A DNA stretch of 56,497 nucleotides. Origin: a virus. Taxonomy: Duplodnaviria; Caudoviricetes. The stretch is from the IMG/VR virus record IMGVR_UViG_3300008267_005425, positions 1-56,497 of that record. The stretch is one strand, 5' to 3'. The position numbers and the translations under genes are program-made. This document shows, in pieces, positions 1 to 56,497 of the stretch; positions within the stretch are counted from its first letter, which is position 1; every line of letters begins with the position of its first letter. The notes beneath the pieces are model-generated. The model made no database searches, was not told where the DNA came from, and worked only from the letters and a program-made list of their open reading frames with translations.

Positions 1-594
1 AATACTGTACATACTCTCTTTGTCGTCGTTCTCTAGTGTAATACGTTTACGTGTACTCTCATTAAGTCGGTTGTAGTTTTGTATCCACCTCTGTATTACA
101 CCCTCCTTATCACCATAAGTAGCACCTATGTGTATGTTGATCTTGTTGTATGGACTTGGTTTGAATCCCATAAGATCGAATACCTCTGAGTGGTTCTGCA
201 AATCCACGATAGTACGTTCTACTACTTCGGGCTTAGTTGATCCTAGAATGTTAAATGGTCCTGGATGAAAGCTGAGACGTTGACCGTCTTGTGTAACAAA
301 GTCACCAATCTCTTTGAGTGTTGTAAGTATCTCTTGGTACTGAGGTAGTTGTTCTAACTTATACTCACTCTGCCACGGAAATATATCTGAACCGATTCGG
401 TACAACTTTATTCCGTTAGCACTATTCCACTTGACGATTGTCAGTAGGTCTTTGATATTTTGCAAACCTAACTCACCGACGTACTCTAATCCCTTTTCCT
501 GGAATGTGGCCTTGCGACAAGTTCTACCTGCAAAGATATTCTTCTTGCGGAGTTGCATATTGATGCATGCGTATCCTAAATTGAGTTCTGTCAT
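1..594 (-). CDS. uvsE: UV damage endonuclease UvsE/UVDE (3' end runs off the window)
   Basis: Not in the ORF track. Manual translation gives MTELNLGYACINMQL...LYRIGSDIFPW...RLSFHPGPFNILGS...INIHIG...RITLENDDK, the hallmark UVDE motifs. Confidence 0.93.
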   Translation of the reverse strand, partial: MTELNLGYACINMQLRKKNIFAGRTCRKATFQEKGLEYVGELGLQNIKDLLTIVKWNSANGIKLYRIGSDIFPWQSEYKLEQLPQYQEILTTLKEIGDFVTQDGQRLSFHPGPFNILGSTKPEVVERTIVDLQNHSEVFDLMGFKPSPYNKINIHIGATYGDKEGVIQRWIQNYNRLNESTRKRITLENDDKESMYSI

Positions 595-610
595 ATCTTT
601 TTTCTTATGC

Positions 611-643
611 CTAAAGATACTACAACAGAATCGATTTTGCAAC
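611..643 (-). promoter_or_regulatory. Early/host-RNAP promoter GTTGCAA-N17-TATCTTTAG upstream of uvsE
   Basis: Same motif and 17-nt spacing as the copies at 17574, 24794, 25758 and 26323; resembles the Bacteroidota -33 TTG / -7 TAnnTTTG consensus. Confidence 0.75.
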
Positions 644-645
644 AG

Positions 646-870
646 CTACATAGGAATTATTTTTGCTGTCAGTCCGTTTGATACAAGAAGGTTTCTATAA
701 GCCTCTGCTTTTTCCTTTTGCTTTTCCGGTAGGGTCTTGACTATGTAGCTCCCTCTGTTATGTATCATCTCTGCACATTGATATGCTTGGGTTGGATGAT
801 ATCCGAAGGTAGTTGATAACACTTCGATCACTAGCTTGAGATGATTAAAGTCATCGTTGAATACAACTAT
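646..870 (-). CDS. clpS: ClpS-like N-end-rule adaptor (start codon uncertain or missing)
   Basis: The frame extends upstream of the called GTG to give IVVFNDDFNHLKLVIEVLSTTFG...AYQCAEMIHNRG, with the ClpS NDD motif and conserved His. No ATG is present in frame upstream. Confidence 0.75.
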   Translation of the reverse strand: MVVFNDDFNHLKLVIEVLSTTFGYHPTQAYQCAEMIHNRGSYIVKTLPEKQKEKAEAYRNLLVSNGLTAKIIPM

Positions 871-872
871 GC

Positions 873-1274
873 CTATTTTCTTACCACTTGCCCTTGTATA
901 CTCTTGATCTTGTTATCGATAATAACGCTATAAGCGCCGAATGCTTTTGCATGAGGACATGCGGCACATATTTGTGCTCGATTGTTAGCCATGATCTCCG
1001 TATGTTTATTTGGGAATGCCAGTCCCGCAAAACCATCGACGATGTTCTTAATCTTGATTTGATACTCAGGGTTTGCTTTCACTTTTTTCTTTTTACGTTT
1101 ACCTATTTTAGGCAATCTTATTCTCTCAAGTTGCTCAAGGATTGTAACAACCATCATTGCCGGAAGTAGTACCCATCCTTTGATTTTTTTGTAACTATCC
1201 TTACGTCGGTGATTTCGTAAAAACTTTCTTTCTACATTACGCACACCATTCATAAACGATCTTCGAACTCCCAT
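873..1274 (-). CDS. Hypothetical CxxC Zn-finger protein, C-terminus apparently disrupted
   Basis: RAQICAACP motif; a KGKW-stop ending lies in the +1 frame at 881-895. Confidence 0.55.
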   Translation of the reverse strand: MGVRRSFMNGVRNVERKFLRNHRRKDSYKKIKGWVLLPAMMVVTILEQLERIRLPKIGKRKKKKVKANPEYQIKIKNIVDGFAGLAFPNKHTEIMANNRAQICAACPHAKAFGAYSVIIDNKIKSIQGQVVRK

Positions 1275-1275
1275 A

Positions 1276-1899
1276 TTACAAATTGTTTAGATTATCTAGT
1301 ATAGCTTTTTTTTCTTCATCTGACAACAGATCCAAGTCTGCCAATGCATCCAAAGTATCTTGCTTTCCTTCAAATAGCTCTGAGGTATATTGTTCCGGTC
1401 TCTCAGTCGAATCCTTGAGTAGAGTCTTTTTGAGATCCCCTACATGAATAAAATAGCAGTTGTAGCATAGTACCTCTAGGTTATCGAACTTGTGATTAGT
1501 CTTATCACCATCAACGTGATTCAGCACCAGAGGTGTTTTGAGATCGGTAGGTCTCTTTTGGTGAAACCCACAGCTCTTGCACTTCTCTTCTATATAGCCA
1601 CTCTGCAATAATCGTTTGAAGAGTTTGTGGGCTGGATAGTTAGGATGCTTTCCTAGAATGATGTCATCAACTTTATGCCTTGAGTCTGCTACCCTATTCT
1701 TAGCAACACCAATACCAGCTTGATTCTTGTGTGTATCAAACAACGGTACACCAAACTCATTCTTGTACGCTTTCGCATACCTCTTGTACATATTAAAGCT
1801 TACACGTAGGTATTCGGCTGCTGCCTTGTTTGATCGTGTAACCTTCATTGCTGCTTCAATCTGAGACTGAAGCAGCATAGTTGTTCTAAACTTTTTCAT
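1276..1899 (-). CDS. HNH-family protein with an N-terminal HTH-like region
   Basis: CKSCG...LVLNHVDGDKTNHKFDNLEVLCYNC; likely start is MKKFRTT at 1899. Confidence 0.8.
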   Translation of the reverse strand: MKKFRTTMLLQSQIEAAMKVTRSNKAAAEYLRVSFNMYKRYAKAYKNEFGVPLFDTHKNQAGIGVAKNRVADSRHKVDDIILGKHPNYPAHKLFKRLLQSGYIEEKCKSCGFHQKRPTDLKTPLVLNHVDGDKTNHKFDNLEVLCYNCYFIHVGDLKKTLLKDSTERPEQYTSELFEGKQDTLDALADLDLLSDEEKKAILDNLNNL

Positions 1900-1901
1900 A
1901 A

Positions 1902-2405
1902 CTACAATTTCGCCATCAACTGCTTGACGCTGATACACTTTTCGTATGCTTCTATTTCAATAAAATGCTGCAATGCCTGCTCCAATCCACGCTTCCAGTT
2001 AGGCTTCTTTGAGGTTAGATAAACTCCCGTTCCATTCAACTCGAATAATCTAATCTCGTTACGGTTGACATGAAGCCCCTCTTTAATAGCTTGTATGATT
2101 CTATCGTACACTGCCTCTTTATTATCTTCAAAATACTCTTCCGCTTCTTCCTCATCTAACACTGGGATGACTGGTATCTCTGTGAACTTGAACTCCTCTT
2201 GATTAGGTTCAATGATCTCAATGTCCAGTGCGTTGTAAAGATCAGCCAACTTCCACACTACCTCATCTCTCTTTGCAACTCCATCAACAGACTCCTTGTG
2301 TATGCAGTTACCACTATCCACAACAGCAATGATATACGATTGCTTCTTCGTTGCAGATCTTGTGACTACTATTTTCATTGTCATCTGTTTGCAATAAATA
2401 GTCAC
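1902..2405 (-). CDS. Hypothetical protein, C-terminal UVR-like motif (EAYEKC)
   Basis: ORF in the operon; TATTTATT motif at its 5' end. Confidence 0.65.
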   Translation of the reverse strand: MTIYCKQMTMKIVVTRSATKKQSYIIAVVDSGNCIHKESVDGVAKRDEVVWKLADLYNALDIEIIEPNQEEFKFTEIPVIPVLDEEEAEEYFEDNKEAVYDRIIQAIKEGLHVNRNEIRLFELNGTGVYLTSKKPNWKRGLEQALQHFIEIEAYEKCISVKQLMAKL

Positions 2406-2408
2406 ATA

Positions 2409-2567
2409 CTAGCGGCTCACAGCGTAAATTGTGAGGAAGGATTTTAGGTCTAGCTGTTTTCTTTCAGCAAAAGCTAAAGCAGCCTGCAATCTCGATTCGA
2501 TAGTGATACTGCCTAATTTTTCCTTTTTTTTATCCTTCCTAGAATGATAGAAGTATGTTTTTTTCAT
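2409..2567 (-). CDS. Small hypothetical protein (52 aa)
   Basis: Manual translation MKKTYFYHSRKDKKKEKLGSITIESRLQAALAFAERKQLDLKSFLTIYAVSR fills the gap; the start overlaps the upstream stop. Confidence 0.65.
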   Translation of the reverse strand: MKKTYFYHSRKDKKKEKLGSITIESRLQAALAFAERKQLDLKSFLTIYAVSR

Positions 2568-2809
2568 TTTATTCTTACTTTAAGTTTTTGTATTGCAGTC
2601 AAAAACTCCTCCACCGTGAATGTAGCCTTTGACATATCTGTAGCAATCTTAATGAGTGGCAGTAGTTCTGGCTCTCTGTCTACGATCTTCATCAAGGTAG
2701 TCAGCGCAGTACCCGCCCAAAAGGTTCCAAAGGAAGACTCCCCTAGCAAGTTTGCTTCGTTAAGAGTATCCTCTTCCTTATCACCAGGCATCATCAAAAA
2801 GAATTGCAT
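2564..2809 (-). CDS. Hypothetical protein
   Basis: ORF overlapping both neighbours in operon fashion. Confidence 0.65.
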   Translation of the reverse strand: MQFFLMMPGDKEEDTLNEANLLGESSFGTFWAGTALTTLMKIVDREPELLPLIKIATDMSKATFTVEEFLTAIQKLKVRIK

Positions 2810-4029
2810 ACGATTAGTTTTTGTTGATACTCTTCCGTACTGTGGATAGTGACTTTGAATATGTCCAAAGTAAACTCCCCTACTTCACCATTGTCTTTGA
2901 TAATTTGAGAAAGTTGCTCAATGTACTGGTAGTTATGGTTTCCTAACAACCTAGCGTCAAACTCAACAACTATGTCATTTTCTCCGTACGGATCGTTATG
3001 AGATACGTGAAGTACTCTCTTTGTAAGATCAAAGTTAGTATTTGGTTGCTCTTGTTCGATGTAGTGAGATGTGAGCACTTGCATATCATCCTCTACATAT
3101 ATTCTATCGCACCACGGCTCTAGCACATTAAGAACCTCTAAATTGCAGTTACGAACAACAAACGCAATGTTATACTTTGGTGGTACAATAGGCATTAGAA
3201 GGTTGTCGTGAAGTACGTTGCATCCCCACTTTCTCCACCATTCTCGAAACTTAATAACTCTAAGAGCTTTGTACTCTTCCGAATCCTTTGGCTTGTACCA
3301 TATAGTTCCATCTGGCAGTGGTATCTCTGCTTCTATTTCAATACCATCCTTAAACCTACTACCTCTGCAAGTCATATGATATACAAAGGAGTCTCGAGAT
3401 TGCACTAGTTCGTACCCAGCCAAGTGCATGCGATTGAATATGTCAGAATCTTCTAGCTCCATTGGAGCAAATAAAGGATCGTGACCTCCAATAGCTAAAA
3501 AATCCTCCTTGTACATGCACCATGGTGCAAATATGCCAGTAGTAGTTTTATCGCTATTAAGCTCCTCTAGCGCTAGCACTTCGGTTGCAAACTCATCTTT
3601 CTTAAATTCCTCAGGTTCGAATCCATAAGCTCTAACATACTTCTCCGGTCCTGGTGGATGAAGTGGTGGTTCAATTCTGGTTGCAGCTACTACGCTCTTT
3701 TTCGTTAGATGTTTGAGAAGGTTTGGTATATGATTAGGGGTTGAGATCATATCTGCATGAAATATAGTGAACACCTCTGTACGACTAATCTCAACCCCTT
3801 TGTCGTATAATATTGTGTGTCCTACTCTATCAGGACCCTCATTTCTGTAACCTATGATGTTGTTTCGGTTTCTGCCTAAAGACTCTATCCACTCCCAAGT
3901 GCCGTCATTCGATGCATCATCTAGTAACACTATGTCGTGGTTTGATCCATAGCACTGCTCAATCGACTCTACAGCCTGCTGTAAGTATTTGAGATTATTT
4001 CTTGATGGTATGATAAAACTTATTCGCAT
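2794..4029 (-). CDS. Glycosyltransferase family 2 with C-terminal extension
   Basis: ISFIIPSRN, DDASNDGT, HADM, IGGHDPLF...EDSD. Confidence 0.9.
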   Translation of the reverse strand: MRISFIIPSRNNLKYLQQAVESIEQCYGSNHDIVLLDDASNDGTWEWIESLGRNRNNIIGYRNEGPDRVGHTILYDKGVEISRTEVFTIFHADMISTPNHIPNLLKHLTKKSVVAATRIEPPLHPPGPEKYVRAYGFEPEEFKKDEFATEVLALEELNSDKTTTGIFAPWCMYKEDFLAIGGHDPLFAPMELEDSDIFNRMHLAGYELVQSRDSFVYHMTCRGSRFKDGIEIEAEIPLPDGTIWYKPKDSEEYKALRVIKFREWWRKWGCNVLHDNLLMPIVPPKYNIAFVVRNCNLEVLNVLEPWCDRIYVEDDMQVLTSHYIEQEQPNTNFDLTKRVLHVSHNDPYGENDIVVEFDARLLGNHNYQYIEQLSQIIKDNGEVGEFTLDIFKVTIHSTEEYQQKLIVCNSF

Positions 4030-4031
4030 AA

Positions 4032-4706
4032 TTATTTTCTAATAAACCAATGAACTTGGTTTGGGTGTACACTTAACTTCAGATCATTTTGATTGACAAA
4101 ATCAGTCACAGCATTTCTAACATCTGCACAGGTCCAATCATCACCAAAGATTAATCCTCCTTGTTTGGCTAGAGGGTAGTAATTAGTTAAGTCTAAAATC
4201 ACATCCCAATACTCGTGGCTTCCATCGATGTAGATCATATCCGCTTGTAGGTTGTTCTTTTCGAACACCTTTTGTAAGATTATTGCTGCAGTGATTGATG
4301 GATATGCAAAAGGTAATATGCTGTTTTGCAATTCAGCGTAACATATATTCGCTAAGAAGTTGTAATAGAATGTTGGGTATCCATTTTTTCTCTTTATTCG
4401 TGATGTTGGGTTGAATGTAGCTTCCTCCCAATGATCTGCACCACCCATCCAACTATCAACACACAAAGTGACGCCATCTGGATTATTTTTTATCATTTCG
4501 GTAGTCATTCCAGTTGCAGACCATCCAAGAAACGATCCTACTTCTAATATAAGTGATGGCTTTTCTTCTCGAACAATTGATTGTAGTAACTCGTTAGCTG
4601 GCATAGAACCAGGTGATAGTGTGTTTTCGTATTGCGTGTGTTCGAAGTTCTCGTAAACGTCCAACTCTCCATGAAGTAGTGATTTGATCTTTGTGAATTG
4701 TGTCAT
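4032..4706 (-). CDS. Class I SAM-dependent methyltransferase (Methyltransf_24-like)
   Basis: LEVGSFLGWS, CVDSW, DMIYIDGSHEY, GGLIFGDD. Confidence 0.9.
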   Translation of the reverse strand: MTQFTKIKSLLHGELDVYENFEHTQYENTLSPGSMPANELLQSIVREEKPSLILEVGSFLGWSATGMTTEMIKNNPDGVTLCVDSWMGGADHWEEATFNPTSRIKRKNGYPTFYYNFLANICYAELQNSILPFAYPSITAAIILQKVFEKNNLQADMIYIDGSHEYWDVILDLTNYYPLAKQGGLIFGDDWTCADVRNAVTDFVNQNDLKLSVHPNQVHWFIRK

Positions 4707-4730
4707 ATTGTTTATTTATTAGTATAGCGA

Positions 4731-5453
4731 TTATTGTTCGATTTCAAAACAAAAATCTTTTAATTCTTTTAGTTGCTGCTTCAGAGATTGAGTTTTGATA
4801 TCACCTTTCAAACACTTATTCTTTCCCTGATGTACTGGCTCCACTACTACATCCTTGTTGTAGAAATCCTTAAATAGATTTAGCATGTCATACTTGCTTA
4901 TTGGTTCACCTTCTAGTGTAGTTTGTACTTGATAAGACTCCCAGTCAGAAATAAGTTTATGACATTGCTTTGCCCACTCAAGTGTTGTGTTACCATTCCA
5001 GATAGCGTTGGTGTAACCACTTACGGTACCGGTTTGATTCAGAAACCATTCCATCAAACCAAAATGAGTACCACGCTCAGGTCCTATGATACTCGTCTTT
5101 AATATCTTTGTGTTTTTACTATACATTACAAGGTACTCGCTAGCCAATCTTTTTGAATTACCATACGAATCTGGATCCGATTCGCAATCAGTTCCCGGAT
5201 GGATAACTCTACACGGTGCATTATTGCTCAGCCATATAGGTAAGTCTGTGTTTATTTTAAAGTCGCTAGTACGTTGTGGAATGGCTCCTATGCAGTTAAG
5301 AATAAAATCTCCCTTAAAGTTTGAGACTTGGTTTGTAAATTCTGCATCATCGAAACGTAGTGACAAAGTGGATACATCAAATCCCTGCCTTGTGAAGTAT
5401 TCGACTAACATCGAACCTAACATTCCGTTATGTCCTAAGATTAGTATATTCAT
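4731..5453 (-). CDS. RmlD-like NDP-4-keto-6-deoxysugar reductase (SDR)
   Basis: ILILGHNGMLG, LNCIG, TDC, YGNSK, TSIIGPE, WNGNTT; start reassigned to MNILILG. Confidence 0.82.
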   Translation of the reverse strand: MNILILGHNGMLGSMLVEYFTRQGFDVSTLSLRFDDAEFTNQVSNFKGDFILNCIGAIPQRTSDFKINTDLPIWLSNNAPCRVIHPGTDCESDPDSYGNSKRLASEYLVMYSKNTKILKTSIIGPERGTHFGLMEWFLNQTGTVSGYTNAIWNGNTTLEWAKQCHKLISDWESYQVQTTLEGEPISKYDMLNLFKDFYNKDVVVEPVHQGKNKCLKGDIKTQSLKQQLKELKDFCFEIEQ

Positions 5454-6117
5454 TTTTATAGTAGTTAAGTATGCTGTATAAAATGCCAGATAGGTCACCC
5501 ATGACCTCTATCGACTTATCGTGAAGACCTTTTAGCAAGTAATATACTTCGTTTACTTTTGTACGATACAATACATATTCTGTTGTTTGGTTGTCTATAA
5601 CCAAAATAGCATCATAAACCCAACACAAGTTTACCACATTTGAGTTATACTTGCAGTCTATGTTGTGAACAATGCTGTAAGCAAAGGTATTTACAAAGGA
5701 GTTGTAGTTTGGTTTACCGTGAGTTCCAAATAAATTTGGTAATTGATATGATTCAAATTTAGTATTGTACTGCATGCAATACTCTCGAATGATTTGCTTG
5801 GCTTTAATCTTCGATCTACCATACGGAGTGTCTTCCAACTCCCTGATAGATGATATGTACTTTACTGGAATATGTATGTTTTGTTCCACTAAACCATCTA
5901 CTAACTCTTGAGCCAAGTTTACATTACCCCAATAAACATCATCATCGTTGCTAGCTCTATTCACTCCCGCTGCATGAATAAGTAAGTCGCAATCTTTAAG
6001 AAGGTGTAAGTTTGTTAAGAAGTCCCTACCCAGCTGCACTACGGTAGCCTTGTTACTGTAGTAGTAGCGTAAGTGATATCCCAAAAACCCAGTCTCCCCA
6101 GTTATAGCTACTTTCAT
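5428..6117 (-). CDS. CapF/WbjC-like NAD-dependent epimerase/reductase (SDR domain only)
   Basis: ITGETGFLG, HAAGVNR, YGRSK, LPNLFG..GKPNYNSFV; no C-terminal cupin domain. Confidence 0.8.
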   Translation of the reverse strand: MKVAITGETGFLGYHLRYYYSNKATVVQLGRDFLTNLHLLKDCDLLIHAAGVNRASNDDDVYWGNVNLAQELVDGLVEQNIHIPVKYISSIRELEDTPYGRSKIKAKQIIREYCMQYNTKFESYQLPNLFGTHGKPNYNSFVNTFAYSIVHNIDCKYNSNVVNLCWVYDAILVIDNQTTEYVLYRTKVNEVYYLLKGLHDKSIEVMGDLSGILYSILNYYKNEYTNLRT

Positions 6118-7046
6118 TGTTTGAAATAGTTGTAAGTTTTTAGGATGAACTGCAATTCGTCTTTGGATACTGTAACAAGATTGGACGTAAACTCATCCCA
6201 GGAAAACTCACTATCATGTACATCTTTGTAGTGCATATAAAAAGTATCGTGATGCTCGTTATAGAAGGTGCGCGGAACCTCTTCCTTGCTGACCATCATT
6301 TCGTGTAGTTTTTCGGATATGCGAGGTTGACCTAAATCATAGCCCAACCCAAACTCCTCTGCATAAATCTCAAACAGGTCTTGTATTTTAAACGCTTTTA
6401 AGTTTGGAATAACACTATACCCACTCACCTCGAGTCCACGTTCGATTAGATCGATAGCTTGCTCTATATCAATCATAAATCGTGTCATCTGAGGAGAGTA
6501 TAACTTCAATCTATAGCCCTTCGATATAGCATCCCAGATGAGTGGGATTACACTACCAGTACTATTAAGTACGTTACCATAGATTGCTGTACTCAGCCTT
6601 ACCTTTGACTTTTCGGCATTGACTATGAAGGCTTCACCTGCAACAAACTTCATTGCTCCATATAGTGTAGTTGCTGCTCTTGATTTATCTGACGAGATGA
6701 AGCATGCAGCTTCCATTCCTACCTCTTCAGCAACTCTTCTGGAGTTAATTGCTCCATCGATAATCACTCTTACACCTTCTTCAACGTTTTGATCTACTGC
6801 CTCTATTTGTTTCAGTGAGGCTGCAAAGATTCCAATATCGTGTCCATCAGCAGCTCGTCTCATCAAATCATAATTTCGTACATCACCAACAACGCAAGTT
6901 ATATTGGGAAACTCCTTTTTGAGGTAATAGTGCTTTGCCTCATCGCGAGAATAAACAGTAATCTCATTATCGCTGTAGTATCTCTTAACTATACTTCTTC
7001 CTAGATATCCAGCACCACCTGTGATAAAAATCTTTTTATTCTTCAT
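6114..7046 (-). CDS. UDP-GlcNAc 4,6-dehydratase, CapE/FlaA1/PseB family
   Basis: ITGGAGYLG, YSRDEAKH, GDVRN, AASLKQI, ISSDK, YGAMK, YGNVLNSTGSVIP, MTRF, EKLHE. Confidence 0.9.
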   Translation of the reverse strand: MKNKKIFITGGAGYLGRSIVKRYYSDNEITVYSRDEAKHYYLKKEFPNITCVVGDVRNYDLMRRAADGHDIGIFAASLKQIEAVDQNVEEGVRVIIDGAINSRRVAEEVGMEAACFISSDKSRAATTLYGAMKFVAGEAFIVNAEKSKVRLSTAIYGNVLNSTGSVIPLIWDAISKGYRLKLYSPQMTRFMIDIEQAIDLIERGLEVSGYSVIPNLKAFKIQDLFEIYAEEFGLGYDLGQPRISEKLHEMMVSKEEVPRTFYNEHHDTFYMHYKDVHDSEFSWDEFTSNLVTVSKDELQFILKTYNYFKQ

Positions 7047-7959
7047 CTCTGTAATGATTATCTACTAATATAAGAAATTCTTTCATTCTTTGCAACCAAG
7101 TGTGTTTTTTAATACATACCTGCTGTGCGTTATATGCCATCTCCTCTCGTTTTTGATCATTGTGAAGGTAGTATTCAAACAACTCTAGCCAGTTGTTCTC
7201 ATCACCAACAACTACAAACCCCTCGAAGTATTCTAAAGCTAGGGGGTGATCGCATAGCTGAAAGTTACCACTCAAGGCTATATTGTAAACCGATTGATTG
7301 CAGTCGGAGCGATCCGGAAACTCACCCATTCCTGGCTTTTGATAAGGGACATGAAAGTTTATGTTAATCTTTGTTTGATTTCTAATTACATTGTGTTCTG
7401 GATAAGGAACAAATCCGTACTGATACTTTCCGTAAGTCATACCACCTAAGAAACAATTGTATCGTGGGTTGTCAAATATAGGATACAAAAACCTATCTTC
7501 GCCCCTATAACCATGGCTAAGGTTTCCAATAAAGCATGTATCGTAAATCTTAGGCATCTCAACTTTGCTAAATAGCATATGATTTGCTGCTAAGGGTATG
7601 TTGTACCACTGAAAGCCATTGAGGTTGTAAAGTCTCTTAGTTGTTGGACAGTGGTCGATAGCTCCTACAAAGAAGTCGACAATGCCTTTAAATTTTAAGT
7701 AATCCGGGTTCCACTCTGAACTAGCTCCTATGATCTTGGTATTAGGGTAGTTCTTTTTAAATTGTTCAAACTCTCCAAGAAGATGTCCAGGAATGCCAGC
7801 ATACACTAATAGATCCACCTCCTCTTGTATTTCTAATATGGAGTGGTTTGGGATTGGTAAATAAAATACCTCGTGGCCTAAATCTTGAAGACCTAATGAC
7901 CACTCTAGTAAAATTGGAGTAGCGTGGTTTATTGTATCACAAAGTATTATCTTTTGCAT
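7036..7959 (-). CDS. Glycosyltransferase, CgeB / Glyco_trans_1_2-like
   Basis: PLAAN, FIGN, KININFH, SGNFQLCD, YYLHND..RE, HTW..RM. Confidence 0.8.
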   Translation of the reverse strand: MQKIILCDTINHATPILLEWSLGLQDLGHEVFYLPIPNHSILEIQEEVDLLVYAGIPGHLLGEFEQFKKNYPNTKIIGASSEWNPDYLKFKGIVDFFVGAIDHCPTTKRLYNLNGFQWYNIPLAANHMLFSKVEMPKIYDTCFIGNLSHGYRGEDRFLYPIFDNPRYNCFLGGMTYGKYQYGFVPYPEHNVIRNQTKININFHVPYQKPGMGEFPDRSDCNQSVYNIALSGNFQLCDHPLALEYFEGFVVVGDENNWLELFEYYLHNDQKREEMAYNAQQVCIKKHTWLQRMKEFLILVDNHYRDEE

Positions 7960-8516
7960 ATCTCACTCCATGGTAATATGTTCAACAGCTCTTGTCTATT
8001 GCTTTCTAAAAACTCCCAAGTAGGTTCTATAGTAAGATTGTGAGTCTTCTGGTGTCCTCTTCTAACAACACCACAAAATGAAGATTCTATTCCAAACATC
8101 TCTAAATCACTTCGAGTACCCCTTAGTGTAGCAAAAACCTCCCAAGCGTTGTGACTAAACTGAGGAAGCATTAACTCAGGAGTGAATGGGTTGATGTCAT
8201 CCATGATAATAGTACCGTTAGCTGATAAATGTTGAAGTGAATTTTCAAAGTCCTTCATTACTTGCGTCTTCTCGTGAGATGCATCTATGAATATGATATC
8301 CCACTCCTTAGACTCAGCATGCTCCTCAAAAAATTGATCTGTAGTCATCACGTAATCAGGATTGCTATTTGGGTCTAAATCAACTCCAGTTTTATCCATA
8401 GACATGATGTGGTTAAATGTATTCGTTCTATCCCTCACTCCCAACTCTAAGTAACTCTTGTAGTTGTATCTGTCAATAAAATGGTTGATGATTGGATAGT
8501 ATGGTAAATTTTGCAT
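7947..8516 (-). CDS. Class I SAM-dependent methyltransferase
   Basis: SYLELGV, GVD, TTDQFF, DIIFIDASH, GTIIMDD. Confidence 0.85.
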   Translation of the reverse strand: MQNLPYYPIINHFIDRYNYKSYLELGVRDRTNTFNHIMSMDKTGVDLDPNSNPDYVMTTDQFFEEHAESKEWDIIFIDASHEKTQVMKDFENSLQHLSANGTIIMDDINPFTPELMLPQFSHNAWEVFATLRGTRSDLEMFGIESSFCGVVRRGHQKTHNLTIEPTWEFLESNRQELLNILPWSEICKR

Positions 8517-8521
8517 GTTAG

Positions 8522-9160
8522 TTAGTTTAGATTTTCTTTAATATAGAGATCCTCCCAACCTTCACTGATTCTGCCTCCTATTCTTACAAAATTAAAGTAC
8601 ATATGATTAGGCCGAGCTTTTAGTAGTATTGTTGGGTTTAGACTTTTTGTGAAATCGTTTCCTTTAATTTCAAAATCCCACGGAGAATACTCAGGTCGCA
8701 GTACTTGCTTAAGGTATTCTGTTTTCCATATGGCTGGTTGAATTGAGTTCAAATAATCGCTACTCATTTTGAAACGATATAGATCATCTTTAATATGATC
8801 TAGCTGATAAATTGGCTCACCGTAATCAATGTCTGGCATGATCTTAACTGCGCCATGCTGCTCTAAGATTCTAATGTGGTTATCAACAAAGCTTTGTGTG
8901 AATGGTTCGGTTAGATAGTAGTCATCTAGTACAAAAAACACATACTCAGTTTCAATGTGTTTGAGAGCTTCTAAGATACGCTCTCCCCAATCCTTCCTAC
9001 CTGGTGTAATTGTTTGGTAGTGGTCACTATCAAAGCTCTCCGTCTCACTGACTAATATGTTTTTAGTCGGAAGCTTCCAGTAGCGCTGAAATAGAATGTC
9101 AAAGTTTTTCCACAAAGGTGAATAAGAATCACAAGATCCTATTAATACGGATATGTTCAT
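8522..9160 (-). CDS. Putative GT-A fold glycosyltransferase
   Basis: SCDSY..LW, W.ER, LDDYYL (DxD-like), QPAIW, SPWDFE; lies within the glycosylation cluster. Confidence 0.65.
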   Translation of the reverse strand: MNISVLIGSCDSYSPLWKNFDILFQRYWKLPTKNILVSETESFDSDHYQTITPGRKDWGERILEALKHIETEYVFFVLDDYYLTEPFTQSFVDNHIRILEQHGAVKIMPDIDYGEPIYQLDHIKDDLYRFKMSSDYLNSIQPAIWKTEYLKQVLRPEYSPWDFEIKGNDFTKSLNPTILLKARPNHMYFNFVRIGGRISEGWEDLYIKENLN

Positions 9161-9921
9161 AGTCTCTGCTTTGGTGCTATTTGCCTTATTCTAGATTCCA
9201 CCTCTTTTTGTAAGTGTAATCTGTTATTTGTCTCAGACTCCAGGTCAGCAGATGTGTTGTATACGTATAACACTTCAGGAACTCTGTAAACTCTATCCTT
9301 TCCTGCCTGCTCCACTAGTGGCATACATAGTGCAAAATCAGCTGCAGCATTAAAGTATTGATTGGTAGCAGGATCTATTAAATCGTTCTCTGAGAGGTTG
9401 TCTACCAAAAACGCTTTATAGGTTTTTAAGTGACTATAGGGGAACTCATACATACGATAAGCGTTAGCTTGATCGACAATTGAATTTAATTCGAGGTTAA
9501 AGTGACCACCCACCTCTCCAGAAGGGTATTGAATATATTGACCATAGGTCATCCATATATTGTCGTTTTGGTATATCTCGTCAAGATACTGCAACACAAA
9601 CGGATGCAATAACCAATCGTCCCCATCAATCTCAACAATAATATCATCCGGTGTGATTAAGTTGTTTTGTTTTAGGTAATTGTAAGTACCCATAAAGCAT
9701 TTCAAAAAACACCCAGGATCTGGATTGTGATGTATCATAAATCTATCATCATCCTTGGTAGCTTGTGTGAGATGATCCAAAGTATTGTCTGTTGATTTAT
9801 CATAACCATAAACAGCTAGGTAGTTCTGAAAACTCTGCTGCTTTACACTATTCACGTTAAACTCTACCCACTTACCTTTGTTGTATACGGTAGACAGGAT
9901 TACAAATCTATTTGTTTTCAT
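9157..9921 (-). CDS. Glycosyltransferase family 2
   Basis: STVYN, DKSTDNT, IDGDDWL, SHLKTY, LYVYN. Confidence 0.88.
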   Translation of the reverse strand: MKTNRFVILSTVYNKGKWVEFNVNSVKQQSFQNYLAVYGYDKSTDNTLDHLTQATKDDDRFMIHHNPDPGCFLKCFMGTYNYLKQNNLITPDDIIVEIDGDDWLLHPFVLQYLDEIYQNDNIWMTYGQYIQYPSGEVGGHFNLELNSIVDQANAYRMYEFPYSHLKTYKAFLVDNLSENDLIDPATNQYFNAAADFALCMPLVEQAGKDRVYRVPEVLYVYNTSADLESETNNRLHLQKEVESRIRQIAPKQRL

Positions 9922-10898
9922 TATTTTAATATACTGATCATTTTATCCAAAAACAACTCCTTAGTGTAGTGCTTTTTGTAATTTTGTTTAGCTGACACGC
10001 TCATCTCCTGATAGAAATCTAAATCTGTAGCTAATCTCTTAGATAACTCCTTAGCATGCCCTACATCATCTACGTCCACTGATAGATGTGGGTGGCATAG
10101 CTTTTGTGTATCCATTTTCTCATTACCAATACATGGAATACCTAAATACGCACAGTTGAGACTGAAAGTACCAGCTGCTGCTGTTGGCATTAAGTGTACT
10201 GCATACTTAAATTGAGACAGCTGCCTCATCCAATCATTCCACATCACACGTGGTAAGTGAAAAATTAATTGTTCCTCATAGTCTCTTCTTGAGTGGGATG
10301 TCATTGTCCAAAGGTCTACACCAAACTCCTGAGCTACAACATAGGATTGCATCCCACCATACCATCTACTAAAGTTTCCACCTACAATCACCTTGTCTTG
10401 TGGATTCCATACGACGTCTGGAATGTGATCGGTTAGCATTAGGGTTGGTATGACATGCACCTTATCCGCATCTAGGTAACCTTTCCAAAACAGAGTGTCA
10501 TGTGAATTGTGAGCTAAGAACCCATCAGCCTCTCTCAGCATGTTAATGAAGTTAATCTGATCAGCCAGTTCGTAGTCATTAAACCACCAACAAGGACCTT
10601 CTTGGATGAAGAATACTTTCTTGTTCTTCTCCTTTAACTTCACCACCATCTCACTTCTAATTAAACTAGATACTGGGTTTGGTTCATCTACTAATCTTGA
10701 TCCTTCAGCACTGAGGAATGTTTTTCCTTTTGGAAAGATAATGAGGACAGCGTCATAATCCTTCACAGCATCGATGTCTCGTATGTTATGGTGATTTGCA
10801 TCTAAAGCATGCATCCAAGCAAACTCCGTTCTCATGTTAAGATGGTCTGCTGGTATCTTGCCCATAAAAGGCATCTCCGTCATAAAAGCAACCCTCAT
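9921..10898 (-). CDS. Putative GT-B fold glycosyltransferase
   Basis: MRTEFAW, AAGTFSLNCAYLGIPCIG (similar to the GT-B C-terminal motif); cluster context. Confidence 0.65.
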   Translation of the reverse strand: MRVAFMTEMPFMGKIPADHLNMRTEFAWMHALDANHHNIRDIDAVKDYDAVLIIFPKGKTFLSAEGSRLVDEPNPVSSLIRSEMVVKLKEKNKKVFFIQEGPCWWFNDYELADQINFINMLREADGFLAHNSHDTLFWKGYLDADKVHVIPTLMLTDHIPDVVWNPQDKVIVGGNFSRWYGGMQSYVVAQEFGVDLWTMTSHSRRDYEEQLIFHLPRVMWNDWMRQLSQFKYAVHLMPTAAAGTFSLNCAYLGIPCIGNEKMDTQKLCHPHLSVDVDDVGHAKELSKRLATDLDFYQEMSVSAKQNYKKHYTKELFLDKMISILK

Positions 10899-11518
10899 AG
10901 TGTATTGTAATAGTTGTTCTGTTTTTCTTGACGATCGATTGTTTTTGGGTGATACAAAGCTAGCTCCTCGAGCATGGGTAACATGCTGTAAGCTTTATGA
11001 CCTTCTAGTCTTTCGTGGACTTTGTTTATCCACTTAACTTGCCCTTTATTCTTATAGATGCGCCATTGATAGTCGGGCCAGTTTACCCATCCCTTCTCGT
11101 CAACCTGCCATCCCCACTTCGCTATATGCTCTGGTGTTAGTCCACTTACTGTGTTCACTCTTGGAGTGAGTATCACATCGCAATCGCTATTTTCTTCTAA
11201 GATTTCCGGTAGTATCTCAATCAACTTAGTATGAGGTAGCTCATCTGCATCTATCTGAAAGATGTAATCTCCACTACATAGTGATGTGAGTTTATTCTTC
11301 CAATTAGCAAAGTGTCCATCGAACTCTGCTTTGTGCCAAGCAAACTCTCCGTTAAGTGAGTGTGACCTAAGAAATGCTTCGATCTCAGGATCTCCGTTCT
11401 TAGAATCATACAAGATCACAATGTTATCTTGCAGGCGCTTGTTCTTGAGTAAAAAATGCACCAATCTCTGTATCTCCACAAACTCGTTGCAGACTGTAAT
11501 AGCGTAACTAACTTTCAT
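10895..11518 (-). CDS. Glycosyltransferase family 2
   Basis: SYAITVCNE, IFQIDADE, WPDYQWR, VHE. Confidence 0.88.
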   Translation of the reverse strand: MKVSYAITVCNEFVEIQRLVHFLLKNKRLQDNIVILYDSKNGDPEIEAFLRSHSLNGEFAWHKAEFDGHFANWKNKLTSLCSGDYIFQIDADELPHTKLIEILPEILEENSDCDVILTPRVNTVSGLTPEHIAKWGWQVDEKGWVNWPDYQWRIYKNKGQVKWINKVHERLEGHKAYSMLPMLEELALYHPKTIDRQEKQNNYYNTL

Positions 11519-11521
11519 AAA

Positions 11522-12019
11522 CTAGGTTGTTTGAATAAATCCTATAAAATGACAAGCATTGTAAAAATCATTTGAAGCAAACTTCCTACCAACTGACATA
11601 TCAACTCTACGAGTGTAGTATTGATCTTTCTGCCCTGGAATAGGATACTTGCTTTGTTCTTCTTCTGGAATGTCTACAGCAGGTGCAGCATTCCAACCCC
11701 AATCTTCCTTACTCGTGCCATCAGGGAATATGATTCCAAAGCTAGGAAAGTTGAGTACTATTGGATACCAAACTAGATTAGTACTCGGATCAACCCACCT
11801 CAAGTCTTTGATAAGCTCAGCTGTTGCCTCCTCATAGCCAGTTACGACATCGGAACCCTCTTCGTTTAGAGTTGTGGAAGTATAGCCACAATCAATACAC
11901 ATCCAACTTGTTACTAGTTGATCAGTATCTCCCGTTCCTGGAATAGTTTGGTTTTCTTCAAAGCACTGGCTGCCTCCACAATGAGGACACGTTACTTTAC
12001 CTGGTTCAGTATGTTCCAT
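11522..12019 (-). CDS. Zn-ribbon hypothetical protein
   Basis: CPHC...CIDCG. Confidence 0.7.
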   Translation of the reverse strand: MEHTEPGKVTCPHCGGSQCFEENQTIPGTGDTDQLVTSWMCIDCGYTSTTLNEEGSDVVTGYEEATAELIKDLRWVDPSTNLVWYPIVLNFPSFGIIFPDGTSKEDWGWNAAPAVDIPEEEQSKYPIPGQKDQYYTRRVDMSVGRKFASNDFYNACHFIGFIQTT

Positions 12020-12239
12020 ATTCTAATGTAAATGATGTTCCGTTATTCTCTTTCGATATCTCTCGTAGCCATTCAAAATTCTCACGAAGGCTAATGATTT
12101 CAAATCGACTGTAAGTTTCCTCTGTCTCCTCCATAAAGAAACGATACTTAATGTCTCGTGACGATAGTAATGCTATTAGGTGGTTGTGAGAAAATTGTGT
12201 GTGTGCTTGTGCGAAGTATCGCATTGTTGGATTTTCCAT
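12006..12239 (-). CDS. Hypothetical protein
   Basis: ORF abutting both neighbours. Confidence 0.55.
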   Translation of the reverse strand: MENPTMRYFAQAHTQFSHNHLIALLSSRDIKYRFFMEETEETYSRFEIISLRENFEWLREISKENNGTSFTLEYGTY

Positions 12240-13550
12240 TTATACTTTTTTAAGTTTAGGTAATTCGATTTTTTTTAGTTGTGGTAGTTTGAGTTCCACT
12301 TGCTTAGGAAACTCCGGGATACGTTGATCCATAAGTTGTATCAGCTTGTCGCTCATGTGTTGTAGTGTAAATTCTTTTTGAATTACTTTAGCTTGTTTGC
12401 GACCTACTTCTTCGTAGTTTTTGTAGTTTTCCACCACATCTTTCATAACGCTTGCTGCGTATCCGTAGTCTACTGAAAACCACTGAGACTCTATTAGAAT
12501 CATATTCTCTGCAGCTGCAGATGGATGTACGTTTGTTAGTTGACCTGGTAATAGTACAGCTTCTTTTAGGAAGTCTATGTGGCCTGACCAGTTTGGTGCA
12601 ATAATTGGTTTACGAGACGTTCCTGCTTCTGCCAAAGGTCGTCCATAACCTTCTCCCTTTGTAAGAGTGACGTGTGCCTTAATCTTTGGATGATTGTATA
12701 GTGAGTTCATCTCTTCGTCAGTTAAATCACCATGCAACAAGTATACGTTTGGTAATCTCTTTCCCCCACTAACCGATTGTCTAATTAAGTTAATTCGTCT
12801 CAACATTTCTTGCTTATCGAGTGGACTGAAATCTGCTCGAGAAGACTTCAAGATTAGTGCTGGTTGGTTTTGTGGTGATTTGTTTTTGAACGCTTCAAGG
12901 AAAGTACGAATAAGTGCTCCTACGTTTTTACGATCTTCACCAAAGTCTCCATTTAACCAGTGACCGACAAACAAGAAAGCAAAGCTCTCCTTAACATTTT
13001 GCAACTCATCAACTATTGTTTTGTTTAGTGTTTTTGTTGCAAAGTACTTTTCAAGGTCAACACCTTCAAACAAAACTTCAATAGGCTTGTTGAGTTTAAT
13101 TTCACCCATTGGTTGGTTTGTATTCTGATCATGCTGCATCCAAGCAGACTCTTGCAATACCTTCTTTGAGTGTTCAGATGATGTCAGAATCAAATCCATT
13201 CTGTTACATCCATCCACCCAAGGAGCTGCCGCTAGCGTTGTTTCAATTCCTGCAGTAATTCCGATATTGAATTTACCCACACGTTGAAACTCGTTAGGTA
13301 CTGTGATCTGAATAAAGATGTCAGGTTGAGCATCTAATCTAGGCTCTTGTAGCATCCTATCTAGGATTGCTTTGTGCTCTTCGTTCTCTGCACTGAGTGC
13401 GTTCATTGGAGTTGTACCCCATCGAGTACTCCATATCTTTATGTTGTACTTATCTGACTTAATTAGACTCGTTGCAATATCTCGAGATCGAGCTCCGTAA
13501 CCTGATACGGTTGCAACGGGTGCCATTAAAAGTAATGTTGGTTTTGACAT
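12240..13550 (-). CDS. Glycosyltransferase family 4-like (GT-B)
   Basis: SGYG, FLFVGHW, RKNV, KGEGYGRPLAEA, PIIAPNWSGH; start reassigned to MSKP. Confidence 0.88.
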   Translation of the reverse strand: MSKPTLLLMAPVATVSGYGARSRDIATSLIKSDKYNIKIWSTRWGTTPMNALSAENEEHKAILDRMLQEPRLDAQPDIFIQITVPNEFQRVGKFNIGITAGIETTLAAAPWVDGCNRMDLILTSSEHSKKVLQESAWMQHDQNTNQPMGEIKLNKPIEVLFEGVDLEKYFATKTLNKTIVDELQNVKESFAFLFVGHWLNGDFGEDRKNVGALIRTFLEAFKNKSPQNQPALILKSSRADFSPLDKQEMLRRINLIRQSVSGGKRLPNVYLLHGDLTDEEMNSLYNHPKIKAHVTLTKGEGYGRPLAEAGTSRKPIIAPNWSGHIDFLKEAVLLPGQLTNVHPSAAAENMILIESQWFSVDYGYAASVMKDVVENYKNYEEVGRKQAKVIQKEFTLQHMSDKLIQLMDQRIPEFPKQVELKLPQLKKIELPKLKKV

Positions 13551-13560
13551 ACGTAACTTG

Positions 13561-15051
13561 TTATAGTGTGATTCCTGTTTTTCTATTCTTTGTTTTAACA
13601 ACCTCTTCTGCTACATTGTACAGAGTAAATCTCTTTGGTGCAACCCAGTTATTTAGAGTTGCATCAACAGCTACTGAGAATCTATTAGCCATATGCTCAG
13701 CTGTAAATCCTGCCTCATCGGACATAGCCCATTCACGTCCTTGATTGCCACAATAGGTTCTTACCTGGTGACCTGCTTCATACCAATACTCGATTGCTGC
13801 GGCTACATCTCTTATATCACAACGATCATCAAAGATGTATGGTGTTGGAATCGATCCCTGTAAGTTGATTGCTGCTGGAAACACAGGTCTAACCCACTCT
13901 CCATGCTTTCTGTATCGTCCGGTGTGATTAGATGCAAAGTCTTCGTCAAACTCAATCCAGTTACCCTCTTCATCTTCAAAACGACACTGATCTTGCAGAC
14001 CTCCGGTAACATTGTTTATCAACACTCTACCAGTCATCATTGCTTCTGTACTACTCAATCCCCAACCTTCATTGGATGCAATGTTGATAACGACATCACA
14101 AGCATTGTATAGTAAGTTCATTCCCTTTGAGTCGTGGCGTACGTTGTCAAATTGAATGCTGTCTGCTAATTCCGGGCATAGTGTATCTATCACAGCTATT
14201 AGATCTGTACCATTCTCATCTGCTGGTTGAGTCTTTAATACTAATCGAACATCTGAATTGTCCCCTGACGCCTTTAATCCGTCACAAAATAACTTAAACG
14301 CCAAAATAACATCTGAGGTCATCTTTCTGCGGATGTTTCGATTATTGTATAGAACAACAAGCTCTGGGTTGGCATCACCAAATAGCGACTTCCTCATCTG
14401 CTGTACTTCAGCATCCTCTCTGTCAATGGGATAAAAGTACTTACTATCAATTCCATGAGGAACATAGCACACTTTTGGTAGTTGATGAACTTTTGTATCT
14501 TCTTTAAACCACAACTCATTATCGATGTCTAGGTAATTATCTGCACCTAAAACCAACTTAGCAATGTTGTTGGATTGCTTACTGATTCCCATCAACAAGT
14601 CACAAGACTCGTAGTACGGCTTATTGTAGTGTGGTGCAGGAAGATCATCCCAAATGTGATAATAGAAGATTGGAATGTTTTGTCTAATTTCAGCAGACAT
14701 TTGATACAACCAAATCCAGTATCTAGGATCTGTGAAATGTACGATTGCGTCTATTTTATGCTTTGACATCAAAGCTCTAACTAAGTCTGGATCTCCATAT
14801 CCGTTGTTGGGGTATAGAATCACACTTGAGTCTTCAATACCCATCTCTTTGTTTATGTCTGCGCTTAAATCAAAAATCTTACCTATATCTGGGTGATTGA
14901 TTGCTGCAGCGACGTGGACAAAGTTGTATCGATGAGCGTTGTGCAATACAAGCTCTCGAGTCATTGTTCCGATTCCGGATGGAAGTCTTAAATCATCTGC
15001 TAAAAAGAGAATAGTCTTTCTCTCGTTTTTTGGAATGTAACCTTTCTTCAT
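13561..15051 (-). CDS. Glycosyltransferase family 4-like (GT-B)
   Basis: PSGIG, VPHGID, NRNIRRK, NEGWGLSSTEAM, TGGLQDQ. Confidence 0.9.
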   Translation of the reverse strand: MKKGYIPKNERKTILFLADDLRLPSGIGTMTRELVLHNAHRYNFVHVAAAINHPDIGKIFDLSADINKEMGIEDSSVILYPNNGYGDPDLVRALMSKHKIDAIVHFTDPRYWIWLYQMSAEIRQNIPIFYYHIWDDLPAPHYNKPYYESCDLLMGISKQSNNIAKLVLGADNYLDIDNELWFKEDTKVHQLPKVCYVPHGIDSKYFYPIDREDAEVQQMRKSLFGDANPELVVLYNNRNIRRKMTSDVILAFKLFCDGLKASGDNSDVRLVLKTQPADENGTDLIAVIDTLCPELADSIQFDNVRHDSKGMNLLYNACDVVINIASNEGWGLSSTEAMMTGRVLINNVTGGLQDQCRFEDEEGNWIEFDEDFASNHTGRYRKHGEWVRPVFPAAINLQGSIPTPYIFDDRCDIRDVAAAIEYWYEAGHQVRTYCGNQGREWAMSDEAGFTAEHMANRFSVAVDATLNNWVAPKRFTLYNVAEEVVKTKNRKTGITL

Positions 15052-15072
15052 TTGTTGTGTTTATATGTAACT

Positions 15073-15101
15073 ACTATACTAACTTTTCTTTTAAACTACA
15101 A
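15073..15101 (-). promoter_or_regulatory. Promoter TTGTAG-N17-TATAGT for the glycosylation cluster
   Basis: Same architecture at 38215 and 41289. Confidence 0.65.
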
Positions 15102-15117
15102 GTATTTTTCTAAAATC

Positions 15118-15436
15118 TTATGACCTATTCCTACAGTGTCTTTTCCCAGTTAGATATGGTTTTGGACATGAAGTTCCTTTTACATGCTTATGACCGCAAC
15201 GACCGCAGCATGTGCTTTTTTCTTCATTCAAGCCATCACCACAACTCTCACACTTATCATCAAACATGAAATTGTCATAGACAGCATTTATGTAATCTGC
15301 AGACTTAGTGATCTTGGATTGTACCCAGCCTTCTAATTCTTGCACATTATTCTCCTAGAGCCATATCCGCTTCGTGATCATCTCCGTGATTTAGAAGTTT
15401 GTTGTTAAGGTCTTCAAAGATGTTTCTTAATTTCAT
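15118..15436 (-). pseudogene. Frame-disrupted hypothetical (possibly virion) gene: 15347-15436 plus 15118-15345
   Basis: MKLRNIFE...DHEADMALGE-stop, then ENNVQELEGWVQSKITKSADYI in the +1 frame; the two parts read as halves of one phage protein family. Confidence 0.55.
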
Positions 15437-15825
15437 TTCTGCTTTCTTTTGTCTGCCCAATCACGGAAAAGCATGTTACCTTCTTTAAAGGCATCTTCTT
15501 CTAGCTTTCGTAAGTGTTCGTTGTTTTGTGCGTAGTTAGGATCTGTAGCATTCTCCACTTCCTCCATATTCAACATTCCAGTTAAGTTTTGGTGGTGGTG
15601 GCGCATTTCGTGAGAGAAGCTTCTTAGGACATCTTTAGGGTGTCTGTTGGCTGTGTAGAGTACTATGATTTTATTCTGTGGATCGTAGTGACCAGTTGGA
15701 GTTAGTATTCCGTTTGTCATCTGCGGATCGTTGTTCAGCTTAACTCCTGGTAGTGGATATGTTGACCATCCTTGGTCATTCATACACTCAACTAACTCAG
15801 CCATACATCGTTTCATCTCATTCAT
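15433..15825 (-). CDS. HExxH zinc metallopeptidase-like protein
   Basis: TGHYDP, RSFSHEMRHHHQ, LEEDA. Confidence 0.7.
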   Translation of the reverse strand: MNEMKRCMAELVECMNDQGWSTYPLPGVKLNNDPQMTNGILTPTGHYDPQNKIIVLYTANRHPKDVLRSFSHEMRHHHQNLTGMLNMEEVENATDPNYAQNNEHLRKLEEDAFKEGNMLFRDWADKRKQK

Positions 15826-15828
15826 ACC

Positions 15829-15836
15829 TATAAATA
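15829..15836 (-). promoter_or_regulatory. Putative late promoter TATTTATA
   Basis: One of eight exact intergenic copies just 5' of a minus-strand gene. Confidence 0.65.
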
Positions 15837-15839
15837 GTA

Positions 15840-16238
15840 CTAATTAATGAGAACTGTGCGCTTTCTTGCCTTAGTCATTGCATTTACAATCGCCACTACC
15901 TTAGTATCTTTTAGGTTTGTATCATCAAACACTACACACTTGTCTACATACTGAGCGTATATTTTGTTTCTCGAGAAGAAGTTTTTAGGGCTGTATGGTT
16001 TGTTGTAATGCACCTCTGAAAGTAAACTGTAGAGGTTTTGTGGTGTGTGTGGTGGATTAGCTTCCCTATACGTGTAGCCAAACTCTAAGGCATACCTCTT
16101 GATGTACTTGTCTGCTCCATCCTTTTCTCCCAGCCCTATTATTGTAATGTCATCTCCATATTCCTTTAACTTGAACATGAAGTTTTTGATCTTCGTCTTA
16201 TTCTCGAATGTCTTAGTTCCCGTAATACCTATCCTCAT
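15840..16238 (-). CDS. SLOG family (YspA-like) protein
   Basis: MRIGITGTKTF, G.KDGADKY, RNKIYA, VVF. Confidence 0.7.
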   Translation of the reverse strand: MRIGITGTKTFENKTKIKNFMFKLKEYGDDITIIGLGEKDGADKYIKRYALEFGYTYREANPPHTPQNLYSLLSEVHYNKPYSPKNFFSRNKIYAQYVDKCVVFDDTNLKDTKVVAIVNAMTKARKRTVLIN

Positions 16239-16686
16239 TTGATGTGAATTTTTTTTGTAAATCACCAATAGTGAGTCCTAGTAGGTTTTCGAAATGTCCT
16301 GGTTCAAAGCTAGGCCATCTCCATCCAGCTGTCCAGCCTTCTGCTTCAAATATCTTAACAACTTTCAACCACTTCTCGTGTAGTATTTCATCGTGAAAGC
16401 AATCGTTCCAGGATAGTAACTTCTTACCATCCAACAAACAAAAGTCTAATGCTAATCCAAAGTTATGTGGACTGTATCCTGGTCTTCTATGGGTTACAAT
16501 AGGTCCAGGCAATGTTCGTCCAAACCTATACAATAACTCCTGCTCTTCTGCTGTTCTACTGCCCCATAGAATATAAACTGGTAACTTTTGTGATAAGCAT
16601 TTTTGGAAAGCTTTCGTTGCTGACTCGACGTGTATTGAATTTAGAGTAGCAATCCTACTCATGGAAACATCTGCAAACTCTATCAT
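16213..16686 (-). CDS. M15 family peptidoglycan peptidase (L-Ala-D-Glu peptidase-like)
   Basis: RTAEEQELLYRFGRT, SPHNFGLALDF, GWRW...HFE. Confidence 0.85.
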   Translation of the reverse strand: MIEFADVSMSRIATLNSIHVESATKAFQKCLSQKLPVYILWGSRTAEEQELLYRFGRTLPGPIVTHRRPGYSPHNFGLALDFCLLDGKKLLSWNDCFHDEILHEKWLKVVKIFEAEGWTAGWRWPSFEPGHFENLLGLTIGDLQKKFTSNEDRYYGN

Positions 16687-17570
16687 CCTTTAAGTCTGTC
16701 TTTTTTGTTACACTTATCGGTTCCATTGAAAGGACAGAATTTACATGCACTAGTCTCGATAGCGGGATAAATAGCTTCTGTGTTGTATTGACCATCTTCC
16801 GTAAAGCAGGTATCTAAGAAGTCTTGAAACATCCTTCCTATCTTGTTTCTTGTTACTTTACCACTGGCTGGTGCAAATAGTTGAATACGTTTTGGAACAA
16901 ACTCAGCATTTTCGTTTATCCTACGTCTCACTATCAAATACTCCACGTCAATCATTTCCGGATCCCAGTTGTATTGTTTAGCGTAGAATTCTTTGTACAA
17001 AATAAGCTGAGCTGTTTTACTTTGATCTGCTTTTTGATATTTGTTCCATCCACTAGTAGAGGTTTTGATATCCCATACCTTGATACGATTGGTACGTTCA
17101 TCGAGTATTACGATATCAATAAAACCTATAAAGCGAATGTTACCTTTGAGGTTTAAGCTCAATGGAATCTCGACACCTATTAGTTTGTGTTGTTTACTAG
17201 GAAAGTACACCCTCCTATGTCTTTTGAGATATTTCAGTATCTCGATTCCATCTTGCAAAAACTCAGCTAACTCTTTTGGAGTGCTGAAGTGTTGTCCGTT
17301 CTTTTTCTCTACAGCCTTCTTATACTCTGCATACATTTGTTCTTGCAGGTAAGCGTTTAGATCAATCTCATCAGCTTTCTTAGCAGATTCAGAATAAAGC
17401 ACTTGTAGGTAGTGTTGGACTGTATTGTGAAATGCTGTACCGAATAGGGTGTTAATGTTGTCCTCATACGTACGCAGATTATCGATATAGTCAAGCTTCC
17501 ATCTAAGAGGACACTTGGCATACAAAGAGAACTGCGAATACGAAACTGTCTTTTGTTTTATCTCACTCAT
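16683..17570 (-). CDS. PD-(D/E)XK exonuclease, RecB/Cas4-like
   Basis: SYSQ...CP, FGTAFH, E, GFIDI, DIKTS, QL..Y, CKFCPF...C. Confidence 0.88.
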   Translation of the reverse strand: MSEIKQKTVSYSQFSLYAKCPLRWKLDYIDNLRTYEDNINTLFGTAFHNTVQHYLQVLYSESAKKADEIDLNAYLQEQMYAEYKKAVEKKNGQHFSTPKELAEFLQDGIEILKYLKRHRRVYFPSKQHKLIGVEIPLSLNLKGNIRFIGFIDIVILDERTNRIKVWDIKTSTSGWNKYQKADQSKTAQLILYKEFYAKQYNWDPEMIDVEYLIVRRRINENAEFVPKRIQLFAPASGKVTRNKIGRMFQDFLDTCFTEDGQYNTEAIYPAIETSACKFCPFNGTDKCNKKDRLKG

Positions 17571-17573
17571 AAC

Positions 17574-17606
17574 CTAAAGGTACTTAACTTTATTCGAATA
17601 TGCAAC
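17574..17606 (-). promoter_or_regulatory. Early-type promoter GTTGCAT-N17-TACCTTTAG
   Basis: Repeated motif with 17-nt spacer. Confidence 0.75.
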
Positions 17607-17611
17607 TTTTA

Positions 17612-17830
17612 CTATTGATTTTCTGGTAAGAAGTCTGCATTAATATGTCCACAACTTGCACATGCAAATGCTTGAATTGGTGTTAGCATTTCGTTACCGG
17701 TTGGAGATACTATTGCTGAGAACTTCTTTATTAGGTAGTTTACCACAAAGCGATCGTGTCCACATTCTTCGCAGGTGTAGTTGGTTGCCATAGAAAAGTC
17801 AACCTCTTGTTGTATTGGTTTTTGATTCAT
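17612..17830 (-). CDS. Small Zn-ribbon protein
   Basis: CEECG...CASCG. Confidence 0.75.
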   Translation of the reverse strand: MNQKPIQQEVDFSMATNYTCEECGHDRFVVNYLIKKFSAIVSPTGNEMLTPIQAFACASCGHINADFLPENQ

Positions 17831-17842
17831 GCTTGTTAGATT

Positions 17843-17868
17843 AAAAAAGAGGGGAGCGAACTCCCCTC
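17843..17868 (-). terminator. Intrinsic terminator after groEL
   Basis: GAGGGGAG-TTCG-CTCCCCTC-TTTTTT. Confidence 0.92.
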
Positions 17869-17875
17869 AACGTAA

Positions 17876-19519
17876 CTAGTAGTAGCTTGGAACTGAGGAC
17901 TCTTTTTCTTCTTTTTCTTCAGGATCAAAACTGATAACGCACTCTGTGGTGAGCAGTGTTCCAGCTACAGAATTTGCTAACTCCAATGCTGTACGTGTAA
18001 CTTTGGTTGGATCCACAATTCCAGCCTCAAACATATTACACACAACATCTTGTCTAGCATCGTAACCAATAAATGCTGCGTCCTCTTTCTTATCCTTAAT
18101 AGCGTACTCAATTAAGTGAGCTACGGTATTTGGACTTTGTCCAGCATTTTCTACGATAGCACCAAATGGCGCTGCGCAGGCCTTTTTGATAATCTTAACA
18201 CCTAACGCCTGATCATCGTTTTCTGTCTCAACTTCCAACTTCTCACTAGCGTGTAGTAGTGCCATTCCTCCACCAGCAACAATACCCTCTTCAACAGCAG
18301 CTCTCGTTGCGTGTAGAGCATCATCAACTCTATCTTTCTTTTCTTTTAGTTCGATCTCAGTCGCTGCACCAATGTTCAGTACTGCAACACCTCCGATTAG
18401 TTTGCTTAAACGCTCTTTTAGAAATTGCTTCTCATAGTCGCTGTCTGCTGACTCGTACTGGTCTTTAATGTGTTGGATGCGCTCCTTGATAGCTTCTGAA
18501 TCTCCAGCACCATCAACAATAACAGTCTCGTCTTTGTTTACTGTAACCATTCTTGCTGTACCTAGTTGATTCATTGTAAGCTTTTCTAGCTTCATTCCCT
18601 TCTGAGTTGCAACTACTTCGCCACCAGTTAAGATAGCCATATCTTCTAGCATGTGGATTTTACGATCTCCAAATCCTGGTGACTTAATAGCACAGATGTT
18701 TAGAATACCTCGAGCTTTATTGACAACCATAGTTGCAAGCGCTTCTCCATCAACATCGTCTGCTACGATCAAGAGCGGCTTACCTTGCTTGCTACAATTC
18801 TCTAGTAAAGCCAACACCTCTTTAACGCTACCGATCTTTCTATCGTAGAATAGGATTAACGGATTCTCTAAAGTCGTACTCATTGTACTTTGGTTTGATA
18901 CAAAGTAGGGTGAAATGAATCCACGATCAACCTGCATACCTTCTACAACCTCCAAAGTCGTTTCTGAGGTCTTACTTTCGTCAACTTGGATCACACCATC
19001 TTTCCCAACACTATCCATAGCCTCAGCAATGATGTTTCCTACACTCGTATCATTATTAGCTGAGATAGTTGCTACTTGACGAATCTCGTCAATAGATTTC
19101 ACATCACGACTAATCTCACGCAAAGACTCGATAACTTGAGTAGTAGCTTTATCCATTCCACGCTTTAACTCTACTGGATTAACTCCTGCATTGATAGCTT
19201 TCAATCCTTCGTTATACATAACGGAAGCTAGTACTGTTGCTGTAGTTGTTCCATCACCAGCCATTTTTGCTGCTTTCATTGAAACCTCTTTGATAGCTTG
19301 AGCACCCATATTTTCAATTGGGTCTGTAAGGTGTATCTCCTTTGCAACTGAAACACCATCTTTAGTAATTACTGGTGCACCATTTTCTTTTTCGATCAAT
19401 ACATTGCGTCCTTTAGGACCTAGTGTGGACTTAACTGCAGAAGATAGTTTGTTTACTCCACTGCGCACCTTATCTCGTGCTTCCACATCATAACTGATAA
19501 TTCTTGACTTGTTGCTCAT
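17876..19519 (-). CDS. groEL: Chaperonin GroEL
   Basis: [71 protein letters not shown]. Confidence 0.97.
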
Positions 19520-19521
19520 CG

Positions 19522-19824
19522 TTACTCGTTGATTTTTGTTATTACATCTCTTTCTTGTACTGAATGATACTCTACTCCTTCGTATTCGAATGTTTGTGCA
19601 GCAAAGCGTTGGTATAGAATTACATCACCTGGTTTGATTGTTGTTTCGATAAAAAGGTTAGGGGCTGCCCAAAATCCTTTTCCTACATACTGCACTCTCG
19701 CTTTAAGAAGCTTCTGTTCACTAATCTCGGGAAGTATGATACCTCCCTCACTCATTTCGTCTTGCTCGACCGGAAGACAGATCAGCTTGTCGCTGATAGG
19801 ACTAAATAAATTGTTGTTCTCCAT
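19522..19824 (-). CDS. groES: Co-chaperonin GroES
   Basis: PISDK, GGIILP mobile loop, VGKG, KPGDVI; directly upstream of groEL. Confidence 0.93.
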   Translation of the reverse strand: MENNNLFSPISDKLICLPVEQDEMSEGGIILPEISEQKLLKARVQYVGKGFWAAPNLFIETTIKPGDVILYQRFAAQTFEYEGVEYHSVQERDVITKINE

Positions 19825-19857
19825 TTGTATAACTGTTTAATTTAATATAAGAAAAAA

Positions 19858-20353
19858 AGACCTTAGAGCAAACGATTTCTTACTTAATCTGTAACTTTTT
19901 TGGTTTTGCTTGCTCTGCAAAAGGAATTGTGATAATCAGCAATCCATTTTCCATTGTAGCTGTACTCTCGGCTAGAGTGTACTTTGGTGAAATTTTGTAC
20001 GCTAAATTGAACGAACGACGAGCGATGCCTCGACACTGGTAGGTACGGGCTTCCTCGGTTCCATCGTAAACTTTGGGTTTGTTGTAGTTTACCTTTAAGA
20101 CATCTAACTCAATATCAATGTCAACCTCGTCTTTGGTTAGACCGGTGCATGCGATCTCAAATACAAGACCGTCTGAGTGTTCGTAAATGTCTACTGGGTG
20201 TGGAATTTTGATCTCTGAAATAGATCCGAAACGCGATTGCGCGTTAAATAAGTCCCGGAATAGGACGTCAAAAGTGACTTCTGTGCTCATAATGTTTACC
20301 TCCTTAGATGGTTAATAAATTGTTTCTCAAAACTAGGGCTTGCCCTAAGGTCT
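19858..20353 (-). repeat. Inverted repeat (19858-19873 / 20338-20353) flanking hsp20
   Basis: On the mRNA, 5' AGACCUUAGGGCAAGC pairs with 3' GUUUGCUCUAAGGUCU (14 Watson-Crick + 2 G-U pairs). Confidence 0.8.
19880..20290 (-). CDS. hsp20: Small heat shock protein Hsp20
   Basis: PVDIYE, EIACTG, RGIARRSF, ATMENGLLII; strong SD AAGGAGGT at 20298-20305. Confidence 0.93.
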   Translation of the reverse strand: MSTEVTFDVLFRDLFNAQSRFGSISEIKIPHPVDIYEHSDGLVFEIACTGLTKDEVDIDIELDVLKVNYNKPKVYDGTEEARTYQCRGIARRSFNLAYKISPKYTLAESTATMENGLLIITIPFAEQAKPKKLQIK

Positions 20354-20355
20354 AA

Positions 20356-20363
20356 TATAAATA
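20356..20363 (-). promoter_or_regulatory. Putative late promoter TATTTATA upstream of hsp20
   Basis: Repeated intergenic motif. Confidence 0.65.
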
Positions 20364-20375
20364 TGCTGTTTTTCA

Positions 20376-22616
20376 TTAAACGTGCCCTTCTCCAAAATTA
20401 TCTGCAATGTTTGGCTCAGCTACTAATCCAGTTGCAATCTGTACAGTCGTTTCCATGCACTCCTTTGTAATCTCAGAAGCTTTTTGAGCATGCTCTGTCT
20501 TTGCGTTGATTACGAACTCATCGTGAATCTGTAACATGATACATGCATCCAATCCTTCCTCCTTAAATCGTTTATGAATCTGAATGGCCGATCTATTCAT
20601 AATAGATGCTGCTAGTGATTGTATCTGAAAGTTTTTACAGTTGTTTAGTCCATTCTTGTACTCCATACGAAGCTTCATCAGCTGTTGAGTTTGGTCAGGT
20701 GTCTTGGCCATTCGTTTCATCTGAGAGAATGGTCCTGGTTCAATAAGACTGTTCTCAAACTTTTCGTAGATACGCTTCACTCGATCTAAGTGTCGAATAC
20801 GTCCAGTCTTGTTTCTAATGAAACCAAACGTCTGAGCTCTAAGGTGACTATCACTCATCCACTTTGCTAACTCAGGGAAACCTTCTAGGTATCCGTCAAT
20901 CATCTTTTGTGCTTCTCTAATGTCGATGTTGAGCGATTGACCGATCTGCCACGCACCTGCTCCATAAGGAATAGCAAGCGCAATACTCTTTGCTCTCTGT
21001 CTAAGTTCTGGACGTAGGTTCTTGACATAGTTATCATCGCTTTTCTTTGCCGACATGCCTTTAAGTTTAAACGCCTGAATAGCCACTCTACAATATAAAT
21101 CCTCATTGTTAATAAATACGTTAATTAGATTAGGGTCATTACTTACGGATGCAAATACTCGAGGCTCCAAAGAGGACTGGTCACAGATAATAAACTTTCT
21201 ACCATCCTCAGCTTTCAAAAAGCTACGAATGATGTTATTGTATCTGAGTACTAACTCACTTTGCTCTCCCTCTTCCAACACACGAGGTAGCTGTTGGCAG
21301 TCGGAGCTAAAACGGCCTGAGGTAGTTCCGTGTTGTTTGAAGTACCAGTAATACCTTCCATTCTCGTTTCCGTCTAAGAAACGATCAACGTAGGCTGATT
21401 GTATCTTGTTTAGTTTGTTGTAGTCTCTCAGCTTAGCAGCCCAAGCATGGTCTTTATGTATGTGTTCGATGAAGTCATCGTCAAACTGATCTGTTCCTTT
21501 CTTAGTTTGACTGATAGGCTTTATTCCAACATACTTGAAGCACATTTCAGACAGCTGCTGCTTACTGCTTATGTTAATGAATGCACCCTCCTTTTGTTTA
21601 AGGAGTTCCAAACTAATAGCAATCTTATCTTGCTCGTTAAGATCCTTAGCATCTCCCGTCTGCAAGAATTTCTGACCAGCATCTGAATCTATAAGCTGTG
21701 ACAGCTTTTCTTCAACCAACTTACCGTAATGTCCTCTCTTTTTAGGTGGGTGATTTGTAAGTGCTCGAGCTACAACCCACTGCTGTACTTGTGGTACCTT
21801 CATTAAGTCTGAAATAATCTCTTGCTCAAGTCTCGTGATGTCTGCTGAAATTTGTTGCTTTGTCTTGGTGATGAGCTCGATATCTAGTTCTGTTCCAGTT
21901 TCTTCCATTTGGATCGTAACAGTCTTATATAGTGGCATCACCTCTTCCTCAAAAAAGAACTCCCACAACTCCTGCTCCTTGAGTATTGGCAGGTAGTAAG
22001 TCATAACTCGTAGTGTTAAGTCGGTATCGGCAGCTGCATATTCTCCTAGTAAGTTCATGTCAGCTTTAAAGATCTCGAAGTTGGTTTTAGTAATACTACC
22101 ACCGTTCCTTTGAATAGACTCCTTTAGCTTTACTTGCTCTTCGTTAGCTTCCTTCTCAGCATCTAATCCTAACTCATCTTGAATCTCGATAGCAATGTCC
22201 TTCAAACCAAAAGGACCATCCTCTTGCAGAGTGTGACGCAGTAACATCGTATCACAATATAAATCATCACGAAGATCAATTCCGTAGAAGTTCTTCGTAT
22301 ACCGAACGTCGAAAGATGCGTTGTGCATTACTAGCTTCTTACCTTTAAGCATGCTGATAAGATGCTTTGCAATGTCATCACACTTCTTACCTCCAATATA
22401 GGAGTCCACAAGTGATTGTGAATCTACATCCCAATATCGAGTTGGAAAGTAGTAACCTTCCCCAATATCCGCAGAAACAGAAAAACCAATGATCATCCCG
22501 TTTCTAGGATTAACACTAGTCGTCTCGGTATCGTATGCGATAATGTTTCCGTTCTTAATATAGTTAGCTAGTTCTACGACACCAGCCTCGTCGGTTATTA
22601 TCTCGTACTTCTTCAT
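20376..22616 (-). CDS. polA: DNA polymerase family A with 3'-5' exonuclease
   Basis: ExoI DTETT, ExoII HNASFD, ExoIII YAAAD; NISSKQQL, TTSGRFSS; motif A DQSSLEPR, motif B RQRAKSIALAIPYG, motif C QIHDE. Confidence 0.96.
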   Translation of the reverse strand: MKKYEIITDEAGVVELANYIKNGNIIAYDTETTSVNPRNGMIIGFSVSADIGEGYYFPTRYWDVDSQSLVDSYIGGKKCDDIAKHLISMLKGKKLVMHNASFDVRYTKNFYGIDLRDDLYCDTMLLRHTLQEDGPFGLKDIAIEIQDELGLDAEKEANEEQVKLKESIQRNGGSITKTNFEIFKADMNLLGEYAAADTDLTLRVMTYYLPILKEQELWEFFFEEEVMPLYKTVTIQMEETGTELDIELITKTKQQISADITRLEQEIISDLMKVPQVQQWVVARALTNHPPKKRGHYGKLVEEKLSQLIDSDAGQKFLQTGDAKDLNEQDKIAISLELLKQKEGAFINISSKQQLSEMCFKYVGIKPISQTKKGTDQFDDDFIEHIHKDHAWAAKLRDYNKLNKIQSAYVDRFLDGNENGRYYWYFKQHGTTSGRFSSDCQQLPRVLEEGEQSELVLRYNNIIRSFLKAEDGRKFIICDQSSLEPRVFASVSNDPNLINVFINNEDLYCRVAIQAFKLKGMSAKKSDDNYVKNLRPELRQRAKSIALAIPYGAGAWQIGQSLNIDIREAQKMIDGYLEGFPELAKWMSDSHLRAQTFGFIRNKTGRIRHLDRVKRIYEKFENSLIEPGPFSQMKRMAKTPDQTQQLMKLRMEYKNGLNNCKNFQIQSLAASIMNRSAIQIHKRFKEEGLDACIMLQIHDEFVINAKTEHAQKASEITKECMETTVQIATGLVAEPNIADNFGEGHV

Positions 22617-22617
22617 T

Positions 22618-22758
22618 CTATTTGTTTACTGTACATTTGTTGTTTGTAACGCAATCCAACTTGTCAACTTGCTTTTCTATTTGATAGAGTTGATATGTTT
22701 GGTAAGCTAGCGCTAAACCTATTAACACTAATATAGTGTTTTTAATTCGATTTTCCAT
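22618..22758 (-). CDS. Small membrane-anchored protein (46 aa)
   Basis: Manual translation MENRIKNTILVLIGLALAYQTYQLYQIEKQVDKLDCVTNNKCTVNK fills the gap. Confidence 0.6.
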   Translation of the reverse strand: MENRIKNTILVLIGLALAYQTYQLYQIEKQVDKLDCVTNNKCTVNK

Positions 22759-22933
22759 CTTTTTGTTTTTTTAAATGTTCATCTAATGCTTCTAATAAGA
22801 AGGTGATTGGAAACGCGATAGGGCCATACTCCTGATCCGAGCAGTCGAAGACTACTCTATCTCCTTCTAGTTTGAGATATGCTTTGCGACTCCAAAGAGC
22901 ATCTCCTTCAAATACTAAGGTTTGGTTCTCCAT
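22742..22933 (-). CDS. Hypothetical protein
   Basis: Overlapping operon-style ORF. Confidence 0.6.
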   Translation of the reverse strand: MENQTLVFEGDALWSRKAYLKLEGDRVVFDCSDQEYGPIAFPITFLLEALDEHLKKQKDGKSN

Positions 22934-23171
22934 TGTTTAGGTTTTTCATTGCATCACTAACTAGCTGCTTAAGCTCTTTGAATGACTTTGAATCTGTAGG
23001 TGCATTGAAACACTCAAAAGCTGCCACCTCTACTCTACTGTCAGACATTACCAACACATGGTAGTCTCTTAGTTTTTTCTCTAAGAACCTTCCCATCTCT
23101 TCGAGCCTTTCAGCTCCTATGCTCCTCACAGTTTCTGCAGGGACGCGCATTACGAATATAGGTTTAGCCAT
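22908..23171 (-). CDS. Hypothetical protein
   Basis: Overlapping operon-style ORF. Confidence 0.65.
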   Translation of the reverse strand: MAKPIFVMRVPAETVRSIGAERLEEMGRFLEKKLRDYHVLVMSDSRVEVAAFECFNAPTDSKSFKELKQLVSDAMKNLNNGEPNLSI

Positions 23172-23454
23172 TTTGTCTTATTTCTTCGTGTAACAATTCT
23201 ATTAATACATCCATCGCATCGCGACTGAATCTCCACCCGTTAGGACCTTCTGCGCTTCGTAAGCAAACGTCGTAGCATGTTCTCATGGCCAGCAACTCCT
23301 CTTCGCTCTCACAGAAGGAGGCTTTCTTCATCACATCAGCCTTCATAGTAGCTCCATGCATTATTCCACCAGTTTCCTTAACCCACTGTTTATATTCATC
23401 CTTGTACTTGTGGTGCAGCATTACTGCTGCTGCTTGTATTTGATCTTTAGTCAT
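23164..23454 (-). CDS. Hypothetical protein
   Basis: Overlapping operon-style ORF. Confidence 0.65.
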   Translation of the reverse strand: MTKDQIQAAAVMLHHKYKDEYKQWVKETGGIMHGATMKADVMKKASFCESEEELLAMRTCYDVCLRSAEGPNGWRFSRDAMDVLIELLHEEIRQNG

Positions 23455-23926
23455 TGTCTTCTAGTTTTTGAATTAACTCTTTAAGTACTGCAAACTCTGT
23501 GAAGTGTAGTGATATCTGTTTGTCGTCTGAGATTGTAATATCCCAACCCTCTCCGTTTGTCCACTCAGTTACTTCTACGAAATCATGCTCCTTGTGCCAT
23601 GCATCGGTAAGTGGGACAAAGATAGACTTACGTTGACTGATTGTAATTTTACTTGGATCTTTAATCCAACTCTCATCTTCCTCATCATCCTCTTCCTCCA
23701 ATTCCTTCTCAGCTTGCTCTTGCTTTCGAATGTGCGATCTTATATCACCAATCGTGAAGATGCCTTGTGCTGAATTGTCAGTGGGAACGACTTTAGTTTC
23801 GTCGGGCAATAGCTCTGCCATCTCATCTGTAAACCGAAGCTCTACTCCTAAGACTCCTCTTCCTACTCGACGGGCAATATCCTTTAAATTCCCATCTTTT
23901 AATTTTACTGCGAATGTTGTACTCAT
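23447..23926 (-). CDS. Hypothetical protein (two modules joined by an acidic linker)
   Basis: ORF with an EEEDDEEDE linker; C-terminal half contains FVEVTEWTNGEGWD. Confidence 0.7.
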   Translation of the reverse strand: MSTTFAVKLKDGNLKDIARRVGRGVLGVELRFTDEMAELLPDETKVVPTDNSAQGIFTIGDIRSHIRKQEQAEKELEEEDDEEDESWIKDPSKITISQRKSIFVPLTDAWHKEHDFVEVTEWTNGEGWDITISDDKQISLHFTEFAVLKELIQKLEDND

Positions 23927-24189
23927 AAACTTTTTGCTAAATTAAATAACATTTCTTCTTGTTCAGCGGTAAGCTGATATCTACTACTATCAATCTTATT
24001 GATCATCTCTTTCCATGTGTAGTCAAGTGGATTCCCTTCAAACTCATCCACATCATCCTCGTAATTCTTGTTAGGATCTTTCAACTCATAACCATCCTTG
24101 ATAAGCTTCTCTACAAGCTCATCCTTCTCCCAGCCACCTAGATCATCATAAAGATCATCCAAATCTACATCTACATTTACGTAAGCCAT
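23923..24189 (-). CDS. Acidic hypothetical protein
   Basis: ORF beginning VNVDVDLDD. Confidence 0.7.
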   Translation of the reverse strand: MAYVNVDVDLDDLYDDLGGWEKDELVEKLIKDGYELKDPNKNYEDDVDEFEGNPLDYTWKEMINKIDSSRYQLTAEQEEMLFNLAKSL

Positions 24190-24210
24190 ATATTATTTTT
24201 TTAAAAATTA

Positions 24211-24459
24211 CTAAGCTGGACTCATCATCAAAAACTGTTTGTACTGCTCATGCTCTGTAAGCATGATCATCTCCTGCTCGTAGGTAAACTCCGTAGAGAT
24301 TGTGGCAGTGTCCGATACTAGCTCAACATGATACTCAGCCCACACTCTTCGAGCTTCCTCATAGAACTCTTGTGTAGTTTCCGAATCTACGAGCTCCATG
24401 TCGTAGGTCTTGATGATTTTTCCGTGATCATCTTTCACGTTGATTGTTACTTTATCCAT
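24211..24459 (-). CDS. Hypothetical protein
   Basis: ORF in the early-gene array. Confidence 0.65.
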   Translation of the reverse strand: MDKVTINVKDDHGKIIKTYDMELVDSETTQEFYEEARRVWAEYHVELVSDTATISTEFTYEQEMIMLTEHEQYKQFLMMSPA

Positions 24460-24462
24460 ATC

Positions 24463-24774
24463 TTATTGCATTTCAATTAACTGGAGTGGAACATTCCATC
24501 CTTGGTCAAATCGACCGGTAGCACCTTGCACTTGAACAACTCCACGAGTCTTGTTGATCTTAGTCAGTACTAGGTTGTTTCTAAAGGATAGTTGTGGGTG
24601 GTTAACAACTACTCGAGCTCCTTCCATTAGCTCTTGTTTAACCTTAGCAAGCTTTTCTTTCTTACGTGACTTCAGTATTCCAACAACATAGCTGTTAATA
24701 GCTCTCAATTCTTCTGTTGTCATGGCCATTAAAGCCATTCTCGTTTCACGATCGTTAATGTTAATTGTTTTCAT
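24463..24774 (-). CDS. Hypothetical protein (C-terminal SH3/KOW-like pattern)
   Basis: G.RVVVNH...KINKTR...W.VP; preceded by an early promoter. Confidence 0.7.
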   Translation of the reverse strand: MKTININDRETRMALMAMTTEELRAINSYVVGILKSRKKEKLAKVKQELMEGARVVVNHPQLSFRNNLVLTKINKTRGVVQVQGATGRFDQGWNVPLQLIEMQ

Positions 24775-24793
24775 ATCTCTTTTAATTTTATAT

Positions 24794-24826
24794 CTAAAGG
24801 TACATACTTAATTTCGTTTATGCAAC
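24794..24826 (-). promoter_or_regulatory. Early-type promoter GTTGCAT-N17-TACCTTTAG
   Basis: Repeated motif followed by leader ...AAGAGATATG. Confidence 0.78.
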
Positions 24827-24828
24827 AG

Positions 24829-25740
24829 TTACTCAAAAATAACTTCAAGTAAATAATCTGAATTTGTTGAGATGTATCTGTCACCGGACTTCAATACTCG
24901 ACGTCGGAAGTTGATAGCCCTCTTTGTTGTGTCACTATACACTTGAATCATGTCAGGCATGTTACTTGGATCAACATAAGCTCTTGACTCTTTCAGACTT
25001 CTCAAAAGCAACCCTTCCTCCTGATCCCACTTAAAGTGCTCGACTGGAATTATTGGGTATGGACTAGGTGATGGAGTGGCAGTAGTCGTAGTTACTGGTT
25101 TTGTATTTTCAATTGCACCATCCAAATCACCACTACCAGTATTCAAGTGCCACTTCTTGATGAACACCTCAACCTCCCCTAACTTAGCAGCAAGCACTTC
25201 CATCTCTTTCTGAAAGCGAGCAACGTCAGCTAGCTTCTTAACATAAGTGATCCCGGTCTTCTTGACACAATAAGGACCAACTCCAGTAGCTTGGGATCTC
25301 CAATCCTCTAAGGTCTTACCACAACAACGACACTCGGATACGTTACCAGTCCAATTAATCTTAGCACGCACCATATAACCTCTGTGGTTTTTAGACTTGA
25401 CTTGAGTCACAACAAATGTTCGTGGATTAAACGTCCACTGATTGGCTTTTGCAATATATCTTGCAGCAGAAGCAGAAACAGTGATTGGAATGTTACACGA
25501 CGCAACTGCGATCACGTTTGGATCCTCAGCTGGTTTAGGTGCAAGACATTTCATAACAGCATTCCACTGTTTGTCTGAAAGCTTACCGTACTTATTCATT
25601 GTACTTCTCATTTCGATTACAAACGAAAAAGTTCCATTGTAGTTAATCAAGTCATCATAGACTTGATCAAACCCGGTAGGAATGTGGTGGGTAACACTAG
25701 CGTTTTTTCTAGTTGGGTGATTTTTTACAATTGTTCTCAT
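24829..25740 (-). CDS. Early protein with a DUF6011-like Zn finger
   Basis: CRCCGKTLEDWRSQATGVGPYC; LSDKQ motif near the N-terminus. Confidence 0.72.
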   Translation of the reverse strand: MRTIVKNHPTRKNASVTHHIPTGFDQVYDDLINYNGTFSFVIEMRSTMNKYGKLSDKQWNAVMKCLAPKPAEDPNVIAVASCNIPITVSASAARYIAKANQWTFNPRTFVVTQVKSKNHRGYMVRAKINWTGNVSECRCCGKTLEDWRSQATGVGPYCVKKTGITYVKKLADVARFQKEMEVLAAKLGEVEVFIKKWHLNTGSGDLDGAIENTKPVTTTTATPSPSPYPIIPVEHFKWDQEEGLLLRSLKESRAYVDPSNMPDMIQVYSDTTKRAINFRRRVLKSGDRYISTNSDYLLEVIFE

Positions 25741-25757
25741 ATCTCTTAATGTTATAC

Positions 25758-25790
25758 CTAAAGGTCATCACTCTTTTTCAATTCTGCAAC
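25758..25790 (-). promoter_or_regulatory. Early-type promoter GTTGCAG-N17-GACCTTTAG
   Basis: Repeated motif followed by leader GTATAACATTAAGAGATATG. Confidence 0.78.
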
Positions 25791-25806
25791 AGTTGTGCAA
25801 AACTTT

Positions 25807-26088
25807 TTAGATCGTGTAGCAGTACTTGTATCCACAATCATCATCCCAGTCTGACTCTTCTCCAAGACCTAACTCAAAGATTTGTTCATCTGAAATAGGT
25901 AACGCTCTCCAATATCCGTATCGGATATATCTTCGACCACTTCCAATCGCACCTGAGAACTCTAGGTCCTCACAATCTACTCCCAACTCTACTAGAGCAT
26001 TCTCGATTGATTGCTCAGTTGGGTTTTGTGGCATTTCACTTTCACGTCTCATCTTAACGTACTCTCCATTGATAATTTGGTAACTCAT
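25807..26088 (-). CDS. Hypothetical protein
   Basis: ORF in the early array; C-terminal DWDDDCG. Confidence 0.7.
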   Translation of the reverse strand: MSYQIINGEYVKMRRESEMPQNPTEQSIENALVELGVDCEDLEFSGAIGSGRRYIRYGYWRALPISDEQIFELGLGEESDWDDDCGYKYCYTI

Positions 26089-26098
26089 AACTGTTATA

Positions 26099-26305
26099 TT
26101 AAAATAAATAATTCATTAACTCTTGGTAAACGAAATCGGAATCCTCATTAAGGGTATCCAACTCTTCATCGGTCATCTCACGACCTTCGTACTCAGCAGA
26201 TGTAATGTAAGCGTCACAGTAGTCGGGATAGTCTCGGTGATCAACTCCATCAAACTCGATGTTGGTGATCAAGGTGTAATCTAGTGTTTTTGTTTGTTTA
26301 TTCAT
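26099..26305 (-). CDS. Small acidic phage protein
   Basis: DGVDHRDYPDYCDAYI motif; preceded by an early promoter. Confidence 0.75.
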   Translation of the reverse strand: MNKQTKTLDYTLITNIEFDGVDHRDYPDYCDAYITSAEYEGREMTDEELDTLNEDSDFVYQELMNYLF

Positions 26306-26322
26306 ATCTCTTAATCTTATAC

Positions 26323-26355
26323 CTAAAGGTCAGCCACATTTTTCGTATTTGCAAC
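26323..26355 (-). promoter_or_regulatory. Early-type promoter GTTGCAA-N17-GACCTTTAG
   Basis: Repeated motif followed by leader GTATAAGATTAAGAGATATG. Confidence 0.78.
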
Positions 26356-26363
26356 AGTTAAGC

Positions 26364-26393
26364 AAAAAAAAAGCCAACTTTTTAAGGTTGGCT
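26364..26393 (-). terminator. Intrinsic terminator ending the deazaguanine operon
   Basis: AGCCAAC stem / GTTGGCT followed by a T run. Confidence 0.85.
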
Positions 26394-26415
26394 CTTTATA
26401 TGTTGAGAGATATGA

Positions 26416-27207
26416 TTACTTTCCGGTCATGCAGCTTAGTCTTAAAAACTGCACATTCTTCTTGATTAGTTCCATGTCAGCACCACTCATGCCGTACGTC
26501 TCAAGAAGGCTGTGTGGAGTTGGTATTCGTGTTGTATGGTCTACACGAAAGTCCTGTCCATTCAATGCTGCCCATACTGGATACACTGAGTCGGTGCTTC
26601 TCATCATCGGATGATCGTAGTAAGAGAACTCTGTTGGATCGCCTTGACCTAGGCAGTGGATTGGTTTCTTGAGCATGTCCCGTTCTTTCAAATAATCGTA
26701 AGCCATGTGACGTGCTTCTTTGATACCTTGGTCATCCTTCCACTCAGGCAACCATGCTTGAGGTATTGCGATCTTAGAGAATCCGATAGTTTGAATCCAA
26801 TCTTGCTCTAATCCCCACTGATAAGCCTCTAACCAATCTTCTTTTGTTTTACCTTGTGGACAAAAGAATATATCAATTAAGCTTAGTAAACCGCTACTCT
26901 CCATCCTATCTCGAAACTTAATAGCATTTGCGATTGTAGCATCTTTATCAAACAATACGTCAGGTGCTATCACTTCGTCAGGTAGTAATTCGTGGCATAC
27001 GTCAATCAGTACGTCTTCGGTTACAAGAGCTCTCTCTGCTGCTGAGTTATCTAGCGTGATCCATCTTTGTGGATCTTCGTCTACAAGTTTATTAATAAAT
27101 TCTCGGTACTCAGGAAACTGTACCCATAAGTGAGCCAATACAAAGATTCGATCTCCCAGCCTCATTGGCTCTAAGTTGCTAACTGGTGATATTACGTAAA
27201 AGTCCAT
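26416..27207 (-). CDS. TGT/DpdA-like TIM-barrel protein (putative deazaguanine transglycosylase or ribosyltransferase)
   Basis: Ordered motifs ITLDNSA, IAPDV, CPQG, IHCLG, RSTDS match the TGT-fold pattern; co-operonic with folE/queD/queE. Confidence 0.65.
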   Translation of the reverse strand: MDFYVISPVSNLEPMRLGDRIFVLAHLWVQFPEYREFINKLVDEDPQRWITLDNSAAERALVTEDVLIDVCHELLPDEVIAPDVLFDKDATIANAIKFRDRMESSGLLSLIDIFFCPQGKTKEDWLEAYQWGLEQDWIQTIGFSKIAIPQAWLPEWKDDQGIKEARHMAYDYLKERDMLKKPIHCLGQGDPTEFSYYDHPMMRSTDSVYPVWAALNGQDFRVDHTTRIPTPHSLLETYGMSGADMELIKKNVQFLRLSCMTGK

Positions 27208-27208
27208 A

Positions 27209-27529
27209 TTAATCTAAGGTTTCGTTTTGTTTTTTAAGTTCCTCAGGGAAGGGTTCAGTATTTGCTACAATCTCTGCAACAACCTCTGCAGGTAGTCTTT
27301 GGACTACAGATGATTCGGGGTTCTCTGGGTAGGATCTTCTTAATGGTTCTGCGCCTTTTAGATAACCTAAAGTATCAATATACTTTAGCAATTCTTTATC
27401 ACCCTCTATGAATAGAGTTGGAATTTCTGCGTACACGTTGTGCTTCGTTGCTGTTTGTTTGATAGCTACAAACTTGAAGTTTAGTCTGTGCAGCAACCAA
27501 CTGGCTAGCTTGATTTGTAACCTTTTCAT
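27209..27529 (-). CDS. Hypothetical protein
   Basis: ORF abutting neighbours. Confidence 0.6.
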   Translation of the reverse strand: MKRLQIKLASWLLHRLNFKFVAIKQTATKHNVYAEIPTLFIEGDKELLKYIDTLGYLKGAEPLRRSYPENPESSVVQRLPAEVVAEIVANTEPFPEELKKQNETLD

Positions 27530-27530
27530 A

Positions 27531-27905
27531 TTACAATGTAACTGTAAAGATTTCTTTAATTACGATTTCATCTGCCTCTAAAGTACCACCAGCCTCTTCA
27601 CGCAACTGCACAGCTACTGCATAGTCGATTGAAATACCTGGCTTCTTCTCAATCCACATTTCTGTGATAAATGTTGATGACTTGATCTCGTTGTGCTTGT
27701 TTCTCTTTACTCGAAACACTGCTACTTTTACTTGTTGATTCATGCTACTTGAATTACTATTTAATGTTAAACCTCCATAAATGGTTGTACCTGGTGAGGC
27801 AATGTAGCTCGTACCGGTACTTAGTGTAGCGTTAAGACTACTACATCCCGTTGTTAAAGTTCCTGATGTGATATTAGTATTATACTCCATAACGACTTTG
27901 ATCAA
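27531..27905 (-). CDS. Hypothetical protein (T/S/G-rich N-terminus)
   Basis: ORF abutting neighbours. Confidence 0.6.
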
Positions 27906-28527
27906 TTAAGTTAAAAAATTCTTGTCTTGTGCCAATCTCATTGGTCCAGAAGTATCCAGACATTTGTGATGTCTTCATTACACTGTCTTGTTTGATTCCG
28001 CGACACTTAACACAGTTGTGTTGTGACTCGATTACTACTGCAACTCCTCGATTACCTATACACAAACGATCAACGTGGTCGTGAATTTGTTTAGTCAGTG
28101 ACTCTTGGATATTCGGACGACGAGAATAGAAATCTACAATACGGTTCAACTTACTTAATCCAATTACCAAATCACCTTTATCTTTTCCTGGAATATAAGC
28201 TACGTGAGCTACTCCTGAGAATGTTAAGTTGTGATGTGCACACATACTCATTACTGGAATACGAGTCTGACAGATAAGCCCTGTGTATCCTTCGTCGTTA
28301 GGGAATGCTGTTACTTCTGGTTCCGGTGCAATTGATCCAGCAATTAGGTCATTCACCCAAGCCTTAGCTACTCGGTACGGAGTACGATCACTGTGTGGAT
28401 CTGCTTTCCAATCGAAACCTAGTGCTGTTAAGAATCCTCCATAGTACTCAGCAGCTTTTTCGATCATCTGCTTTTTTTCTTCCTCCGTACGAGGAATGTT
28501 TCCATTTGCTTTTGTGATTAACTTCAT
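27880..28527 (-). CDS. folE: GTP cyclohydrolase I
   Basis: [41 protein letters not shown]. Confidence 0.96.
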
Positions 28528-28530
28528 AGT

Positions 28531-29007
28531 TTAATAGTTGTGTAAAATTTGTAATCTTTCTTCGAATATACTAAAAATCTTCTGTCCTTCCAACTCTATT
28601 GGCTTGTTATCTGCAATATCGAAGGATTCGGTGTCTTTATCTGCGTTACGGATCTCGTAGCGTCGTTTTCTTACTTCAGTCGGTACTTCTAACCACACCA
28701 ACTCTGCCTCAGGAAAATGCTTGAGCAAGTACTCTACTATACTTGACTGTCGAATACCATCCACAACGATGTTGTGTACTTTGATTAAGTCGTTAGCCAT
28801 AAGGTAGTGGTAGTCTTCTATTCTCTTCAAGATTCTTTCAGCTATCTGTTGATCGAGGTGTTGTGTGTTTTGTAGTTGTGTGCGATCGTTGCTATTGATG
28901 AGCTCGCGAACAATGTCTGAAACTACTATTCTGTGAGCTCGTGCTTGAAATGAACTCTTACCGCTACAGATACGACCAAAGATTAAAATAAGTTCTGACT
29001 GCTTCAT
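28531..29007 (-). CDS. P-loop nucleoside monophosphate kinase-like protein
   Basis: IFGRICSGKSS, VSDIVR, VVDGIRQ, lid-like RKRR...R; the ATG overlaps the upstream TGA. Confidence 0.8.
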   Translation of the reverse strand: MKQSELILIFGRICSGKSSFQARAHRIVVSDIVRELINSNDRTQLQNTQHLDQQIAERILKRIEDYHYLMANDLIKVHNIVVDGIRQSSIVEYLLKHFPEAELVWLEVPTEVRKRRYEIRNADKDTESFDIADNKPIELEGQKIFSIFEERLQILHNY

Positions 29008-29345
29008 AGTTCTACTATACCAAAAAATTCTCCATCTTCCGACACTGAGCATCGACAGAGTCCAAAGTAATTTAATAAATCTTCTGCTATCATTTCACAA
29101 GACATAGCTCCAAAGTTGCAGCATCCATAAGCTGGATCGTACCAGGTACTTGCTATGTACTTTTTGATCTTGTGCTTGAAATCAATAAACTCAATGTCAC
29201 GATCTCCGTGAGATACTTCAGCTCTGCACGCTATTTGAAAGGTATGTCTGTGCAAGTGTGCTAGGTAATCTACGTGTGGTAGATTGCAGTCAGGCCAGTG
29301 ATGCAAGCCTTCTACGTTTATATGTACTTCTACGTATTTTTTCAT
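29004..29345 (-). CDS. dpdL: QueD-paralog T-fold protein, DpdL-like (putative CDG decarboxylase)
   Basis: LAHLHRHTF fits LxxxHRHxF rather than the QueD CxxxHGH; also RDIEF, SCEMIA, VSEDGE. Confidence 0.68.
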   Translation of the reverse strand: MKKYVEVHINVEGLHHWPDCNLPHVDYLAHLHRHTFQIACRAEVSHGDRDIEFIDFKHKIKKYIASTWYDPAYGCCNFGAMSCEMIAEDLLNYFGLCRCSVSEDGEFFGIVEL

Positions 29346-29827
29346 TACTTCTTGTCTTTATCTTTTTGCCATTGACCATCGTACAAATCCGCTGGAGTAT
29401 TCTCTAGCATGATTATCTGAGCTACTCGTGATCCCTTCTCGATTCGGATATCTTGATCCACAATCATAACTGCACCCATCTCCTCTACCTCAAATCCTGG
29501 ATCATAAACTCCGGATGTGATAATTGAACCGCATCGAAGAATAGATGAGCGGTGACGAATAAAGGCTGTGCGGTTCTCTGGAAGTTTGCATCCTTGATCG
29601 AATGTTAGTGAGTAAGTTCCTCGTGTTAGGTGAAACATATACTTTCCCGTTGGTGTTAGGGTTGGAGGCACCTCTTCGTAGTCTTCTACTAGAGTCTTAT
29701 CTCTAAGGACCATTCCTCCTTTAATTTTCTTTACTGCTTTTAGTGTCAGATCATATCCGACTTGTGCTTTGCTACCTAGACCGTTAGTTTCTAAGTGATC
29801 TGTAACCTGGTGTGAATTTAATAACAT
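29345..29827 (-). CDS. Trimeric dUTPase / dCTP deaminase family protein
   Basis: GYDL, RSS, GVYDPGF, RVAQI, YDGQWQ. Confidence 0.88.
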   Translation of the reverse strand: MLLNSHQVTDHLETNGLGSKAQVGYDLTLKAVKKIKGGMVLRDKTLVEDYEEVPPTLTPTGKYMFHLTRGTYSLTFDQGCKLPENRTAFIRHRSSILRCGSIITSGVYDPGFEVEEMGAVMIVDQDIRIEKGSRVAQIIMLENTPADLYDGQWQKDKDKK

Positions 29828-29951
29828 AACTTTTTATATTTGAATTTAATACCTCAACAATTGTTTGGTAGTTTGTAACTACAGTTTCAATCAAGTTGGT
29901 GTGACTGAAACTATCCGGACAAAGTCCTATAAAATGTAATACTTCGTGCAT
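29784..29951 (-). CDS. Small hypothetical protein
   Basis: MHEVLHFIGLCPDSFSH; fills the gap. Confidence 0.55.
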   Translation of the reverse strand: MHEVLHFIGLCPDSFSHTNLIETVVTNYQTIVEVLNSNIKSYVIKFTPGYRSLRN

Positions 29952-29952
29952 C

Positions 29953-30729
29953 TTAAACTCCTCTTTTTGTATCGTAAGCAATGATGTGATCTCGTCCCGT
30001 CATATTGTAACCACGCTCAGCACACATCTCAAATACTATCGGATACATCCTAATAAGCTCTTCACGAGTATCACCCGCTGGCATAATATACGTTTTTTCT
30101 TTTGGAATCAAAAGCTCGAGTCTAAGATTTTCTATCTCTTCGAGGTTCTTTTCTGTACCATCCCATACCGGCTTGTAGTGATAGTCTGCGTGATAAGTTA
30201 TCATCTCTTTCATTGCCATCTTGTTGAGTCTGAACTTATCATGCTGCTTAATCATCTTCTCATCCGTGATCGTCCCTTGCGGCGTAGGAGTACCCAAAAC
30301 GGGAACGCTATTGCTAAACTTAGGACTAAGACTGATAAGCCCAATAGGATAATCAGTAGCAATAAAATGTGAACCCTCAGTCTCAATAGTGATAAGAATG
30401 CCTTTTTCATGTGCAAAGTGTGTTAGCTCGTTTACTAGAGCTGGATGCATTGTAGGCGATCCACCAGTAAGCATCATCTCCTTGATGTGTGGATTCTCGT
30501 CGTATATCTTTGTGATATCATTAAACGTGAATGTTCCCTTCTCTGGATGAATACTAGTGTACCAGCTGTCACACCATCCTCCTTCTCCAAAGAAACATCT
30601 GTGAGTGCATCCGGTTGTTCGTACTGCGATTGTTGGTCGGCCAAATCTTGACCCTTCTGATTGTACACATCGATAGAGTTCAACTATCGGTAGTACTTTA
30701 TTGTAATCTGTAACTCTTCCTGGTGTCAT
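29953..30729 (-). CDS. queE: 7-carboxy-7-deazaguanine synthase (radical SAM)
   Basis: VQSEG, RTTGCTHRC...WCDS, LTGGSP, TIETEG, SLSPK; start reassigned to MTPGR. Confidence 0.93.
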   Translation of the reverse strand: MTPGRVTDYNKVLPIVELYRCVQSEGSRFGRPTIAVRTTGCTHRCFFGEGGWCDSWYTSIHPEKGTFTFNDITKIYDENPHIKEMMLTGGSPTMHPALVNELTHFAHEKGILITIETEGSHFIATDYPIGLISLSPKFSNSVPVLGTPTPQGTITDEKMIKQHDKFRLNKMAMKEMITYHADYHYKPVWDGTEKNLEEIENLRLELLIPKEKTYIMPAGDTREELIRMYPIVFEMCAERGYNMTGRDHIIAYDTKRGV

Positions 30730-30730
30730 A

Positions 30731-30985
30731 TTAAAATGGTAATTCGTCGTCATGTATTGATCCCACGGACTCAGCTCCTTTACTATCGGGGGTTGTATTA
30801 TTTCCAAAGTAGCGATCTAAGAACGATTTAGGGTACTTTAAAATTAAACCCGAGTAATTTGGATTCTCAACTTCATGGGCTGTTGCCTTTATTCCCTTAG
30901 CTTTTGCAGCGGCATAAACTTCCTTTCCTAGTTTGGAACCAGCAGGTTTGCCAAGATACTCGTATAGTGATAAATAGTTTTCCAT
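30731..30985 (-). CDS. Hypothetical protein
   Basis: ORF beginning YLSLYEYLGKPAG. Confidence 0.7.
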   Translation of the reverse strand: MENYLSLYEYLGKPAGSKLGKEVYAAAKAKGIKATAHEVENPNYSGLILKYPKSFLDRYFGNNTTPDSKGAESVGSIHDDELPF

Positions 30986-31052
30986 GTAACCTTATTTTGT
31001 AATTGTGTAAATTATTTTAACATCTCCTACTGTGCTTGTAGAAGTCCAGTAA

Positions 31053-31529
31053 CTATCCTTCATAGATGCTTGAGTTTTTATCGTTTTCAAAACATTCAAC
31101 TTTAATGCACTTACAACGTCCTGCATCTGTTTTAGATAACACGTCATTGAATTTATCGTACACCAGCTTTGCACAAGACTCAGCTCCCATCTTCTCCATG
31201 AAGTGAACCTTAGCAAGTCCCATCTGACCTAGCTGTTCAAATATATCTGCATACGGATCATCCTTTTGAATTAGTAGTGTATGATCCCACATATGATCCA
31301 TCCACGACTTTAATCCATTACCAACTGGTGCATCTTTGAAACCTCCGTAATCAACTATCCAGTTCATATCGTCAAGTTGATTCTCTTCTAGTGGTTCGTT
31401 TGAAGCAAACCAAACCTTAAACTTGAGTGCATATCCGTGTAATAGCTCACAATGTGAGTGTGATGCTTTCCATTGACGTATTGCAACAGAATAATTGTCA
31501 AATAACTTTGTCGAAATGTATCTACCCAT
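31053..31529 (-). CDS. queD: 6-carboxy-5,6,7,8-tetrahydropterin synthase
   Basis: CELLHGY, WIVDYG, DHTLL, GAE, VECFE; start MGRY. Confidence 0.92.
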   Translation of the reverse strand: MGRYISTKLFDNYSVAIRQWKASHSHCELLHGYALKFKVWFASNEPLEENQLDDMNWIVDYGGFKDAPVGNGLKSWMDHMWDHTLLIQKDDPYADIFEQLGQMGLAKVHFMEKMGAESCAKLVYDKFNDVLSKTDAGRCKCIKVECFENDKNSSIYEG

Positions 31530-31668
31530 TTTTCTTTGATTTTTTTGATTTTTTAATATCAGTATGATACTCCGTATCAATGCTTGCTAGTTCAATAGTA
31601 ATGTACTCAGGTGTTAGTTGATCTAATCCTATTCCCGTACATACTGTAATTGTGTTCTTTTTTGCCAT
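31522..31668 (-). CDS. Small hypothetical protein
   Basis: MAKKNTITVCTGIG; fills the gap. Confidence 0.5.
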   Translation of the reverse strand: MAKKNTITVCTGIGLDQLTPEYITIELASIDTEYHTDIKKSKKSKKNG

Positions 31669-31709
31669 AACCTTTTGATGTAACTCCCAGTCTACTATGC
31701 AGCTGTTCC

Positions 31710-32162
31710 TCATATACTTTGTAATTGTTTTTCGCTTAATTCACTATACAAAAAATAAAACTCCCTAGCACCGGGTATGTCTTTTTTTATTGCCTCTTGA
31801 AACGTTTCTTCCCAAACATCTACTCCAAACTCTCGAATCAAACTAGCTCTCAAATACATCAAACGTGATGTCTCTTCGTTGTAGTAGTCTTCTATAAGTT
31901 TGTTATACCTCTTACGATACCTACGCTCTATGTCGTGATACCGTTCATCATCTTTGGGATTATTCCCTCTGTAAGATTTAGCAAACGCTGCTAGATCCTT
32001 ATCACATCGAACCAACTCTTCCTCTGCTTGTCTTTTAAAGTCTGAATGATCAAAGTCTCCGTGATCAATCTGCTGTAAGAGAAAAGGAATACCCTTCTTG
32101 GCATCCTTTCGCTGTAACTTGTTTTTAGGACGATATCGTCTCCACCAATTGAATTTACTCAT
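31710..32162 (-). CDS. Hypothetical protein
   Basis: ORF containing FNWWRR and GDFD. Confidence 0.7.
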   Translation of the reverse strand: MSKFNWWRRYRPKNKLQRKDAKKGIPFLLQQIDHGDFDHSDFKRQAEEELVRCDKDLAAFAKSYRGNNPKDDERYHDIERRYRKRYNKLIEDYYNEETSRLMYLRASLIREFGVDVWEETFQEAIKKDIPGAREFYFLYSELSEKQLQSI

Positions 32163-32163
32163 A

Positions 32164-32352
32164 TTATTCTATAACTTGTGCTTCTTCTATTTTACGACAG
32201 AAATACAAAAGGCCATCCTTTCTTAATACCGTATCACACATATAGTGTTCCTTCGCTTCCTCAGTTGGAAAGTTTGGGTGATCTCTAAATGTTCGATATA
32301 CTATGAATAGGTTGCCTTGAAATGTAACTATTTGTTTCTCTCTAAATGACAT
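32164..32352 (-). CDS. Hypothetical protein
   Basis: ORF containing CDTVLRKDG; preceded by TTGCAA-N17-TATATT (32359-32387). Confidence 0.7.
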   Translation of the reverse strand: MSFREKQIVTFQGNLFIVYRTFRDHPNFPTEEAKEHYMCDTVLRKDGLLYFCRKIEEAQVIE

Positions 32353-32367
32353 GAGTTAAATATAACC

Positions 32368-32394
32368 AAAAAGGCTCACATTTGCAAGCCTTTT
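32368..32394 (-). terminator. Hairpin terminator overlapping a promoter
   Basis: AAAAGGCT...AGCCTTTTT; overlaps the -35 TTGCAA of the downstream operon. Confidence 0.65.
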
Positions 32395-32401
32395 ATATTT
32401 T

Positions 32402-33772
32402 TTAGTAATCCAAATCCTCATCCAAATCATCACTCACATCACCGGGCTTGCCTAACACGAGAGCAAACGCAACACCTTGAGGACCTGCTTTTTTTCTGTA
32501 ATTTGGAATTACAAGCCCAATTGTCTTATACAAGTGTGGTCTTAGTCCGTTTCCATTAGCAGGGAATGCTAGTACGGAGAAGTTTTCTTTTGAAGGGGCT
32601 CCTGAGGCTACTGAGGCATCTGTAACTATGAATATCTTATCACCCTCTTCGAGGCTCATATAGTAATCCATATAGTAACATGCAAAATCAACCAAGAACG
32701 CTGTTTGATTAAGAGTACCATCATCATTAAGATGCTTTTTAATCCACATCCAATCATTAGGACTCTGTCTTTCCGTTAGCGCTTTACCAAAACCTCCGCT
32801 CATTGCCGTGATAAGTTCCTCTTTTGTAACCGGTTCATCGTCTTTTGTAAGCTCGATTAACTGCTTATTCATATCCTCTATTGCAGTTATCCAGCCATCT
32901 TTGCGACTAGATCCGTACCGTCCATTATCTTCAATCACTTTAAAAGTCGGTCCAGACATTGGCTTAGCTGTTCCGGATGGTGATATAGCTGTAGACATTA
33001 ATAAGTCTTTTTCTTGCGCAAGCTTTCTGTATCCTTCTTTAAAGCCTTCTTGAGCTTCTTCTGGAGACCCTAAACCTCCCTGCGCTCTAAGTCTTTTCTT
33101 GAAACCTCCTACCTCAAAGGGAACATCATTAACAAGTAAATCTCCTGATTTTTTTGGCCTTGATCCCAATTTTAACAACACTGCTAACAACACTTCTACT
33201 GTTCCTAATTGTGGTGTTGCACTCCATCTATACAATGCTAGGTTTCCAAGGGTACTAGCCGATAATCCTGTTTGTGCAAACAAATCAGCCAGTCTAGCTG
33301 GTGTGTTTTGGAACGACGTCCAATCGACACCATTAGTATCTCGGTTTAGCAAATACGTATGCAATGCTGACTGGTCTGTGCTCTCTTGCAGTAGTATGTC
33401 AATAATTTCATCAGCATGCCCACTATCACCTCTTAGTGATTTTTCAACTGCTTTTGTAATTGCCTCTTCAAAACTAGCGTTACGCTTTATGAGACTGTTA
33501 ATTTTTGCAATTGTTTTTGGCGATATGATAACCTCAGGATCTGACAGAGCAGCTATTAGTTGCTCTTTTGTCATCTCTATTACTTGTGCCACCTGCTGAG
33601 GTTCTGCTTTTTTCTTCGCTTCAAGGTTAAGTGGCTCATCAAACCCATACTCAGCCATAACCTCTTGAAGAACCTTTAACTCCTTTTTGTCAGTGAACTT
33701 ACCATCCTTCATTGTAGGATAGCCTTTTGGTAGTCTGTACGACCACTCTGCTACTATTTCATCCCAATTCAT
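32402..33772 (-). CDS. Hypothetical 456-aa protein, possibly virion-associated, with a degenerate nuclease-like motif
   Basis: N-terminal EWSYRLPKGYP; central GTVEVLL...GDL...EVGG. Confidence 0.7.
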   Translation of the reverse strand: MNWDEIVAEWSYRLPKGYPTMKDGKFTDKKELKVLQEVMAEYGFDEPLNLEAKKKAEPQQVAQVIEMTKEQLIAALSDPEVIISPKTIAKINSLIKRNASFEEAITKAVEKSLRGDSGHADEIIDILLQESTDQSALHTYLLNRDTNGVDWTSFQNTPARLADLFAQTGLSASTLGNLALYRWSATPQLGTVEVLLAVLLKLGSRPKKSGDLLVNDVPFEVGGFKKRLRAQGGLGSPEEAQEGFKEGYRKLAQEKDLLMSTAISPSGTAKPMSGPTFKVIEDNGRYGSSRKDGWITAIEDMNKQLIELTKDDEPVTKEELITAMSGGFGKALTERQSPNDWMWIKKHLNDDGTLNQTAFLVDFACYYMDYYMSLEEGDKIFIVTDASVASGAPSKENFSVLAFPANGNGLRPHLYKTIGLVIPNYRKKAGPQGVAFALVLGKPGDVSDDLDEDLDY

Positions 33773-34065
33773 TACTTACCTGATTTTGGACGCTCAAATG
33801 GTGTACCGTCTTGCACTTTACCATCTCCATCGCCATCCTTTGCGTCCTCTTTAAACGTAGCCTTAGGTTGCTCTGTTGATTCTATACAACCTAGCTCGTC
33901 CCACATAGCTTGATCGATATACCCTGTGTTAGGCAATCCTCGGCTCATTTGCCAAGATAGCACTGCATTGTGTAGTTTGCGATCAAACCATCCATCCGGA
34001 TGCAATCCCAATACTAACTGCACTGCTTTGATCTGTTCGCTCTTTTGTCCAAATTCTAGTTTCAT
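33772..34065 (-). CDS. Peptidoglycan-binding domain protein
   Basis: G...IKAVQ..LG...DG.F......V..WQ...GL..TG pattern; C-terminal DGDGDG. Confidence 0.8.
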   Translation of the reverse strand: MKLEFGQKSEQIKAVQLVLGLHPDGWFDRKLHNAVLSWQMSRGLPNTGYIDQAMWDELGCIESTEQPKATFKEDAKDGDGDGKVQDGTPFERPKSGK

Positions 34066-34077
34066 ACTTTGTTGATA

Positions 34078-34686
34078 TTAAAATTCATTAATCAAACAAT
34101 AAGTGACGTGCGTCTGAGTTTTGTTTTTTGCAGCTGCACGATACCACTTCATTTGTTCCATATACTTTGCTCTGTCATTTACTACCTGACATCCAGCACT
34201 CCATGCATCGATAGTTGCCTTTTTCATTTTCAAACTTGCATCCGAAAAGTCATAAGTGTTGGTGTGATAGTTGATACCATACCAACCTGCGATTGGCTTT
34301 CCTAATTCCTCACTCTTACCATCATTATCCCCATCTCGATATACATCAATTGTTGCACCAGTTTGTAGTAAGGCTGGCATCTTACCTTTGTGCATTCCAA
34401 ACTGCCAAACATTGTAGTACCACTTATCGGAAGCAACTACTGCTGCGCCGATTGAGTTGTAGCTTTTGTATCCTCCCTTTAGGATTGTAAGTCCTGGATG
34501 AGTTGTTGCTGAAACGACTGTAAGAAAGTTCTCACTCTCAAACTGATAAATCTTATCGTCGAATAGGTTTGGTTGATCTTCTTTTGATCTTACTCCAATG
34601 TGCCATCTGCCTTTTGGAATTTCTTTGAAACTAGGTAAGCTCTTTACCTTGTCTAATAACTCTTTGTCTGTGTAATTTCGTACCAT
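34078..34686 (-). CDS. Putative endolysin / L,D-transpeptidase-like cell wall enzyme
   Basis: IGVRS, FDD, TTHPG, YRDGD, GINYH, WSAGCQV (His/Cys pair); adjacent to the PG-binding protein. Confidence 0.65.
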   Translation of the reverse strand: MVRNYTDKELLDKVKSLPSFKEIPKGRWHIGVRSKEDQPNLFDDKIYQFESENFLTVVSATTHPGLTILKGGYKSYNSIGAAVVASDKWYYNVWQFGMHKGKMPALLQTGATIDVYRDGDNDGKSEELGKPIAGWYGINYHTNTYDFSDASLKMKKATIDAWSAGCQVVNDRAKYMEQMKWYRAAAKNKTQTHVTYCLINEF

Positions 34687-34695
34687 ACTTTAAAT

Positions 34696-36767
<2,072 letters not shown>

Positions 36768-36812
36768 TGTAGATTAATTTAATAAGTTTGTAAATTGTTT
36801 TGAGGCTGTAGC

Positions 36813-36820
36813 TATAAATA
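36813..36820 (-). promoter_or_regulatory. Putative late promoter TATTTATA upstream of nrdJ
   Basis: Repeated intergenic motif. Confidence 0.6.
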
Positions 36821-36836
36821 GGATACACACCTTGCA

Positions 36837-38207
36837 TTACTTTGCTAAATTCTGTAATTCTGAAAATTTATTTGCAAGAGCTTTTCTTACAACCTCAGAA
36901 TCATTTTGCATCATGGCCTTTGCTTCTTTACCTAGAACTGTAGTCTCAGCAAAGATTTCAATTCTTGAAGCCGACATATTCATTCGACTTGGGAAGGTTA
37001 AACCATCCGGACCGAATCGATTCTTGATAACGTGCCATCTTCCAGTACCACTAATCTTATCGGCAACCTTTCGTGATAAGGATACAACAAAGTCGGCTAC
37101 CATCACCTTAGAGTAAGACTCTGCAATCTTATCTGCTTCAATGATATCTTCCTCTAGTGCTGATCGGTTTGCTTGTGATGCTGTGTAGATTGGAATTTGA
37201 TATGTACCAGCCATACCTCGCAAGTCTTCATAAATGTTACCCAGCATGATATCGTTTCGTACAGCTCCCTTTGAGCTTGTATCTCTTAACAAGTCGGCGT
37301 AGTCTACTAACACTAGATCAGGTTGGAAGCCTTGCATGATGCATTTGTCAAGGTGTGCTGATAGCATTGTCACTGTAGCTGTCTTTGTTGGATAGTACTT
37401 TATGATCAACCTTCCTTTGAGTTTGTTTAGTTTCTCAACAACCTCTTCCTGGTGAAACTTTAGGTCTTGTGATGGAATCCCGGTATAGTGTGAATCAAAG
37501 CGTGCACCTACGTAGGTTTCGGAAAGCTCTAAAGTATAGTAGATGACGTTAAGCCCACTCTTGACAGCAGCTGCTGCTATGTTTACTAATGCCATTGACT
37601 TACCAATACCAGCTGGTGCTACGAATACTCCCATCTCGCCACTACCCAAACCACCATCCATGATCTCATTGATTACGTCCCATGGTGTTGGGATTGTATT
37701 TCTTTTATTCTCAACAAACCTTGCACCAATGTCATCTAGGTATTCGTGACCTATGTTTCGATCCGTTCCTGCTTTCATAGCTTCATCGATAGCCGTTTTG
37801 ATATCATCATACTTTCCGGACTGAAGCAGTTGAACTGACTGCAGTATAGCTTCTTTGATCTTTTGATTTTTACAGAACTCCAATGTCCGATCTTTGATAA
37901 AATCAAGATCAGTCGAGTCTGCATATCGGACTACCTCTTTTAGGTTTTCTACAATAGCTACCTTAAGCATAGGTTCCTTCTCTTCGTCCACGTGAATCTT
38001 TAACGCTTCAAGTGTTGGTGGGGACTTATACTTATCAAAGTACTCCATAAGAGTCTGAGCTATCCATTGAGATGAGTCTGACGAAAAATACTTTGGATCT
38101 ATGATATCGTGTATCTGTTGAAGAAACACCCTATCCTTAATCAAAAGTGTCAGTACCTTGTTCTGAAATGCTGTTCCGTAAAATTGTAATGTATCTTGTT
38201 CTTGCAT
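36837..38207 (-). CDS. dnaB: Replicative DnaB/gp41-like helicase
   Basis: Walker A APAGIGKS, YTLEL, VDYADL, TASQANR, KNRFG. Confidence 0.95.
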   Translation of the reverse strand: MQEQDTLQFYGTAFQNKVLTLLIKDRVFLQQIHDIIDPKYFSSDSSQWIAQTLMEYFDKYKSPPTLEALKIHVDEEKEPMLKVAIVENLKEVVRYADSTDLDFIKDRTLEFCKNQKIKEAILQSVQLLQSGKYDDIKTAIDEAMKAGTDRNIGHEYLDDIGARFVENKRNTIPTPWDVINEIMDGGLGSGEMGVFVAPAGIGKSMALVNIAAAAVKSGLNVIYYTLELSETYVGARFDSHYTGIPSQDLKFHQEEVVEKLNKLKGRLIIKYYPTKTATVTMLSAHLDKCIMQGFQPDLVLVDYADLLRDTSSKGAVRNDIMLGNIYEDLRGMAGTYQIPIYTASQANRSALEEDIIEADKIAESYSKVMVADFVVSLSRKVADKISGTGRWHVIKNRFGPDGLTFPSRMNMSASRIEIFAETTVLGKEAKAMMQNDSEVVRKALANKFSELQNLAK

Positions 38208-38214
38208 ATGACTA

Positions 38215-38243
38215 ACTATACTAATTTCATTTTAATCTAGCAA
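38215..38243 (-). promoter_or_regulatory. Promoter TTGCTA-N17-TATAGT
   Basis: Repeated architecture; upstream of the helicase. Confidence 0.65.
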
Positions 38244-39284
38244 GGTATATTGATCTAACTTTTGAGTAACCTCTCTTATCCACACTTCGATGTTTCTAAT
38301 TGCATTTGTCATTCCATCTTCAAAAATCATTTGATGAAACTTTATCTTTGCTAATTTTGGGACTGAAGATTCTACTGTGGTTATTACTCTGAGTCTAGTG
38401 CTCGTTGGTATTCCACTCTCAGAAAGCTGCATGATCTGGTGGAATAAACGGATGTCGCTTTCTGCTTGAACTACCTTCTCATAGAGCTTCACTTTTGGGT
38501 TTTCAATAGCCAATCCCTTAGCATATTCAATAAAGTCATCAACACTGATGTAATCTGAACCGGTTAGCTTTGGAAACCTGCTTGCTATAGTTTTTGCTCC
38601 CAATCCCGATACGCCTGGAATGTTATCACTATCGTCCCCTAATAGAGCTCGATAAAGTGCGAAGTTGTATGGCATGATGTTGTAAGTCTCATAAACATCA
38701 TTTGTATAAAATAGTTGCTTTTTTGTTGGACTCCAAATATGAATACGATCATTCACTAATTGCATAAAGTCCTTATCGGAAGACATGATAAATACCTGAG
38801 AATCCTTTTCCTTGAGGTAGTCTTCTGAGATGTAGGCTATAACGTCATCAGCTTCAACTCCGTCCGAAACTACTGTAGTGAAAGGTAATACTTCAATGTA
38901 CTCAACCAACCTCATCAACTGCTCTCGCTGATTGTCTTCCTTGTCGACTGTTTCTGCTCGATTCAACCTTATCTTGAAGGTACGATTGGCCTTGTACTGA
39001 GGGTAAAGCTTTTTACGCTTTGCCGATCCATCCTTTCCATCAAACACAATGATAACTCGAGTTGGATTGATTGCTTTAATAGCATGTCCAACACTTAATA
39101 GAAATCCTGAGATTCCGCCCACATGCTCACCGTTGATGTTTGTAGTAGGACTTGCAGCATAAGCTCTAATGAAAGTGTTGAGGCCGTCAACAATCAACAC
39201 TCGAGAATTCTTTGTGTCTCGTTGATCAGCCCCTTCACCCCTAAGTTTTACTTCATTAAAGTATGCGAGATACTTTTTGTTCAT
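38232..39284 (-). CDS. 5'-3' exonuclease / flap endonuclease (T4 RNase H-like)
   Basis: VDGLN, VFDG, YPQYKANR, EADDVI, SSDKDFMQL, GDDSDNIPGV.GLG.KT. Confidence 0.95.
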   Translation of the reverse strand: MNKKYLAYFNEVKLRGEGADQRDTKNSRVLIVDGLNTFIRAYAASPTTNINGEHVGGISGFLLSVGHAIKAINPTRVIIVFDGKDGSAKRKKLYPQYKANRTFKIRLNRAETVDKEDNQREQLMRLVEYIEVLPFTTVVSDGVEADDVIAYISEDYLKEKDSQVFIMSSDKDFMQLVNDRIHIWSPTKKQLFYTNDVYETYNIMPYNFALYRALLGDDSDNIPGVSGLGAKTIASRFPKLTGSDYISVDDFIEYAKGLAIENPKVKLYEKVVQAESDIRLFHQIMQLSESGIPTSTRLRVITTVESSVPKLAKIKFHQMIFEDGMTNAIRNIEVWIREVTQKLDQYTLLD

Positions 39285-39288
39285 AACT

Positions 39289-40434
39289 TTAGTCTTCTAA
39301 TTCTCCTTCATCTACTGAGATTTCATCCGGATCAATTAAGTTTTGATCACGATACTTCATCACATAGATGTCACAGATTTTTTTGTAACAGTATTCTTTT
39401 AACTCTGGATCTTCTTCCAGCATAGCTCTCCACTCCTTAGATTGGAATCGAACTTCCTCACCAGTCTCTTCGTTTACTAACGTATACCAAGCACCTGATG
39501 CTTTAATTGTTCCGTAATCCTTCATAAGAGTCAACCAGCTATTGTAGTCGTCAATTCCTGAGTTAAAGTAAATATCAAACGTGGCTTTCTTGAATGGAGG
39601 ACCCATACGATTCTTAATGATCTGAGCTTCTGTTTGAACTCCAATAATCTGCTCAGTCTTACCTGATCCGCTCTTCAACTTACCTACTCCTTTCAAACGA
39701 ATACGACAGCTTGCATGGAAACCTAAAGCCTTACCACCTGATGTTGTGTACTTGTCTCCAAACATTACTCCCATCTTTTCACGTAGCTGAGATGTACACA
39801 AAAGCAACACCCTCTGCTTACCGATAATGTTTGTAATCTTACGCATTGCTTTAGACATTAGGATAGCTTTTGTAGTTGCCCAACCATCCTTCTCGTAGTC
39901 TGCATCTTGCTCTACTTTTGTAGTAGCTGCTGATACTGAGTCTAGTGCAATTGTTACTAACCGATCCTTTGAACTTTTACGTACTGTTTCGATAATGTTT
40001 TCGATTGCATCAAATGAATCTTCGATTGTCTCTAGCGGAACGTATAACATATTACTAACATCAACCCCTACAGCTCTAAGAAACTCCTCACTTAATGCAT
40101 TCTCTGTATCGATATACACAGCAAGTCCTCCCTTCTTCTGCGTGTTGGCTAGTGTATGTGCTACAATTAAACTCTTACCAGATGCTTCCATCCCTTGCAG
40201 TTCAACAATTCGACCTACTGGGAATCCTCCGTTCGGTCGATTTGATATTGCTAGGTCTAGCAGAGAAGATCCGGTTGAAATCCATTCTGTCAAGTCTGTT
40301 GGAGCTTCTTCGTCGCCATTTAAGAAATGAGCAGCTTTGAAGTCTTTGAACTTTTTGTTTAGGCTGTCTGCTAATACTGAAGCGAGTTCATCCCTTCCCG
40401 ATATTTCATCGGGCGTAACCTTCTGCTTTGCCAT
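39289..40434 (-). CDS. recA: RecA/UvsX recombinase
   Basis: ISTGS..LD, GRIVEL.G.EASGKS, YIDTENA, LDSV, SQLR, GGKAL.FHAS.R, KNR. Confidence 0.96.
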   Translation of the reverse strand: MAKQKVTPDEISGRDELASVLADSLNKKFKDFKAAHFLNGDEEAPTDLTEWISTGSSLLDLAISNRPNGGFPVGRIVELQGMEASGKSLIVAHTLANTQKKGGLAVYIDTENALSEEFLRAVGVDVSNMLYVPLETIEDSFDAIENIIETVRKSSKDRLVTIALDSVSAATTKVEQDADYEKDGWATTKAILMSKAMRKITNIIGKQRVLLLCTSQLREKMGVMFGDKYTTSGGKALGFHASCRIRLKGVGKLKSGSGKTEQIIGVQTEAQIIKNRMGPPFKKATFDIYFNSGIDDYNSWLTLMKDYGTIKASGAWYTLVNEETGEEVRFQSKEWRAMLEEDPELKEYCYKKICDIYVMKYRDQNLIDPDEISVDEGELED

Positions 40435-40439
40435 GTGGT

Positions 40440-41216
40440 TTATGAATTAAATAATGAATCGAATGCTGATGAAATGTCGTCAGTATTGGTTGCTGTAGTT
40501 GCTCCGGTGATCGGTGCAATTGCTGGCTTCGTACCTTGTGCGTCTGCTCCTGCTTCTGGATCTAACCATTTCTGCAACACCTCAGTCATTTCTTCATAAG
40601 TCGGCTCTGTGAACAACTCTGTGATTTGTTTTTGATTACCAACAATCATCTCTGCAATCTCCTTATCAGTTGTTGCTGGAGTTGTGTTAGGTTTCACTCT
40701 TACTGTGAAAGACGGAAAAGCACCTTCTTTCTCTGCAGCAATATGCTCCACAGTAACATCGCGACCATTCATTAAATCAGTGATGTCACCATAATCTGGA
40801 TCTGCAATCACACTTAAAAGTTCTGTGTAGATCTGCTTACCGAAAGCCCAAAACTTAACACCTTCATGCTCTGCACCGCGTACAATAACTGGAGCGTAAA
40901 CTCGGAACTTTGGTTCGATTTTCTTTCCTAGTTTCCAATCATCTTTGTCTCCTGACTTTTTAAGCTTCTCAGCAAACTCTACTACTGGATCAGGACGTCC
41001 GAAAGATACCGGAGATACCATTGTACGTTTTCCAATCTCGTAGTGGAAGTACATTTCTAAGAATGGATTGTTTTTGTCGAATGCGTAGGGTACGATACGT
41101 ACTTGTGATTTTCCTACTGGTGGTTTCCAAATGAAGTCGCTTGACTTGTTACCACCTCCCGTTGATTGTTGCATTGCTTGCAACTTTGCTTTAATCGCGT
41201 CTAAATTAATCGCCAT
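40440..41216 (-). CDS. gp32-like single-stranded DNA-binding protein
   Basis: WKP..G...VRIVP, G.K.WAFGK, DYGDITD...GRD; acidic/aromatic tail DDISSAFDSLF. Confidence 0.88.
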   Translation of the reverse strand: MAINLDAIKAKLQAMQQSTGGGNKSSDFIWKPPVGKSQVRIVPYAFDKNNPFLEMYFHYEIGKRTMVSPVSFGRPDPVVEFAEKLKKSGDKDDWKLGKKIEPKFRVYAPVIVRGAEHEGVKFWAFGKQIYTELLSVIADPDYGDITDLMNGRDVTVEHIAAEKEGAFPSFTVRVKPNTTPATTDKEIAEMIVGNQKQITELFTEPTYEEMTEVLQKWLDPEAGADAQGTKPAIAPITGATTATNTDDISSAFDSLFNS

Positions 41217-41288
41217 CTTTGCTCTTTTTTAAGTTAAACATTAAATACTGGCCCTATGTGGATTACATCCTTGACTGGCCTTACTCTT

Positions 41289-41317
41289 ACTATACTACTT
41301 TTTTCTTCTGTTGGCAA
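41289..41317 (-). promoter_or_regulatory. Promoter TTGCCA-N17-TATAGT upstream of SSB-recA
   Basis: Repeated architecture. Confidence 0.68.
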
Positions 41318-41320
41318 CGC

Positions 41321-41701
41321 TTATCGCGATAGCTCTTGTATTTTTATCAATCTGCAATTGTAATCTGAATCCGATAACAAAAGTGTGTCTTGATATTTGG
41401 TCCAATCAACTCTAAACGTCTTATCTAGTACTCCGTTGTTGAGTGATTGTATTAAACTGTTCAAAGCATTAATGCTATAAAACGTATTTGATTCTTTTTT
41501 TCTATTGATAGAGATTGTATCTTTCATTCTCCTTCCGTCACCAGCTACATTGTAAATGCACACAACGTTGTTGGGTGTTTCTACGTAAGAGTAGCATTTC
41601 ATATTCGTAACATTGTCTGTTGTATAGGTTTTGTAAACTTCACCTATACATAAAGCTAATCTATCTAAATATGTGAATGTGCATAGTAACTGTGGCTTCA
41701 T
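41321..41701 (-). CDS. Phage hypothetical protein
   Basis: QLLCTF, RKKESNTFYSINALN, NNGVLD; lies between the second PolA and SSB. Confidence 0.78.
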   Translation of the reverse strand: MKPQLLCTFTYLDRLALCIGEVYKTYTTDNVTNMKCYSYVETPNNVVCIYNVAGDGRRMKDTISINRKKESNTFYSINALNSLIQSLNNGVLDKTFRVDWTKYQDTLLLSDSDYNCRLIKIQELSR

Positions 41702-41702
41702 T

Positions 41703-41939
41703 CTACTTCTTCTCTATCGCATCAATCTGCTGCTTTAATTTTCCAATCTCACCATCCATCTTAGCAGCTTGCTTTTCTTTATCTGCCTTTTGCTGTTTTA
41801 GTGCTGATACTTTTTGATCATCTTGAGCACTAGCTGTAGATTCAAGCTCTTTTAGAGCCTTCTTACGTTTGAACTTAACTTTGTTCTCTCGCAAATAAGC
41901 TTCAATCTCAGTTCTAATAAATTGTTTTATAGATCCCAT
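41703..41939 (-). CDS. Small coiled-coil protein
   Basis: ORF preceded by TATTTATA (41957-41964). Confidence 0.7.
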   Translation of the reverse strand: MGSIKQFIRTEIEAYLRENKVKFKRKKALKELESTASAQDDQKVSALKQQKADKEKQAAKMDGEIGKLKQQIDAIEKK

Positions 41940-41973
41940 TGCGCGGATTAATTTAATATAAATAGTCCTCGGA

Positions 41974-43293
41974 TTAACAAAGTTTCATTTCTGAATATGT
42001 TATTCCCTTCTTAATCTTGACAGGAAACTTATTCAGATCAATACTTTGAGGTATTACTTCCTTTAATAAATAGTCAAGCTCTTCGCTTGGCACGTCAAAA
42101 AGAATACTATCGTAGGTATAGAGTACTGCAACTGTTTTGTGGTTTTGTAGTTGATCTTGGATTGGTTTCAGAGTCAATACATTGAACTCTGTCTCATACA
42201 TCTGCAAAAAGTAGTTGAATAGTGTGTATAAGGTAATGTCCTGATAATTGGCTAATATCAGCTTTCTACCTGATACCGGACTCTCAATGTATCCATGATC
42301 TTGAGCGAAGTACCACAAACGCTCAGCTAACTCTTTTGCTGCTTTGAAAAACGGTACGTGCAAATACTGCTTACTAATTCCTCCATAAATCTGTCTGAAT
42401 GTAGATTCTTTTGCTTGTAGTATTTGTGGTTTTGTTGGTGTCTGAGTATCGTGATAATGTTTAGCCAAATGCTCATACACATCCTCAGAACCAAAGTCAT
42501 ACCCAGTGAGTGATGCGATTAACCTTGGATGGTATGAATTAAAGTCTAGCTCAACTAAGCTTCCATTCTCAAACCTACTAACAAAGCAATCTCGAGACCC
42601 ATCATCCTTATTCAAAGCTGCGAAGTTTATTCCTCCAAACCTATTACTAGGACGTCCGGTGGTTGTGTAATAGTTATACTGGGTATAGCTTTTATCCTCA
42701 TTTACAGAAAAGGATTGACCAAACGCCTCAGTAAACTTTGTAGGATTGATTTGGATACCATTCTTCTCTATGTCATAAAATGCACTCAGTAATTGGTTTT
42801 GATAGAAGTCCAGACCCGGTTGCTTCTCTGCTACATATATTCGTTCAAATAAATCGTAAGCAATATCTTCATGCTTTGGTAAGCTGACAAGTGAACCTAA
42901 TACATTACAATCTGCAATATAGCGGGCGTAGTGGTTCAAAATGCTGGGAGTCTCGAAATTACAAGGTTGATTAAGCTTTAGGTAGTATTGAAGCTGTGCG
43001 TCAATAAAACCTCTTGTATCATAACCTGCATATTTGAATAGAATTGTATCATAACTATACACATTGCAGTTATAGAGAAAGTTGAAGTCGTCAATTCGAA
43101 ATATCCCATCCGGATGAGTCTTACTGACCGAATAAGTTTGTTTAGTTTGAACGTCGATCATAACCAGTGCTACGACGTCACTTACCACTCTATGTCTACG
43201 ACTATCTTGCAATACCGGATATACGAACAAAGTTCTTCCAGATAAGCTTTCGAGTTGATGCACGCTGTCTATGATCATGCATCTAATATACAA
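41974..43293 (-). CDS. Second, minimal family A polymerase-like protein (no thumb, degenerate exonuclease)
   Basis: IEKNGI, TTTGRPSN, motif A LDFNSYHPRL, motif B AKESTFRQIYGG, NYFLQ, motif C YTYDSILFD. Confidence 0.85.
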   Translation of the reverse strand: MYIRCMIIDSVHQLESLSGRTLFVYPVLQDSRRHRVVSDVVALVMIDVQTKQTYSVSKTHPDGIFRIDDFNFLYNCNVYSYDTILFKYAGYDTRGFIDAQLQYYLKLNQPCNFETPSILNHYARYIADCNVLGSLVSLPKHEDIAYDLFERIYVAEKQPGLDFYQNQLLSAFYDIEKNGIQINPTKFTEAFGQSFSVNEDKSYTQYNYYTTTGRPSNRFGGINFAALNKDDGSRDCFVSRFENGSLVELDFNSYHPRLIASLTGYDFGSEDVYEHLAKHYHDTQTPTKPQILQAKESTFRQIYGGISKQYLHVPFFKAAKELAERLWYFAQDHGYIESPVSGRKLILANYQDITLYTLFNYFLQMYETEFNVLTLKPIQDQLQNHKTVAVLYTYDSILFDVPSEELDYLLKEVIPQSIDLNKFPVKIKKGITYSEMKLC

Positions 43294-43306
43294 ATTTATT
43301 TAGATT

Positions 43307-43984
43307 TTAGAGCCTATTGAATCCAGTAAATCGTCCAAACTCAGTATAACTTTTTACAGCAAATAATATACTGGGTATCTGTCTTTGTGCCTTGAATAAG
43401 GTTAGTTCGTTTTGTCTAGCGATGTAATCGTAAGGTCCTACCAACTTCCATATTATTTTGGCAGACGAATATATCATTGGGTCAATCCCCCGATAAGAAC
43501 CAATCATCTCCCACTGACTGTTATCAATCTCGATTGCATAACTCTCATTGCTGTTTCGTTTTTGTACAAAAAATCTAGCATCTTCCCCCACATCGTAAGC
43601 TGATTCCTTTGGTCGATAGACGTGTAGCTTTGGTTCAAGGTAATCTAGCTCTTTTATCTCAAACCGCTTTATTGCCTCGTAATCATACTGACTCCTATTA
43701 GGATAAACTCTTCGAAGTCTTTTGTTCGTGTTGTAGTATTCTTCTGAGATTATTCTGTTAGATATTATTGCTGGATCTCCTATTGTATTTACATTATCTT
43801 GAGGCTTTACTGGTTCTGGACCAGTCCATGCGATACCCTCTTTTATGTGATATTCACCAATGTAATCCTTACCGTCTAAAGTAAACTCACCACCTTTTGT
43901 GTACTTATGAGTTTCTACCCTACTTCGTGGCGAATAACCACTTATACTACCGCTACGATTTTTCTTTTTAGATCTTCTAGCCAT
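43307..43984 (-). CDS. Hypothetical protein (end of the baseplate operon)
   Basis: ORF containing YTKGGEF...YIGEYH, RFFVQK. Confidence 0.75.
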   Translation of the reverse strand: MARRSKKKNRSGSISGYSPRSRVETHKYTKGGEFTLDGKDYIGEYHIKEGIAWTGPEPVKPQDNVNTIGDPAIISNRIISEEYYNTNKRLRRVYPNRSQYDYEAIKRFEIKELDYLEPKLHVYRPKESAYDVGEDARFFVQKRNSNESYAIEIDNSQWEMIGSYRGIDPMIYSSAKIIWKLVGPYDYIARQNELTLFKAQRQIPSILFAVKSYTEFGRFTGFNRL

Positions 43985-43998
43985 TACTTTAGTGTATC

Positions 43999-45939
43999 TT
44001 ATGCTCCTTTATATCTTGCTACAGTGCTTACTGTAGTTGTCCAGTCCTGCACTGTAACATTATGTTCTACAGATGTGATTTGAAAATCAAAAGCATTTTT
44101 TACAGCTGCTGGGATTCTGGTCGATGTGATTAGCTGTCCAAAAGCAAATCCACCAACTCCATCAACTGTGAATCCAAAGTCAAAAGGTAGTGGCATTCCT
44201 TTACACTTTTCCTTAGCATCATCATCTTTGTTCACCTTCTCTGTTACTGCTGCAATTGCTGCTTGTGTTGTTGTATTATCTACACAACCGTACATCTCTT
44301 CAAAAATTTCATCAAAGCTTTTATCACCTTCTTCTACTGAGGATGGAACTTGATTGCAGTCACAAGGTGGTGGTGTTGATGCTTTTGGTCTGCACAAATC
44401 GACTACCGACTCACCGGTACCAAAAGCTCTAAAGGCTACTGTATCGCATTTTGAATTTTTTCCATTTTGCTTACTACCATTGGCGTACAATGCCTGCGAT
44501 TTCATTGCTCCGGTAAGTTTCATGTCTAATTTAAGATCTCGAATTACTGAATTATTGGCATCAGTTGGCACCGCGTAAACTCCTGCTGGAGTGTAGTTTC
44601 TTATGTCTACGATCGATACTAGAGGAACGTCAGTTGGATCCTCACAATTCTCAGTAGTAGAAACTACCTCTAAATACTCGGCAAAATAACCACCGCATAC
44701 ATTGCTTACCTTTTTGAGTACGTTTTGCAAGAAGGTGCTGATCTTATTATCACCGTCCTCAACTGCCTTTAGCTCTTGCATTAGGAATATGCAGTTAAGC
44801 ATTACAGTGTTACCAAAGTCAAACGAATTGCCACCCCAATTATCGTTAGGGGCGTTTTGTTTCCAGTTCCAATCATCTCTACCAATCGCTTGGCTTGTTC
44901 TAGGTGATCCGGCAAGAACGCATACTCGTGGATCGCCAGAGTCCAACCACCAATTAGATGGTATCTCTATGTTGTTGCTCATAACTTTTCCTATTGTATG
45001 CTTTCCTCCTTGTGTTGGAATTGCGTATGTATTTATTGCTGCCTCTAAGGTGTACCATGAAATATAACCCTCTGTGGTGTCGTAATTTGGATTGAGACTA
45101 GCTTGCTCTGAACCTCCGGCGTCGTTTCTATCTTCACCCTCATAATTACCTGCTGATACTCGCCAACCTTGATCGTGACTACCTCCTACATTATTCCCTA
45201 AGTAAACGCAATCCTCATCATTTTGAGCTTGCGTATTGATATCAAACAACCACGTGTATAGTAGGCTCCTCTTTGCTGTTACATCCTCTCCTTCCTCTGA
45301 CTTAAATACACGAGAGCATTCACAATCACCAGAAACTGACACTTTACCGTCTTGTACAGCTTCTGATGCTGCTACTAATTCAATAGTACATTCCCAATAT
45401 CCATCGTTGCTGAGCTTGTAGCTAAAGTTTGTGATTAAACCCTGCAAACCATCATATGCTGGATTACCTGCTGCTATGCTTCGCATCATACATATAGCCT
45501 TACCATCATCCATTGGACCTGTTACTGGGCTTGGAGCTACTTGTCCTGTACATGCCACGGACCATCCCCATTGCACTCTTGCGGTCATTCCCGGGATGAA
45601 ATAACACTGTTGAAGTCCTATTAATTGCTCGTCTGTAAAGGCTGTAAGGTTTATAGTGCAGGATCTTGTTGTTCCTAATTCACCCTGCTTTTTCACTTGA
45701 ACTCCGGTGAGTACTGGTTTCGTTCGGACAAAACCACCTTCATACCGTGTGCCAGATCCTATCTCTAATTTACTCGATAATCGATTGTATTGGCCGCAGC
45801 TGGAAGCATAAGAACTCAAATGAATCCACGGCATTCGTTGAGCTGCCCATACGGGTCCTTTGTTTGTTCCTCTTGCGTTGAGCTCAGCTTGTGTTCCACC
45901 TGGAACGGATTTTCCTTTGAAGGGATTTCCTCCTGCCAT
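43999..45939 (-). CDS. Putative baseplate hub protein
   Basis: Follows the LysM-like gene; PG....V.WGW, YDG..G.I.NF, GFAFGQ, FQITSVEH.V....WTT pattern. Confidence 0.65.
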   Translation of the reverse strand: MAGGNPFKGKSVPGGTQAELNARGTNKGPVWAAQRMPWIHLSSYASSCGQYNRLSSKLEIGSGTRYEGGFVRTKPVLTGVQVKKQGELGTTRSCTINLTAFTDEQLIGLQQCYFIPGMTARVQWGWSVACTGQVAPSPVTGPMDDGKAICMMRSIAAGNPAYDGLQGLITNFSYKLSNDGYWECTIELVAASEAVQDGKVSVSGDCECSRVFKSEEGEDVTAKRSLLYTWLFDINTQAQNDEDCVYLGNNVGGSHDQGWRVSAGNYEGEDRNDAGGSEQASLNPNYDTTEGYISWYTLEAAINTYAIPTQGGKHTIGKVMSNNIEIPSNWWLDSGDPRVCVLAGSPRTSQAIGRDDWNWKQNAPNDNWGGNSFDFGNTVMLNCIFLMQELKAVEDGDNKISTFLQNVLKKVSNVCGGYFAEYLEVVSTTENCEDPTDVPLVSIVDIRNYTPAGVYAVPTDANNSVIRDLKLDMKLTGAMKSQALYANGSKQNGKNSKCDTVAFRAFGTGESVVDLCRPKASTPPPCDCNQVPSSVEEGDKSFDEIFEEMYGCVDNTTTQAAIAAVTEKVNKDDDAKEKCKGMPLPFDFGFTVDGVGGFAFGQLITSTRIPAAVKNAFDFQITSVEHNVTVQDWTTTVSTVARYKGA

Positions 45940-45942
45940 AAC

Positions 45943-46239
45943 TTAGTTGTTTAATTGTTCGTACTCTTCTAAAATGTCTTGATAATCTTGTGGTACTCTT
46001 AGTAGAGTGCCAGGTTCTAGAGCAAAAGAGCCTTTACCTACTGCGTTTGCTTCAGCAATTAACCACCACATATTCACATCTCCATAAAACTGATAAGCGA
46101 TTAACTCAACTCGATCACCTATTGTGGTGCGAATGTAGATATCTGACTCCTTTCTAGGAATTGGTGGATAGATAGTTGACCTAACAACCCTCTTTCCATC
46201 TTCTGTCTTTTTTTGTGGTATCTTTTCGTATCTATTCAT
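45943..46239 (-). CDS. LysM-like baseplate wedge protein (gp53/tail X-like)
   Basis: GDRVELIAYQFYGD..MWWLIAEAN...PG..LRVP. Confidence 0.85.
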   Translation of the reverse strand: MNRYEKIPQKKTEDGKRVVRSTIYPPIPRKESDIYIRTTIGDRVELIAYQFYGDVNMWWLIAEANAVGKGSFALEPGTLLRVPQDYQDILEEYEQLNN

Positions 46240-46243
46240 ATAC

Positions 46244-46251
46244 TATAAATA
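46244..46251 (-). promoter_or_regulatory. Putative late promoter TATTTATA
   Basis: Repeated intergenic motif. Confidence 0.65.
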
Positions 46252-46252
46252 G

Positions 46253-48163
46253 TTACCCGTAGTATTTGTTTGCGCTTGCGTTGAATAGGTTACCTCCGTT
46301 ATCCGTCAACATTGCAAAGTCGATTGAGATATCTGCAATCATAGGATGTCCTGTTCCGATATCCCAAGTATATTCTGCTGGGTTTGTATCAATCTTTAGA
46401 GATGTGCATACGCATGTTACGTTTTTAAACAAGCCACCAACTGTCAACTTTACTATAGGTCCTTTCGTATAAGGTCCTGATGGAGTACCGACTGAAGTTG
46501 CTTTAATTAGAGAATCAAGTTTTGCCCACATACCACTTGCTCCACCGCTCCAAGCCACTACCTTAAAGCCCATGCTAACACTTCTAGTTACACCTTTAAA
46601 GTTTTTAAAGGTATCTTGACGACCAACAAAGTTTTGATCATTCCAACTTGGACTCCAGCTATCACTTAGTGATGTTAATAGTGCTGGGAAAGATATGCCA
46701 CTAATAGATAATGGAATAAATCCTGCTGCTGTGTAGTCCGGTTTTCTTTGTGCTCCCGAATCTCTAAAGTTTCCTCGTGACTTTATTCCACCAGTTCTTG
46801 ATGACGGACTTACGTTTCCAGTTGGTGCTTTACCTTGCCGCTTACCTGCTCTATCGTATTGAAAACCTCTTATTGTTTTTAATAACTCTTCGGGAGTTGG
46901 GAATGGTTCTGCTGGTGGTCGATTTGTTTCGAAATAGTTTTCACCTTGAGCTGACTCAAGCGTTTGACCGTCAAAGCTTCTATTCTGGAAATCTTTTGTT
47001 GGGAGTATCTGACTACTCTCTGTTCCGTCAGGACTAATCCCTTGCAGCTGTTGAATTATCTGTACAAATAAATCGTCACCAAATCCAGTTCGCTGGATTG
47101 TAAGAGTACCTTGATTGAATACTAACTGACCAAAATCCTGTCTCTGCAGAAATGCACTACCATGTTTAACTCTTGGTAGTAGAATCGACAAAGCACGATC
47201 TCCTGCATACTCCGCTTTGCTAGGTTCTTGTGTAGGTTTTGGTACAGCGGCTGGTTTTGTTATGCTAATAACACTAACAGACTTTCCTGCATTATCAATG
47301 ATAATTCCTTGCATTAAGGTTATCACATTTGGCGATATAGATGCAAAAGCTTTTTGTCCTCCTTGAGCAACTACCTCAACTGGATCTTCTAAATTTGTTT
47401 GAGATATAAACTGACCGTTTGTGAAGAAGGTTCCTTGAAGGGTCAAGATTGTTGATTGCGGGGAAACATCTTCTACTTGTATCTGCGAGATGAACGCTCC
47501 GTTTGTAAAGAATGTTCCTTGCAGTGTTAGTACATTTTCTCTTGGTGTTTTTGTATCAACTAACGATATAAACTGACCGTTAGTTAGCTTTACTCCTTGT
47601 AGTATTATTGGATCAAATTCGTAAGGCACGATGTCCTGACCATCTCTATTTGGTTTAAACAAAAATTGATTAACCTCTGTAATGCTGCTGTGGTTAAATA
47701 CTCCAAATCTTGTTATCTGGATGTAGTCTGTGTAGAAGTCAGATAGAAAAAAGTGCGGTAAGTGTCTTGTCGATTTCACTACATTAGACTGCGCTAACCT
47801 ATCTTCTAGCTTTATGATATTTGCAAAGCTTTCGTTTGATTTTGGAAGTATGAAGGACACTAGCGGTTTGGTCGCAAATGCATTTGGCACTTGCAACTTC
47901 TGCTTTGGACGAGCTGATCGAACGAGTTTTAATAGCTCAGCGTTGCGCTTTCTTGCGTCAGGAAGTTTTTTTAATTCAACTATGGTAGCAGGCTTTGATG
48001 GTAGTGTCAGTTTTAAACCCTCTGTCTGTGTATCTTTTGGGGGAAAAGGTAGATCGTTTCCTCCTGGACTTCCAGGTTCAGCCTTTCCTCTAAGCTCAGA
48101 CACATCACTGTATGTACTAGCCTTTAATCTATCAACCAGACTTATAGTTTTGAATGGCTTCAT
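46253..48163 (-). CDS. Tail tube initiator / baseplate protein with internal repeats
   Basis: Follows the tape measure; C-terminal tube-like domain FPALLTSLSDSWSPSW...GR...R.VS.GF...LTVG; repeats of TLQGTFFTNGxFISQ. Confidence 0.65.
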   Translation of the reverse strand: MKPFKTISLVDRLKASTYSDVSELRGKAEPGSPGGNDLPFPPKDTQTEGLKLTLPSKPATIVELKKLPDARKRNAELLKLVRSARPKQKLQVPNAFATKPLVSFILPKSNESFANIIKLEDRLAQSNVVKSTRHLPHFFLSDFYTDYIQITRFGVFNHSSITEVNQFLFKPNRDGQDIVPYEFDPIILQGVKLTNGQFISLVDTKTPRENVLTLQGTFFTNGAFISQIQVEDVSPQSTILTLQGTFFTNGQFISQTNLEDPVEVVAQGGQKAFASISPNVITLMQGIIIDNAGKSVSVISITKPAAVPKPTQEPSKAEYAGDRALSILLPRVKHGSAFLQRQDFGQLVFNQGTLTIQRTGFGDDLFVQIIQQLQGISPDGTESSQILPTKDFQNRSFDGQTLESAQGENYFETNRPPAEPFPTPEELLKTIRGFQYDRAGKRQGKAPTGNVSPSSRTGGIKSRGNFRDSGAQRKPDYTAAGFIPLSISGISFPALLTSLSDSWSPSWNDQNFVGRQDTFKNFKGVTRSVSMGFKVVAWSGGASGMWAKLDSLIKATSVGTPSGPYTKGPIVKLTVGGLFKNVTCVCTSLKIDTNPAEYTWDIGTGHPMIADISIDFAMLTDNGGNLFNASANKYYG

Positions 48164-48164
48164 A

Positions 48165-51035
48165 TTATCTTACGTTTGATGTGTTTAAACCTAAACGAAT
48201 TACTTCGCCAACCTTTTTACCATCCATCTTAACTTCACCACCTTTAGATGCAACTGCAATAAGCTGATCCATTTTTGCAATCAACTTATCCATCTTATCA
48301 TCCTTGCTCTCTTTCTCTTCACCGCCACCGCCAAACATACCTCCCAAAGAAGCTAAAGCTGGAGCTACTGCTGCCAATGCAGTTAGTGCTCCGAGTATTG
48401 GTAATGCTGCAAATCCGGCCAAAGCTATTCCTCCTAATCCTGCTGCCATTCCAGCCAATGCTCCTGCTACAGCTAACAATCCTGGTGCTGAGGCAGCGAT
48501 CATCATAAACGCCTCTCCGAGCATACTCAAACCTCCCGACTGAGCTAACTCGTTTAGAGCTAAAGTTGCTGGTAGCATTAAAGTTAATGCAAATGCTGCA
48601 AACATTAATCCTGGAGCTGCTACCCAAGATGCTATTCCCAGTGCGATCATTCCATAACCCATCAACGCTAACCCTGCTCCTAAAGCTACTATGTCCATTG
48701 CCATTGGTGCTAGTGATACTAGAACCGGTCCTACGATTTCAAATCCTTTTGCTATTTCTTGAATTGCTTTTCCTAATACCCACAAAGCTGCAGCCATGAT
48801 CAGCATTGCGGCTGCTCCTGCTAGAATCGCTAATGCCCCAACACCACTCATCATTATAGCTCCAACGAGCGCTAATGCTCCAACCAAAGCTAACATTGCT
48901 ACGATTGCCATACCAATAGCTTCCCACGATACCGAACCAAACTCTTGTGCTGCTTTTGCAAATACAAATACAGCTGCTGCTACTAATATCAATGCGGCTG
49001 CTCCTGCAAGTAGTTTTCCTGGATTGATTTTCTCGATTGCTTTTGTTAATCCACCCGTACTCTTACCTGCTCCTGCTGGAACCTTTGAGGCTGCTCCTGC
49101 TGCTCCAGACATAGCCTCTGCTCCCTTTGATGCCACTCCAGCTGCTGCTCCGGCTGCACCACCCCCCAATGCGGCTGCGCCTTTTTTCCAAGCGAAGTGC
49201 GCTTTCTCTAACGCCCACTGAGCTTTTTCCTTAATCCACATTCCCATTTTAGTTTGACCTATAGTATTTTCTAACAATAAGCGACCTTGTGTTATTCCGA
49301 GTCCTACTAATGCTAGTGCGTTTTTACCTTGCTCTAAAGCAAAATCCTTTATACTAGATAAAACTTTCATATTCATCAACCCAGTAATAGCCCACATGAT
49401 ACCTTGATAAACCAAAGCTGCTGCTATTTTTGCTTTTTCCCAAACGACACCTATCATTCTCAGTACGTTTTGACTGGATAGAATCTGAACACCTACCATT
49501 AGGAGTGTTGCGTTCTCTTTGAGAAACCCTGCTGCGGCGCCTCCATACTGCATCATATATCCTAATGCACTCATTCCCATACTAGAGCCTTCGCCAAAGT
49601 ATTTGTTGGACTCCTCTTGAGCATCGATCGATTTCTGCAACTCTTCTACAGTCATTCCAGTAGCCTCTGCTAGTGCCTTTTTCTGGAGTACGTTCATTTT
49701 TTCAAACTCTGCGGCTCCTCCTACATTTTTAAGTACTTCTGAAGTTGCTGTTTCTAAATCTCCATTTAACGCTGCCTCCCTAGCTTTGTCTAGGTTTATT
49801 TCTTTACCAAGCAAAACAGACGCTTCCATCTGCTTGTTGATGCTATTTTCAAAATCCAGTAAGCCATCAGCCATTTTAGCTGCTGTGGCTATCTCAACTC
49901 CCATTTTGTGGAGTTCAATTGCAGCCTTTCCAAATCCTTTAGCACCATCCTTACTATACAAAGCCATGGCTCCGGCATTCTTTGCCATGTCCTTCATTAT
50001 CTTTCCAGGTGCAACTCCTTGCATTTTGGCCATGTCACCAACAGCCTGCATAGTGTTAGCTGCTGTCTCTGAGGTCTCTCCTGGCATCTGAGACAGTTGT
50101 GCGTTTAGTTGAGCTGCCTCTTCTCCTGAGATTCCAAAGGAAGTTGCCATTTTTCCTAACTGACTGACAGTGTCTTTGCTTAGTGCATTTACGTTACCAT
50201 ACTCACTAACAATACCCTTCATAACACCTTGAGTATCGGAAAGTCCTAACCACCAATCCATACTCGCTATGTCCATTTGTTTGAACGTCCCTTCCATCGC
50301 CTGACCTGCGGATAAACCCATCTCGTGCATTTCATGGAAGGTATGATGCATCTTTTCAAGACCCTTCACTCCTTCATTAAATGCAAAAAATGCTAATGTT
50401 TTTGGATCGGTGGCTATGGCCTTAGCTGTGGCATTAACCTTATCAAAGCTCTTTTTCCATGATTCAGTTTCCTCTCGTATCTCGACAATCTGAGCTGCGA
50501 TCGCTTCGTTTAGTGCTAAGTTTTCATCAAGATGCTTTTGCATTTTTTCTTGAAGCTTCAGTTCTTGAAGGTGGGTTTCATACTCTTCTTTTGAAAGAAG
50601 ACCTTTTTCTACCATTAAACTATATTCAGCTGCTTGGGATGCGTAGATACCCGTAAGCCCTGTTGCTCGAGCTACCTCTAACTTATACAAGCTGCCAACC
50701 GCCTGCTCCATGTCAGATGCGATGTCAAACGCATTTTGGTTGATGTTTGATATTCGCTCGCCAGCTGCCGCTATCTCCTCTTGAGTAGCATTTGTTGATT
50801 GCAGGTTTGCCTTAATCTTTTCTACTAGTGAGTTTGAGCTTTGGTAAGTTTTTTCAATATTCTTAGCTAAGGTTCCGGATAGTTGCATCTCCTTAGACAT
50901 TTTATTAAACCCTGCGGTCATAGAATTTACATCTATAACCATAGCGCTGAGTGTAGGCTTGTTCTTGGTAATTTCCGCGAACAACTCCTTTATTGCATCT
51001 CTAGCGTCTTGTGAGTTTTGTCCTAAATCTTGCAT
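48165..51035 (-). CDS. Tail tape measure protein
   Basis: Long helical Ala/Gly-rich protein with LLDFE.SI...MEAS.LLGK.INL.KAR and hydrophobic repeats; downstream of the tube and chaperone genes. Confidence 0.88.
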   Translation of the reverse strand: MQDLGQNSQDARDAIKELFAEITKNKPTLSAMVIDVNSMTAGFNKMSKEMQLSGTLAKNIEKTYQSSNSLVEKIKANLQSTNATQEEIAAAGERISNINQNAFDIASDMEQAVGSLYKLEVARATGLTGIYASQAAEYSLMVEKGLLSKEEYETHLQELKLQEKMQKHLDENLALNEAIAAQIVEIREETESWKKSFDKVNATAKAIATDPKTLAFFAFNEGVKGLEKMHHTFHEMHEMGLSAGQAMEGTFKQMDIASMDWWLGLSDTQGVMKGIVSEYGNVNALSKDTVSQLGKMATSFGISGEEAAQLNAQLSQMPGETSETAANTMQAVGDMAKMQGVAPGKIMKDMAKNAGAMALYSKDGAKGFGKAAIELHKMGVEIATAAKMADGLLDFENSINKQMEASVLLGKEINLDKAREAALNGDLETATSEVLKNVGGAAEFEKMNVLQKKALAEATGMTVEELQKSIDAQEESNKYFGEGSSMGMSALGYMMQYGGAAAGFLKENATLLMVGVQILSSQNVLRMIGVVWEKAKIAAALVYQGIMWAITGLMNMKVLSSIKDFALEQGKNALALVGLGITQGRLLLENTIGQTKMGMWIKEKAQWALEKAHFAWKKGAAALGGGAAGAAAGVASKGAEAMSGAAGAASKVPAGAGKSTGGLTKAIEKINPGKLLAGAAALILVAAAVFVFAKAAQEFGSVSWEAIGMAIVAMLALVGALALVGAIMMSGVGALAILAGAAAMLIMAAALWVLGKAIQEIAKGFEIVGPVLVSLAPMAMDIVALGAGLALMGYGMIALGIASWVAAPGLMFAAFALTLMLPATLALNELAQSGGLSMLGEAFMMIAASAPGLLAVAGALAGMAAGLGGIALAGFAALPILGALTALAAVAPALASLGGMFGGGGEEKESKDDKMDKLIAKMDQLIAVASKGGEVKMDGKKVGEVIRLGLNTSNVR

Positions 51036-51044
51036 TTACTTTTA

Positions 51045-51539
51045 TTAAAATCTACCAGCACCTCGTGCTCTAAGTTGTCCGGATGCTAGTGCTTTAAGAA
51101 AGCTAGTATCTTTCTGCATTAGCGAGTATATTTTGTTTTCAAAATCTCTTCCACTTAGTCCTGCCTCTCTTGCCATGCGTTGAAGTTTAGCGTCGTTCTT
51201 CATTGCACTTTGTAGATAACCAGCTCGTCTATCCAGTATTCCGTGCACGTAGTTTCTTGCTCCACCTGCTAACCAATCAAAGAAAGTTTCTTTTAATACT
51301 TCATCTTGTTGTTCGGAATTATCATCCCTTTTGTCTTTTAGATCTTTAGCTAAATCCTTAAACGCATCACTCTGAGTTGCTGCTGCTATTTGATAGTCTT
51401 TTTTGTCATTAGTTGCTGCATCAAGAGCTGATGCGATCTTGTCTACAATCCAATTAGCGTCCGCTTGTTTGTTCTCTTTTCGAAGCTTTTGAGCATAATT
51501 GCGAATTGCTTCACGAAGTCTTTTATTGTCGGATTTCAT
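51045..51539 (-). CDS. Hypothetical protein
   Basis: ORF preceded by TATTTATA (51553-51560). Confidence 0.72.
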   Translation of the reverse strand: MKSDNKRLREAIRNYAQKLRKENKQADANWIVDKIASALDAATNDKKDYQIAAATQSDAFKDLAKDLKDKRDDNSEQQDEVLKETFFDWLAGGARNYVHGILDRRAGYLQSAMKNDAKLQRMAREAGLSGRDFENKIYSLMQKDTSFLKALASGQLRARGAGRF

Positions 51540-51571
51540 GTATTCAGTTTAATATAAATATCAACACAAAG

Positions 51572-51595
51572 GAAAAGCCAACGCTTGGTTGGCTT
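51572..51595 (-). terminator. Intrinsic terminator
   Basis: AAGCCAAC-caagc-GTTGGCTT followed by a T-rich tail. Confidence 0.7.
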
Positions 51596-51810
51596 ATCTT
51601 CTTGACTGTGATTTTATCTTATTCACTTCAGCTTGTTGTGATTCATTTTCTTTCTTACGAAGATCTGCTAGTTTTAGATAGAAGTATCTCCGCAAGTGTA
51701 CGGGTAGGTTGTACAGCTCTGTGTAAGTCCATCCCATTTTTCCGTAATACATCAGATCAAAGATCTGATCTTGCATCATGGGCCTGTAATCAGACCCCAG
51801 GCCAAAAAAA
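51594..51810 (-). CDS. Tail chaperone extension ORF, probably expressed by frameshift from the upstream gene
   Basis: The +1 frame at the T7 run reads FFGLGSDYRPMMQDQIFDLMYYGKMGWTYTELYNLP..LRR. Confidence 0.7.
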
Positions 51811-52671
51811 GTTCACATTGATGGGCATAGCCATCTTTTCAACCTCATGCTGACAGTGTGGACATTCAAAAGAGAATGTTGTGTCGATATCTGGTGTTGC
51901 TTCTTTCAAGTACGATCTCAACGCCAAGCTATCTCGAGACAGCATATTATCTACTGACTTGTTGATGAATGCACGATCTTCGTTTCCATCTATAGCAACA
52001 ATAAGGTGTTTTAATCGAGTACTTAGTTCTGGATCAACTCCTGAGATCTTACTCAACTTCTTGTATCCTTTGATTGCCTCTTCAATTTTCTTCTCATCTC
52101 CATGCGTTAAAAACTTGAGAGATAGTTTGTTTTTAGAAATAGGTAGCTCAAAGTTGTGAGTAGTTTGACCTGGAGTGTATCGATCCCAGTCAATTTCTTT
52201 TGCAGCAAAGTCACCTAAGTCGATAACGTGTTTAGACTTTTCTCCACAACTTGGACAAGTGACCTCCACATCGTAATCACTACCATAAGCTAGGATTCGA
52301 GCTGCGATAAAGATTGCATTCTTATCAACTGTAAGTAGATCGTTGTAGTTGATCTTAGTAACAATTAATGACTGTAATAGTTTATCGATAACAACTCCTT
52401 GCTTAATTAAGTTCTGAGATGCTAGGATGTCTTCCTCCTTAGCTGTCATATACTTCATCTCAATCTTTCCACTAGATAGTGGATGTCCTTCTGGATAGAA
52501 GTATCCTTTAGATGGTAACTCGATTACCTCGGTAGGTACAATAGATGGAGTTGCAGAAACAGTTTCTACTGTTCCGGTGTTAAATGCTCCCTCTAAAAAT
52601 TTGGCTTTGATTTCTTCGTCAGTTAGTACCTGCTTTCCTTTTGGGTACTCATCGTTCACAACTTTGCTCAT
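51790..52671 (-). CDS. T4 gp26-like baseplate hub assembly / tail assembly chaperone
   Basis: LPSKG..Y, MTAKEEDIL, R..AYG, CPSC, CPHC, ends NFFWP. Confidence 0.82.
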   Translation of the reverse strand: MSKVVNDEYPKGKQVLTDEEIKAKFLEGAFNTGTVETVSATPSIVPTEVIELPSKGYFYPEGHPLSSGKIEMKYMTAKEEDILASQNLIKQGVVIDKLLQSLIVTKINYNDLLTVDKNAIFIAARILAYGSDYDVEVTCPSCGEKSKHVIDLGDFAAKEIDWDRYTPGQTTHNFELPISKNKLSLKFLTHGDEKKIEEAIKGYKKLSKISGVDPELSTRLKHLIVAIDGNEDRAFINKSVDNMLSRDSLALRSYLKEATPDIDTTFSFECPHCQHEVEKMAMPINVNFFWPGV

Positions 52672-52696
52672 AGATAGTGTTTATTAGTAACTTTCC

Positions 52697-52704
52697 TATA
52701 AATA
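52697..52704 (-). promoter_or_regulatory. Putative late promoter TATTTATA
   Basis: Repeated intergenic motif. Confidence 0.65.
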
Positions 52705-52716
52705 TGTCGCTAAAAT

Positions 52717-52745
52717 AAAAAAGTCCCGCTTTGTTAGCGAGACTC
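52717..52745 (-). terminator. Intrinsic terminator after the tail tube gene
   Basis: AGTCTCGCT-aacaa-AGCGGGACT-TTTTT. Confidence 0.85.
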
Positions 52746-52768
52746 TTTATCGTTATTAGTTTTTGATC

Positions 52769-53257
52769 TTAGTACTCTAATACACAGTAATCAACTCCTA
52801 GTGTTAAAGATACTTCAACTGGAGTTTCAGTTGACCAGTCCATATCACCGAATGTTGCTGTTTTGATGTAAGCTCCTTTAACTTTCCAGTTTTCGATCTT
52901 ATCACCAACCGGTCCTAGTACGAAGATGTCAAAATCTCTTTTGTAGAAATCTGCATATCCATCACGACCAGTTACTGACTCGTGAGCTACACGTACCCAC
53001 TCCATCACTGCTTGAGCTCCGGAAGGAACGATTGCGTCATACATTGTGATAGTAATATCATTCCACTTACATTTTCCTTTCATCTTACGGATAATGTTAA
53101 TGTGATCTAATACCACCTCACCACACTCAATACCTGGGCGAGACACTTTCTTACACAAGAAAGCTGGGATACCTTCTATCGATAGGATAAATCTATTCTG
53201 TACCTTAGGTTCGTAGGGTGTGTAGAATATCTCGTTATTTTCAATTAAATTTGCCAT
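52769..53257 (-). CDS. Tail tube protein (gp19-like)
   Basis: EPK.QNRF, RP, W.DITIT.YD, V.EW, GPVGD..E.W...GA; directly downstream of the sheath gene. Confidence 0.92.
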   Translation of the reverse strand: MANLIENNEIFYTPYEPKVQNRFILSIEGIPAFLCKKVSRPGIECGEVVLDHINIIRKMKGKCKWNDITITMYDAIVPSGAQAVMEWVRVAHESVTGRDGYADFYKRDFDIFVLGPVGDKIENWKVKGAYIKTATFGDMDWSTETPVEVSLTLGVDYCVLEY

Positions 53258-53276
53258 GTGTCTTTATTAATAAGTA

Positions 53277-55667
53277 TTAAGCGTTTTCAAAACTTGCTCC
53301 AGTAGGAAGAATGTTAAAGTCTAGTACGATAAATTCTGCTGCTTTTGCTGGTTGTAAGTAAATCTGTCCGTACATGATATTTCTATCGATGATGTCTGGT
53401 GTGTTGTTAGTTTCATCCATTACAACTCGGAAAGCAAACAATCCTTGACGAGCTTTTACAGTTTCCAAGTATGGTGTTACAATGTTCAAGAATCTCTGAC
53501 GTGTTGCAGTTGTGTTGTTCTCGAATACTAAATAACGGCTTGAAGATGCAATGAATTTCTTCAATGTGATCAACAATCGACGTACATTGATTCTATCTAG
53601 TGCAGAAGGCTTAGCTTGAAGTGTCTTCTGACCCCAGATACAAATTCCTTGTCCAGGGAATGTTGCTATTGCGTTTACTTTGTTTTCGTAAAGGTCGTTT
53701 CTTTGTGCTTGATTCAATCTCAACTCAACATCCACTGCTTCAGAGATACCTCCACGGTTTAGACCTGCTGGTGCAAACCACTCGTATGCTACTGAATCGT
53801 TAAATGCCATTACTCGAGGTACAACTACTGAAGGTGGTACCCATACTGGTTTGTTTTTGTCAGTATCGATGATTTTCACCCATGGCCAGTAAGTACCAGC
53901 GTAGTTAGTGTCAATTCCACTATCAGTTACAGCTGCTACTGCAGATGCTACTGAACCACCTTGAATCACTGGATCAGCGATTACAAAACAGTCACCTCTA
54001 TCTTCAGCAACTTCAATTGCTTTGTTTACGATAGCTGAGTGATCAGCAATTGTTGCTCCTGGTGTTACGATTAAGTTGATATCGTACTCATCAGCATTAC
54101 TGATTACGTTAAGTCCTTTTAGGTAAGCTTCACCACCAGCTGCTGTTGCAGAGCTACAGTTCATACCAAACAAGTTAGTTGCTGTGATTGCTGAGCCTAC
54201 TTTTTTAGGAACTGCTGGATCCATTCCGTCAAATCCACCTTGAAGTGGTACGTTGAATTTAAGAACATTTGCTACGTCTAGTCCTACAAACAAAGAAGCT
54301 GAGACACTTGAACCACCAATGAAAGTTGAATTGTCATTCACTTTAGTTGCATTAGGGTGTACAAAACACTGATCAAGGTTAAATCCTGTTCCTTTTTGTA
54401 CTGTACCTGCTGCTAGCGGTTGCAACCAGTTTGAGTTATCTGCTGTTGAGAAATCCCATCCGTAGTATGCCTTTTTGTTATATGCTCCGTTAATCTCTGG
54501 AGTTGTTGTCTCAAGAGTGTAAGAAGGAAAGCTGTAGCTTGAAGATACTGGTTGAACCAACGCTTCAAATCCGAATGGTTTTACGTTAGGGCTGATTGCT
54601 TTGTTCTTGATATCATCAACACACTCTACTCGAATGTATTTAGATACATTGTTGTAATCTCCTAATCTTGAAACCACTCCAGTATCGCTTACTGTGTATG
54701 AGCGATCACCAATTCGTCTAGCAATGTAGTTTGGTGAGTCTGGATCTAAATTAAGGTTTGAGTAAGACTCAAGTACAAGTGGACGTTGATCTGTATCGCT
54801 GTAGTCACGAACTAATAGAGTGAATGATCCGTAATCTGAACCTGGATCCGATCCTGGAAGTGTATTGTTAACAATGCTTATTTTGTAAGCTGTGTTTGTG
54901 TTTGTACCATCCGCAAGAGATACTATCTTGAATAGTTGCAATTTCTCGCCACCAATAAGCTGTGATGTGATATAAGGAGTTGCTGCTGGTGCATATTCTC
55001 CATACACTGAACTTGAATAGTTAACTAGAGCTGCTACAGATCCTGTTTCAAAAGTTACTGATCCCGATTGTCCTGATAGTGAAGTTAAGAAATCACCAAA
55101 CCAAGAATACAAGTATCCTTTCTTAGCTCCCTTAACCGACTGACCAAGTACATTAGCCATTGAGTTAGCGCTAGGTGGGTATAAAGATGCTGTTAGGTTT
55201 TGTGCAGACACACCTGATCCAGATAATGTGAATCCAAAAGATCCAGTTGCACTGCCTCCAAAAAATCCAGAAGATGTGAAGTCAGACTTGTCATACCCGT
55301 TTCCAGTTGAAAATCCAAGAGCAGTTGTTGGCATGATTACACCAACTAATCTTGTGTCAGATCCAGTCGTATGTAGGATGTGAACAGCTTTTGCACTATA
55401 CCCTCCTGCTTGAAGAACACGTACAACTGTTACCGTCGCTGCGCTATTTAGATAACTCTTAACTGCATAAGGTACATAAGTCTCCTCACTCAAGCCACCA
55501 AACTTTGCAATAAAGTCATCAAAGTTTTCAACTTGAGTAGGTACAAATGCAGGTCCTTTAGATGTAGGTCCTATGATTGCTGCTCCAATCGCTGCAATCC
55601 CTGCAGGTAAGAAAGATAGGTCTTTTTCATTTGTAAAAACACCTGGTGATACTATTCTTTCGGCCAT
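53277..55667 (-). CDS. Tail sheath protein (gp18-like)
   Basis: SPGVFTNEKD, GPT.KGP, WVPPS, WFAPAG.NRG, WGQKTL, LDRINVRRL, FE.N, P.KAAEFI. Confidence 0.97.
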   Translation of the reverse strand: MAERIVSPGVFTNEKDLSFLPAGIAAIGAAIIGPTSKGPAFVPTQVENFDDFIAKFGGLSEETYVPYAVKSYLNSAATVTVVRVLQAGGYSAKAVHILHTTGSDTRLVGVIMPTTALGFSTGNGYDKSDFTSSGFFGGSATGSFGFTLSGSGVSAQNLTASLYPPSANSMANVLGQSVKGAKKGYLYSWFGDFLTSLSGQSGSVTFETGSVAALVNYSSSVYGEYAPAATPYITSQLIGGEKLQLFKIVSLADGTNTNTAYKISIVNNTLPGSDPGSDYGSFTLLVRDYSDTDQRPLVLESYSNLNLDPDSPNYIARRIGDRSYTVSDTGVVSRLGDYNNVSKYIRVECVDDIKNKAISPNVKPFGFEALVQPVSSSYSFPSYTLETTTPEINGAYNKKAYYGWDFSTADNSNWLQPLAAGTVQKGTGFNLDQCFVHPNATKVNDNSTFIGGSSVSASLFVGLDVANVLKFNVPLQGGFDGMDPAVPKKVGSAITATNLFGMNCSSATAAGGEAYLKGLNVISNADEYDINLIVTPGATIADHSAIVNKAIEVAEDRGDCFVIADPVIQGGSVASAVAAVTDSGIDTNYAGTYWPWVKIIDTDKNKPVWVPPSVVVPRVMAFNDSVAYEWFAPAGLNRGGISEAVDVELRLNQAQRNDLYENKVNAIATFPGQGICIWGQKTLQAKPSALDRINVRRLLITLKKFIASSSRYLVFENNTTATRQRFLNIVTPYLETVKARQGLFAFRVVMDETNNTPDIIDRNIMYGQIYLQPAKAAEFIVLDFNILPTGASFENA

Positions 55668-55692
55668 TGTTGTAATTTGTTGTTAATTTTAC

Positions 55693-55700
55693 TATAAATA
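55693..55700 (-). promoter_or_regulatory. Putative late promoter TATTTATA upstream of the sheath gene
   Basis: Repeated intergenic motif. Confidence 0.68.
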
Positions 55701-55729
55701 TCACAACGTAACTCGAAACCTTTTTTTTG

Positions 55730-56002
55730 TTATGAATTTGGTGTAAATTCACCAGATTCTAAATCAAGAGAACCTTCACCGTATTTTGTATCCAATTCCA
55801 CTGCTAATGCTTTTTCTGCTTCGTTGGCTTCAAATATCTCTTGCTCGATTGAAGTCTCTTGAGCTTGTAATGTTTCTAAATACTCCTTGGCATTTTTCTG
55901 TGCTAACTTTAATTGCACTAGTTGAACACCTAGAGTGTTATACTTATCTTGTAGCTCCTTAATTCGAGCTATTTCTTCGGGGGTAAAAACTTTCTTTTCC
56001 AT
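55730..56002 (-). CDS. Coiled-coil hypothetical protein
   Basis: Ends KYGEGSLDLESGEF; TATTTATT upstream. Confidence 0.78.
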   Translation of the reverse strand: MEKKVFTPEEIARIKELQDKYNTLGVQLVQLKLAQKNAKEYLETLQAQETSIEQEIFEANEAEKALAVELDTKYGEGSLDLESGEFTPNS

Positions 56003-56067
56003 AACTTTCTTAAATAAATATGCTTTAAAAATTCAAAATAATCTCGATTAATTCTAACGTAGATACA

Positions 56068-56496
56068 TTAGATATTTTTACCTGGAGATCTCCATCTTAA
56101 ATCTACGGGATCATATATAAAGGATAAACCTTCTCCTGGTTGGACAGTTATATCACCCCCTACTAAAAATCTATTTTGTGCAATGCTTCCAATGTCATTA
56201 TTTTTAAAAATAATGTTTCCAGATGTACCTACATTAAAAACATTGAAGAAAAATGTTTTTGTGTTATCTGGAACTTCAATACCCGTTAATGAAAAATTTC
56301 CACCAGTTGTTGAAATTCTAACTAGTATTGAATTAGCTAAATTAGGTATTACCAGATTATTGGTGTTTCCTGTTAAACTAGCGGTTGCAAATGTTGGGCC
56401 AAATTGTAAACCTCCAGCCAATGTCAAAGCACCATTTACCTGGAGATCTCCATCAACAACAGTATTTGACGAAGTTAATGGAATTAATAGTTCAAT
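56068..56496 (-). CDS. C-terminal part of a putative tail fibre / structural protein (5' end outside the window)
   Basis: The frame is open to the window edge (IELLIPLTSSNTVVDGDLQVNGALTLAGG...); beta-rich, with a VDGDL.V.G fibre-like motif. Confidence 0.6.
   Translation of the reverse strand: MELLIPLTSSNTVVDGDLQVNGALTLAGGLQFGPTFATASLTGNTNNLVIPNLANSILVRISTTGGNFSLTGIEVPDNTKTFFFNVFNVGTSGNIIFKNNDIGSIAQNRFLVGGDITVQPGEGLSFIYDPVDLRWRSPGKNI
56077..56454. repeat. Perfect 20-bp direct repeat TTTACCTGGAGATCTCCATC (56077-56096 and 56435-56454) with a 12-bp palindromic core
   Basis: Read directly from the sequence; core TGGAGATCTCCA. Confidence 0.85.
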
Positions 56497-56497
56497 C

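Follow-up and report, generated by a model that had tools for sequence, protein, structure and literature searches.

The window, by which we mean the whole stretch of DNA that was analyzed, is a 56.5-kb fragment of an uncultured virus and corresponds to about one third of the genome as estimated by CheckV. By rough ORF calls, 75 of its 76 genes are encoded on the minus strand, among them a small heat-shock gene, hsp20, that sits between polA and groES-groEL. The nearest named phage is Flavobacterium phage vB_FspM_immuto, with approximately 66% nucleotide identity in parts of polA and groEL; immuto has no hsp20, and its groES-groEL comes directly after polA. The genes and features of the region, in the direction of transcription, are as follows.

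22616-20376, minus strand: polA.
20363-20356, minus strand: TATTTATA, a putative promoter motif that ends 2 nt before the 5′ arm of helix P1.
20353-20338, minus strand: 5′ arm of P1 (AGACCUUAGGGCAAGC as RNA, AGACCTTAGGGCAAGC as DNA), at or near the putative 5′ end of the transcript; identified by pairing, by covariation and in the MFE and centroid folds.
20348-20333, minus strand: local hairpin UUAGGG-CAAG-CCCUAG, which overlaps the 5′ arm and is possible only before the 3′ arm is made.
20312-20298, minus strand: hairpin P2, ACC-A(bulge)-UC-UAAG-GA-GGU; identified in 88 of 88 leaders, by covariation and by RNAalifold.
20290-19880, minus strand: hsp20 coding sequence of 136 aa, looped out by P1; open reading frame with a Pfam HSP20 match (E 4.6e-11).
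19873-19858, minus strand: 3′ arm of P1 (GUUUGCUCUAAGGUCU as RNA, GTTTGCTCTAAGGTCT as DNA); identified by pairing and covariation.
19857-19852, minus strand: U tract, six T right after the 3′ arm.
19851-19827, minus strand: CTTATATT ... GTTATAC motifs before the groES start codon (19824); present in relatives.
19824-19522, minus strand: groES (Pfam Cpn10).
19519-17876, minus strand: groEL (Pfam Cpn60).

The two arms of P1 pair at all 16 positions on the mRNA strand, through 14 Watson-Crick pairs and two G-U wobbles, exactly as the initial annotation had described this 5′/3′ pairing and at the same coordinates. The 3′ arm starts at the seventh base past the hsp20 TAA, so that 6 nt separate the stop codon from the arm, and the helix closes a loop of 468 nt. 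Together with the last base of the arm, the U tract makes seven consecutive U; this run, which had also been pointed out before, is kept across the clades with AGACC-type arms. Inverted repeats of the size of P1 are frequent throughout the 56-kb window, and thus arm length alone is no proof of function. We therefore place more weight on a flank-to-flank comparison of the six window genes that have intergenic DNA on both sides. Against 200 shuffles, only hsp20 had a helix joining its flanks (z 6.4, reached by 0 of 200 shuffles), and the remaining five testable genes, at z 0.8 or lower, gave no sign of a similar clamp. When the 510-nt hsp20 RNA was folded as a whole, both P1 and P2 appeared in the MFE and centroid structures (z -3.47), and the predicted probability of P1 was 0.99 at 4-37 °C, 0.98 at 55 °C and 0.93 at 75 °C.

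We collected loci encoding relatives of Hsp20: seven from a single-protein search, the best 80 of 284 from viral contigs and the best 80 of 461 from metagenome contigs, the last two sets partly overlapping. A tblastn match was present at 168 loci, three of which lacked a start codon in the stored DNA. Among the resulting 165, full flanks were available for 156, and 110 were non-identical in their flanks. For each of these, we paired the 5′ flank (-130 to -20) with the 3′ flank (+1 to +70) and with 20 versions of the latter shuffled by dinucleotides. At 105 of 110 loci, the cognate duplex beat all 20 shuffles. Its mean energy is -36.2 kcal/mol, compared to -19.3 (sd 4.2) for shuffled and -24.1 for non-cognate 3′ flanks; at no fewer than 94 loci, the cognate 3′ flank ranked among the best 11 of 110 possible partners.

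The arms themselves are highly divergent among clades and yet remain complementary, as in the pairs ACTTTAGGGAGC/GCTCCCTAAAGT, GACCTAGGAGGC/GCCTCCTAGGTT, CAACCCAAGGGCGCA/TGCGCCCTTAGGGTTG and GTGAAACCTTAGGGAAC/GTTCTCCTAAGGTTTCAC. Even in the closest relatives, with 93% protein identity, position 7 of P1 has changed from U-A to G-U with both sides altered. Bulges and changes in length are tolerated across relatives, around a conserved core of YUURGGG paired with CCCYARR. From the 110 loci, we chose 26 full-length RNAs with diverse arms (L130 omitted), aligned them with plain MAFFT and gave the alignment to RNAalifold, which returned 15 pairs: eight in P1, five in P2 and one invariant 2-bp contact. 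Compensatory changes were found in 13 of the 15. Placing the window's 16-bp P1 and P2 on the same alignment left 84.0% of cells paired, compared to 67.2% after shuffling (0 of 500 shuffles reached the observed value) and 39-47% when the pairs were slid by 1-3 columns. The covariation score for P1 and P2 was 0.480 observed and 0.218 shuffled, with both-side changes in 20 of the 21 pairs. An independent column-wise count over 97 distinct arm windows gave 78.6% paired, with 65.6% for permuted partners and a maximum of 68.7%. Conservation together with compensatory change in relatives places P1 beyond chance and, in our view, settles that question; the arms covary, which was the check proposed at the outset. 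Collectively, the comparative evidence shows that P1 and P2 are selected RNA structures of the sense strand.

Complementary arms could in principle be selected in DNA, and the two levels leave different mismatches. We aligned the 5′ arm to the reverse complement of the 3′ arm and scored both kinds of transition alike; here, an A-C mismatch on the sense strand is one that would be G-U on the antisense strand only. In 64 distinct core arm pairs, we counted 46 sense G-U mismatches, five A-C mismatches and 15 transversions. Reduced to distinct events in 27 arm clusters, the ratio of G-U to A-C was 35:5 (binomial p 1.4e-6). A first, gapped alignment of the DNA arms had given 105 against 31, included noisy A/T-rich extensions and was superseded by this core-only test. 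Four-fold degenerate sites of hsp20 favor C over G (skew -0.37) and have about as much T as A (-0.04); as they lack a C-to-T bias on the sense strand, mutation bias does not explain the excess of G-U. Given the 46:5 asymmetry and the covariation, we conclude from these substitution patterns, which favor RNA over DNA, that P1 is selected in the sense RNA; this bears out the earlier reading of the two wobbles as a sign of RNA-level selection. The hsp20 message thereby combines complementary segments in its leader and 3′ UTR with selection at the RNA level, two features of a long-range 5′/3′-UTR interaction of the hbs or icaR kind; a third would be that both arms lie on one transcript and that their pairing alters RNase cleavage, stability or translation.

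The second element, P2, lies in the leader and coincides with what looks like a ribosome-binding site. No SD-like motif is present for 72 of 75 window genes, and hsp20 alone among the 75 has AGGAGG upstream. The general lack of SD sequences fits a Bacteroidia-type host, judging by the gene set, and the ribosomes of Bacteroidia are reported to be SD-blind (PMC13000453, PMC9976891, PMC7797042). The apparent SD of hsp20 (UAAGGAGGU; given as AAGGAGGU in the initial annotation) is the 3′ half of P2. The hairpin follows a fixed plan: a stem of 3-4 bp, a bulged A, two further pairs that are nearly always UC/GA, a loop of 4-5 nt and the closing strands. Each of the 88 distinct leaders (88 of 88) follows this plan, which takes 21 different sequence forms; under the same strict rule, shuffled leaders give a mean of 2.1 of 88. 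Stem variants include ACC/GGU, AUC/GAU, ACU/AGU, GCUG/CAGC, GGUU/AACC and GAGU/ACUC, and on the 26-RNA alignment P2 was paired in 100% of cells, with double changes at all five pairs. In most clades, P2 lacks an SD-like sequence, and 14-18 nt or more separate its end from the AUG. In the clade of the window, where it holds GGAGGU, its predicted probability is 0.68 at 37 °C and still 0.43 at 55 °C, and it forms together with P1 in the predicted fold. The bulged geometry is, we presume by analogy, reminiscent of coat-protein operator hairpins.

Both structures accompany hsp20 in different genomic settings. Downstream of hsp20 in 27 representative loci, we find Cpn10 in 10 of 27 and otherwise DNA ligase, adenylosuccinate synthetase or unknown genes; upstream are PolA, PolB, an FkbM-type methyltransferase or unknowns. 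Comparison of these loci shows that P1 and P2 travel with hsp20 into differing gene neighborhoods. Among 50,697 phage records, no cultured relative of hsp20 was matched by tblastn at E 1e-8, and at E 0.01 the sole matches to cultured phages were cyanophage Hsp20 proteins of 26-34% identity. Two cyanophage hsp20 loci have ordinary local terminators and no flank clamp, as 32 and 99 of 100 shuffles fold equally well. A search of 185,579 cellular species genomes found nothing but one distant match at 30% identity. Metatranscriptome contigs from four runs in Logan, in which DNA carry-over is possible and ends are not readable, contain hsp20 relatives that are 93-99% alike, and the sequencing-run look-up for the window gave small shares, of 0.18 or less.

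The motif TATTTATA occurs 10 times in the window, eight of them within the 4.7% that is intergenic. All of those are on the coding strand and precede a gene start by 11-73 nt; two copies are just 11-12 nt ahead of a start codon. At 96 of 98 related loci, a motif of this kind is found no more than 30 nt from the 5′ arm. From this distribution, we infer that TATTTATA is a promoter. Its placement and spacing would put the transcription start a few nucleotides after the motif, at the first bases of the 5′ arm, motif spacing being the sole guide to that position. At the other end, the core of the 3′ arm begins within 10 nt of the stop codon at 71 of 98 related loci, and a terminator scan found no local terminator after hsp20 in the window, nor any between polA and hsp20 besides the weak local hairpin.

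P1 shares with rho-independent terminators a G+C-containing stem and a U tract directly behind it; it departs from them in that its loop is 468 nt rather than that of a short local hairpin, and we know of no experimental precedent for a terminator hairpin with a 470-nt loop. Across the family, at least five T within the next 8 nt follow the extended helix at 20 of 98 loci, a noisy count, since duplexfold carries the helix on into flanks rich in A/T. In some clades, the 3′ arm comes after the GTATATT motif or abuts the next start codon. As the U tail is not universal and the placement of the 3′ arm varies, termination cannot be the family-wide role of P1. The suggestion of a long-distance terminator is therefore plausible here, with a conserved U run and no local terminator, but does not extend to the family as a function. 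Beyond the U tract, a GTATATT/GTTATA pair precedes groES in relatives, including locus L174, where groES has no preceding hsp20 and the GTATATT...GTTATAC motifs are kept while the arm is absent. We infer from this recurrence that CTTATATT ... GTTATAC is the groES promoter. A sigma-70-type groES promoter overlapping the 3′ arm had been drawn as TTGCTC-N16-TATATT, and these letters are present as written; no such site scored, however, none is conserved, and the supposed -35 TTGCTC is merely arm sequence that changes with the arm in other clades.

Taken together, these observations suggest that P1 probably stabilizes or ends the hsp20 message rather than acting as a switch. The model that we favor, and think somewhat better than an even bet, is that P1 acts constitutively as an end-to-end clamp, shielding the two ends of a monocistronic hsp20 mRNA and, in this clade, serving as a terminator-like stem before groES. 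In this model, hsp20 would be transcribed from its own phage promoter, TATTTATA, and the first bases of the transcript would pair just past the stop codon, so that the whole 0.5-kb message forms a closed loop; in other clades, P1 is longer than 16 bp. The bulged-A hairpin P2 would form in the leader simultaneously with P1. The clamp would hide the 5′ end from 5′-end-dependent RNases and block 3′ exonucleases. In this clade, P1 and its U tract would be the only terminator-like stem between hsp20 and groES-groEL and would define a stable monocistronic hsp20 mRNA. During transcription, the weak local hairpin may hold the 5′ arm until the 3′ arm is made and displaces it. Since the 3′ arm begins only 6 nt past the stop codon, terminating ribosomes would have to open the inner pairs of P1, and a coupling between clamp and translation could result. 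The conserved core (YUURGGG/CCCYARR) hints at a protein or nuclease partner that the clamp model does not name.

A rival reading makes P1 a processing stem for RNase III or another double-strand-specific nuclease. Here, P1 would form on longer transcripts, for example those reading through from polA, and would be cut, as the stems flanking rRNAs are, so that an hsp20 mRNA with paired ends is freed and parted from groES-groEL. With extension into the flanks, the helix has a median of 22 pairs and a mean energy of -30.7 kcal/mol, its core sequence is conserved, the gap between polA and hsp20 has no terminator besides the weak local hairpin, and the 5′/3′ pairing of icaR is reported to be an RNase III substrate (PMC3868564). 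Such a substrate would be expected to offer about two turns of double-stranded RNA. Against this reading, the helix in the window is just 16 bp, and the pairs added by extension may fall before the point where transcription starts. We regard processing as rather unlikely to be what P1 is for, and note that it is compatible with, not exclusive of, an end-to-end clamp.

A more far-reaching proposal gives P2 a part of its own. P1 and P2 might work together as a module devoted to expressing phage small heat-shock genes in Bacteroidia-type hosts with SD-blind ribosomes. The clamp would hold the message closed and make it long-lived, P2 would be recognized by a protein or by a specialized population of ribosomes, and the P2 of this clade would display a perfect SD of 9 nt that is unreadable for the ordinary ribosomes of the host. 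We consider this improbable. If it were true, stress would favor the translation of hsp20, for instance through ribosomes without bS21 of the kind described for rpsU.

The initial annotation had proposed a three-state RNA switch, which could also be read as a thermosensor and in which the 5′ arm alternates between the 3′ arm, the local hairpin and an SD-masking helix, and so sets hsp20 translation and read-through into groES-groEL. All three pairings can be drawn in the window, and their sequences, including CUAAGG before GGAGGU (20298-20305), are as written. The local hairpin has some standing: it covaries in the three nearest subclades (UUAGGG/CCCUAG, CUGAG/CUCAG, CUAGG/CCUAG), and its predicted probability is 0.66-0.88 in a 150-nt nascent RNA. 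Over 95 leaders, though, the local segment is no more stable than its shuffles (mean -5.4 vs -5.3 kcal/mol; mean z -0.09 with dinucleotide shuffling, and no different outcome with another shuffle routine), so the hairpin is a feature of the near relatives and not of the family, and in full-length RNA its probability is 0.001 or less. Pairing of the 5′ arm with the SD fares worse, at 0.000 in full-length RNA and 0.001 or less in the 150-nt nascent RNA. Relatives provide a natural experiment on this point: the arm substitutions of the L003-type (CCUGAG) and L093-type (CCCUAG) are compensated in both P1 and the local hairpin and break pairing with the unchanged CUAAGG, and pairing between the 5′ arm and the SD is absent in other clades. 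The supposed target at 20298-20305 is moreover part of its own conserved hairpin, P2, outside P1, in a phage with 72 of 75 genes free of SD-like motifs. Folding across temperatures, which had been proposed as a check, predicts no melting, as P1 remains formed from 4 to 75 °C. Given the stability of P1, the near-zero alternatives and the broken SD pairing, the predicted folds argue that the 5′ arm neither switches partners at equilibrium nor masks the SD, and allow at most a co-transcriptional hand-over from the local hairpin to P1. We accordingly give the three-state switch a slim chance, a shade below that of the expression module.

Least credible of all is that the arms are a DNA element, either a pair of operator half-sites kept alike by one protein that binds both, or inverted repeats at the ends of an hsp20 cassette that can move or invert: although the hsp20 unit and its arms occur in several gene neighborhoods, and immuto and L174 carry polA...groES without the unit, the mismatches are strand-asymmetric (46 G-U vs 5 A-C), the arms tolerate bulges and length changes and sit exactly at the putative transcript start and just past the stop codon, the promoter-like motif is on the same side at 96 of 98 loci with a same-strand gene next in 27 of 27 representatives, and no recombinase was found adjoining the unit in the loci inspected. 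An inverton or cassette bounded by terminal inverted repeats was rejected on the same constancy of orientation (no inverted unit was seen in the 98 loci or the 27 representatives), on the strand-asymmetric divergence and on the lack of any arm remnant at the hsp20-less loci of immuto and L174.

How does the clamp compare with known RNA elements? Small heat-shock genes are often controlled by RNA thermometers such as ROSE, fourU and the cyanobacterial hsp17 element. The weak leader hairpin P2 resembles these in containing the SD-like sequence of hsp20; it differs in that P2 has no SD in most clades and lies 14-18 nt or more from the AUG there, in a phage that otherwise does without SD. Searches of Rfam 15 at E up to 10 found only three chance-level matches in the window region and only tRNA at eight related loci, and a described thermometer family was set aside for want of a match. 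The stems that flank 16S and 23S rRNA in bacterial rRNA operons loop out RNA by long-distance pairing and provide RNase III sites in non-coding precursors. There, as in hsp20, flanks pair across a long RNA, but the hsp20 loop is a translated mRNA.

Among mRNAs, the 3′ UTR of S. aureus icaR pairs with the SD, which is reported to block initiation and feed RNase III (Ruiz de los Mozos et al. 2013, PMC3868564). Whereas the icaR motif targets the SD itself, the SD-like sequence of hsp20 is outside the long-range helix and its pairing with the 5′ arm is not conserved. We therefore rejected an icaR-type translational block: the SD-like sequence is held in P2, and the pairing has a probability of 0.000 and is broken in close relatives. 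The SD-like sequence itself recalls rpsU of Flavobacteriales, which is reported to have an extended SD amid the SD-blind ribosomes of Bacteroidia (PMC9976891, PMC13000453, PMC7797042). Like rpsU, hsp20 has a lone extended SD-like sequence, UAAGGAGGU, in a gene set otherwise without SD; unlike it, the hsp20 sequence forms one side of a hairpin, and in relatives the covarying stem of that hairpin loses its complementarity to the SD partner (GGAGAU, GGAAGU, GACAGC). This placement makes the apparent ribosome-binding site of hsp20 part of a structured element in an otherwise SD-free phage, and alters how its regulation should be read.

The closest likeness is to hbs of B. subtilis, in which a 14-bp pairing of the 5′ and 3′ UTRs is reported to limit cleavage by RNase Y (Braun, Durand & Condon 2017, PMC5737220). 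Both cases have a short helix between leader and 3′ UTR, 14 bp there and 16 bp here, around one small, highly expressed gene. As that account has it, the hbs helix acts through RNase access and mRNA stability and not as a ligand switch, which by analogy is what we propose for hsp20. The two differ in architecture: the 5′ segment of hbs lies inside the leader, downstream of two hairpins, and its 3′ segment lies upstream of a normal terminator, whereas in hsp20 the 5′ arm is at the putative transcript start and the 3′ arm bears the U tract, with no separate terminator. They also differ in the kind of support, which for hbs, as presented there, is experimental and for hsp20 phylogenetic, from about 100 loci; hsp20 adds P2 and a large phage gene family. 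A literature search found no report of a 5′/3′ helix in phage hsp20, and the strand-asymmetry test, the P2 hairpin with the new meaning it gives to the SD, the natural experiment that speaks against masking and the temperature profile are new here. End-to-end pairing of UTRs in bacterial-type mRNAs has been established by experiment for a handful of genes; in hsp20 it is deeply conserved and covarying across a whole phage gene family, with about a hundred natural variants in which its effects on mRNA lifetime, termination and translation can be tested.

The motif (C/A)TATTTATA recurs in eight intergenic copies across the window, all eight on the coding strand and each with a start codon 11-73 nt downstream.

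Intergenic copies of (C/A)TATTTATA
15836, 20363, 36820, 41964, 46251, 51560, 52704 and 55700; minus strand; motif recurrence in intergenic DNA

(C/A)TATTTATA is likely a phage promoter element. As two of the eight copies lie only 11-12 nt upstream of an ATG, the mRNAs behind them are suggested to be leaderless or near-leaderless. Two short sequences recur in the leaders of related hsp20 loci: UUAACC immediately upstream of P2, the second leader hairpin with its bulged A, in most clades, and AGUUAY after the 5' arm of the clamp helix P1 in the AGACC-arm clades. No partner or role for either was found among the related loci.

A pair of motifs, GTATATT and GTTATA(C), lies upstream of groES in the window and in relatives, where it possibly serves as the promoter of that gene.

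GTATATT / GTTATA(C) motif pair before groES
19827-19851 of the window
about 1140-1200 of the related locus L174
4566-4628 of the related locus L001

The pair is present in L174 despite the lack of an hsp20 ahead of groES, and in the L048 and L084 types, which form one hsp20 clade, the 3' arm of P1 sits between the two motifs. A small heat-shock gene of a different family (160 codons) occupies the equivalent position ahead of groES in L173 (region 648-1200), a related 166-kb phage contig, and is preceded by TATTTATA. Its ends could pair over 7 bp, too short to judge by itself, between AGAGCAA directly after the promoter motif and UUGCUUU directly after the stop.

The hsp20 unit also occurs in other surroundings. 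L007 represents the only clade in which a clamped hsp20 stands without groES-groEL, and tRNA matches lie nearby.

tRNA matches near the L007 hsp20
4275-4346 and 1581-1663; within 1.5 kb of hsp20

One is a tRNA gene (57 bits); the second, tRNA-like match is weak (25.6 bits, below threshold). L004, a 7.7-kb contig, carries an hsp20-groES-groEL unit identical, arms included, to those of L003 and L005, whereas its upstream gene encodes a 184-aa protein where the other two have polA. Identity breaks just upstream of the promoter motif, which marks a boundary of recombination or else a chimeric assembly.

By rough ORF calls, the minus strand carries 75 of the 76 genes in the window. For 72 of these 75, the 22 nt before the start contain no SD-like motif, and the DNA upstream is rich in A, a combination that fits a Bacteroidia-type host. 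The nearest named phage, Flavobacterium phage vB_FspM_immuto, fits such a host as well; it has polA followed by groES-groEL without hsp20, and carries tatttattcatatatt at the corresponding junction before groES.

Follow-up and report, generated by a model that had tools for sequence, protein, structure and literature searches.

The closest described systems are the divergent polymerases reported under the title "DNA polymerase swapping in Caudoviricetes bacteriophages" (Yutin et al. 2024, Virol J 21:200). The main text of that paper describes, from sequence, a family named divPolA1 and lists 14 phages that carry it. According to this account, divPolA1 combines a palm that retains its principal catalytic residues with a truncated thumb and an exonuclease domain in which all three catalytic Asp residues are replaced, and the authors conclude that polymerase activity has probably been kept (Yutin et al., 2024). 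The phages concerned also carry a regular DNA polymerase, which belongs to family A, B or C, and the replication genes located 3' of divPolA1 are conserved, whereas the context of the regular polymerases is described as less clearly replicative (Yutin et al., 2024). The same text presents divPolA2, from the group of Rheinheimera phage Barba18A, as another thumbless and highly divergent PolA found beside a regular polymerase; unlike divPolA1, it lacks an exonuclease-like domain, has a globular N-terminal domain of a novel kind and sits in gene contexts that vary (Yutin et al., 2024). The word "steric" has no occurrence in the main text of the paper. A full-text literature search found divPolA1 named only in this paper and its preprint, and a search on the DNA polymerase of Flavobacterium phage immuto added only a review; neither search turned up biochemistry on the family.

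Here we analyze a gene contained in the window, by which we refer to the whole 56,497-nucleotide stretch of viral DNA (IMG/VR record IMGVR_UViG_3300008267_005425), in which all genes lie on the minus strand. An initial sequence-only reading had described the open reading frame at positions 41974-43293 as a 439-aa, thumb-less second family A polymerase. The reading frame is borne out and yields 439 aa if read from a TTG at 43293, but its product is likely to be 434 aa long and to start from an ATG at 43278, because database homologues comprise 434 aa and begin with MIID. An identical database entry (P0002) has this length and this beginning, and residue numbering here runs from its initial Met; almost all of the 120 best database homologues measure 420-447 aa. 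Neither promoter-like sites (15, with 17.7 expected) nor terminator-like sites (6, with 4.5 expected) are enriched around the gene. The gene is real and the initial description of it was accurate: its product is a strongly conserved protein resembling family A polymerases, made up of an exonuclease-like domain at the N-terminus, a palm and fingers (Table 1), and, as a conserved predicted nucleotidyltransferase, is probably active.

Table 1. Location of the divPolA1 gene, its sequence features and its replication-related neighbors in the window.
Feature	Position	Strand	Remarks
divPolA1 coding sequence	41974..43278	-	434 aa from ATG; in-frame TTG 43293 as alternative (439 aa)
N-terminal exonuclease-fold domain (~aa 1-150)	42829..43278	-	without D-x-E on first strand, consensus FLYPI
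Thumb remnant, 29 residues (aa 176-204)	42667..42753	-	between IEKNGI and TTTGR
TTTGRPSN (aa 205-212; R209)	42643..42666	-	counterpart of PolA T-x-TGR-x-S-S
Motif A DFNSYHPR (aa 245-252; LDFNSYHPR in context)	42523..42546	-	D245 catalytic; H250 at steric-gate position
D245 codon GAC	42546-42544	-	catalytic Asp, motif A
H250 codon CAT	42531-42529	-	steric-gate position (Klenow E710)
Motif B AKESTFRQIYGG (aa 289-300)	42379..42414	-	K290, F294, Y298; without Arg at K-4
Motif C TYDS (aa 388-391)	42106..42117	-	Y389, catalytic D390, S391 replacing Glu
78-aa Lys-rich helical ORF, pI 9.7	41703..41939	-	stop one base before start of next gene
126-aa conserved protein p126	41321..41701	-	core module gene between polymerase and SSB
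gp32-like single-strand DNA binding protein (SSB)	40440..41216	-	
RecA-family recombinase	39289..40434	-	
Flap endonuclease / 5'-3' exonuclease (FEN)	38232..39284	-	
DnaB-like replicative helicase	36837..38207	-	
Regular 746-aa family A DNA polymerase with 3'-5' exonuclease domain	20376..22616	-	followed by GroES, GroEL

Comparison with Flavobacterium phage immuto, whose gene 1 is the prototype of divPolA1, identifies the window's gene as a new member of the published family. A tblastn search matched it to immuto CDS 1-1326, annotated as "DNA polymerase family A", with 30.7% identity over 73% of the query (E 3e-37). The features by which the family is recognized are all present, namely homology, a catalytic palm, a short thumb, an inactivated exonuclease domain, a regular polymerase and downstream replication genes. 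The window's protein shares with the immuto protein, as the main text of the 2024 paper presents it, the truncated thumb, the retained palm residues and the loss of the exonuclease residues, and both genomes place a regular polymerase elsewhere, beside GroES and GroEL, and the same SSB-RecA-FEN-DnaB order downstream of divPolA1. The main difference is distance, the window's protein being only ~31% identical to the prototype. At the genome level, 31 of the 80 window ORFs of at least 45 aa match immuto by tblastn in the same order, including the regular PolA (46%) and then GroES and GroEL.

The family extends far beyond the members listed in the main text of its original description. When 1.84 billion representatives of 50%-identity clusters were searched with a profile, 1339 matched at E <= 0.001, 924 at E <= 1e-10 and 661 at E <= 1e-30, the last figure comparing with 14 published phages. 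The best 150 representatives listed are nearly all 420-470 aa long. For conservation analysis we combined P0002 with these 150 and removed eight sequences outside 400-480 aa (seven fragments and one fusion), leaving 143 full-length representatives, seven of which belong to the window's own subgroup and 76 to the largest group, at ~31% identity. The single fusion among the best 150 listed is P0206 (935 aa). In Pfam, the first 495 residues of this protein matched nothing below E 0.32, the sole match there lying under its own cut-off, and they gave no PHROG match, no hhalign match to alignment A1 and no Atlas lead above 0.87.

Across these representatives the catalytic core is essentially fixed. 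D245, K290, Y389, D390 and R209 are each present in 143/143 sequences, so that both catalytic Asp residues, the TGR Arg and the motif B Lys are accounted for, and the remaining motif B residues noted in the sequence-only reading are retained in 137 (F294) and 141 (Y298) of the 143. This conservation rules out a decaying pseudogene. Three departures from the PolA consensus pointed out in that reading are also real. The Glu of DYSQIELR is replaced by His, and H250 is kept in 140/143 representatives. At the motif C Glu, turning HDE into YDS, the residue following D390 is Ser in 117, Ala in 24 and Gly in two representatives, and never Glu. The third departure concerns the position four residues ahead of the motif B Lys, where Arg is missing: the window's protein has Ile there, and the family shows mostly Tyr (87), followed by Ile (25), Val (10), Leu (8) and Arg (8). 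The motif assignments come from alignments with the full PolA of the window plus four homologs of that enzyme, in which TGRPSN falls on TSGRFSS, D245 and K290 fall on the Asp of motif A and the Lys of motif B, respectively, H250 matches the Glu of SLEPR and Y-D-S matches H-D-E; these profile alignments are weak (hhalign probabilities 0.3-2.5%) and serve for motif correspondence only. The His at the gate and the Ser at the motif C Glu are thus family-wide features (Ser, Ala or Gly in the latter case). Together with the size of the family, the near-invariant gate His, the Y-D-(S/A/G) form of motif C and the absent motif B Arg are additions to the published description.

The thumb is essentially gone. 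Starting from IEKNGI, at aa 170 of the 434-aa protein, the window's sequence reaches the TGR strand through a linker of 29 residues, and this linker spans 17-36 residues (median 32) among the 143 representatives. The loss anticipated by the sequence-only reading therefore stands, as does its figure of about 190 residues for the full PolA (~188 between MEETG at 238 and TSGR at 432), but its estimate of about 20 residues for the short linker was too low. An AlphaFold2 model of the 434-aa protein, built from 27 homologs (mean pLDDT 91.0, pTM 0.87), contains a single short helix (residues 179-186) in the thumb region, and no normal thumb. Upstream of it, residues 1-170 of the model taken alone align with DEDD-type exonuclease folds at Z ~6-8 (ExnV1, Z 7.7; RNase D, Z 7.3), and within the N-terminal domain H29, H55 and D93 are conserved in 133, 136 and 137 of the 143 representatives. 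The first strand of this domain lacks a D-x-E, in keeping with the earlier remark that the exonuclease carboxylate motifs are unrecognizable. The exonuclease-like domain is present but inactivated, the residue-by-residue replacement of its Asp residues being a statement of the published main text (Yutin et al., 2024).

Membership in the family A fold class is just barely detectable by sequence and clearly indicated by the structural model. Pfam DNA_pol_A (PF00476) matches the 434-aa protein with E 0.0011 and 18.4 bits, under its cut-off of 34.3, so the assignment rests on structure; among three relatives, P0122 exceeds this cut-off (46.7 bits) and P0094 and P0139 fall below it (27.3 and 29.3 bits). 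PHROG 17, "DNA polymerase", is matched at 3.3e-10, and neither the single protein nor a 27-sequence profile found a Protein Data Bank match by sequence at E <= 10. The best Foldseek matches of the model are the Klenow and Bst polymerases (1kfd, E 2.2e-19, TM 0.71 on the query). In an independent structural search, family A DNA polymerases occupy ranks 1-14 and rank 16 with ~380-420 of the 434 residues aligned (Z 12.1-24.0, the ten best of them reaching Z 20-24), as for M. smegmatis Pol1 (Z 24.0) and Klenow 1d9d (Z 22.6, rmsd 3.9, 422 residues aligned). Single-subunit RNA polymerases align over ~260 residues of palm and fingers, with Z scores of 12.4 (yeast mitochondrial), 10.4 (T7), 9.2 (human mitochondrial) and 7.5 (N4 virion), and part of the gap to the DNA polymerases is due to the exonuclease-fold domain, which RNA polymerases lack. 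The protein therefore resembles Klenow and other family A enzymes in combining an exonuclease-fold domain with palm and fingers and in the order of its TGR, A, B and C motifs, and differs from Klenow in lacking the thumb helices, the D-x-E and an equivalent of R754 and in carrying His and Ser in place of E710 and E883, respectively.

To define the genomic context of the family, we examined two sets of loci. The first comprised the 80 IMG/VR loci nearest the window's protein (the best 80 of 587 confirmed among 599 pattern matches), and the second 79 loci from the largest group (the best 80 of 586 confirmed among 600, minus one locus already present in the first set). In both sets (80 + 79 loci) the gene order is tail genes, divPolA1, p126, SSB, RecA, FEN and DnaB; in the window the tail and baseplate genes upstream of the polymerase encode sheath, tube, hub, tape measure and a 98-aa baseplate wedge-like protein. 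BLASTP detected p126 and SSB in 76 loci each of the first set, RecA in 66, FEN in 54, DnaB in 36 and the 78-aa protein in 30, the counts of module genes falling with distance from the polymerase because the loci end. Three of the four loci without p126 end ~90 bases or less past the polymerase, and the fourth (L076) offers ~1.5 kb of downstream DNA, compared with a ~2.3-kb insert in its closest relatives. In the second set p126 was found in 69/79 loci, and the sequence available downstream is no longer than 2252 bases in the other ten.

The sequence-only reading had placed the polymerase just upstream of p126, suggested it as a possible partner subunit and asked whether the two co-occur. They do, in every locus with enough downstream DNA, but they mostly do not adjoin. 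The polymerase does lie upstream in the window; direct adjacency fails because the 78-aa ORF stands between, an ORF seen only in closer relatives (30/80 loci). In the second set the distance from polymerase to p126 has a median of 1292 bases and a maximum of 3366, falling below 100 bases in 9/69 loci, and the median gap between p126 and SSB is 185 bases. Homologs of p126 also occur in immuto (gene 2), in Microcystis phage Mel-JY01 and in the 484-kb record LR756508. We conclude that p126 is a core gene of the module and not a tightly coupled neighbor of the polymerase, usually not adjoining it, which again extends the published description. Its model is confident (pLDDT 91.6) and gave no Foldseek match at E <= 0.001; VIA-align ranked generic ferredoxin/ACT-like halves highest, over residues 1-65 and with Z <= 7.0, a value within the range of unrelated models, and no fold was assigned. 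Neither p126 nor a 225-aa neighbor matched Pfam or PHROGs, and the 78-aa protein had no PHROG match and only Pfam matches under their cut-offs. Co-folding of the polymerase (alignment A1) with p126 (alignment A2) scored 0.00 against a mark of 0.32, a result silent on binding either way.

The regular polymerase of the window matches Pfam DNA_pol_A at 1.2e-60 and the exonuclease family at 1e-13; contrary to the earlier description of divPolA1 as its paralog, the two are not recognizable as recent paralogs. Immuto carries an annotated family A polymerase besides gene 1, and three of five further relatives' records contain a homolog of the window's full PolA. In Mel-JY01 a PolB takes the place of PolA, LR756508 contains a Pol III alpha together with matches to PolB, and the fifth relative's record, which is 67% complete, showed none of these. 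Every complete or near-complete relative examined retains a full polymerase, and the constancy of divPolA1 alongside a main polymerase that can be exchanged agrees with the picture drawn in the main text of the 2024 paper. Primase genes were also searched for. Gene 179 of immuto is annotated as a DnaG primase, with weak but consistent Pfam support (DNAG_N at its cut-off with 26.2 bits, Toprim_2 and a CHC2 zinc finger), and its homologs occur in 5/5 of the further relatives' records (E 1e-60 to 1e-73). No DnaG homolog was detected in the window (best E 0.18), a partial 56.5-kb record, so that this is no sign of genomic absence. Within divPolA1 itself a Toprim or primase-polymerase fold is absent, the fold being that of PolA; this bears on the fold and not on chain initiation. 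With separate DnaG-type primases in 6/6 relatives examined, the primase role proposed in the sequence-only reading is weakened.

We consider it somewhat probable (around 60%) that divPolA1 is an accessory, distributive, proofreading-dead short-patch DNA polymerase that serves in the module for replication and recombination. It would be a compact Klenow-type enzyme in which the exonuclease-fold domain does not proofread, the two-metal palm is intact, the fingers form a pocket of the dNTP type and the thumb is almost absent. In Pol I, processivity comes from the thumb, which grips the primer-template duplex, and loss of the thumb should therefore make the enzyme distributive. In DNA polymerases the motif B Phe at K+4 packs on the deoxyribose; this Phe being kept, the pocket looks dNTP-type. 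The protein would thus be a template-dependent DNA polymerase with weak duplex binding, working within the SSB-RecA-FEN-DnaB module and performing short-patch synthesis beside an interchangeable processive replicase. A polymerase and a separate 5' nuclease can together do the work of bacterial Pol I at Okazaki-fragment ends, and one candidate job would be to fill or displace at these ends for the flap endonuclease; another would be to extend primers or recombination intermediates. DNA synthesis, its distributive mode and the specific job are what we infer here, low processivity and a gap-filling or accessory role being reasonable inferences. Several observations count against this reading. The fixed gate His, the Ser, Ala or Gly in motif C and the absent Arg are not what one would expect of an ordinary dNTP polymerase, two of these three fixed active-site changes recall single-subunit RNA polymerases, and an accessory polymerase leaves the His, the Ser and the lost Arg unexplained. 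The sequence links to PolA are weak (Pfam 18.4 against 34.3 bits; no Protein Data Bank match), and the constancy of divPolA1 in the clade while the regular polymerase is swapped means that its role could be central.

The active-site changes bear most directly on the proposal, raised in the sequence-only reading, that the enzyme uses ribonucleotides, as a minimal RNA polymerase or primer maker derived from PolA in the way that the T7-type enzymes arose. T7-type RNA polymerases have HDS in motif C and no Glu at the gate, and the His in 140/143 representatives and the Y-D-S/A/G motif (Glu in 0/143) recall this arrangement; the PolA-derived palm and fingers are likewise shared, and single-subunit RNA polymerases do occur among the structural matches (Z 12.4, 10.4 and 9.2). 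The RNA polymerase idea is also raised, in the main text of the 2024 paper, for the sister family divPolA2 (Yutin et al., 2024), from which the window's protein is set apart by its exonuclease-fold domain and fixed replication context. The structural comparison nevertheless favors DNA polymerases, with PolA enzymes at Z 20-24 against Z 7.5-12.4 for RNA polymerases, i.e. about twice the Z score and 1.5 times the aligned length. The fold of the N-terminal domain is that of an exonuclease and not a promoter-binding one, there are no insertions resembling a specificity loop, the fingers are trimmed and F294 is retained (137/143). Single-subunit RNA polymerases also keep the motif B Arg-x3-Lys, the Arg of which is missing here, and the relatives have their own DnaG-type primases (6/6). 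Sequence cannot decide on rNTP use, because a His side chain could still block the 2'-OH and so serve as a steric gate. On balance, an RNA polymerase or primer maker appears quite unlikely.

In another reading, divPolA1 would be the core replicase of the clade, or an obligatory replisome polymerase, with duplex grip and processivity supplied in trans by module proteins such as p126, the basic 78-aa protein, SSB or the helicase and with the regular polymerase as the auxiliary enzyme. The place of divPolA1 in the replication module is fixed in all 159 loci examined, p126 is there whenever enough downstream DNA is available, and the regular polymerase varies among relatives (PolA, PolB, Pol III alpha) in a context that the main text of the 2024 paper considers less clearly replicative (Yutin et al., 2024). 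Yet a non-proofreading replicase would be unusual for a 150-190 kb genome, all complete or near-complete relatives examined have kept a full polymerase, and p126 lies at a median of 1292 bases from the polymerase in the wider family and has no recognizable clamp or thumb-like fold, all of which makes a core replicase unlikely in our view. Also improbable, to much the same degree as ribonucleotide use, is a polymerase specialized for unusual DNA, which would copy or fill a 7-deazaguanine-modified or glycosylated template or insert modified nucleotides. The window has QueE-like, QueD-like and GTP cyclohydrolase genes as well as glycosyltransferases, immuto has DpdA, QueC, QueD, QueE and QueF (the modification-gene evidence coming from these two genomes only), and the nucleotide pocket is rewired across the family. 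However, 7-deazaguanines enter DNA after replication through base exchange by DpdA, and no special polymerase is therefore required. Finally, the strong reduction of the protein, which has lost its thumb and its exonuclease residues, could be taken to indicate a structural or regulatory subunit of polymerase descent in which catalysis is irrelevant. The (near) invariance of both metal-binding Asp residues, the motif B Lys and Tyr and the TGR Arg in the 143 representatives would be unexpected without catalysis, and we regard such a subunit as highly improbable.

In a more far-reaching proposal, which we consider speculative and fairly unlikely, divPolA1 would be no spare repair enzyme but the unexchangeable polymerase of a very large clade of aquatic myophages, its missing thumb and His gate being adaptations to RNA-containing substrates; it would accept the RNA primers made by DnaG, or tolerate ribonucleotides, and hand short DNA over to whichever processive polymerase of family A, B or C the phage has, as a phage counterpart of the eukaryotic Pol alpha step built on a PolA scaffold.

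Whatever its exact task, divPolA1 occupies a constant position among the replication genes of phages that abound in fresh water and the sea, in a family that far exceeds the 14 phages of the original description. As a 434-residue, thumbless and non-proofreading PolA, it provides a natural minimal scaffold for studying the contribution of the thumb. Should it prove to be an ordinary short-patch DNA polymerase, the outcome would be a routine annotation. If the His gate and the missing thumb do reflect RNA primers or ribonucleotides, the family would represent a new division of labor in phage replisomes, and this would also explain why the main polymerase is swapped so freely.

The genes that follow divPolA1, the thumbless second family-A-like polymerase of the window, are not uniformly spaced across its relatives. 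At IMG/VR loci L095-L173 and L063-L084, divPolA1 and the 126-aa gene are set apart in most of the wider family (L095-L173, 79 loci) by inserted DNA that varies between loci and reaches 3.4 kb, and a further insert of up to 2.8 kb can occur between the 126-aa gene and the SSB gene. In the window, a single base separates the 78-aa and 126-aa genes, and a sigma-70-like site (TTGCCA-17-TATAGT, 10 of 12 positions) falls within the 105-base gap ahead of the SSB gene; sigma-70-like sites are not enriched across the region overall. Because of this promoter-like site and the one-base spacing, divPolA1 and the 78-aa and 126-aa genes may form one transcription unit, separate from SSB.

Among the 150 best divPolA1 cluster representatives, the only fused form is P0206 (935 aa), in which the divPolA1 domain (residues 496-931) is preceded by 495 uncharacterised residues. 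Searches of this N-terminal part against Pfam, PHROGs and the Atlas, and with hhalign against the divPolA1 alignment A1, returned no match; read by eye, it contains strings resembling polymerase motifs A and C. In the 484-kb relative phage record LR756508.1, PolB profile matches occur at three separate places spanning ~6 kb (~260600-266900), which suggests that its DNA polymerase B gene is split into pieces or interrupted by an insertion.

The regular, full-length PolA of the window has Leu, neither Phe nor Tyr, at motif B Lys+4 (AKSIALAIPYG), the position that governs dideoxynucleotide discrimination in Pol I-type enzymes. The phage-encoded GroEL and GroES genes directly following it (Table) represent an arrangement common to the window and to immuto, the Flavobacterium phage carrying the divPolA1 prototype. 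Their location beside the regular PolA is pointed out by Yutin et al. (2024, Virol J 21:200).

Table. Coordinates of window features.
Feature	Position	Strand	Remark
HNH endonuclease gene	1276-1938	-	immuto homologue, 41% identity
GroEL + GroES	17876-19824	-	immediately after regular PolA
Regular PolA	20376-22616	-	
GTP cyclohydrolase gene	27880-28527	-	
QueE-like gene	29953-30807	-	
QueD-like gene	31053-31580	-	
456-aa ORF	32402-33772	-	nucleotide-metabolism region
Sigma-70-like site	41289-41317	-	

The 456-aa ORF has no match in PHROGs, and tblastn aligns it with immuto over a single 40-residue stretch only. No homologue of immuto DpdA was seen by tblastn in the window, whose record is a genome fragment. 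As in immuto, the presence of a GTP cyclohydrolase gene together with QueE-like and QueD-like genes suggests that the phage modifies its DNA with 7-deazaguanines.
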